A stretch of DNA of 13,691 nt. Origin: a virus. Its lineage: Duplodnaviria > Heunggongvirae > Uroviricota > Caudoviricetes. Both the position numbers and the translations under genes were made by a program. The notes beneath the pieces are model-generated. The model was given only the letters and a program-made list of their open reading frames with translations. It was not told where the DNA came from and searched no databases. Shown here piece after piece: positions 1 through 13,691 of this stretch. The stretch is taken from IMG/VR virus record IMGVR_UViG_2585427780_000001. One strand, given 5' to 3'. The first letter of the stretch is position 1. Every line of letters starts with the position of its first letter.

Positions 1-123
1 GATGGCTTCGGCCCCCGTTTTCACACGAAGGTCGATGCGGCGGCCAAATCGTTGCAAATCCCCGTAAAGGCAGATGCGTGCCATGCCCGGTGACGCCAGA
101 GGGAGTGTGTGCGTCGCTGCCAT
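1..123 (-). CDS. I: Tail tip assembly protein I, 5' partial (N-terminal 41 codons; rest lies beyond the window start)
   Basis: Not in the ORF track because it runs off the window. Reverse complement of 1-123 starts with ATG at 123-121 and translates MAATHTLPLASPGMARICLYGDLQRFGRRIDLRVKTGAEAI, matching my memory of the lambda gpI N-terminus. It overlaps the 3' end of K by 103 nt in another frame, the same overlap as lambda K/I. Confidence 0.8.
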   Translation of the reverse strand, partial: MAATHTLPLASPGMARICLYGDLQRFGRRIDLRVKTGAEAI

Positions 124-764
124 TTGTCGGTATACCTCTCTCGTTTGCTCAGTTGTTCAGGAATATGGTGCAGCAGCTCGCCGTCGCCGCAGTAAATAGC
201 GGCATGATTCGGCACCGATGAACCAAAACAGCACAGCAGCACATCGCCCGGCTGCGCCGCTGACAACGGCACCTGATACAGCCCTGTAGCCTCCAGATTA
301 TCCAGATAGAGATTCTGACCGTTACGCCACCAGTCATCCCCGCGATGAAAATCCGGCATCTCAATCCCCGCCAGATGGTAAGCATCCCGGAACAGCGTGT
401 AACAGTCCGTCACCCCGTGCTCAAAGCGCCGCCCGGTGAGATGCGGCACACAGCGGAATTTATGAATCTCACCCCGGCAGACCAGCCACCACGGCAAATC
501 ACTCTGCACCTGCAGCCGCCGGTCAGTCTCACTCAGCCAGGGCAGACCACCGGGGTGGCTGTGGACCAGCGCCACAATCTCACCCTGCATTTCTGCCCGC
601 AGCCAGTCCTCCGGCGACATCCGGAAATACTCCTCCGGCTCACCGGAGATATTCACGCAGGGAAAATATCTTTCTCCCTCCGGCGTTCTCACCACGAAGC
701 CGCACGACTCCGCTGGCGCACATCGCCGGGCGTGCGCCAGAATCGCTGATTCTGTCTCTGTCAT
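21..764 (-). CDS. K: Tail tip assembly protein K (JAB/MPN metalloprotease-like plus NlpC/P60-like domains), 247 aa
   Basis: ORF 21..764 with ATG at 764-762, 5 nt after the L stop. Contains an HSHP..S..D JAB/MPN-type motif (ALVHSHPGGLPWLSETD) and a downstream Cys/His region (DCYTLF ... HHIP) typical of gpK. Position between L and I matches lambda. Confidence 0.85.
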   Translation of the reverse strand: MTETESAILAHARRCAPAESCGFVVRTPEGERYFPCVNISGEPEEYFRMSPEDWLRAEMQGEIVALVHSHPGGLPWLSETDRRLQVQSDLPWWLVCRGEIHKFRCVPHLTGRRFEHGVTDCYTLFRDAYHLAGIEMPDFHRGDDWWRNGQNLYLDNLEATGLYQVPLSAAQPGDVLLCCFGSSVPNHAAIYCGDGELLHHIPEQLSKRERYTDKWQRRTHSLWRHRAWHASAFTGICNDLAAASTFV

Positions 765-769
765 GGGAT

Positions 770-1468
770 TTACTGCGAAAGTTTGTTAATGGAAAGGAAG
801 CCGCCAAAGTTGCCGACGTTATTGCGGAACTTACAACCGCTCAGGCATTTGCTGCATTTATCCTTCGTGATATCGGACGTTGGCTGGTCATATTCATCCG
901 CGACCGCCGGACCGTGATAACCGCACTCATCGCCGCGATAGGTCCAGGTGCAGGTGTTGGCCAGCATGATACGTCCCGGAAAAACAGCGCCGTCCGTTTC
1001 CGTCGGCGTGGCCAGTACAAAAGAGGCACTGACCGCGCTCAGTTCGCTGCACTGCTCGATGCGCCAGCGGCTGATCACCTCCTGCTCCGGGTCGGCGTCA
1101 CTGTTTCCGTTGACGAAGTTCACCGCATCCAGAAAACGGGCGTAAACCTTACGCCGGACCACCGTTCCGCCGACCAGACTCTGCAGCTCTTCCGCCATCC
1201 CGGTGACCATACCGTGCAGGTTAGAAACCGTCAGTGTCGGACGGGCAGCACTGCCCTTGCCGTTCAGTTCAAATCCCGTCCCCTGAATGGGATACGGCTG
1301 ATACTGTCGTCTCTGCCAGGTGACCGGCTCACCTTTTTCGTTCTGCTCATTACAGAAAAAATAACGTTCACCACCGACCTCTGTCAGATCGATTTCCCAG
1401 AGCACCACCTGGGCTGACTGAGTGAGGCGTGTCGTCTCATGATGTGTTTCCTGTGGAATATCCTGCAT
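770..1468 (-). CDS. L: Minor tail protein L, 232 aa
   Basis: ORF 770..1468, 232 aa, the same length as lambda gpL. Translation (MQDIPQETHHETTRL ... CSKCLSGCKFRNNVGNFGGFLSINKLSQ) has the C-terminal Cys cluster of gpL and appears near-identical to lambda L from memory. Sits between M and K. Confidence 0.9.
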   Translation of the reverse strand: MQDIPQETHHETTRLTQSAQVVLWEIDLTEVGGERYFFCNEQNEKGEPVTWQRRQYQPYPIQGTGFELNGKGSAARPTLTVSNLHGMVTGMAEELQSLVGGTVVRRKVYARFLDAVNFVNGNSDADPEQEVISRWRIEQCSELSAVSASFVLATPTETDGAVFPGRIMLANTCTWTYRGDECGYHGPAVADEYDQPTSDITKDKCSKCLSGCKFRNNVGNFGGFLSINKLSQ

Positions 1469-1477
1469 CAGAGCCTC

Positions 1478-1807
1478 CTATGCCACGACCTGTTCAAAAT
1501 CTGCCGTTATGGTTACCCACAGCGCCCCCACGCTTGCCGACCATTTACGACAAACCACCCTAATCGGTTTCCAGTCATAAGGTGGCGTCCACTGAAATGC
1601 GCGGACGCCACCGTGCCGTTCCAGAAAGGCTTTTAAAGATGGGTGTTCACATTTACGAACACGTATCGTCACGCTGTAAGTCGACAACTGGTTATTCAGT
1701 CCCGCCGCACGACGCTGTTCATAACCATCGCCCAGCTTCACTGTCACCACTTTCGGCTCTGATACCACATTCATATCCGGGCGCACTTTCCAGTGAAACG
1801 TCTCCAT
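1478..1807 (-). CDS. M: Minor tail protein M, 109 aa
   Basis: ORF 1478..1807, 109 aa as for lambda gpM. Translation METFHWKVRPDM ... FEQVVA resembles lambda M (MKTFRWKVKPGM ... FEQVVN, from memory). Its ATG at 1807-1805 overlaps the H stop TAA (1809-1807) by 1 nt. Confidence 0.85.
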   Translation of the reverse strand: METFHWKVRPDMNVVSEPKVVTVKLGDGYEQRRAAGLNNQLSTYSVTIRVRKCEHPSLKAFLERHGGVRAFQWTPPYDWKPIRVVCRKWSASVGALWVTITADFEQVVA

Positions 1808-4491
1808 TACCGATATGCTCCACTTAACCGACCACCATCACGGGCCTGCTGTTGCATAAAGTCCGCTGCTGCTTTTTTCCCGAGGTCATAAACCACCTTC
1901 AGGGCAGCCGGACCTATCTGCCCGTTCGTGCCATCGTTATTGATCTCGATGTTGTACTGCGGGGCAAACATCGCCATACCTGAACCACCAATATCCGCCA
2001 CAACCCCCAGCTTACCGTCAGCACCACGACGCAGAGGCAGAATGGCTTCAGGCCCAGCTTCCCCCATCACACCTGCACCTTTTGCAAAAGCAAAAAACGT
2101 CGGACGGTTAACCACCGTGCCACTGTAGCGACTCAAATCAGCAGACTGATAAACACCACCATCAGCATTGGGCGTCACACTGGCAGTTGCTGCACTCCCC
2201 CAGCCAAACGCCGAACCAATCCCCTTAACTGTCTGCATCATGGACATCTGAGCCATGATTTTTGCCAGATCAGAAAGGAGCGAGGCGGTAAAAGATTTGA
2301 AGTTCAGTTTTCCGGTGGTACAGAATGTAGCCAGTGCATTACCTGCACTATTAAATGCCGCTGTAAGCATCTGCTCCGCAGTGCCTGCCGCATTATCCGC
2401 ATCTGCCGTGAAATTCTGAAACGCCCGCATGGCACCGTTTTTCCAGTTACCCTGAGCAATTTCAAGCTGTTGCCAGTAACGGCGATTCTCATTCAGTTGC
2501 CTGTTCAGGCTCTCCGTCAGCGCCTGCTCGGCCTTTCTGTAGTCATCCGTGTTATATGTCCCTTTCTGCTCACTATCCCGCCTCAACTGCTCCAGCTGTT
2601 GCTGGTATTTCTGGCGAAGGCTCAGTTGTACCTGATATCGCTGCCGCTGCTGATCACCCATACCCACCGTGGCGATATCCAGGTCATGTTGCTGACGCTG
2701 AGCGCGCTCTTCTTCAGCCAGTTGACTGGTCAGCTGAATTGTTTTTTTCTTCAGATCGTTGAGTGCCGTCTGTTTCTGAAGCTCCTGCTGTTTTACATCC
2801 AGCAGCGTCAGTGCCTGAATCAGTTCATCTTTACGGGCCAGCACACTCTTTTCATCTGCCGTCAGTTTTTTCCCGTCCAGATCGCTGATGCGCTGCTGCA
2901 GAGCCAGAAGCTGTTTATGCGCTTCTGTCATCTTTTCAGTGGCAATGCCTGCTGACTGTCTTGCAGCAGCAATCTGTCCTTCCACCTGTGCCTGTTGCTG
3001 GCTGTACTGCAGCAATAACCGGGTGGCCTCATCATTACGGGTTTCGCGTGTTTTTTTCTTACCGGATGCCAGGGCTTTCTCGTAACGTTCATTTTCACGT
3101 TGTATCGCCGCATCCCTGACAGCCTGATCGGCGTACTGCATGGCATTAATACGCGCAATTTCACGCTGATGTCGTGCTGCTTCCGTTTCATTCATCCGGT
3201 TCAGTGCAGCATTTTCAGCATTACGGCGTTTCTGTTGCTCCTGATAATTCCGCTCTGCCTGCTCTTTTGCATCCTGCAAATCCTTCTGGCGTTTTTTCTC
3301 CTGAAGATCGTTAAGACGCTGCTGATCGTATTCAACCTGAGAAGATGATGCCGTCCAGGGGAGTCTTTTCGCCCGCGACACTTTCTCCTGTAAAGCGGCA
3401 ATCTGTTCATCCAGCGAGTCTTCACGACCAATATTCATGGCCGCATCCCAGAAACGACTCCACAAATCAGACAGATACTTCAGCGTACTGCCAAGCGCAT
3501 TGAGGTTATTATCAATATCCGCAGTACGCCGACCGGTTTCCTCTGCCAGTGCAGACATGGCTATCCGTGCAGCATCACTGGACCGCCCCTGCTCCCCAAG
3601 GACGCGTATCTGCTCAAGCTGAGTGGCAGTAAGAAAATGCAGCTCATTGTCCAGAGCCTTCGCGGCATTTACAGGATCATCCTTCAGCCGCTTAAACTGA
3701 TTTATGGTATCGCTGACCGACTGGCCAACCGATCGCTCCATCTGTGCGGCAGCTCTCGCCACCATACCGATATCGTTTCCACGAAATGCACCACTCCCCA
3801 CCACCTGAGCCAGCGCACCGGCTGCAGCATGTTGCGTGATACCATTCCCGGAAATAGCACGACTGAGCGTCCACAGCTGCCCGGCAGTAACTCCGGCATA
3901 ATGCCCCGTCAGCGACAACTGGCGGTTAAATTCTTCCCCCTCCTTCTGACCGTCATACCAGGCTTTACCCAGACCATAGACGGCCGCGGCAATACCGCCA
4001 ATAACCCCGCCAAGCATCATGCCTTTCGGTGACATCAGTGTGTCTATCCATCCGGCACGGTTAGCCAGCGTTATCCCGGATCCCCTCAGCGCCCCTAAAT
4101 TGCCGCGGGCCAGTTCACCTATCAGAACGCCTATCTCCTGGCGGGCTGCTGCACTTTTCAGACCCAGCGAATGCGTGGCTTTTCCTGCCTGCTCCATTTT
4201 GCGGATATACACTTCTGCAGCACTGCTTACCCCCAGCTGGGCTGCCTTAGCACGAAGCAACTCAGAAGATGAAAGATTCTGGCGGGTTGCCTGCTCTTTA
4301 AGCTGACGGATAAACGCCACTTTCTGTCGGGTAGCCTCTTCCTCAGCCTGTGTAAGAACACGGGTTTTCGCCGTAACCTCAGAAATCAGCGCCAGATAAT
4401 CCTGCTGACCAATCCCGCCACTGTTTCTGGCCTGTCGGATCTGCTGCTGAATACGCTGTAATTCCTGCAGCCCCGCACTGGCCTGTTTCAC
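1807..4491 (-). CDS. H: Tail tape measure protein H, major 894-codon segment downstream of an in-frame TAG (GTG at 4491 is only the first in-frame start-like codon after the stop)
   Basis: ORF 1807..4491. Has a hydrophobic Gly-rich segment (LMSPKGMMLGGVIGGIAAAVYGLGKAWYDGQ), a long charged Q/E/R/K-rich coiled-coil-like middle, and a C-terminus NNDGTNGQIGPAALKVVYDLGKKAAADFMQQQARDGGRLSGAYR like the lambda gpH C-terminus. It is in the same frame as 4504..4881. Confidence 0.85.
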   Translation of the reverse strand: MKQASAGLQELQRIQQQIRQARNSGGIGQQDYLALISEVTAKTRVLTQAEEEATRQKVAFIRQLKEQATRQNLSSSELLRAKAAQLGVSSAAEVYIRKMEQAGKATHSLGLKSAAARQEIGVLIGELARGNLGALRGSGITLANRAGWIDTLMSPKGMMLGGVIGGIAAAVYGLGKAWYDGQKEGEEFNRQLSLTGHYAGVTAGQLWTLSRAISGNGITQHAAAGALAQVVGSGAFRGNDIGMVARAAAQMERSVGQSVSDTINQFKRLKDDPVNAAKALDNELHFLTATQLEQIRVLGEQGRSSDAARIAMSALAEETGRRTADIDNNLNALGSTLKYLSDLWSRFWDAAMNIGREDSLDEQIAALQEKVSRAKRLPWTASSSQVEYDQQRLNDLQEKKRQKDLQDAKEQAERNYQEQQKRRNAENAALNRMNETEAARHQREIARINAMQYADQAVRDAAIQRENERYEKALASGKKKTRETRNDEATRLLLQYSQQQAQVEGQIAAARQSAGIATEKMTEAHKQLLALQQRISDLDGKKLTADEKSVLARKDELIQALTLLDVKQQELQKQTALNDLKKKTIQLTSQLAEEERAQRQQHDLDIATVGMGDQQRQRYQVQLSLRQKYQQQLEQLRRDSEQKGTYNTDDYRKAEQALTESLNRQLNENRRYWQQLEIAQGNWKNGAMRAFQNFTADADNAAGTAEQMLTAAFNSAGNALATFCTTGKLNFKSFTASLLSDLAKIMAQMSMMQTVKGIGSAFGWGSAATASVTPNADGGVYQSADLSRYSGTVVNRPTFFAFAKGAGVMGEAGPEAILPLRRGADGKLGVVADIGGSGMAMFAPQYNIEINNDGTNGQIGPAALKVVYDLGKKAAADFMQQQARDGGRLSGAYR

Positions 4492-4503
4492 ACTGTCAAT
4501 CTA

Positions 4504-4881
4504 ACGATAAAACGCAGCAGCCGCTTTATCCTGAGCCTCCGCCAGAGCCATGGCCTGCGCCTGTTCATCGCGCATTTTCTGGCTCAGCGCCTCCATGCGC
4601 TGGCGGGTTTTCTCCACCTCGCGGGCCATGCGTTCATGAGCCTGTGCGTTCTTCTCCACCGTCTGCGCATGGACGGAGGCGGCTGTTGCAGCCGAAGAAG
4701 CCGCCTGCGTTGTCTGCCGGGCGGCCTGAGTCTGACGCTCCATAAAACGCTGCATACGGGCAGAAGACCGTTCTGCATCGCTGGCGGCACCATTCAGAAG
4801 GTTTTTGATACGGGGAATTTCATTTTTAAACTCTGCCGCATCAATCCCCAAATCAATGACCAGGTTGGCTATCTGGTCCAT
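4504..4881 (-). pseudogene. H: Tail tape measure protein H, N-terminal 126-codon segment ending at in-frame TAG (4503-4501)
   Basis: ATG at 4881-4879 preceded by GGAGGTG 8 nt upstream. Translation MDQIANLVIDLGIDAAEFKNE... resembles the lambda gpH N-terminus (MAEPVGDLVVDLSLDAARFDEQ, from memory). Same reading frame as 1807..4491 (4911-4491 = 420, divisible by 3), separated from it only by TAG plus 3 codons. Confidence 0.75.
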
Positions 4882-5203
4882 AACGCACACCTCCGGAAAT
4901 ACCTTCTCCAAGATGCATCAGTTCTTCGTCCGTTCGCTCCGGTATCCCGTTCTCTTCCGGTAAAAGGCTGAAATCAGCCACCGCAGCATCACTGCTGCCG
5001 GACACCATTCTCACGATCAATGCCTTCAGCGAGGCAAACTGCGCATCCATCCACACATCACTGAAGCTCTGCATCCGGAAATAATCGCCCCACTCACCAA
5101 GCTCAGTGGCCGACATTTCCGACAGCATCCGCCGCCAGTCTGCCCGCCGGAACTCCCGGGCAAGCCGCATGACAAACTGCATTTCCCGCGTCAGGACTTT
5201 TCC
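4853..5203 (-). CDS. T: T portion of tail assembly chaperone gpGT, reached by programmed -1 frameshift from G
   Basis: ORF 4853..5182 is in the -1 frame relative to G. That frame is open upstream to a stop at 5218-5216 and overlaps the last codons of G. Sequence GGAAAAG (5203-5197) lies 1 codon before the G stop, where lambda has its G/GT slip site. Its 3' end overlaps the H start by 29 nt. Confidence 0.7.
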   Translation of the reverse strand, partial: GKVLTREMQFVMRLAREFRRADWRRMLSEMSATELGEWGDYFRMQSFSDVWMDAQFASLKALIVRMVSGSSDAAVADFSLLPEENGIPERTDEELMHLGEGISGGVRYGPDSQPGH

Positions 5204-5577
5204 GGCGTCAGCGCCTCATGCTCATCATCCCCGGCATTATCAATGGCCCCCATACCGCTCAGCGACAGAACCATCTCCGCCCCCGCACCCAGGGCATCAT
5301 ACGACCATGTTGTAATAACGGATGCGCAAAGCGTCTCTACATCCTTAGACTGATCCGCATTCCACAGTGAGCGGGAAACCAGCCAGGCATTGATATCCAT
5401 CCCCATCCGCAGAAAAGCAATCTGTCGTTCAGCCTCCGGCAGTTCTCCCTCCCCGGCATCAAACTTTGCCGTTCGCTGCTGAACAAACGCCAGATATTCA
5501 ATTCTCTGCAGCCCGGACAGCTCACTGAGCACCACGGACTGTTTTTCATAATTAAACGTGCCCTGTTTCAGAAACAT
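5191..5577 (-). CDS. G: Tail assembly chaperone G, about 128 aa
   Basis: ORF 5191..5619. Chosen start is ATG at 5577-5575 (MFLKQGTF..., like lambda gpG MFLK...) with GGAG 6 nt upstream; a second ATG lies at 5580. The ORF-track start at 5619 is TTG and would overlap the upstream terminator hairpin. Contains SELSGLQRIEYLAF, like lambda G SELSALQRIEHLAL. Confidence 0.75.
   Translation of the reverse strand: MFLKQGTFNYEKQSVVLSELSGLQRIEYLAFVQQRTAKFDAGEGELPEAERQIAFLRMGMDINAWLVSRSLWNADQSKDVETLCASVITTWSYDALGAGAEMVLSLSGMGAIDNAGDDEHEALTPEKS
5197..5203 (-). promoter_or_regulatory. Candidate -1 programmed ribosomal frameshift heptamer G GAA AAG (G to GT)
   Basis: Minus-strand sequence ACG CCG GAA AAG TCC TGA ends gene G. 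Shifting -1 at GAA AAG gives GGA AAA GTC CTG ... which continues into the T frame. The lambda site is G GGA AAG (established knowledge). Confidence 0.55.
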
Positions 5578-5593
5578 CATGTTCTCCACCTGC

Positions 5594-5617
5594 AAAAAAG
5601 CCCCGGATAACCGGGGC
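5594..5617 (-). terminator. Rho-independent terminator-like hairpin between V and G (GCCCCGG-UUAU-CCGGGGC followed by U6)
   Basis: Plus 5600-5617 gccccggataaccggggc preceded by aaaaaa (5594-5599). On the minus-strand transcript this is a perfect 7-bp GC-rich stem, a 4-nt loop, then UUUUUU, sitting 20 nt after the V stop. Confidence 0.6.
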
Positions 5618-5637
5618 AAATGATGAGTATCGTCCTG

Positions 5638-6381
5638 TTAACCTGCGGCGCTGACAGCCACCGCAGCCACGGCCACAAAATCGCCGTCAGAAGTCATGCC
5701 CACAATGCTGACACTGCCCTGCTTCACGCCTTTCACCGTGGCCACAAGCCCGTTCAGGGTCACCGTGGCAGTCTGTGGATCTGTCGAATGTACACTGATC
5801 GCTTTGTCACTGGCTCCGTCAGGTTTTACTGTAAAGGTCAGCGTGGTGGTTGCTCCCACTTTTACACTGGCAGATGCTGGTGCCACCGTCAGCCCGGTAA
5901 CGCTCACTGTTTCAGTGCCTTCCTCTGCCAGATGCGGACGCCCCACACCGCTGATTTTCACTGTGCGGGTCATCACGTCTTTTGAGGCAATGGTTTTACC
6001 CAGTGAGCTCAGCCAGCCACGGAAAACATCAACAGTGCCGTTGGGATATTTGATACGAAACGCGCAGACTTCACCGGAGTCGAACAACTGAACCAGTTTT
6101 TTCTGCCCGCTGTCACCCGGACGCCAGGCCAGCGTCGCCGAAGTATCACCGACGGATTTCTGCCCCTGGGTTGTCGTTTTCCAGTCTGCATCTTCATCAT
6201 CGAGATAAGTGTCATCTTCTGCATCAGCGGTCATTTCGCCAGGTTGCAGATCCTTCACCATCGCAAGACGCAGCCAGTCAGTGTCCGATAAAGGGTTCGC
6301 AAACGCATCGCCCTTGCCGGTGTACATCCAGAACGTCGTTCCCGCACCTTTCGTTTTTGCCAGTGGATTTGGTGTGGTCAT
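5638..6381 (-). CDS. V: Major tail tube protein V with C-terminal Ig-like (Big_2-type) domain, 247 aa
   Basis: ORF 5638..6387. ATG at 6381-6379 is preceded by AAAGGAGGTG; the ORF-track start at 6387 is GTG. Translation MTTPNPLAKTKGAGTTFWMY...YLDDEDADW...NGTVDVFRGW matches lambda gpV motifs, and the C-terminal Thr/Val/Ser-rich segment is typical of the gpV Ig-like domain. Confidence 0.9.
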   Translation of the reverse strand: MTTPNPLAKTKGAGTTFWMYTGKGDAFANPLSDTDWLRLAMVKDLQPGEMTADAEDDTYLDDEDADWKTTTQGQKSVGDTSATLAWRPGDSGQKKLVQLFDSGEVCAFRIKYPNGTVDVFRGWLSSLGKTIASKDVMTRTVKISGVGRPHLAEEGTETVSVTGLTVAPASASVKVGATTTLTFTVKPDGASDKAISVHSTDPQTATVTLNGLVATVKGVKQGSVSIVGMTSDGDFVAVAAVAVSAAG

Positions 6382-6392
6382 TGCCACCTCCT

Positions 6393-6794
6393 TTAATTCG
6401 TGTACGTGATCTGGTACGTGATTTCCGCCATCGCCCAGGTGGCCATCTCATTATCACGTTGATAGTTAAAACCGAGAGGGATCAGGGTGTCGATGAGTCC
6501 GGAAAGTGCCGGTATATCATTCAGAGCCGGGAAAATGGTGCTCTCCATCCACATATCCAGCTCTGAATCCGGTGCCTGTGCCCGGATGAAGACAGCAATA
6601 TGCAGAACAGCCTGCCAGTCATCTTCATCCGTCATTTTTCCGGTGTACTGAGCATCACTCAGCCACACCGCCACGGCAGGCAGTTCCTGCGCATCAATAA
6701 ATGCCGGAAGCCCGTCAAAAAACGTGGCGCTGTCTCCACACTGTTCCCGAAGGCGTGCCAGTACGGCCTGGCGGATTTGTGTATGTCGGTTCAT
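6393..6794 (-). CDS. U: Tail terminator protein U, about 133 aa
   Basis: ORF 6393..6806. ATG at 6794-6792 forms an ATGA overlap with the Z stop (6793-6791); an alternative ATG at 6806 would add 4 codons. Contains ATFFDG...PAVAV...DIPALS, like lambda gpU from memory. Confidence 0.8.
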   Translation of the reverse strand: MNRHTQIRQAVLARLREQCGDSATFFDGLPAFIDAQELPAVAVWLSDAQYTGKMTDEDDWQAVLHIAVFIRAQAPDSELDMWMESTIFPALNDIPALSGLIDTLIPLGFNYQRDNEMATWAMAEITYQITYTN

Positions 6795-7369
6795 CGGGTC
6801 AGCCATAACCTCAGTTGTTGTTTCAGTGCATACCCCAGCTGTTTCGGCATTTCCGCAGCAATAATGCGGTCGCGGGCATCTTCAAATGCCTGTGTCAGCG
6901 GTCCGGACAGCGGGACTTTCACCACATCAATGGGGTAACGATTTTTGCCATCAATACGCCGCATCACATGCCAGCGACCATTCGCCAGTTGCTGAATAAA
7001 CGCATCCCGGAAAAGATATTTACCCACCTTCAGCACACTGCCACGGTACTGCAGTTTTCCACCACGCCGGGCCAGTCTGACCCGGGCTGTCCCCAGCTTA
7101 ATAGCGGGCAGATTGCCCCGGTTAACGCGGATCCTGGCCGTCATTTTTCCTGACGGACTGGCTTTAAACACCCGGACACGCTGACGTACCAGTTTCAGGG
7201 GGATCCCTTTCACCTGGTTATCTCCCGCAACGGTATTCCCGGCAACCTGCCGGGTGGCGACCGAGACCGCTTTCTGTGCCACACGGTTTATCGCCCATGC
7301 GCTGGCCTGTGGCACCATACGGGTATCAAGGCTGTTCAGATTACGGATGGCATTCTCAAGCCCCTTCAT
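6791..7369 (-). CDS. Z: Tail completion protein Z-like, 192 aa
   Basis: ORF 6791..7369, 192 aa as for lambda gpZ. ATG at 7369-7367 is preceded by AGAGGTG. Assigned by position between the FII-like gene and U and by size; I cannot align it to lambda Z from memory. Confidence 0.7.
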   Translation of the reverse strand: MKGLENAIRNLNSLDTRMVPQASAWAINRVAQKAVSVATRQVAGNTVAGDNQVKGIPLKLVRQRVRVFKASPSGKMTARIRVNRGNLPAIKLGTARVRLARRGGKLQYRGSVLKVGKYLFRDAFIQQLANGRWHVMRRIDGKNRYPIDVVKVPLSGPLTQAFEDARDRIIAAEMPKQLGYALKQQLRLWLTR

Positions 7370-7380
7370 CCCACACCTCT

Positions 7381-7656
7381 TTACTCAATAAAGATCATTG
7401 GCTTACCGTTAAAACGTTCATGCCGTGTGACCGTCCATTGTTGTCCGTCATAAACAACGCGATCCCCGCGCCGTGGGCGGTATCCCGAAGAAAACACCAC
7501 CAGAGAGACCGCAGGTCCGGACAGAGCATTCAGCTCTGCCAGTGTTTCTCCCGGGATCACAGTCATATCGACATCATTAATCGAGGCTGTCTTTCCCATC
7601 TTTCTGACCGTGATCGCATCCATACGCGCTGCCAGCCGGGAAAAGGGATCAGACAT
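7381..7656 (-). CDS. Head-tail joining (head completion) protein, FII-like, 91 aa
   Basis: ORF 7381..7656. ATG at 7656-7654 overlaps the upstream gene stop (ATGTCTGA, 8 nt). The C-terminal motif RRGDRVVYDGQQWTV resembles lambda gpFII RRGDTLTIGEENFWV (from memory). Sits immediately upstream of Z. Confidence 0.6.
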   Translation of the reverse strand: MSDPFSRLAARMDAITVRKMGKTASINDVDMTVIPGETLAELNALSGPAVSLVVFSSGYRPRRGDRVVYDGQQWTVTRHERFNGKPMIFIE

Positions 7657-7972
7657 TGAGTTTTACCGGCACTTCTTCTGCACTGGTTCCGGCATCTGCC
7701 CAGACAACCCCGACCAGCGGATCAGAGCCGCTGTTAGTCAACTGAACTTTTCCGGACTTCAGATAAACCTTCTTACCCGTTTTCATGTCATCCGTTTTCA
7801 GCTTAGGCAGCATAAACACACCTTCGGTCAGGCCGTCGCCTGTTTCACCCTGTGGAATATCGGTCAGCGCTACCGCAAAAACATCACCCACCTGCACCAG
7901 ATCTCCGCTGCTGATGGCTGCACTGGCAACAATCGCCACCGTTTTTCCTTCTTCTACAAAATTCTTTGCCAT
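7649..7972 (-). CDS. Small head protein of uncertain function (candidate decoration or head-stabilisation protein), 107 aa
   Basis: ORF 7649..8017. ATG at 7972-7970 (MAKNFVEEGKTV...) is preceded by GGAG 7 nt upstream. Lies directly after the capsid gene and its hairpins and before the FII-like gene. No recognisable catalytic motif. Confidence 0.6.
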   Translation of the reverse strand: MAKNFVEEGKTVAIVASAAISSGDLVQVGDVFAVALTDIPQGETGDGLTEGVFMLPKLKTDDMKTGKKVYLKSGKVQLTNSGSDPLVGVVWADAGTSAEEVPVKLNV

Positions 7973-8015
7973 AACTGTCTCCGCACAGCCCCGTTCAGGG
8001 GCTGATTTCAGGTAC

Positions 8016-8035
8016 AAAAAAAGCCCTTACGGGCC
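8016..8035 (-). terminator. Weak terminator-like hairpin after the capsid gene (GCCC-GUAA-GGGC followed by U7)
   Basis: Plus 8023-8034 gcccttacgggc preceded by aaaaaaa (8016-8022). On the minus transcript this is a 4-5 bp GC stem with a GNRA-type loop and then UUUUUUU, 23 nt after the capsid stop. A second, 7-bp hairpin (plus 7986-8004, CAGCCCC-UGAAC-GGGGCUG) follows. Confidence 0.4.
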
Positions 8036-8058
8036 ATCAGAGTTGTTGTCTGCGACGT

Positions 8059-10017
8059 TTACGCCGTACATTTCACCAGACCGCGGTGATCAACTGGCGC
8101 GACACCGGCGTCAATACGCACTTTCGTTGTCACGCCATCCACACTGAAGCCCTCCATCTGATCAATATATGGCGTATCCACACCGTTGAGATAAGCCACT
8201 TCAATCGTATCGGAGCCTTTTGACGCAGCCAGGTAGAAGGTGGTCTGGCTGTTATCATCAAGACGAGGCTCTGCAATAACGGTCGCAAAATCTTTCACCG
8301 GGTTAATAATACCGGCGTTAATGTCAGCCCCCTTGACACTTGAGGAGCGAATGACCTGGTTAGCAACAGACTCCATCGCCGTCGGTACCAGTACGAACGC
8401 AGGACGAATATTCAGATGACGCTCCCCCTCTTTCTGAACGCGCATCAACTGGCGGGCTTTATCCAGCGATGCCACGTCCATTGCAGCGCTCTCCAGTACG
8501 TTTGCATGTTTCGCTTTATCGAACAGACTTACATTATCTGTGGAGATTTTCGGGTTAGACGTCAGAATGGCATAAACCAGATCGGCAATAGTGGATTTCG
8601 CCGCACGGCCCAACTTCATCGGGACATCGGTCAGCATATTCAGATAATCATTGATAATGGCCTGACGGGTGATACTGAACAGCTCGCCATAGGTCGCCAG
8701 TGCAATAGTGGCCTGTTTATCTCCGGTGGTGACGTATTTATATTCCGCCCCTTCACGCACCTGACGCAGAGCACTGAAGCCCCCCATACCCACACGATGG
8801 GCAATTTTAAAATCAGACAACTGACCTGTCCGCGTCCACTGTTCATAGGTTTCAGGGGCATCTTCCCAGCCCTGCAGAATGGCTTTGTTCGCAACATCCA
8901 GCAGAATATTACCGAAGTCAGACGTACTGTGTGTGAACGCCGCACCGACCATCTGCATCGGGTTATAACTGGAAACCCCAATACCCCGTTCAGTCAGTGA
9001 CATACGGGCATATTCACGCAGGGTCATCCCGTTGTAGACATTATCACGTTCGGTTTTTTCAAATCCGGCACGCGCCATCAGCGCCTGGCGGATCCCGTCC
9101 CCCACAAAATTACCGTTACCGGCATAAATATGAGCCGGGGGATTTTTATTGGATGGCGTGGACTCGCGCCCCATCTCGTTCAACAGCTTTTCGCGGGCCT
9201 GCTCCAGCGAACATTCAGGATCGGCAAGACACTGAGCCTGCAGCGTCTGATAACGCCCGCCAAACATGGCAAACAGATCATTAATACCGTTTACACGCGC
9301 TTTTTGCTCTGCCAGTACCTGCGCACGGATGCTGTTTTCATCCACCACGGGTGCTGCTGCCTGCACTGGCGTCCGGGAGGCTTCAGGTTCATTATCCTGT
9401 ACGCGTGGAGCACTGTTGCGTGGCGGAGTAATCATGTTTCGAATGGATTCCGGCATCTTTTTAAATTCCTCTGTACGTTTTGACTGAATACATGCCATTG
9501 CCTTAACGGCTGGCGTTACCTGATCAGCAAATCCATGTGCCAGACATTCGGCACCGGACATCCAGGTCTCATCCGCCAGCATGGCAGCAATTTCATCGGT
9601 GGTTTTCCCGGTTTTCTGTGCATAAGCGGGTAACAGAACCGCCTCAACTTTATCGAGCAGGTCGGCATAGGTGCGCATGTCCTCCGCATCACCGCCCGTA
9701 AAGCCAAATGGTTTATGAATCATCATGAAGGTGTTTTCCGGCATAATGACCGGGTTTCCCACCATCGCAATGACCGACGCCATTGATGCCGCCACACCGT
9801 CGACATAAACGGTAATGGACGCACCATGTGTTTTCAGCGCATTAAAAATGGCGATGCCTTCAAAGACATCGCCACCCGGTGAATTGATATGGAGATTAAT
9901 GTGGGTGATATCGCCCAGTGCATTCAGATCACTGATAAACTGCTTCGCTGTAACACCCCAGAAACCAATCTCGTCATAAATATAAATATCCGCGTCACTC
10001 TGGTGACCAGCCTGCAT
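8059..10017 (-). CDS. Fused prohead protease (ClpP-like) - scaffold - major capsid protein, about 652 aa
   Basis: ORF 8059..10278. The first ATG after the portal stop is at 10017-10015 (MQAGHQSDADIYIYDEIGFWG...); earlier in-frame starts would overlap the portal gene out of frame. The N-terminal part looks ClpP-like (INSPGGDVFEGIAIFNA...ASMASVIAM), the middle is Ala/Gln/Glu-rich, and the C-terminal half looks like a phage major capsid protein. Confidence 0.85.
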   Translation of the reverse strand: MQAGHQSDADIYIYDEIGFWGVTAKQFISDLNALGDITHINLHINSPGGDVFEGIAIFNALKTHGASITVYVDGVAASMASVIAMVGNPVIMPENTFMMIHKPFGFTGGDAEDMRTYADLLDKVEAVLLPAYAQKTGKTTDEIAAMLADETWMSGAECLAHGFADQVTPAVKAMACIQSKRTEEFKKMPESIRNMITPPRNSAPRVQDNEPEASRTPVQAAAPVVDENSIRAQVLAEQKARVNGINDLFAMFGGRYQTLQAQCLADPECSLEQAREKLLNEMGRESTPSNKNPPAHIYAGNGNFVGDGIRQALMARAGFEKTERDNVYNGMTLREYARMSLTERGIGVSSYNPMQMVGAAFTHSTSDFGNILLDVANKAILQGWEDAPETYEQWTRTGQLSDFKIAHRVGMGGFSALRQVREGAEYKYVTTGDKQATIALATYGELFSITRQAIINDYLNMLTDVPMKLGRAAKSTIADLVYAILTSNPKISTDNVSLFDKAKHANVLESAAMDVASLDKARQLMRVQKEGERHLNIRPAFVLVPTAMESVANQVIRSSSVKGADINAGIINPVKDFATVIAEPRLDDNSQTTFYLAASKGSDTIEVAYLNGVDTPYIDQMEGFSVDGVTTKVRIDAGVAPVDHRGLVKCTA

Positions 10018-10063
10018 CCTGAACCAGGAATTATTCTTCGGACTGGTCGTCGGTGTACTGCGG

Positions 10064-11539
10064 CTACTGTCGTTTCGTTGCGGCACTGCTGCCTCCTTTA
10101 TCACTGGCCGGATCGGTATCAAATACCAGGTCCAGCTTGCGGTTTTCATCAATTTCGGCCTTGCGCCGACGTTTGACATCATCCGGATTACGACCACCTG
10201 CACGTACCCAGTCTGATTCTGTCGCCGCTCCACCACGAATCTGGATTTTCCAGGCCTCAGCCTCCTTAACAGGGTCAATCCACGGCATCACCGGTCCGGA
10301 ATACACCGCGGTATACAGTGAAGAACGGTCAAGATCGCGGGGTAGCCTGATAACACCGGATGCCACAGCCTGTTTCAGCCAGGCACGATACATCGGGCGG
10401 GTGACGGCACCAATAAACCAGTCCTGCAGGATCAGGTAGCCATCAGTGGATTCAACCAGCTCCTGACGCTGGGCGCTGTAAGTGCCGTTATAGTTGCGCG
10501 CTGTACTGGAAAAACTCAGACGACTGCCCGCCGCCACGGCACGCAACTGAGCATTACGAAAAGTTTCAAGGTTAGGATTTGGGCGATCCGACTTCACCAT
10601 TCCGATTTCTTCGCCGGGTTTCAGATCGTCGTAAATAATGCCTGGCTGAATGGTAAGCTCGCGTTCATTCTCCTTGCTGTCATTACCATCCGTTTCATAG
10701 CTCTGTCCGTCGCCTTTGCGGATGTACATCCCCAGAGCAGCGGCGACCCTTGCTGCAGTCAGCTCAGAATCTTCATACTCTTTCAGGGCGCTGAGGCGGA
10801 TCAGCACACCGGACAATAAAGACGTCCCGCGCATCTGGTGCAGACGGCGAACAAATTTAAGATGCAGCATTCGCTCTGCATCCACTTCTTTGGTTTCCAT
10901 CTGCCGTCCGGATACAGGACGACTTTTATACACCAGATATTTTTCGGGACGCCCCCAGTCATCAACAAACACGCCCTGATTCAGCCTGTTGCTCTCATCA
11001 CTGGTCATGGGAATAAAGTCCGGCTCGAGCGCCTCCAGCCAGAAATGAACACCGGCAGAAGGCGTCAGGCTGTTTATGCGCCCGGAAACCATCTGGGCAA
11101 ACACCTCACCATCGCGCAGCCAGGTACGAAGCATCAGACGTTCCAGCATCGGACGGGTAAACTGCCCGGTGACTTCCGGGCTGACAGACCATTCACTCCA
11201 TCGGGTGCGAATCTCCGCAGCCAGGTCACGGGCAATGGCCCCATTGCGTAATACCGGATGTGGCTCGACAATAATCCCGTTTTTCCCCACCACCCGTTCT
11301 TCCAGCTTGTCAAATACACCAATAACCAGATCGTGGTTGTTATCAAGGTAACGGGCCTGCTCACGTAACGACACGGCCCCGTACTGGCTTAACTGGTCGG
11401 CAGTTCGGTTCTCCCGTCGGGCTTTGTGTGTCCGCGTCGTTTTTACGGCCTCATAAGCCTGGATCACCGCACGGGAACGCAGCCTTGCCGCTTTCCATCC
11501 TGGTGAAAAAACGCCAATCACATCATCAAGAATTGCCAT
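10064..11539 (-). CDS. Portal protein, about 491 aa
   Basis: ORF 10064..11611. ATG at 11539-11537 overlaps the W stop (TGATG) and has GAGG 5 nt upstream. Size and position between the W-like gene and the protease-capsid gene are those of a lambdoid portal; the start codon is uncertain (11611 is possible). Confidence 0.8.
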   Translation of the reverse strand: MAILDDVIGVFSPGWKAARLRSRAVIQAYEAVKTTRTHKARRENRTADQLSQYGAVSLREQARYLDNNHDLVIGVFDKLEERVVGKNGIIVEPHPVLRNGAIARDLAAEIRTRWSEWSVSPEVTGQFTRPMLERLMLRTWLRDGEVFAQMVSGRINSLTPSAGVHFWLEALEPDFIPMTSDESNRLNQGVFVDDWGRPEKYLVYKSRPVSGRQMETKEVDAERMLHLKFVRRLHQMRGTSLLSGVLIRLSALKEYEDSELTAARVAAALGMYIRKGDGQSYETDGNDSKENERELTIQPGIIYDDLKPGEEIGMVKSDRPNPNLETFRNAQLRAVAAGSRLSFSSTARNYNGTYSAQRQELVESTDGYLILQDWFIGAVTRPMYRAWLKQAVASGVIRLPRDLDRSSLYTAVYSGPVMPWIDPVKEAEAWKIQIRGGAATESDWVRAGGRNPDDVKRRRKAEIDENRKLDLVFDTDPASDKGGSSAATKRQ

Positions 11540-11751
11540 CAGAACCTCGCCAGCCGATACCCGGGATGCCCCCGTCGTCGTGTAATCAGAGCCGCAAGGC
11601 GGCGCTCCCACTCCTGCCGTCCCTGCCTGATCTCAGATAAGTTTTCCATGGTCATCTGCTGACCATTAAAGGTGACGGATTTTCCGTCCAGCACCGCCAT
11701 TTCAGCTTCCGTATAACGCTGAATCATGGCTTCGATATCATTCTGGTTCAT
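11539..11751 (-). CDS. W: Head-tail joining protein, gpW-like, about 70 aa
   Basis: ORF 11539..11757. ATG at 11751-11749 forms an ATGA overlap with the terminase stop and has GGAGG 6 nt upstream; the ATG at 11757 has the SD abutting it. Size and position (terminase then W then portal) match lambda W. Confidence 0.7.
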   Translation of the reverse strand: MNQNDIEAMIQRYTEAEMAVLDGKSVTFNGQQMTMENLSEIRQGRQEWERRLAALITRRRGHPGYRLARF

Positions 11752-13371
11752 AACCATCCTCCGGAAGTCAGCCAGGGGTTAACATCGTCAGTTACTGTTT
11801 TCTTCCGTTTTTGTTTTTTAACAGGCGTGGATACCGGTTCCGGTGAGGATGACGGTTCGGTACTGTCCGGGACACACTCCAGCCAGGTTTCCCGGCTCGC
11901 CCACTCCGGTGCATCCGGCCAGCGGATCTTTTCGTATCCATGCAGAATGACCAGAGCCTCGGCATACACCATCAGGTCAAAAGCTTCGTTGGCACCGCGA
12001 CCCGGCTTACTCCATTTCCCGTCACTGCTCCGCTCTTCATACGTCAGTTCGTCGTAAAACCAGCTCCCCAGCCAGTCAGGGAAATGCACATAGCCGGGAC
12101 CTGGCGAGTCACGCCATAACGCGTTATTCACCCGGTCTTTCAGTGCATCCGTCTGAAGAAGCCAGAGCGGCACATCACCTGCGGCCTGCGCCCGTCGGCC
12201 CGTTCGTCCGGTGTTATCAGGGAATGTACGGGGGATCAGTTTTGCGCGCCGGATGCTGTCGCCCTTAAACAGGTAAATACGTTTACCAAGGCCATCACGA
12301 CGGCAACGACGCCAGAATTTATAGGCATTATCAGTGACCCCGTCTTCACCGCCGGAGTCCACCGCCATTGCCATCAGTCGCATTTGTTGAGAAGGATCGG
12401 AGGCCAGCGGCCAGCTTTTATGAAAAACATCCGTCAGCAGGACATCCCAGTCTTCCGGATAGCTGGCCGGATCAATTCGCTGGCTCTCCCCGTCGCTGTC
12501 ACCGCGCAATGACTGCGTGATGTTGTAACGATCAATAATCCAGCGTTCGCCACGGCTGCCATAGCCCGTTACCTGAACCACAAAACGGCGATGACGTCCC
12601 GCCTGCACATCCACTGTCGCCACAAGAAAATTAACGCCATCTGGCACACTGCGGGAAGGAACTGGCTCTGCCCGCTGCTCAAGCAGTTCACTTTTTCGTT
12701 GCTCCATGCTGGCGCGGGGAAGATAAGGTAATCCCCAGTCGGTGTTGATAACCGCCCTGAGTGTTTCTTCACTTCCTGTCGCTTCATACTCCTGTTCTGC
12801 AGTCAGTAATTTGTAAACCAGTTGCGCCCAGGTCTGATACGCAGCAGCTGGCCCTTCCATCCAGAAACTGGCGATACGGGAGCGGCGCGGTTCACCGGAA
12901 ACGTTGCCGTTACAATCAATGACCTGACCTTCACGCAACCAGACTCCTGCACTATTGAGCTCACGCTTTTTCTCCGCAGTGATAATGCCGCTGCAGTGCG
13001 GGCAAAGTAGATACGCCGCCTCACTGGCTTTAAAGGGATCCGGTTCATTACGGTAGCCGGTCATGGCATCCATGGCTGGCTGAAAATATTCACCGCAGTG
13101 CGGACATGGCCAGTACCAGCGGCGGCGGTCACCACGATTGTAAAGGGAAAGAATACCAGTCGTCGGTGGCGCTTCATGAGGCGACTTACGTCGCCATTTG
13201 CTGTCGCAGATGTCACGTCCCGGCGAGCTCTCCACCAGAGTCATCCCGGCGGACATAAATGTGGTGGTACGTTTTGAGGCCAGGGAGAAACCATCACCCT
13301 CGCTGTCGATATTCTCCGGAAAACGGTCGTAATCGGTTAAGGCGACAAACCGGTAATCCGACGACGACATA
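11748..13371 (-). pseudogene. A: Terminase large subunit (gpA-like), 5'-truncated by IS1 insertion; about 540 C-terminal codons remain
   Basis: ORF 11748..13385. Contains WPCPHCGEYF (compare lambda gpA ACPHCGEEQ) about 93 codons in, which suggests roughly 135 N-terminal codons are missing. The reading frame runs directly into the IS1 terminus at 13372; the apparent start MESL is encoded inside IS1. Confidence 0.85.
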
Positions 13372-13691
13372 GGTAATGACTCCAACTTATTGATAGTGTT
13401 TTATGTTCAGATAATGCCCGATGACTTTGTCATGCAGCTCCACCGATTTTGAGAACGACAGCGACTTCCGTCCCAGCCGTGCCAGGTGCTGCCTCAGATT
13501 CAGGTTATGCCGCTCAATTCGCTGCGTATATCGCTTGCTGATTACGTGCAGCTTTCCCTTCAGGCGGGATTCATACAGCGGCCAGCCATCCGTCATCCAT
13601 ATCACCACGTCAAAGGGTGACAGCAGGCTCATAAGACGCCCCAGCGTCGCCATAGTGCGTTCACCGAATACGTGCGCAACAACCGTCTTCC
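13372..13691 (-). mobile_element. IS1 insertion sequence, partial (about 320 bp of about 768 bp; continues beyond window end)
   Basis: 13372 onward reads GGTAATGACTCCAACTTATTGATAGTGTTTTATGTTCAGATAATGCCCGATGAC..., which I recognise as the IS1 terminal inverted repeat and adjacent sequence. It contains the 3' end of insB. Confidence 0.9.
13387..13691 (-). CDS. insB: IS1 transposase InsB, 3' partial (C-terminal about 101 codons; 5' part beyond window)
   Basis: Minus-strand frame translates ...[100 protein letters not shown], matching the IS1 InsB C-terminus. The frame is open to the window edge. Confidence 0.88.

Follow-up and report, generated by a model that had tools for sequence, protein, structure and literature searches.

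A rare amber codon interrupts a lambdoid prophage tape measure gene in a young Escherichia coli lineage and probably reflects early prophage decay

Amber Codon in a Lambda-Type Tape Measure Gene

The amber codon that splits the tape measure gene H of this prophage is very probably a genuine, recent inactivating nonsense mutation, a case of ordinary early prophage decay that has turned H into a pseudogene in one young lineage of E. coli. We analysed a stretch of 13,691 nucleotides (IMGVR_UViG_2585427780_000001), hereafter the window, which carries the block of late genes from a mEp460/cdtI-type lambdoid prophage.

The tape measure frame lies on the minus strand. A mechanical ORF list gave two ORFs in one frame, 4501..4911 (TTG start, 136 aa) and 1807..4491 (GTG start, 894 aa), and the translation of 1807-4911 contained one internal stop, the frame being open otherwise. 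The peptides IANLVIDLGIDAAEF and NNDGTNGQIGPAALK were both found in this translation. Direct reading of the minus strand around the site gave ...GCG TTT TAT CGT TAG ATT GAC AGT GTG AAA CAG.... By homology, the true start of the tape measure gene is the ATG at 4881. The frame and its parts are as follows.

1807..4881, minus strand: whole lambda H-type tape measure frame, 1024 codons plus stop; pseudogene, collinear with WP_001459760.1
4501..4881, minus strand: N-terminal fragment, 126 codons plus TAG; native ATG at 4881, preceded by a GGAGG Shine-Dalgarno sequence
4501..4503, minus strand: amber codon TAG, from CAG (Gln127) via C>T at 4503 (G>A on the plus strand)
1807..4491, minus strand: 894-codon ORF; in-frame GTG at 4491-4489, 9 nt past the stop, with no ribosome-binding site

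The 126 codons, the TAG, three further codons (IDS) and the 894 codons sum to 1024 codons, and the intact orthologue WP_001459760.1 (3075 nt) has exactly the length of this reconstructed frame. Both pieces align collinearly with tape measure genes that are intact, and on this comparison the interrupted frame is not a product of chance. The 894-codon ORF is called as a separate gene by gene callers. The initial annotation had described a single TAG at 4503-4501 splitting one H frame, and the strand sequence, the ORF list and the translation all bear this out. It gave the right coordinates, sizes of the pieces and peptides, and its quotation of the strand is accurate apart from one base, TTC TAT having been given where the sequence has TTT TAT.

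Domain content, homology at both ends and gene position identify the interrupted gene as a lambda-family (gpH-like) tape measure. In the intact version, Pfam detected TMP_2 at 168 bits (cut-off 30.2), Tape_meas_lam_C at 84 bits (cut-off 23) and TMP_4 at 63 bits (cut-off 27), and all three tape measure domains were placed within the 894-residue part. Residues 289-1024 aligned with residues 122-853 of lambda gpH (E = 2e-47), and residues 2-56 aligned with gpH residues 3-57 (33% identity, E = 4e-8). Since the latter match lies within the 126-codon fragment, the upstream piece is the real N-terminus of the tape measure and not an unrelated gene. The earlier view that both flanks of the stop are tape-measure-like thus holds for each of them.

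The gene also sits where a tape measure gene is expected. The late genes on the minus strand run from the terminase large subunit through a 70-aa protein, the portal protein, a ClpP-protease/major-capsid fusion and the head-tail joining and tail genes to G, T, the tape measure gene and homologues of M, L and K. Around the tape measure gene, the Pfam order is Phage_TAC_2, Phage_tail_T, tape measure protein, Phage_min_tail and Phage_tail_L. The G/T pair is directly upstream of the tape measure start and overlaps it; T lies in the -1 frame with respect to G.

4853..5577, minus strand: tail assembly chaperone genes G (5577-5191) and T (5182-4853), intact

Ancestral Codon and Rarity of the Stop

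Comparison with relatives revealed the ancestral codon. Over the 501 bases around the site (window 4250-4750), every base is the same as in the intact genes of the closest complete E. coli genomes, with the sole exception of position 4503, which is T here and C there. The nearest complete E. coli genome, NZ_AP022215.1, has CAG (Gln127) and differs from window 1-13371 at five positions: two in the tape measure (Q127* and A884T), two in the capsid fusion (T316P and D481Y) and one in terL, the large terminase gene (T539P). CAG is also found at codon 127 in 64EVA, and in five out of five isolated phages that form plaques or were induced (cdtI, mEp460, Tritos, Ayreon and phi458). These phages are 97-99% identical to the window over the 501-base region and share its gene order; unlike in the window, their tape measure gene is unbroken, with codon 127 reading CAG.

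The CAG form is common and the TAG form very scarce. A 33-mer carrying CAG matched 1950 places in 1801 of the 5426 complete E. coli genomes, whereas the TAG 33-mer, centred on the codon, had no match in the same 5426 genomes. A 61-mer search agreed, with no 100% match among 1809 records. Three further scans, of the GTDB species representatives, the IMG/VR viral contigs and the JGI metagenome contigs, likewise returned no match to the TAG allele, which surfaced solely through an exact-protein look-up of the 126-aa fragment. Because orthologues and isolated phages have CAG and the TAG 33-mer is absent from the complete genomes, the stop is derived and rare, and not a feature of the gene family.

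These counts bear directly on the idea of a programmed stop, either at a conserved site of recoding or read-through or within a two-gene layout that is normal in this phage lineage. Nothing speaks for this idea beyond the existence of the stop itself. TAG occurs in none of the approximately 1950 homologous places, the five isolated phages all have CAG, and the orthologues are annotated as single 1024-codon genes; its probability is practically nil. The orthologues, each a single CDS with a sense codon at the site, rule out both a two-gene architecture and a conserved stop. The initial annotation had named, as an observation that would overturn its reading, tape measure genes that start near 4491 behind an unrelated gene, and the orthologues have no such arrangement. 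The comparison with orthologues that it proposed gave CAG in the relatives and TAG only here and in the clade described below.

Two local features of the site were also considered. Deamination at a Dcm site was rejected as a cause, as the context, TCGTCAGAT, is by direct reading not CCWGG. A scan for promoter-like or terminator-like signals created at the site reported none there, and a TTGACA over codons 128-130 was discarded as a new signal because it is present in the wild type too, without a -10 partner.

A Shallow Clade of Amber Carriers

The identical 126-aa fragment was found on 18 contigs by the exact-sequence look-up, and nine of these places were retrieved. They comprise four NCBI assemblies (GCA_000714055.1, GCA_958328675.1, GCA_002991975.1 and GCA_000714385.1) and five Logan assemblies of SRA runs. 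The window itself is one of the nine: it corresponds to JORB01000096.1 of GCA_000714385.1, with 100% identity over 13,691 bases in the reversed orientation. The fragment has been deposited as KEL07849.1 and under other accessions, and the associated names include E. coli 4-203-08_S3_C2 and _C3. A literature search on the strain name yielded nothing relevant.

All nine retrieved contigs contain the 126-aa ORF followed by the rest of the frame, the 894-aa ORF was called in the seven that are long enough, and direct alignment of the contigs showed the TAG to be identical. This recurrence bears on whether the stop could be a sequencing or assembly error in a draft contig, an option raised by the initial annotation. 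The window is a short draft-assembly contig, and its private A>C changes at 12233 and 9141, seen in no other assembly, could themselves be errors. The TAG, however, is present in nine assemblies or runs, the window's own among them, and its reproduction across both the NCBI assemblies and the SRA-run assemblies led us to reject an error at this codon, the chance of which we consider minute.

Among themselves, the amber carriers differ by 0-3 SNPs over 13-20 kb. Two substitutions accompany the amber codon in the clade, and the two Thr-to-Pro changes, which correspond to the A>C changes mentioned above, are private to the window.

8646, minus strand: D481Y in the ClpP-protease/major-capsid fusion; in all amber carriers that cover the site, a clade marker
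2232, minus strand: A884T in the tape measure; in the covered amber carriers except the locus L010

The shared TAG and D481Y, together with so few SNPs in 13-20 kb, point to a single recent origin, and the pattern of the clade fits one such origin followed by clonal descent. Eight of the nine clade SNPs are non-synonymous. Between two relatives with intact genes, by comparison, 52 of 74 codon differences are synonymous and 22 non-synonymous (Fisher p = 0.001 versus the clade). The non-synonymous excess is suggestive: it fits a loss of selection on the virion genes, and it is also expected of very young polymorphisms under any selection on function.

A Second Lesion in the Window's Strain

The window's copy carries a further lesion, in the large terminase gene.

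11748..13371, minus strand: large terminase gene (terL), first ~159 codons missing through interruption by IS1; private T539P at 12233
13372..13691, minus strand: 3' end of IS1 including its terminal inverted repeat, adjoining terL; the contig stops within the element

The segment 13372-13691 is 90.6% identical to an IS1 that is annotated in 64EVA, and Pfam assigned DDE_Tnp_IS1 to positions 60-305 of the window's locus, L008. The junction reads ...CAATAAGTTGGAGTCATTACC, and IS1 joins terL at about codon 159/160 of 699. This junction occurs in the window's copy only: terL encodes 699 aa in the set L005-L010, where L008 alone has a called remnant of 540 aa. The lesion is either a simple insertion or an IS1-mediated deletion, and either way the window has no intact large-terminase gene. 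With terL broken, this copy could not package DNA from that gene, whatever the state of H.

Outside the window's strain, the late-gene cluster of the amber clade is otherwise intact, and most clade members have one lesion only. Since their other late genes are intact, the prophage there has taken no more than the first step of decay, and leaky function is conceivable.

Expected Consequences for Tail Assembly and Possible Rescue

We propose that codon 127 of the tape measure gene went from CAG to TAG by a spontaneous C-to-T transition in an ancestor of one young lineage. Ribosomes starting at the native ATG would then stop after 126 residues and release only a short N-terminal peptide; without the full-length protein no tails would form, and the prophage would make no infectious particles. 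Selection does not maintain virion production in a silent prophage, and the lesion was therefore probably inherited vertically along with the host chromosome. Later, in the strain that the window comes from, IS1 would have entered the large terminase gene. The initial annotation had listed a nonsense mutation marking prophage decay among its options, and this is the one favoured by the CAG ancestor, the single C>T change, the shallow clade with its mostly non-synonymous SNPs and the IS1 in terL.

A leaky or suppressed amber codon would soften these consequences. A suppressor tRNA, or basal read-through of UAG, might supply enough full-length protein for some tails. A TAG followed by A, as here, is a context classically favourable for suppression, and basal near-cognate read-through of UAG usually involves tRNA-Gln, which would restore the ancestral residue. 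The late operon is, as noted, otherwise intact outside the window's strain. Furthermore, lambda gpH acts as a trimer per tail (PMC10721106), so that little tape measure protein would be needed. Against this, neither the window nor any of eight related loci, which span up to 21 kb each, carries a tRNA gene, and none lies within about 10 kb on either side at any locus. The clade is shallow and clonal-looking (0-3 SNPs), the window's copy has also lost terL, and the allele is absent from IMG/VR, the JGI metagenomes and the 5426 complete genomes, with no sign of phage spread. We therefore regard it as unlikely that suppression or leaky read-through matters, and the specific proposal that some tails are made in this way has a low probability. 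A variant in which the amber acts as a natural conditional mutation, such that the clade members with intact terL release some phage while productive growth is limited to suppressing hosts, is somewhat less probable again.

Termination followed by reinitiation at the GTG would offer another route to function, through a working N-truncated tape measure of 894 residues and possibly shorter tails. The in-frame GTG lies only 9 nt after the TAG, restarts after nonsense codons are established in lacI and T4 rIIB, and the three Pfam tape measure domains all fall within the part that would be made. However, no Shine-Dalgarno sequence precedes the GTG: the anti-SD duplex was calculated at +0.4 kcal/mol, versus -10.8 kcal/mol for the native start, so only a post-termination restart is conceivable. 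The product would also be without the N-terminal piece, which contains the stretch shared with lambda gpH. The lactococcal phage TP901-1 needs the first 154 residues of its tape measure for infectivity, which every deletion among them abolished (PMC5099701), although this phage serves as an analogy only. The possibility of a restart, raised in the initial annotation, thus keeps the nearby GTG in its favour and loses on the missing Shine-Dalgarno sequence and the missing conserved N-terminus; its probability is very low, below that of either form of suppression. We return, then, to the inactivating nonsense mutation as the preferred explanation, under which tail assembly would be lost, inheritance would be vertical and suppression would be lacking.

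Implications and Comparison with Known Systems

For annotation, the 126-aa and 894-aa ORFs, which have been deposited as separate proteins (e.g., KEL07849.1), should be recorded as one tape measure pseudogene. With H stopped by the amber codon and terL broken by IS1, the prophage of the window's strain should be scored as defective. The clade illustrates neatly, and in datable form, how prophage inactivation begins, with one nonsense SNP and then an IS, and it could serve as a lineage marker. This is nonetheless a case of ordinary early prophage decay, which has little import beyond annotation and bears on no open question.

The amber (sus) mutants of lambda gene H, which are classical conditional-lethal tail mutants, provide the closest precedent. 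The window resembles them in that its amber codon falls within a lambda-family siphophage tape measure gene, between the G/T chaperones and M, and the expected phenotype is the same, namely no tails in a non-suppressing host. It differs in that its amber arose naturally in a resident prophage and was not selected on a suppressor host. Moreover, the 1024-codon relative of gpH in the window has only about 25% identity to the lambda protein and is known here from its sequence.

Cryptic or defective lambdoid prophages of E. coli (e.g., Qin, Rac and DLP12 of K-12) have decayed by point mutation, IS insertion and deletion. Inactivating lesions likewise mark the lambdoid prophage in the window, where a nonsense codon breaks H and IS1 breaks terL; unlike in those prophages, decay here is very early, and all the other late genes are full length. 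The related intact prophage of NZ_AP022215.1 sits in ydfJ, the Qin locus, and more than 10 kb separate this host DNA from every gene of the window.

Tape measure protein and the upstream G-T region

When the tape measure protein of the window was compared with lambda gpH (window 4250-4880), it was found to carry approximately 170 additional residues, rich in Ala, Gln, and Arg. This addition is flanked on one side by the conserved segment at the N-terminus (residues 2-56) and on the other by the TMP_2 domain, which begins at residue 228; the amber codon falls within the addition.

The tail assembly chaperone genes G and T lie directly upstream, with the T reading frame at -1 relative to G. GGAAAAG, a variant of the GGGAAAG of lambda, is the likely G-T frameshift site. 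T is listed in public records as a gene of its own.

Gene G terminus
5191-5210, minus strand: 3' end of gene G, ...CCG GAA AAG TCC TGA

Head genes and the terminase lesion

A single fused reading frame encodes both head protease and major capsid protein, an arrangement that is usual in this phage group. The fusion gene and the portal gene share 23 bases, at the start of the former and the 3' end of the latter.

Features of the head gene region
8059-10086, minus strand: ClpP-like protease/capsid fusion, 675 aa
9141: A>C, ACC (Thr) to CCC (Pro), capsid fusion gene
12233: A>C, ACC (Thr) to CCC (Pro), terL
13372-13691: final 320 bases of IS1 at the contig end, junction 13371/13372

The large terminase gene (terL) of the window is broken by IS1 at about codon 159/160; in other amber-clade members it is intact and encodes 699 aa. 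The lesion may represent either an insertion or an IS1-mediated deletion, both of which are compatible with the window sequence. The A>C changes at 12233 and 9141 are private to the window, being absent from every other clade assembly; they may be genuine mutations or artefacts of assembly.

In strain 64EVA (NZ_CP138399.1), an IS1 copy (locus L004, 2608-3305) lies approximately 500 bp upstream of the related prophage's small-terminase-like gene. It is a different copy, sharing 90.6% identity with the IS1 of the window, and the two insertions are separate events.

Integration site of the intact relative

In the closest complete E. coli genome (NZ_AP022215.1, locus L019, 2289346-2290629), the intact related prophage is inserted in ydfJ, the locus that in E. 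coli K-12 holds Qin, a cryptic prophage. ydfJ is annotated there without its N-terminus.

What the first reader, a model, noticed from the sequence alone, without database searches (positions are those of the whole stretch)
5191..5218. G/GT programmed -1 frameshift is conserved but uses heptamer G GAA AAG, not lambda G GGA AAG
The T frame has no start of its own near G: it is open from the stop at 5218-5216 and overlaps the last 8 codons of G. The only slippery-looking sequence in that window is GGAAAAG (5203-5197), 1 codon before the G stop, the same position as the lambda site. The P-site codon is GAA rather than GGA, so after slippage the re-paired codon GGA would need a G-U pair at the middle position; efficiency could differ from lambda and set a different G:GT ratio.
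Basis: partly seen in the sequence, partly recalled or inferred. Interest (0 to 1): 0.45.

Follow-up and report, generated by a model that had tools for sequence, protein, structure and literature searches.

The report
Ordinary phage tail-chaperone frameshift site
This is the usual ribosome-slipping signal that lambda-like phages use to make a small amount of a fused G-T tail-assembly protein, and its "odd" sequence GGAAAAG is in fact the commonest version in this phage family and was already annotated in phage N15, so it is real but ordinary.

Summary
The sequence facts hold. On the minus strand, G (5580/5577..5191) ends CCG GAA AAG TCC TGA. The -1 frame opens after TGA 5218-5216 and encodes a lambda-T homologue. 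GGAAAAG lies at 5203-5197 in the X XXY YYZ phase. It aligns base for base with lambda's GGGAAAG, one G-to-A difference.

Across 76 distinct relatives, the heptamer is conserved at three synonymous G-frame positions, and codon periodicity switches from the G frame to the T frame exactly at it. In some relatives the permitted overlap shrinks to the heptamer plus 3 nt. A -1 shift here is therefore well supported, by comparison only.

The implied unusualness is wrong. GGAAAAG is the majority slip site of lambda-type G/T pairs:
- 21 of 29 sequence clusters in IMG/VR.
- 47 of 65 loci in species-representative genomes, from over 20 enterobacterial genera.

The N15 GenBank record already labels this heptamer as the slippery sequence.

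Three details are off:
- T does have an in-frame ATG (5182-5180), which public annotations use as its start. It is not conserved and has no usable Shine-Dalgarno sequence.
- Lambda's site is five codons before the G stop, not one.
- The junction peptide is TPEK-VLTRE, with one K.

Efficiency relative to lambda is untested.

The parts
5191..5580 (-). Gene G, the tail assembly chaperone. It is 129 aa from ATG 5580. The second ATG at 5577 aligns with lambda Met1 and has the better Shine-Dalgarno spacing. Stop TGA at 5193-5191.
   Evidence: Translation. Pfam PF06894 Phage_TAC_2, E 1.8e-39, profile positions 1-123 of 126. RBS comparison.
5197..5203 (-). Slip heptamer G GAA AAG. Zero-frame codons are GAA (5202-5200) and AAG (5199-5197). 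After a -1 shift the tRNAs sit on GGA and AAA, and the next codon read is GTC (5197-5195).
   Evidence: Sequence. Aligns with lambda GGGAAAG. AAA is invariant, and the first and last G are conserved at synonymous sites in 76 relatives. The same heptamer is annotated as the slippery sequence in N15.
4853..5215 (-). The T reading frame, -1 relative to G. It opens after TGA 5218-5216. The part translated in the GT fusion is 5197-4856, and the stop is at 4855-4853. Predicted GT is 128 + 114 = 242 aa, written complement(join(4853..5197,5197..5580)).
   Evidence: Translation. Pfam PF06223 Phage_tail_T, E 5e-15, profile 1-73 of 73. The 242-aa fusion matches mEp460 and Tritos at 100% in two tblastn pieces, and lambda at 35%.
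5216..5218 (-). TGA stop in the -1 frame. It sets the upstream limit of the shift window, 12 nt before the heptamer.
5180..5182 (-). In-frame ATG in the T frame, 8 nt after the G stop. Public records use it as the T start. It is probably an internal Met that replaces the family's conserved Leu.
   Evidence: Annotated start in mEp460 and PGAP. The column is CTG in most relatives. It has the weakest anti-SD pairing of the local starts, -4.3 kcal/mol at zero spacing, against -10.8 for H. T-frame codon periodicity already holds upstream of it.
5214..5217 (-). SD-like GAGG with 10 nt between it and the heptamer. It is a possible weak local stimulator, shared with Gifsy-2 but not conserved across the family.
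5594..5617 (-). Terminator-like hairpin plus T run between V and G. This is context: it is likely to lower transcription into G-T-H.
   Evidence: Annotated as a rho-independent terminator in mEp460 and N15.
5638..6387 (-). Major tail protein V homologue with a C-terminal Ig-like domain. It is the upstream neighbour, which is synteny evidence.
   Evidence: Pfam Phage_TTP_12 9e-67 and Big_2 1.9e-11.
1807..4881 (-). Tape measure gene H, the downstream neighbour. Its start overlaps the end of T. This copy is interrupted by an in-frame amber codon at 4503-4501.
   Evidence: Pfam TMP_2, TMP_4 and Tape_meas_lam_C. Amber codon.

Best explanation
This is the lambda-type G/GT tail-assembly-chaperone recoding site.

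Most ribosomes translate G to its TGA and make gpG (about 128 aa). A minority slip back one nucleotide when tRNA-Glu sits on GAA in the P site and tRNA-Lys on AAG in the A site. tRNA-Lys re-pairs perfectly with AAA. tRNA-Glu re-pairs with GGA through two Watson-Crick pairs and one middle G.U. Translation then continues with GTC into the T frame and gives a 242-aa GT fusion (...ALTPEK-VLTREMQF...). By analogy with lambda, the fusion links the tape measure protein to the major tail protein during tail assembly.

The heptamer acts on its own. No conserved downstream RNA structure or upstream Shine-Dalgarno-like element accompanies it.

Shown here: the homology, the frame arrangement, nucleotide-level conservation of the heptamer, and the switch of coding constraint at it. 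Inferred: that the shift occurs, its efficiency, and the roles of the two tRNAs.
For: - G and T are Pfam-confirmed homologues lying between V and H.
- The heptamer aligns with lambda's proven site and differs by one base. The T-frame peptide from it is GKV... in both.
- In a gap-free alignment of 76 distinct relatives, AAA is invariant. The three G-frame synonymous positions inside the heptamer have entropies of 0.50, 0 and 0.10 bits, against 1.5-1.9 bits at the ten upstream third positions.
- The most variable codon phase switches from G-frame position 3 (1.85 bits) upstream to T-frame position 3 (1.24 bits) immediately downstream. This holds before the window's ATG.
- Across relatives the permitted overlap narrows to 3 nt plus the heptamer. 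The T frame opens 3 nt upstream in L184 and L210. The G stop directly follows the heptamer in L199, Providencia PSTCR8lys, L223 and L229.
- The first G is kept at a wobble position of Pro, Ala or Leu codons, which argues that P-site re-pairing matters.
- N15 annotates the identical heptamer as the slippery sequence. Gifsy-2 annotates its T homologue as part of a frameshift hybrid.
- Lambda shifts about 4% of the time and needs the GT product (PMC3296357; PMC5009743).
Against: - I found no direct measurement for this heptamer in any phage G/T context.
- In a reconstituted E. coli system, G GAA AAG gave mainly 0-frame product and served as the less slippery comparison (PMC6924986).
- A_AAG alone, without a stimulator, was barely above background in a lacZ reporter: 0.147% against 0.112% on average for tetramers (PMC4066793).
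- Rare relatives have heptamers with no P-site re-pairing (CGCAAAG, GGCAAAA), so A-site slippage alone may be enough.
- This copy's tape measure gene has an amber codon, so the module may no longer be under selection in its host.
Confidence: 0.85

Rival explanations
1. T is made as a separate 109-aa protein from ATG 5182-5180, for example by termination-reinitiation after the G stop 8 nt upstream. No frameshift would then be needed. This is how mEp460 RefSeq and PGAP annotate the locus.
For: There is an in-frame ATG 8 nt after the G stop. Public records call T from it.
Against: The ATG column is CTG (Leu) in most relatives, and many have no start codon there. The anti-SD pairing is the weakest of the local starts and abuts the ATG. 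T-frame coding constraint and homology (V-L/F-x-x-E) begin at the heptamer, upstream of the ATG. This model does not explain the synonymous-site conservation of the heptamer. In lambda the T sequence is expressed only as the frameshift product gpGT.
Confidence: 0.07
2. The shift is a single-tRNA event. Only tRNA-Lys slips on A AAG, and the GG in front is irrelevant, so the functional motif is the tetramer and not a heptamer.
For: A-AA-R is the only part that never changes in the alignment and the two censuses. Variants AGAAAAG, AGGAAAG, CGCAAAG and GGCAAAA exist. tRNA-Lys is the notably shifty tRNA in E. coli (PMC4066793).
Against: The first heptamer base is G in 69 of 76 distinct sequences although it is a synonymous third position. 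Four of the six A's there belong to the AAAAAAG class, where A restores re-pairing. The second base is G in 72 of 76. A_AAG alone is barely shifty without a stimulator, and no conserved stimulator exists here.
Confidence: 0.15
3. In this particular copy the site is a relic. The prophage is defective because of the amber codon in H, and the heptamer persists only because too little time has passed for it to decay.
For: TAG at 4503-4501 replaces the CAG found in every relative checked: 0 of 1809 E. coli records and 0 of 101 loci carry it.
Against: G, the heptamer and T are intact and identical to those of the plaque-forming phages mEp460, cdtI and Tritos. A single amber codon could be suppressed or could be very recent. 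This rival concerns current use, not what the element is.
Confidence: 0.3

Closest known systems
Phage lambda G/GT programmed -1 frameshift (G GGA AAG; Levin, Hendrix & Casjens 1993, cited in PMC5009743 and PMC3296357)
   Same: Homologous G and T proteins (35% identity over the fusion). Same V-G-T-H gene order, same -1 overlap and the same aligned site. The A-site codon is AAG in both, and the T-frame peptide starts GKV in both.
   Different: Heptamer position 3 is A, not G. The P-site codon is therefore GAA (tRNA-Glu) instead of GGA (tRNA-Gly), and re-pairing has a middle G.U. The G stop is 1 codon after the site rather than 5. T is shorter: 114 against 144 residues after the shift.
Phage N15 genes 14/15 (NC_001901, misc_feature 10027..10033 'slippery sequence for -1 translational frameshift')
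   Same: The identical heptamer GGAAAAG in the same phase (GCG GAA AAG) at the homologous site of a G/T pair. HK225, phi80, mEp213, Klebsiella Kp4865-4 and Providencia PSTCR8lys share it.
   Different: The proteins are only about 36% identical to the window's (HK225 as the N15-like example). In N15 the G stop lies 5 codons downstream.
Gifsy-2 STM1039 / STM1041.1n ('part of G+G' frameshift hybrid protein; Lambda gpT homolog')
   Same: It is the closest non-identical relative, at 54.5% identity. The local sequence ACG CCG GAA AAG TCC TGA is identical, and GAGG lies 10 nt upstream in both.
   Different: It is a Salmonella prophage, and its G tail and T N-terminus have diverged.
G GAA AAG model mRNA of Peng et al. 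2019 (PMC6924986)
   Same: Exactly this heptamer, decoded by E. coli tRNA-Glu and tRNA-Lys. The authors state that tRNA-Glu would face a second-position mismatch on GGA.
   Different: The context was a minimal in vitro mRNA in which the first G belongs to the AUG. It served as the less slippery comparison and gave mainly 0-frame product. It has no phage context.
E. coli dnaX A AAA AAG frameshift
   Same: A -1 shift driven by tRNA-Lys on AAG.
   Different: dnaX depends on an upstream SD-like element and a downstream stem-loop. Neither is conserved here.

Membership tests
Lambda-type G/GT tail assembly chaperone with programmed -1 frameshift | The upstream ORF is a gpG-family chaperone. | tested here: met
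   Pfam PF06894 Phage_TAC_2, E 1.8e-39, nearly full length.
Lambda-type G/GT tail assembly chaperone with programmed -1 frameshift | The downstream ORF is a gpT-family domain in the -1 frame and overlaps the 3' end of G. | tested here: met
   Pfam PF06223 Phage_tail_T, E 5e-15. The frame is -1 and the overlap is 25 nt.
Lambda-type G/GT tail assembly chaperone with programmed -1 frameshift | The pair lies between the major tail protein and the tape measure protein. | tested here: met
   V (Phage_TTP_12) lies upstream and H (TMP_2, Tape_meas_lam_C) downstream. Order confirmed in mEp460.
Lambda-type G/GT tail assembly chaperone with programmed -1 frameshift | A conserved slippery sequence lies inside the overlap, in the correct phase. 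| tested here: met
   GGAAAAG in the G GAA AAG phase. It is conserved at synonymous sites across 76 relatives, and the coding phase switches at it.
Lambda-type G/GT tail assembly chaperone with programmed -1 frameshift | T has no independent translation start. | tested here: inconclusive
   An in-frame ATG exists at 5182. It is not conserved and lacks a usable SD. Reinitiation cannot be excluded from sequence alone.
Lambda-type G/GT tail assembly chaperone with programmed -1 frameshift | A GT fusion protein is made at a low, fixed ratio to G (about 1:30 in lambda). | not testable with these tools
   This needs a reporter assay, western blot or mass spectrometry.
Canonical X XXY YYZ simultaneous-slippage heptamer | Positions 1-3 are identical, so the P-site tRNA keeps its two non-wobble pairs after the shift. 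| tested here: not met
   Positions 1-3 are G, G, A. P-site re-pairing needs a G.U at the middle position (described in the same way in PMC6924986). Positions 4-7 (A AAG) do fit.
dnaX / IS-type stimulated -1 frameshift | A downstream stem-loop or pseudoknot, or a conserved upstream SD-like element, acts as stimulator. | tested here: not met
   Downstream fold z-scores are -1.2 and -0.13. The family consensus structure is only -1.49 kcal/mol, with 4 trivial pairs and no covariation. Anti-SD pairing 4-15 nt upstream has a median of -3.6 kcal/mol, no different from the other heptamer classes.

The most novel reading that the evidence does not exclude
Biochemists use G GAA AAG as a poor-slippage control, yet it is the preferred natural slip site of lambda-like G/T genes. 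Both of its tRNAs (Glu-UUC and Lys-UUU) carry the mnm5s2U34 modification, and the thiolation level of that modification is known to tune lambda GT production. So GGAAAAG-type phages might set a different G:GT ratio from lambda. Or their ratio might be doubly sensitive to the host's tRNA-thiolation and sulfur status, which would make tail assembly a read-out of host physiology.
Probability: 0.2. Interest if true: 0.4.

Novelty: already known. Interest (0 to 1): 0.15.

Why it matters
The practical value is in annotation. In this very common E. coli prophage family, whose tape-measure segment is found in 1806 of 5426 complete genomes, RefSeq and PGAP call T as a free-standing 109-aa protein. They omit the 242-aa GT fusion.

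The family-wide count also corrects a textbook impression. Lambda's canonical G GGA AAG is the minority form, and the near-cognate G GAA AAG is the norm. This bears on frameshift-prediction tools that look only for X XXY YYZ, and on anyone who uses G GAA AAG as a non-slippery control.

It does not reveal a new mechanism.

Tried and rejected
- Downstream stimulatory RNA structure: rejected. Folding of 57 nt and 97 nt after the heptamer gave z-scores of -0.13 and -1.2. RNAalifold on 76 sequences found only 4 invariant pairs more than 60 nt downstream and no covariation.
- Upstream SD-like stimulator: not general. The window and Gifsy-2 share GAGG at 10-nt spacing, but cluster representatives of the GGAAAAG class do not differ from other classes (median -3.6 against -3.15 kcal/mol). 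About half of the GGAAAAG sequences have an SD-like tetramer upstream, largely because of Glu-rich tails.
- Other GGAAAAG copies on the coding strand (4185-4179 in H, 7753-7747): both are in the GGA AAA G phase, so they are not slip sites (phase worked out from the ORF coordinates).
- Transcriptional slippage: considered and set aside. A run of four A's is too short; this rests on general knowledge and was not tested.
- Literature: searches for GGAAAAG or 'G GAA AAG' with frameshift, phage or tail terms found only Peng 2019 as relevant. Xu et al. 2004 (Mol Cell) and the Xu et al. J Mol Biol paper on chaperone-protein interactions (PMC3907469) are not held. So I could not check whether GGAAAAG sites were tested experimentally there.
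- PRFect (PMC10885494) lists a 'twofour' slip motif that GGAAAA would fit by its name, but its supplement text does not define the motif.
- The first related-loci run returned only relatives at 96-100% identity, which is uninformative for conservation. I replaced it with a motif-based scan.

Full report
**What is in the sequence.**
All genes in this part of the window run on the minus strand.
- G starts at ATG 5580. A second ATG at 5577 aligns with lambda's Met1.
- G ends ...GAG GCG CTG ACG CCG GAA AAG TCC TGA, with the stop at 5193-5191.
- The frame one base upstream (-1) has a TGA at 5218-5216. It is then open for 120 codons to the stop at 4855-4853.
- GGAAAAG lies at 5203-5197. Its first G is the third base of the CCG codon, so in the G frame it reads G GAA AAG.
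- The overlap between the two frames is 25 nt and contains no other slip-like motif.
- The heptamer itself is not rare. It occurs five times in the window against 1.9 expected, and 13 of 200 shuffles reach that number. The two other coding-strand copies are in the GGA AAA G phase. The signal is therefore position and phase, not occurrence.

**What the genes are.**
- G matches Pfam Phage_TAC_2 (lambda gpG) at 1.8e-39.
- The -1 frame matches Phage_tail_T at 5e-15.
- The upstream gene is a lambda-type tail tube protein with an Ig-like domain, and the downstream gene is a tape measure protein.
- The region is 99.2-99.7% identical to phages mEp460, cdtI, Tritos and relatives.
- This is the classic V-G-T-H block of a lambdoid tail module.

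**Relation to lambda.**
- Lambda reads GCG GGA AAG TGT TCG ACG GTG AGC TGA. The window reads CCG GAA AAG TCC TGA.
- From the heptamer, the T-frame peptides are GKVFDGELSFALKLAREMGRPDWR in lambda and GKVLTREMQFVMRLAREFRRADWR in the window. The two sites are therefore homologous base for base and differ by one G-to-A change at heptamer position 3.
Lambda's site is five codons before its G stop, and the window's is one.
- The predicted fusion is 128 residues of G plus 114 of T, 242 aa, with the junction ...ALTPEK-VLTRE... and a single Lys.

**Is the heptamer the shift site?**
I collected relatives without specifying the heptamer. The scan looked for a degenerate DNA pattern encoding the conserved T motif LARE(F/M)xRxDWR, which lies 32 nt downstream.
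- The first 120 IMG/VR hits gave 76 distinct 137-nt segments (window included) that align without gaps.
- The AAA of the heptamer is invariant.
- The three positions of the heptamer that are synonymous in the G frame have entropies of 0.50, 0 and 0.10 bits. The ten G-frame third positions upstream have 1.5-1.9 bits.
- With one representative per 95% cluster, the most variable codon phase is G-frame position 3 upstream of the heptamer (1.85 bits against 1.30 and 1.22).
- It is T-frame position 3 immediately downstream (1.24 against 0.82 and 0.73). That downstream stretch ends before the window's ATG.
- In some relatives the T frame opens only 3 nt before the heptamer. In others the G stop follows it directly. 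The overlap common to the family is therefore essentially the heptamer.

Together this is strong comparative evidence that translation changes frame at GGAAAAG.

**How unusual is G GAA AAG? It is not.**
- Among 14 diverse phage G/T pairs, seven use GGAAAAG: the window, Gifsy-2, mEp213, phi80, HK225, Klebsiella Kp4865-4 and Providencia PSTCR8lys. Five use GGGAAAG (lambda, 21, Turner and two PhiR phages). Two Stx phages use AAAAAAG.
- In the IMG/VR sample, the raw counts are 61 GGAAAAG, 47 GGGAAAG and 7 AAAAAAG, with single cases of AGAAAAG, AGGAAAG, CGCAAAG and GGCAAAA.
- After clustering at 90% identity, the counts are 21, 3 and 2 of 29 clusters.
- In one-genome-per-species bacterial assemblies, 47 of 65 validated loci carry GGAAAAG, from more than 20 enterobacterial genera.
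- Twelve of the 16 GGGAAAG loci there carry the lambda sequence itself (identical over the 37 nt inspected) and sit in unrelated organisms, several on short low-coverage contigs. This is most simply explained as contamination.
- The GenBank record of phage N15 marks GGAAAAG at 10027-10033 as 'slippery sequence for -1 translational frameshift'.
- The Gifsy-2 record describes its T homologue as part of a frameshift hybrid.

The variant is therefore both common and already recognised. Lambda is the exception.

**Mechanism.**
- After a -1 slip, tRNA-Lys (AAG to AAA) re-pairs perfectly.
Peng et al. 2019 state the same for this sequence.
- The first G is conserved at a wobble position (69 of 76), and four of the six A's there belong to the AAAAAAG class. 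This argues that P-site re-pairing is selected for, so the site works as a heptamer and not just as A AAG.
- Rare natural variants with no possible P-site re-pairing (CGCAAAG, GGCAAAA) show that the Lys slip is the indispensable part.
- No auxiliary stimulator is evident. Downstream folds are no better than shuffles, the family has no conserved structure, and SD-like pairing upstream is not a family feature. The window and Gifsy-2 do share GAGG with a 10-nt gap.

**Efficiency.**
- I found no measurement for a phage GGAAAAG site.
- In vitro, G GAA AAG gave mainly 0-frame product and was called less slippery than G GGA AAG.
- In a lacZ reporter, A_AAG alone was barely above background without a stimulator.
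- Lambda's site shifts about 4% of the time, and its level responds to 2-thiolation of tRNA Lys/Glu/Gln.
The dominance of GGAAAAG in nature suggests that it delivers an adequate ratio.
- One point follows by inference only: here both slip-site tRNAs carry the thiolated U34.

**Independent start for T?**
Both mEp460 RefSeq and PGAP use it as the T start.
- It corresponds to the conserved Leu of the E-L-x-F motif and is CTG in most relatives.
- It has the weakest anti-SD pairing of the local starts, directly abutting the ATG: -4.3 kcal/mol against -10.8 for H.
- T-frame constraint begins upstream of it.
- I rate independent initiation as unlikely, at about 0.07, but sequence alone cannot exclude it.

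**Verdict.**
However, the heptamer is the family norm and has been annotated as such in the N15 record. The finding is ordinary. Its main use is to correct annotation of the GT fusion in this widespread prophage family.

Noticed in passing
window 4501-4503 (minus strand), inside tape measure gene H (4881..1807): There is an in-frame amber codon TAG at codon 127 of about 1024, where every relative has CAG (Gln). The TAG version occurs in 0 of 1809 matching complete E. coli records (best match 98.4%, one mismatch) and in 0 of 101 fetched loci. This copy looks like a freshly inactivated prophage, or an amber mutant that needs suppression.
   Followed up: yes
window 5180-5182 and 4853-5182; L001 (mEp460) 1944-2273; L216 (E. 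coli E2865) 651-980: Public annotations (mEp460 RefSeq, PGAP) call T as a separate 109-aa CDS from an internal ATG and do not annotate the GT slippage product. Ayreon starts T even further downstream. This is probably a systematic mis-annotation for this prophage family.
   Followed up: partly
window 5594-5617 (minus strand): A strong terminator-like hairpin (GCCCCGG TTAT CCGGGGC, then six T) lies between the major tail gene V and G. It is also annotated in mEp460 and N15. It may attenuate transcription into G-T-H.
   Followed up: partly
L226, L227, L230, L231, L237, L246, L249, L262, L270, L278, L280, L285 (genome contigs): The G/T junction in these loci is identical to phage lambda over the 37 nt inspected. 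They come from assemblies of unrelated organisms (Neobacillus, Oceanobacillus, Kitasatospora, Paenibacillus, Enterococcus, Shewanella, Pseudomonas, Chromatium and others), and several are short, low-coverage contigs. This is most simply explained as lambda DNA contamination of those assemblies.
   Followed up: no
L208 (CGCAAAG), L169 (AGAAAAG), L170 (AGGAAAG), L176, L239, L264 (GGCAAAA followed directly by TAG): Rare G/T pairs have a heptamer that allows little or no P-site re-pairing. Only the A-AA-R Lys slip is kept, and in the GGCAAAA cases a stop codon comes immediately after. These would be natural test cases for single-tRNA slippage.
   Followed up: partly
A1 columns 17-18 (window 5217-5216): There is an invariant G and a nearly invariant A five codons upstream of the Lys codon. 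They form a conserved Glu/Asp codon in an otherwise highly variable G tail. Whether this reflects the G protein, the nascent peptide or an mRNA signal was not resolved.
   Followed up: no
window 8059-10278 and 10064-11611 (minus strand): Two large ORFs, of 739 aa and 515 aa, overlap upstream of the tail genes in the head-gene region. I did not examine them.
   Followed up: no

Follow-up and report, generated by a model that had tools for sequence, protein, structure and literature searches.

A canonical intrinsic terminator module between the V-like major tail tube gene and the G-like gene in the late operon of a lambda-type prophage

The window, i.e., the whole 13,691-nt stretch of viral DNA that was analysed, carries between its V-like major tail tube gene and its G-like tail assembly chaperone gene an element that is confirmed, as far as sequence can do so, as a textbook rho-independent (intrinsic) terminator module on the coding strand. 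We propose that this V-G element probably acts as a leaky intrinsic terminator and 3'-end stabiliser which favours V over G, T and H, and that Q-modified polymerase would read through it. The V-G terminator is already known, in that public records of near-identical phages annotate it, and annotators have placed stem-loops behind the genes of the most abundant structural proteins before.

All long open reading frames (ORFs) in the ORF list for the window lie on the minus strand, and the operon runs on that one strand in the order terL, portal, protease-capsid, cement, FII-like, Z, U, V, the hairpin, G, T, H, M, L and K. The V-like gene (5638-6381, minus) was identified by its match to Pfam Phage_TTP_12 (E = 9e-67) together with a C-terminal Big_2 domain, and its homologues are labelled major tail protein in the mEp460, Ayreon and O157:H7 records. 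A start at the ATG at 6381 agrees with mEp460 and with PGAP (the mechanically drawn ORF reaches a GTG at 6387), and the stop codon is the TAA at 5640-5638. The G-like gene (5191-5580, minus) was assigned from Pfam Phage_TAC_2 (E = 1.8e-39) and from annotations in relatives; Pfam also identified T (Phage_tail_T) after G and U (Phage_tail_U) upstream of V, as well as a ClpP-protease/capsid fusion in the ORF at 8062-10020. A preliminary description of this DNA had placed the hairpin directly after major tail gene V and inside an operon. The Pfam assignments of V and G bear out the former, and the latter agrees with the presence downstream of G, G-T, H, M, L and K, which are needed for tail assembly. 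The same description gave the length of the spacer as 60 nt, which holds if G starts at the second of its tandem ATG codons (5580-5575), i.e., at 5577, but not if it starts at the first, at 5580, where the spacer is 57 nt long. The first ATG is the one used in mEp460 and the second was chosen by PGAP in an O157:H7 prophage with an identical spacer, while G homologues elsewhere start with MFLK.

The coding-strand sequence of the spacer is TAA-CAGGACGAUACUCAUCAUUU-GCCCCGG-UUAU-CCGGGGC-UUUUUU-GCAGGUGGAGAAC-AUGAUG. A linker of 20 nt (5618-5637, minus), read directly from the sequence, keeps the hairpin away from the V stop codon, just beyond the footprint of a terminating ribosome. The hairpin is made up of a 5' arm GCCCCGG (5611-5617), a UUAU (TTAT) tetraloop (5607-5610) and a 3' arm CCGGGGC (5600-5606), and the stem is adjoined without a gap by a U6 tract (5594-5599), all on the minus strand; the two arms were delimited by sequence, terminator scan and fold, the loop by sequence and fold, and the U-tract by sequence and scan. 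The T6 is followed by GCAGGTGGAGAAC and then by the ATGATG at 5580-5575. Six nucleotides past the U-tract is a GGAG (5584-5587, minus), which from its spacing to the start codons is the putative Shine-Dalgarno sequence of G. The perfect 7-bp GC stem, UUAU loop and U6 that had been noted beforehand on the coding strand were thus recovered by sequence, scan and fold alike. The accompanying check of folding energy gave -15 to -16 kcal/mol, with a predicted -15.0 kcal/mol for the isolated hairpin and -16.2 kcal/mol when three and six flanking bases were included, at which length the structure accounted for 99% of the ensemble (z = -3.95 against dinucleotide shuffles). No T-run follows the hairpin on the opposite strand, and the element is therefore one-directional.

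Larger folds of the region were not clearly better than those of shuffled sequences (z = -1.09 for 76 nt and z = -1.97 for 57 nt). Two long-range pairings were considered and rejected, i.e., one of CAUCAU in the 5' flank with the AUGAUG starts of G, and a G.U-rich one of the 5' flank with the G Shine-Dalgarno sequence; both occurred in minimum-energy folds but were absent or marginal in centroids. In an ATGATT variant, the start-codon pairing loses one pair without compensation, so that long-range pairing is not supported by sequence variation either.

A canonical intrinsic terminator has a stem rich in G+C, approximately 5-14 bp long, which closes a loop of 3-8 nt and is abutted by a run of U. 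At the V-G junction we found the stem and loop, the abutting U-run, a non-coding position on the transcribed strand beyond the ribosome footprint, and an occurrence beyond that expected by chance. The hairpin ranked first in the terminator scan of the window and, when the search was restricted to perfect stems of 7 bp or more that include six or more G-C pairs, close a loop of 3-8 nt and are followed by 7 bases of which at least 6 are T, it was the sole site on either strand of the whole window. The mean number of such sites expected per window was 0.01, as estimated from 300 dinucleotide-preserving shuffles, against the one that was found. The window scan detected no promoter-like site after the hairpin.

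An Rfam 15 search of the whole window at gathering thresholds yielded no match. At permissive settings the best scores were for asX2 (19.8 against a threshold of 70 bits, on the opposite strand) and RyhB (19.5 against 55), and two prophage sRNA models, AsxR (16.5 against 63 bits) and AgvB (14 against 56), were likewise below threshold. The asX2 and RyhB alignments cover the terminator hairpin module only, and the other sRNA matches on the minus strand end in the U-tract. Homology to AsxR, for which a likeness seen by eye had beaten simple shuffles, was rejected on its Rfam score, which lies under that of the generic match to the RyhB terminator. The sRNA-17 of mEp460-like prophages was also considered and is another element, sitting in an intergenic region of more than 1 kb.

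These searches bear on the idea that a stable sRNA, derived from the 3'-UTR of V and bound by Hfq, is released from the end of the V message and acts in trans on host or phage transcripts. All of the sub-threshold Rfam matches are to sRNA terminator modules and, in published accounts, a terminator hairpin with U6 is described as the module that Hfq binds on sRNAs, and the lambdoid prophages of EHEC as rich in short Hfq-bound sRNAs, one of them derived from a late-operon terminator. We nevertheless regard such an sRNA as extremely unlikely, given that no Rfam family reached threshold, that the sequence leading up to the hairpin has no evident conserved segment of seed type, that the flanks are not conserved in the related loci of Gifsy-1 and Citrobacter, and that the window scan showed no promoter-like site nearby.

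The window is approximately 98% identical to mEp460, cdtI and Ayreon, and 1.3 kb spanning V-G is 97-99% identical in 17 phage records, including Tritos. At the V-G junction, mEp460 (JQ182728.1) marks 8751-8774 as a 'rho-independent terminator' and Ayreon (MF807953.1) marks 8742-8782 as a terminator; in each of the two records the protease-capsid gene is followed by a marked terminator as well, and in Ayreon so is the gpI-like gene. The element and its junction are the same as in the window, and nothing of substance differs. The Ayreon spacer differs from that of the window at one flank base and the mEp460 spacer at four positions, one of which is a C->T change in the stem that gives a G.U pair. 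The terminator features of mEp460 and Ayreon are computational and were entered by independent annotators, and the window copy lies in a prophage with an IS1 in terL and an amber codon in H. The N15 record (AF064539.1) lists stem-loops as 'putative rho-indep. transcription terminator' after genes 7, 8, 13 and 20, i.e., after the decoration, major head, major tail and gpI-like genes. The N15 hairpin after the major tail gene shares with the V-G element its position before the G homologue and the pattern of a stem-loop following an abundant gene; however, its sequence (CGGGGC-GCGA-GCCCCG) forms an unrelated stem that starts 4 nt past the stop codon and has no U-tract, and it may work differently. 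Our literature search returned general precedents and predicted terminators in other phages, and no study in which a terminator behind a V gene of lambda type had been tested by experiment.

Of 5426 complete E. coli genomes, 1825, about a third, contained a match of at least 95% identity to a 141-nt query that spans the spacer, at 1975 places in all. A dispersed repeat of the REP/BIME type was rejected as an explanation, the sequence being present at a median of one place (maximum three) in each E. coli genome that has the spacer, and invariably within this prophage setting. Of 80 near-identical IMG/VR loci, 63 share the spacer of the window letter for letter, as does the O157:H7 prophage. The stem varied among these 80 loci at the two pairs nearest the loop and nowhere else: nine loci have G->A, three have C->T, which leaves a G.U pair, and one has C->A. 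The five G-C pairs at the base of the stem were invariant, and the T-run was T6 or T7 wherever the spacer was intact; T5 occurs in Shigella and other E. coli variants. Further afield, Gifsy-1, whose V is 77% identical, and a Citrobacter prophage (locus L102) keep the GCCCCG/CGGGGC stem in flanks that no longer align, and their T-runs have decayed to TTCTATGG and TTTGCGGG, respectively. No compensatory change was seen in any homologous hairpin, the 80 loci being 98-100% identical and Gifsy-1 and Citrobacter keeping the same stem bases.

To survey the junction more widely, we used a profile of the V N-terminal domain with one genome per species, which returned 80 loci across the Enterobacterales plus several lambda contaminants. 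These loci were de-duplicated by sequence and not by phylogeny, so that the counts which follow are indicative only. Among 67 distinct 60-nt sequences following the V stop codon, 40 had no hairpin and a short spacer with a ribosome-binding site only, as is seen in lambda, ev243, phi80, mEp213 and Stx phages, where a spacer of 10-15 nt holds a ribosome-binding site and no hairpin. A further 16 of the 67 had a hairpin only, which started 4-5 nt past the stop codon in 11 of the 16; these have 4-nt loops, several of them UUCG or GNRA (GCGA, GAAA, GUGA). The remaining 11 of the 67 had a hairpin with a T-run, defined as at least five T in the next 8 nt; all but one of these hairpins start 17-23 nt from the stop codon, and at least five unrelated stems are represented (GCCCCGG, GGCUCC, AAAGCCCC, GCCACA and AGCAGCG). 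They were found in prophages of Escherichia, Kluyvera, Klebsiella, Ewingella, Providencia and Serratia. When 71 distinct loci were divided into 100-nt bins over approximately 3.4 kb, the bin just after the V stop codon contained 30 perfect hairpins with stems of 6 bp or longer, and in 12 cases a T-run of at least five T came next, whereas every other bin contained 0-13 hairpins (mean about 5), with a T-run in 0-3 (mean about 0.2). The position of the hairpin is thus conserved and its sequence is not, which argues for a function at the RNA level and against both chance and a DNA-binding palindrome. A palindrome acting as DNA, i.e., as a protein-binding or recombination site, was rejected for the further reason that the T-run is strand-specific.

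The same survey speaks to the possibility that the hairpin is a neutral relic of mosaic evolution, i.e., a terminator left behind by the gain and loss of a moron at a recombination-prone module boundary and functionless now. Such a history would fit the presence or absence of the hairpin among otherwise homologous V-G junctions, the insertion of a KilA-N/P63C gene between the V terminator and the next genes in Providencia, and a deletion junction inside the hairpin loop of one relative (L045). It does not sit well with a stem that has stayed the same from the window group to Gifsy-1 and Citrobacter in flanks too divergent to align, with the recurrence of unrelated stems at the same spot in many genera, or with the conservation of the spacer region in the 1825 E. 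coli genomes and the restriction of stem variants to loop-proximal positions in the 80 near-identical loci, and we consider it very unlikely.

Two features separate the T-run hairpins from those without a U-tract. Firstly, the 11 distinct sequences with five to seven T right after the stem, on at least five unrelated stems, are far in excess of what is seen elsewhere in these loci; that such T-runs repeatedly follow unrelated stems implies that the U-tract has been repeatedly gained or kept. Secondly, the T-run hairpins lie at the 17-23 nt from the stop codon that is typical of real terminators, whereas the hairpin-only elements mostly lie at 4-5 nt, which suggests from sequence and spacing that the two are different devices. 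Both features count against a purely post-transcriptional stabiliser, in which almost no polymerase would stop under Q, the hairpin would serve as an exonuclease barrier or as an insulator between the translation of V and G, and the U-tract would be incidental. We hold this reading to be somewhat unlikely, although it would account for the U-less hairpins at the same junction in 16 of the 67 distinct sequences, often with UUCG or GNRA tetraloops, and for the retention of the GCCCCG/CGGGGC stem in Gifsy-1 and Citrobacter L102 despite a decayed T-run; in addition, Q-type factors bypass intrinsic terminators.

Within our preferred reading of a leaky terminator that also stabilises, a stabilising component appears at least as plausible as termination because of the many U-less hairpins at the junction and the decayed U-tracts of Gifsy-1 and Citrobacter. 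The hairpin, with its stabilising or structural role, would accordingly have been kept more consistently than termination across the relatives, which suggests that termination itself may not be the selected property. The preliminary description had suggested a partial terminator or a 3' stabiliser through which V gains over the genes behind it and which antiterminated polymerase can pass; the recurrence of hairpins at exactly the V-G junction in unrelated lineages is consistent with such a role and lends it partial support. Since lambda, phi80 and Stx phages have no hairpin here, the element would be a dispensable modulator and is not required for correct V:G stoichiometry. A broader and highly speculative notion, to which we give little credence, is that the V-G junction of lambda-type tail modules is a general post-transcriptional control point at which devices can be exchanged, some loci having a true terminator that begins 17-23 nt after V ends and others a tetraloop hairpin that begins at 4-5 nt and has no U-tract, and that the terminator form might also release a stable, trans-acting, Hfq-binding fragment of the V 3'-UTR, comparable to other sRNAs that derive from E. 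coli prophages.

Several loci in the survey are of interest in their own right. A second kind of V-G hairpin, which lacks a U-tract, was recorded within 40 nt of the V stop codon at 12 loci (L085, which is N15, L087, L103, L104, L106, L120, L122-L125, L127 and L155). Its G-C stem is 5-7 bp long and begins at 4-7 nt from the stop codon, and its loop has 4 nt. It stands directly before a ribosome-binding site of the CCGGAG type, its loop is UUCG or GNRA in 7 of the 12 and, in N15, the 5' arm can alternatively pair with a CCCCGG beside the ribosome-binding site; this second kind may control the translation of G rather than transcription. In two Providencia loci (L163 and L165, approximately 2007-2980), a gene of 255-277 aa with KilA-N and P63C domains follows the V terminator hairpin and, after about 150 nt of structured spacer, occupies the place where G usually starts; no G homologue was located further downstream, and the gene looks like a moron-type insertion. 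Locus L045 (IMG/VR UViG_2778261668_000001, approximately 2270-2290) has a deletion junction within the loop of its V-G hairpin, GCCCCGGTT|TACCGATATC..., past which the sequence resembles, by eye, the C-terminal part of the J tail-tip protein. If this match by eye holds, G through I and most of J would have been lost and the palindrome would be the deletion endpoint.

Two further prophages, from Serratia and Symbiopectobacterium (L172 and L173), have hairpins in the first 80 nt past the V stop codon. In L173, a terminator-like hairpin starts from the stop codon itself (AGCAGCG...CGCUGCU followed by U7) and a second hairpin, GCCCCGCG-UA-CGCGGGGC, comes after it; L172 has the same first hairpin, and approximately 160 nt of extra sequence split the second stem. 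Finally, a number of contigs (L130-L143, L153, L167 and L171) carry a V gene and V-G spacer identical to those of lambda. They are short, often of low coverage and come from assemblies of Neobacillus, Oceanobacillus, Kitasatospora, Pseudomonas, Shewanella and others, and are most likely lambda DNA contaminating unrelated assemblies.

A sister hairpin of terminator-like form (GGCCC-GUAA-GGGCU with a T-run; 8016-8035, minus) was found by scan, sequence and fold after the protease-capsid fusion gene (stop codon 8061-8059), which encodes the other highly abundant virion protein. It has the same design as the V-G element and is annotated in mEp460 and Ayreon. Between this capsid terminator and the cement-protein gene (ATG at 7972-7970) sits another hairpin, delimited by sequence and fold, which has no U-tract (CAGCCCC-UGAAC-GGGGCUG; 7986-8004, minus). 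The 83-nt spacer after the protease-capsid gene folds better than its shuffles (z = -2.35).

The way in which the V-G element would work can be set out as follows. RNA polymerase that lacks the phage Q-type antiterminator would halt at the hairpin, whereas Q-modified polymerase would mostly continue into G, G-T, H, M, L and K, with a minority of transcripts ending at the element. Release typically occurs 7-9 nt past the stem base, and transcript 3' ends would for this reason be expected at approximately 5595-5591. When read-through RNA is cut downstream, a hairpin of -15 kcal/mol would shield the upstream portion against 3'-to-5' exonucleases, so that termination and exonuclease blocking would both lead to a surplus of V-ending over G-T-H message. 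A tail contains about 200 V subunits, and the downstream proteins are catalytic or present in few copies; a surplus of V message would fit this difference in demand. For the head, the sister hairpin after the capsid gene would play the same part. A Q-like antiterminator would drive the late operon in phages of this type. Q proteins are described as processive antiterminators that bypass intrinsic terminators, and if Q keeps the hairpin from forming in the RNA exit channel, there could be next to no termination in lytic growth. A Q-like 'late gene regulator', similar to the Q of the Qin prophage, is annotated in mEp460. The window itself includes neither the antiterminator nor the late promoter, its operon is interrupted by IS1 at terL, and the genomes of lambdoid phages are mosaics.

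The late operon of lambda, with its tR' and Q antitermination, has the same layout of terminase, head and tail genes, and the relative mEp460 has a Q-like regulator; lambda's own V-G spacer, however, is 15 nt long and has no hairpin, unlike that of the window. This difference is relevant to a further alternative, i.e., that the element insulates against non-antiterminated transcription, blocking stray or read-in expression of tail genes in the lysogen or in early infection, with no role in late stoichiometry. The V-G element does have the full anatomy of a strong terminator, and several terminators are spread along the late operons of mEp460, Ayreon and N15, as would be expected of a design for passage by Q only. 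An insulator does not predict, though, that the terminators are distributed unevenly and stand specifically after the capsid, decoration and tail tube genes, nor would lambda be expected to do without one at its V-G junction; we judge this explanation unlikely.

A graded operon of the kind we favour has counterparts in other phages. T7 has the terminator T-phi after its major capsid gene 10, and phiX174 similarly has terminators in its structural operon. T-phi acts on T7's own RNA polymerase and not on a Q-modified host polymerase; to our knowledge, neither phiX174 nor LUZ7 makes use of Q. Stabilising hairpins or terminators also follow the genes of major subunits in bacterial operons, such as the REP element of malE-malF, Rhodobacter puf, and papA and fimA in pilus operons. 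In malE-malF, puf, papA and fimA, as would be the case for V, a stable hairpin lies 3' of the most-needed cistron and more message for the major subunit results. The V-G element differs from the malE-malF REP in that it occupies a median of one place per E. coli genome that has it and carries a canonical U-tract. In T7 and LUZ7, expression is likewise graded along the operon by partial read-through, both phages being documented cases of leaky terminators with a balancing effect.

The copy in the window belongs to a prophage that looks defective because an IS1 truncates terL and H has an amber codon. The IS1 (13372-13691, minus; Pfam DDE_Tnp_IS1, E = 5.7e-48) is inserted in terL, its right end ...GTTGGAGTCATTACC lying at 13372, and what is left of the terL ORF begins to match the Pfam ATPase profile at position 124 of 247, i.e., the insertion removes roughly the first half of the ATPase domain, so that packaging is probably defective in this prophage. 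In the tape measure gene H, codon 127 is an in-frame TAG (4503-4501, minus) where mEp460 has CAG; this stop was absent from all 31 related loci with the same preceding 30-mer, and the amber codon is either a nonsense mutation or an error of sequencing. The terminator of this genome has probably been inherited along with a late operon that is now decaying, and it may be a relic here.

The V-G element is an ordinary, long-recognised design, and for the window itself it has little significance beyond good annotation. Given the defective state of this prophage, its function would best be studied in intact relatives; Term-seq data exist for O157:H7 Sakai and could settle the question cheaply if Sakai has a prophage that carries the spacer. 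More generally, one long transcript must yield hundreds of copies of the capsid and tail tube proteins and few of the chaperone and the tape measure, and terminator-like hairpins after abundant genes have long been noted as a means of grading expression. The occurrence across lineages of a canonical terminator, a U-less tetraloop hairpin or nothing at the same junction offers a natural series that separates termination from RNA stabilisation.

Follow-up and report, generated by a model that had tools for sequence, protein, structure and literature searches.

A single gene for a ClpP-like prohead protease, a scaffold-like domain and the major capsid protein in a Gifsy-2-type lambdoid prophage

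Introduction

The head-shell functions of tailed phages can be distributed over genes in different ways. Phage lambda splits them between separate genes, namely C and Nu3 (protease and nested scaffold), E (capsid protein) and D (decoration protein). In HK97, the protease gp4 is encoded by a separate gene and belongs to another fold family, and gp5 comprises the delta domain together with the capsid protein. A tripartite capsid gene has reportedly been described for Salmonella phage Gifsy-2. According to later publications, the Gifsy-2 capsid has T=7 geometry and bears a trimeric protein on every three-fold axis (PMC8814770, Table 1; PMC8538268, introduction). In the passages of citing papers that touch on this phage, its mature capsid protein is stated to be released by proteolysis (PMC8814770, PMC8538268, PMC12315714), and the part of an automated capsid-protein survey that deals with Gifsy-2 records that no major capsid protein (MCP) was obtained for it (PMC8814770). 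A further example is gp5 of Pseudomonas phage MD8, where one gene provides protease, scaffold and MCP; the description of MD8 contains no data on the cleavage site (PMC8508860). A preprint on CBASS escape, concerned with protease-scaffold fusions of other phages, was set aside as not relevant.

Two families of such fusion proteins have been curated in NCBIfam. NF045540 (scaf_prot_MCP1) carries the title [quoted passage not shown], and NF045541 (scaf_prot_MCP2) represents a second family of protease/MCP fusions. The arrangement is already known: it is represented by a curated family model, is picked up by routine annotation and is frequent in E. coli.

Here, we present a computational analysis of a fusion gene of this type on a viral stretch of 13,691 nt (IMG/VR record IMGVR_UViG_2585427780_000001), which is referred to in its full length as the window. 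An earlier note, made from the letters of this DNA alone, had proposed one gene for protease, scaffold and MCP with a parallel in Gifsy-2. The gene was delimited, its domains were compared with sequence profiles and predicted structures, and its distribution and surroundings were characterized.

Results

Extent and start codon of the fusion gene

The fusion gene for ClpP-like prohead protease, scaffold-like domain and MCP is located on the minus strand at 8059..10086, ends with a stop codon at 8059-8061 and encodes 675 aa (73.5 kDa). The earlier note had reported a single uninterrupted frame of about 652 codons at 8059-10017 and had not given the strand. Translation of this shorter ATG form on the minus strand confirmed 652 aa plus a stop codon with no internal stop, and both peptides which had been named for the protease region, DADIYIYDEIGFWG and INSPGGDVFEGIAIFNA, are present in it.

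The open frame extends upstream to 10278, and a GTG codon at 10086..10084 offers an alternative start. It is preceded at a distance of 5 nt by the Shine-Dalgarno (SD) sequence AAAGGAGG (10091..10098, minus strand), which is itself part of the 3′-terminal portal coding sequence. The predicted duplex with the 3′ end of the 16S rRNA (anti-SD) amounts to -11.6 kcal/mol for GTG 10086, compared with -2.7 kcal/mol for ATG 10017. An alignment of 88 full-length homologues revealed conservation of W21 and of an aromatic residue [YF]22, both encoded upstream of the ATG. The residue aligned with the ATG itself is Ile in 42 of the 88 sequences and Met in only 19. Furthermore, PGAP annotates the same single CDS of 2028 nt and 675 aa in NZ_AP021893, a genome 99.96% identical to the window. 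Because of the strong SD sequence, the conserved residues upstream of the ATG and the identical PGAP call, GTG 10086, 23 codons upstream of the ATG, is most likely the true start. With this start, the fusion gene overlaps the final 23 nt of the portal gene.

Protease domain

The N-terminal part of the protein forms a ClpP-fold serine protease domain (aa ~22-200; 9487..10023, minus strand). The Pfam family CLP_protease matches aa 31-191 (9514..9996) with an E-value of 2.5e-36, and a search of PDB sequences aligned the motifs AAS(101)M and MIH(124)KP with solved ClpP structures. Ser101 (9784-9786) and His124 (9715-9717) are thereby aligned with the catalytic Ser and His of ClpP, and the acidic residue Glu173 (9568-9570) with the catalytic Asp, all three on the minus strand. 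Conservation was assessed in 88 fused homologues, which have identities of 33-95%. All of them retain Ser101, His124 and the oxyanion-loop glycines G71-G72 without exception. Position 173 is acidic in 84 of the 88, being Glu in 77 and Asp in 7, while the canonical third triad residue of ClpP is Asp.

The fold itself was examined in an AlphaFold2 (AF2) model. Its N-terminal domain matched ClpP structures in Foldseek (E 5e-13, TM ~0.8 normalised to the target), and the monomer model contains the long “handle” helix of the ClpP fold at aa 134-159. With this fold and with the catalytic Ser and His in their canonical motifs, the domain belongs to the ClpP type (peptidase S14). The SppA model TIGR00706 gave a weak match to the fusion protein (E 8.5e-5), far under its cut-off. 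Profiles from Pfam and NCBIfam, the PDB sequence search and the Foldseek comparison of the predicted fold all agree on the N-terminal ClpP-like protease that had been suspected from the sequence.

Middle part

Directly after the protease domain, a [FY]-x3-P motif is found (FKKMP, aa 208-212; 9451..9465, minus strand), with F or Y at its first position in 79 and P at its last in 82 of the 88 fused homologues. The central region between protease and capsid parts (aa ~200-376) comprises a disordered linker and confidently predicted helices. The linker is rich in Pro and Ala (aa 223-245; 9352..9420, minus strand), poorly conserved and modelled with a pLDDT below 50. It is followed by a helical module of three helices in the AF2 models (aa 250-308; 9163..9339, minus strand), which resembles a scaffold or delta domain. 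Comparable parts of other phages, namely the delta domain of HK97, Nu3 of lambda and the central domain of the Gifsy-2 protein, suggest that this module may serve as scaffold.

The middle part had been described before as a low-complexity linker rich in Ala, Gln and Glu. This description stands for a short disordered Pro/Ala-rich stretch only: composition, alignment and the AF2 model consistently restrict the Pro/Ala-rich, gap-rich and low-pLDDT sequence to about 30 residues (aa ~219-250). It does not stand for the remainder, as the residue entropy of aa 192-376 is ordinary (4.06 bits versus 4.03-4.08 bits in the flanking domains), with an A+Q+E content of 25% versus ~20% in the flanking domains. 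As modelled, most of this region folds into a helical domain, to which a short disordered linker is joined.

Capsid part and candidate cleavage zones

The capsid-protein part covers aa 324-675 (8062..9117, minus strand) and consists of N-terminal helices and an HK97-fold body. The Pfam family Phage_capsid_4 matches aa 377-672 (8071..8958) with an E-value of 2.4e-53. The full-length AF2 model has a mean pLDDT of 86.5, with low-confidence segments at aa 1-17, 223-245 and 316-323, and shows four helices at aa 327-409. For the capsid fold, a separate model restricted to aa 246-675 was built, because ClpP matches dominated the PDB search with the full-length sequence as well as an initial Foldseek comparison. 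In the predicted structure, the capsid body contains a long hairpin at aa ~419-473 corresponding to the E-loop, a spine helix of 28 residues at aa 483-510 (8557..8640) as well as P and A domains, and thus displays the elements of the HK97 fold. Together with the Pfam match, this supports the assignment of the C-terminal half to a capsid protein, as claimed from the sequence before.

There are two candidate zones for maturation cleavage. The low-confidence loop PPAHIYAG (aa 316-323; 9118..9141, minus strand) would yield a product of 38.4 kDa, and cleavage at aa ~370-380, where the Pfam capsid domain starts, would yield one of 32.6 kDa.

Family membership and relatives

The fusion protein scores 979.4 bits with NF045540, for which the cut-off is 475, and the alignment extends over aa 32-674 and profile positions 2-651 of 652. 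PHROG 133 likewise matches it end to end. A single ORF with both domains, a central domain and a position between portal and cement genes places the gene in the NF045540 or Gifsy-2 type. Membership in NF045541 was not found, as the score of 393.8 bits falls below the cut-off of 525 and only aa 223-672 match; capsid and scaffold parts are shared with that family, whereas the protease part has no match.

The proposed parallel with Gifsy-2 proved to be close. The Gifsy-2 protein (STM1034.3n / YP_001700678) has the same three-part architecture in a single ORF and is 70% identical over 669 aa, with linker and scaffold regions more diverged than the capsid part. The gene order is also the same, with small terminase, large terminase, a small ORF, portal, fusion gene, cement and tail genes. 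In contrast to Gifsy-2, the copy described here resides in E. coli, at a Qin-like locus and in a defective prophage. Essentially the same gene is found in the isolated E. coli phages mEp460, cdtI, Ayreon, Tritos and HannyBb (98-99.6% nucleotide identity), the first three of which form plaques, and the homologous gene of Stx-converting phages is ~78% identical at the nucleotide level. In the Stx1 phage VT1-Sakai (AP000400.1, ~78%), the match falls into two segments that are separated by IS629 features, and the gene appears interrupted. Pseudomonas phage F10, which likewise combines protease, scaffold and MCP in one gene but has a host of another genus, is more distant (56.5% identity over 97% of the protein).

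Similarities with lambda include portal and terminase proteins of the lambda family, the linkage of protease and scaffold and the presence of a cement or decoration protein; the Gifsy-2 relative also shares the T=7 geometry. However, lambda C is a protease of the SppA type (S49), whereas the fusion protein is of the ClpP type (S14). HK97 uses covalent chainmail, whereas a gene for a cement protein is present in this prophage. Moreover, one protease domain per capsid subunit, or ~415 per T=7 shell, would be a stoichiometry far from that of HK97 or lambda.

Distribution and annotation

Six complete genomes that are independent of each other share the identical 2028 nt, and at ≥99% identity the sequence is present in 873 records. 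Because of this recurrence, the fusion is not a sequencing artefact. In total, 2125 of 5426 complete E. coli genomes (39%) carry the fusion gene. Among the best 148 representatives at 50% identity, 129 contain protease and capsid parts in one protein, so that at least 129 distinct 50%-identity clusters have the same fusion. In phage records the situation is different: only 80 of the 1643 with a homologue hold the full fusion, and ~1560 hold a ClpP-type protease gene only. The arrangement had been called known but uncommon, which is appropriate for isolated phages but not for enterobacterial prophages.

In the representatives P0167, P0233 and P0190, scaffold and capsid parts are present, but the ClpP domain is absent or the N-terminus does not match; split genes, another type of protease or fragments may explain them. 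About ten “portal-protease-capsid” proteins of 1158-1159 aa (P0003, P0008-P0017) were considered as a programmed fusion and rejected. The positions of the frame switch differ between them and are scattered, and they are therefore attributed to random indels or assembly errors. Such portal-capsid chimeras can arise in databases because, within the portal gene, 64 codons ahead of the capsid start are free of stops in the capsid frame (10064-10278).

The labels of the gene in phage records vary and comprise protease C, Clp protease, Nu3, protease/scaffold, head maturation protease and major head protein. In addition, these records often place the gene start at the ATG.

Gene neighbourhood

The gene belongs to a lambda-type late operon on the minus strand, in the order large terminase, small ORF, portal, fusion gene, hairpin, cement and tail genes. 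The upstream gene encodes a lambda-family portal protein of 491 aa (10064..11539, minus strand; stop codon at 10064-10066; Phage_portal_2, E 2.1e-82). Downstream, a capsid cement or decoration protein of 107 aa is encoded at 7649..7972 on the minus strand (Phage_cement_2, E 2.3e-20), which is annotated as “head decoration” in mEp460. Between the capsid and cement genes, a terminator-like structure at 8012..8035 (minus strand) consists of a GC hairpin (8035..8022) and a run of seven T. The hairpin begins 23 nt after the stop codon of the fusion gene, and the mEp460 annotation has a rho-independent terminator at the same place. No second protease gene was found in the head module, either in the ORF list or in the PGAP annotation. 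A search of the window against Rfam returned no RNA family, and a promoter scan found sites no more numerous than in shuffled sequence.

Further observations concern the adjacent genes. An ORF of 91 aa (7381-7656, minus strand) matches the Pfam family “Gifsy-2” (PF13856), described as “ATP-binding sugar transporter from pro-phage”, and is named “DNA breaking-rejoining protein” by PGAP. Its position suggests a head-completion or connector protein, and both names therefore look doubtful. At the gpG/gpT junction (5181-5193, minus strand), a lambda-type GGGAAAG slippery site was not seen inside gpG; the only heptamer of the form XXXYYYZ at this junction is GGGAAAT, directly past the gpG stop codon.

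State of the prophage copy

Over 13,371 nt, the window and NZ_AP021893 are identical except for 5 mismatches, one of which gives the tape-measure gene (1807-4881, minus strand) an in-frame TAG at 4501-4503 in place of the CAG (Gln) of NZ_AP021893. From 13372 to the end of the window at 13691, the sequence belongs to an IS1 element, including its terminal repeat GGTAATGACTCCAAC and a transposase segment that corresponds to the C-terminus (DDE_Tnp_IS1; 13387-13653, minus strand). The large terminase gene is cut by this IS1, so that its C-terminal 545 codons alone are left in the window (11748-13385, minus strand), its ATPase domain lacking the first ~120 profile positions. With the large terminase gene disrupted by IS1 and an amber codon in the tape-measure gene, the prophage is defective and probably cannot yield infectious particles unaided. 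The capsid ORF, its SD sequence and the catalytic residues are intact in this defective prophage.

The corresponding prophage in NZ_AP021893 adjoins the Qin-type genes gnsB, ynfN, cspI, rzpQ, rrrQ and essD (15888-20028). Internal stops are annotated in the terminase and gpJ genes of that prophage, and relatives of the prophage are thus commonly decaying.

Discussion

The gene is very probably the head-shell gene of a lambda-like prophage of the Gifsy-2 / mEp460 / cdtI type, in which protease, linker with scaffold-like module and capsid protein are produced as one, presumably self-maturing chain. From Gifsy-2, HK97 and lambda we infer the autoproteolytic release of the capsid protein, and the order of assembly, the T=7 geometry and the binding of cement protein would follow the same models. 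Translation would start at GTG 10086, within the final codons of the portal gene. The capsid parts would then gather on the portal and form a T=7 procapsid whose interior takes up the protease and scaffold parts, and crowding within the shell might switch the protease on. Removal of the protease and scaffold parts would leave a mature capsid protein of ~33-38 kDa. Packaging of DNA would expand the shell, and trimers of the cement protein (7649..7972) would lock its three-fold positions.

Several other readings of the locus have to be weighed against this one. An artefact, with protease and capsid genes that are in truth separate brought into one frame by a sequencing frameshift or the loss of a stop, can practically be dismissed. 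Nothing specific speaks for it beyond the frameshift chimeras known in databases for the neighbouring portal gene, and it is opposed by the six identical genomes and the 873 records at ≥99% identity, by the single CDS in isolated phages, by the fused state of 129 of the best 148 diverse representatives and by the curated NCBIfam model for the fusion. An inactive pseudo-protease, with the ClpP-like domain acting only as scaffold and maturation left to a host or another phage protease, appears very unlikely. The Glu in place of Asp at the third triad position would fit such a role; however, Ser101, His124 and G71-G72 are invariant in 88 of 88 homologues, and the head module contains no other protease gene. 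A second product made from the same gene is unlikely as well, albeit less so. An internal in-frame start, for example the ATG of codon 211, would give a protease-less scaffold-capsid protein (aa 211-675) resembling the nesting of C and Nu3 in lambda, and would set a low ratio of protease to capsid. A protease domain on every subunit indeed seems wasteful, a weak SD-like GAGGAA stands in front of codon 211 (duplex -6.0 kcal/mol), the Met of this codon is shared with Gifsy-2, and P0167 and P0233 carry only scaffold and capsid parts. On the other hand, position 211 is Met in only 12 of the 88 fused homologues, the linker holds no other internal start with a good SD sequence, and P0167 and P0233 may be gene fragments.

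A different matter is whether the copy in this prophage is still in use. Chances appear evenly balanced that it is a silent relic, intact only because the decay of the prophage is recent, and that no particles are made. The terminase gene cut by IS1, the change from CAG to TAG in the tape-measure gene and the internal stops in the 99.96%-identical relative point in this direction, as do deletion chimeras of the fusion gene with tail and terminase genes among the database homologues. Such a relic would be compatible with, and not opposed to, the identification as protease and capsid protein, and ORF, SD sequence and catalytic residues are intact; moreover, the missing functions could be supplied by further lambdoid prophages of the same cell. 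It is highly improbable that the intact gene is kept in use to supply shells for other lambdoid prophages or satellites or to form an encapsulin-like compartment, or that it provides a second, protease-less product.

Returning to the proposed self-maturing head-shell protein, the gene is an intact copy of a well-known and very common head gene of lambdoid prophages, real but ordinary. Its main value lies in annotation: in enterobacterial prophages of a very common group, labels such as protease, Nu3 or scaffold conceal the MCP, and recognising the fusion together with its GTG start, which is probably the true one, leads to the correct capsid gene.

Follow-up and report, generated by a model that had tools for sequence, protein, structure and literature searches.

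An IS1 terminus abuts a truncated terminase large subunit gene in an apparently defective lambda-like prophage of Escherichia coli

Disruption of lambdoid prophage genes by insertion sequences, those of the terminase included, is well documented (PMC2669165), and the finding described in the present paper is of this known kind. A close described case is the prophage Sp4 of O157 Sakai, in which an IS disrupts nu1 and the DNA is packaged nonetheless, Sp14 being the most likely source of the terminase (PMC2669165). Like Sp4, the locus examined here is a lambdoid prophage with a terminase inactivated by an insertion sequence, in a host that carries further lambdoid prophages (PMC2669165). In Sp4 it is the small subunit that is affected; here it is the large one, and the tape-measure gene in addition carries a stop codon. 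Mutations in the Walker A or Walker B motifs abolish packaging in the TerL protein of HK97, and the Walker A motif of lambda gpA is a deviant one (PMC9410871). The insertion sequence concerned, IS1, is a 768 bp element with inverted repeats of about 30 bp and target duplications of 8 or 9 bp (PMC12428005).

The window, i.e. the whole 13,691 bp stretch of DNA that was analysed, is the complete draft contig JORB01000096.1 (assembly GCA_000714385.1, Escherichia coli 6-175-07_S4_C1). ORF calling and the contig annotation both give its minus strand as a lambda-like late operon, in the following order:

Minus strand, first: terminase large subunit (terL) fragment, then a 70-aa W-like gene, then the portal gene (Phage_portal_2)
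Minus strand, after the portal gene: ClpP-protease/major-capsid fusion, cement-like gene, Gifsy-2-like gene
Minus strand, after the Gifsy-2-like gene: Z, U, V, G, T, tape-measure gene H, M, L and K

The terL fragment thus lies in the head-morphogenesis operon near the portal gene, the order is colinear with that of intact prophages, and the upstream small-subunit-like gene is beyond the window edge. The remaining genes of the window align without gaps to those of the intact relatives, the truncated terL and the H gene with its Q127amber codon being the inactivated ones. In the intact relatives the prophage has cspI, ynfN and gnsB as neighbours, as in the Qin region.

The intact terL of close relatives (2,100 nt, 699 aa) shares with lambda gpA the two-domain architecture GpA_ATPase (PF05876) plus GpA_nuclease (PF20454), with Pfam scores of E = 5e-81 and E = 1.8e-86 respectively. 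The lambda gpA stretch KSARVGYS, which we take to be its Walker A motif, aligns with GPARTGKT of the intact relatives in an alignment with 147 invariant columns, and the gene order of small-subunit-like gene, terL, W-like gene and portal gene is also that of lambda. In contrast, identity with lambda gpA is about 30%, the protein has 699 aa rather than the 641 aa of lambda, the upstream partner is a DUF1441 protein and not Nu1, the head gene is a protease–capsid fusion, and the copy in the window is without residues 1–159. The P-loop of the intact relatives is of the classical GxxxxGKT form, unlike the deviant one of lambda (PMC9410871).

Position 13691 is an assembly break within the multicopy IS1 and not a biological end: the window is truncated inside the element because the assembly broke in this repeat, the contig ending 320 bp into IS1. 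The other end, position 1, is at the boundary of the K and I tail genes, where homology with intact prophages continues, and this suggests that the strain has a second lambdoid prophage with a common I/J region. The intact relatives carry a lambda-cosN-like sequence, ACGGGGCGGGAGCGTCGCGG, which precedes the DUF1441 gene by approx. 150 bp (in NZ_CP019271, locus L004, about 1490–1530); the corresponding lambda sequence is ACGGGGCGGCGACCTCGCGG. This resemblance points to a phage that is probably a cos packager, with its cos outside the window.

The junction between terL and IS1 involves the following features:

11748..13371, minus strand: terL 3' fragment, comprising the last base of codon 159, codons 160–699 and the stop codon
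13363..13371, no strand assigned: the nine bases adjoining IS1, GACGACATA, in gene sense TATGTCGTC
13368..13370, minus strand: ATG of Met160, an internal terL codon and the start of the deposited 540-aa ORF KEL99271.1
13372..13401, no strand assigned: IS1 right terminal inverted repeat, GGTAATGACTCCAACTTATTGATAGTG..., identical with that of the annotated IS1A/IS1B
13387..13691, minus strand: 3' part of insB/insAB' (transposase), in the same orientation as terL and ending at the contig end

On the minus strand an ORF is open over 11748..13385 and its translation is a gpA-type terminase, the last 14 nt reaching into IS1 solely for want of an intervening stop codon. A megablast search of 5,426 complete E. 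coli genomes gave a match of 99.9% identity over query positions 1–1624 (window 11748–13371) that ends there, and when the whole window is aligned to intact prophages, the alignments are free of gaps and all start exactly at 13371. Compared with the intact terL of NZ_CP019271 and NZ_AP022215, the fragment differs at one of its 1,624 bases. From 13372 onwards the sequence (GGTAATGACTCCAACTTATTGATAG...) is the right inverted repeat of IS1, beginning with GGTAATG in agreement with the IS1-family terminus GGT(A/G)ATG, and all 320 bases of 13372–13691, i.e. the right inverted repeat and the 3' end of insB, are identical with annotated copies of IS1A/IS1B, the element known from E. coli K-12 (768 bp, InsA/InsAB'). 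The insB stop codon, TAA at 13387–13389 on the minus strand, is 15 nt inside the element end, as it is in the annotated IS1A, and the called 81-aa product matches the Pfam family DDE_Tnp_IS1 (PF03400). The window therefore holds the right 320 bp of the element, and insA, the frameshift site and the 5' part of insB lie past the contig end. These data bear out the preliminary description, which had read the terminase frame as running from 11748 to 13371 and then giving way to the IS1 repeat and the insB 3' end.

Homology with terL stops at 13371 and a complete IS1 terminus starts at 13372, so that the joint is at the exact terminal base of the element. Where IS1 reads GGTAATGAC, intact terL continues with ATGTTGACC, and the two have no shared sequence at the joint; the abutment of IS1 and terL is real and beyond a chance match. 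A match covering most of 13372–13691 was found in 4,958 of the 5,426 complete E. coli genomes, in which IS1 occupies a median of 10 places per genome. The IS1/terL junction itself was found neither in these 5,426 genomes nor, by exact pattern search, in the GTDB species representatives. In addition, CTCC at 13380–13383 of IS1 gives GGAG in the minus-strand sense, placed 9 nt ahead of the Met160 ATG (in the intact protein, ...SVNIMSSSDYR...), and it is because this GGAG precedes the ATG that the depositors called the 540-aa ‘terminase’ ORF.

As the terL sequence of the window starts at nt 477, it lacks 476 nt of coding sequence at the junction (codons 1–158 together with two bases of codon 159), which places IS1 inside the gene, as had been proposed, and not upstream of an intact start. 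The loss had been put at the first 135 or so codons; alignment to the intact 699-aa relatives gives about 159, and the lower estimate was probably due to the use of lambda gpA (641 aa) as the yardstick. The expectation that the Walker A region had been lost proved correct, the motif GPARTGKT (residues 72–79 of the intact relatives' protein, aligned with the corresponding region of lambda gpA) falling inside the missing 476 nt. The fragment matches only positions 124–247 of the Pfam GpA_ATPase profile, positions 1–123 of 247 being gone, and covers positions 1–294 of 294 of GpA_nuclease (E = 3.2e-86), and so retains the second half of the ATPase domain, the Walker B region, a complete endonuclease domain and the C-terminus. 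The window thus holds a fragment of a gpA-family gene (PF05876 plus PF20454) and not a functional member, and this copy cannot encode a packaging ATPase.

The other lesion of the prophage, which the preliminary description had also reported, is evident from comparison with the intact relatives:

4501..4503, minus strand: amber codon in H, Q127 to TAG (CAG to TAG), codon 127 of 1,024

The changed base is at window position 4503, and the codon splits the gene into ORFs of 126 and 894 aa. Against the intact prophage of strain WP8-S17-ESBL-05 there are five substitutions in 13,371 bp, all of them protein-changing and one of them H Q127amber. The 126-aa amber product was found on 18 contigs in all, and the amber allele is thus present on at least 17 contigs from other samples. 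Among the other amber-carrying loci that reach terL whole, five of five (L019, L020, L021, L023 and L024) have an intact 699-aa terL after the DUF1441 gene; over a shared 12,032–13,371 bp, only two bases separate each of L020 and L023 from the window, and three or four each of the other full-length loci. By these alignments, the amber codon is older than the IS1 event and common to a lineage. Since the closest amber-bearing relatives keep an intact terL, the IS1 is a recent, strain-private second hit, and the junction is the sole credible difference from the nearest relatives. The prophage was probably already tail-defective before IS1 arrived.

The two bases that set the contig apart from L020 and L023, at window positions 12233 and 9141, are the only ones private to it among its closest relatives. 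Each is a T to G change within an identical context, CGGG[T>G]GAT, and each turns Thr (ACC) into Pro (CCC), at terL codon 539 and protease–capsid codon 316 respectively. They resemble systematic miscalls in the draft assembly more than mutations. Relaxed selection, considered on the basis of the excess of amino acid changes, was dropped, as these two private changes resemble base-calling errors.

Only one IS1 junction is visible, as the contig stops before it reaches the left end of IS1, the target duplication or the 5' part of terL. We favour, with modest confidence, a simple insertion over a deletion or inversion bounded by IS1. The 768 bp IS1 would have transposed into the terL gene of a lambda-like prophage, ordered like the Qin-region prophages of other E. 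coli, between nt 476 and 477 of the 2,100 nt gene and oriented like it. The resulting 3' piece, starting at codon 159/160, would have neither start codon nor N-terminal region nor Walker A P-loop, and this prophage copy would then be unable to make a working packaging ATPase, IS1 being the second and very recent inactivating event after the H amber codon. Under simple insertion TATGTCGTC at 13363..13371 would be the target-site duplication, and on the far side of IS1 the DUF1441 small-subunit-like gene and cos would come before the 5' 485 nt of terL, with the 9 bp duplication TATGTCGTC; this 5' piece would be on a separate contig, the assembler having broken in the repeated IS1. The predicted left joint reads ...GTCAACATTATGTCGTC/GGTGATGCTGCC..., with the DUF1441 gene before it.

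The exact joint at the IS1 terminus is the expected product of transposition and would fit any joint made by the transposase. It would be just as exact had intramolecular transposition, or recombination between two IS1 copies, deleted or inverted the DNA beyond IS1, an account that we consider less probable than simple insertion while taking it seriously. In that event the 5' part of terL, the small-subunit gene, cos and perhaps the early region would be gone or elsewhere, and the prophage would be a remnant starting at IS1; with the median of 10 places per genome given above, E. coli offers many IS1 partners for such an event. To examine the far side we derived the product expected from the 5' fragment, which with a 9 bp duplication has the tail ...NIMSSVMLPTY, in 16 variants covering duplications of 7–11 bp, IRL or IRR, starts at M23, M33 or M56 and forms truncated by a contig end. 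None of the 16 was present by exact look-up in a collection of 15 billion proteins, although the 3' product of this assembly is in it, and a homologue search with the predicted 5' fragment returned many other truncated forms and not the IS1-junction form. This absence is weak to moderate evidence against simple insertion and favours a rearrangement, but an exact look-up easily misses its target through a one-residue difference, another gene call or a partner contig that ends at the junction. Against a rearrangement, the closest relatives are complete through the DUF1441 gene and terL and are otherwise nearly identical with the window, and a single insertion is therefore the most economical change.

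Another disruption was seen in a 5.3 Mb E. coli genome (GDJ accessions), in which terL is represented by a 163-aa N-terminal fragment (...PSVNSNRLI) and a 540-aa C-terminal fragment, P0110, that likewise starts at Met160 (P0110 and P0139). This appears to be an independent disruption of another kind, only a few bases away from the IS1 site. Truncated N-terminal pieces of the same terL allele are, in addition, common in public assemblies, and in the protein homologue search many different C-terminal tails start after the same residue. At the DNA level, at least four independent classes break exactly between nt 493 and 494 (...TCGTCGTCGGATT/ACCGG; window 13355/13354), which is 16 nt from the IS1 site, with the following unrelated partners elsewhere in the prophage:

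Partner in L005–L007: inverted piece of J, then further short inverted pieces
Partner in L008 and L009: gene G
Partner in L010 and L011: 73 nt of the protease–capsid gene, then tfa
Partner in L012: terL nt 795

These joints involve no IS and have microhomology of 0–2 nt. The protein tails indicate three more recurrent sites, near codons 88–89, 102–103 and 126, and one DNA example each places the break exactly at nt 268, 309 or 378, all of them in sequence that the window lacks. Related breaks were seen in L013 to L016, and one deletion starts between nt 478 and 479. In a K-12-like laboratory stock (H108) the match stops at terL nt 378, within a feature annotated beside a TipJ-family tail-tip gene. 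The stumps of decayed lambdoid prophages have the same allele, cut after its 5' part in many E. coli genomes; they differ from the window in that they keep the 5' part, have lost the 3' part by deletion and have no IS at the junction, whereas in the window it is the 3' part that remains, and the sequence ends at an IS1.

The protein search favoured short proteins near the query length, and a looser cluster of breaks at codons 155–166 may be a sampling effect; the recurrences at exact sites are not. A 300 bp test stretch was essentially whole (at least 80% covered) in 734 records of approx. 765 close matches (95% or better) in complete genomes, and the breaks are therefore a minority. That the IS1 site sits in a stretch of terL which breaks at preferred nucleotides is an idea to which we give little weight. 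If true, prophage decay would repeatedly involve nicking or cleavage at specific sites, with end joining or template switching as the next step; a topoisomerase or gyrase site, a nuclease, a recombinase quasi-site or template switching induced by a nick might be responsible.

Several other explanations of the breakpoints were considered and rejected. For an IS629 inserted at nt 492 and excised later, the IS629 junction at this position was found in 0 of the 5,426 complete genomes, and DNA hairpins at the breakpoints gave z-scores of -1.4 to +0.6, which are not significant. From the sequences alone, pseudo-ends of IS1, IS10 or IS608 fit poorly, as do an invertase crossover site and CRISPR PAM logic. 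A cos at the breakpoints is likewise a poor fit, the lambda-like cosN being found instead upstream of the DUF1441 gene.

Two further readings of the junction are both very improbable. In the first, the IS1 end would have made a new expressed gene, a truncated 540-aa terminase driven by GGAG and kept for interference with related phages, which would lack Walker A and retain the nuclease and portal-binding parts. The GGAG–ATG spacing, the ORF annotated by the depositors and the complete nuclease domain are in its favour, but we found no sigma-70-like outward promoter site in 13100–13691, and a junction private to one strain gives no sign of selection. In the second, terL and IS1 read paths would have been joined as an assembly chimera, the gene being intact in the cell, which the two likely systematic base errors of the draft and the ending of the contig in a repeat might suggest; however, a chimera would form in shared sequence and not where a transposon ends, whereas terL here meets IS1 exactly at its final base, the two having no k-mer in common at that point, and the same contig is recorded for two samples.

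Simple insertion and an IS1-bounded rearrangement alike leave a terL copy in the window that has lost the start of its ATPase. In this context, the preliminary statement that loss of the terminase prevents DNA packaging holds only in cis, as the packaging of Sp4 through the terminase of Sp14 illustrates (PMC2669165): by analogy, the terminase of a co-resident prophage could supply the function. Given the loss of terL together with the H amber codon, the prophage would very probably be unable alone to make infectious particles. The suggestion of a defective or cryptic prophage is likewise upheld, in that essential genes (the truncated terL and H Q127amber) appear inactivated within an otherwise phage-like order.

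The insertion of IS1 in terL would represent an ordinary route to prophage defectiveness, and this prophage probably no longer packages its own DNA unless a co-resident prophage gives it a terminase, as for Sp4. The locus offers a clean, small example of stepwise decay, in which a nonsense codon in H, present in several strains, came first and a strain-private IS1 second. It also illustrates that a feature running off the edge of a window can be merely the end of a contig that broke in a repeat. The sole wider potential of these observations is in the recurrent exact breakpoints of terL, which, if they reflect specific cleavage, would bear on how prophages get whittled down.
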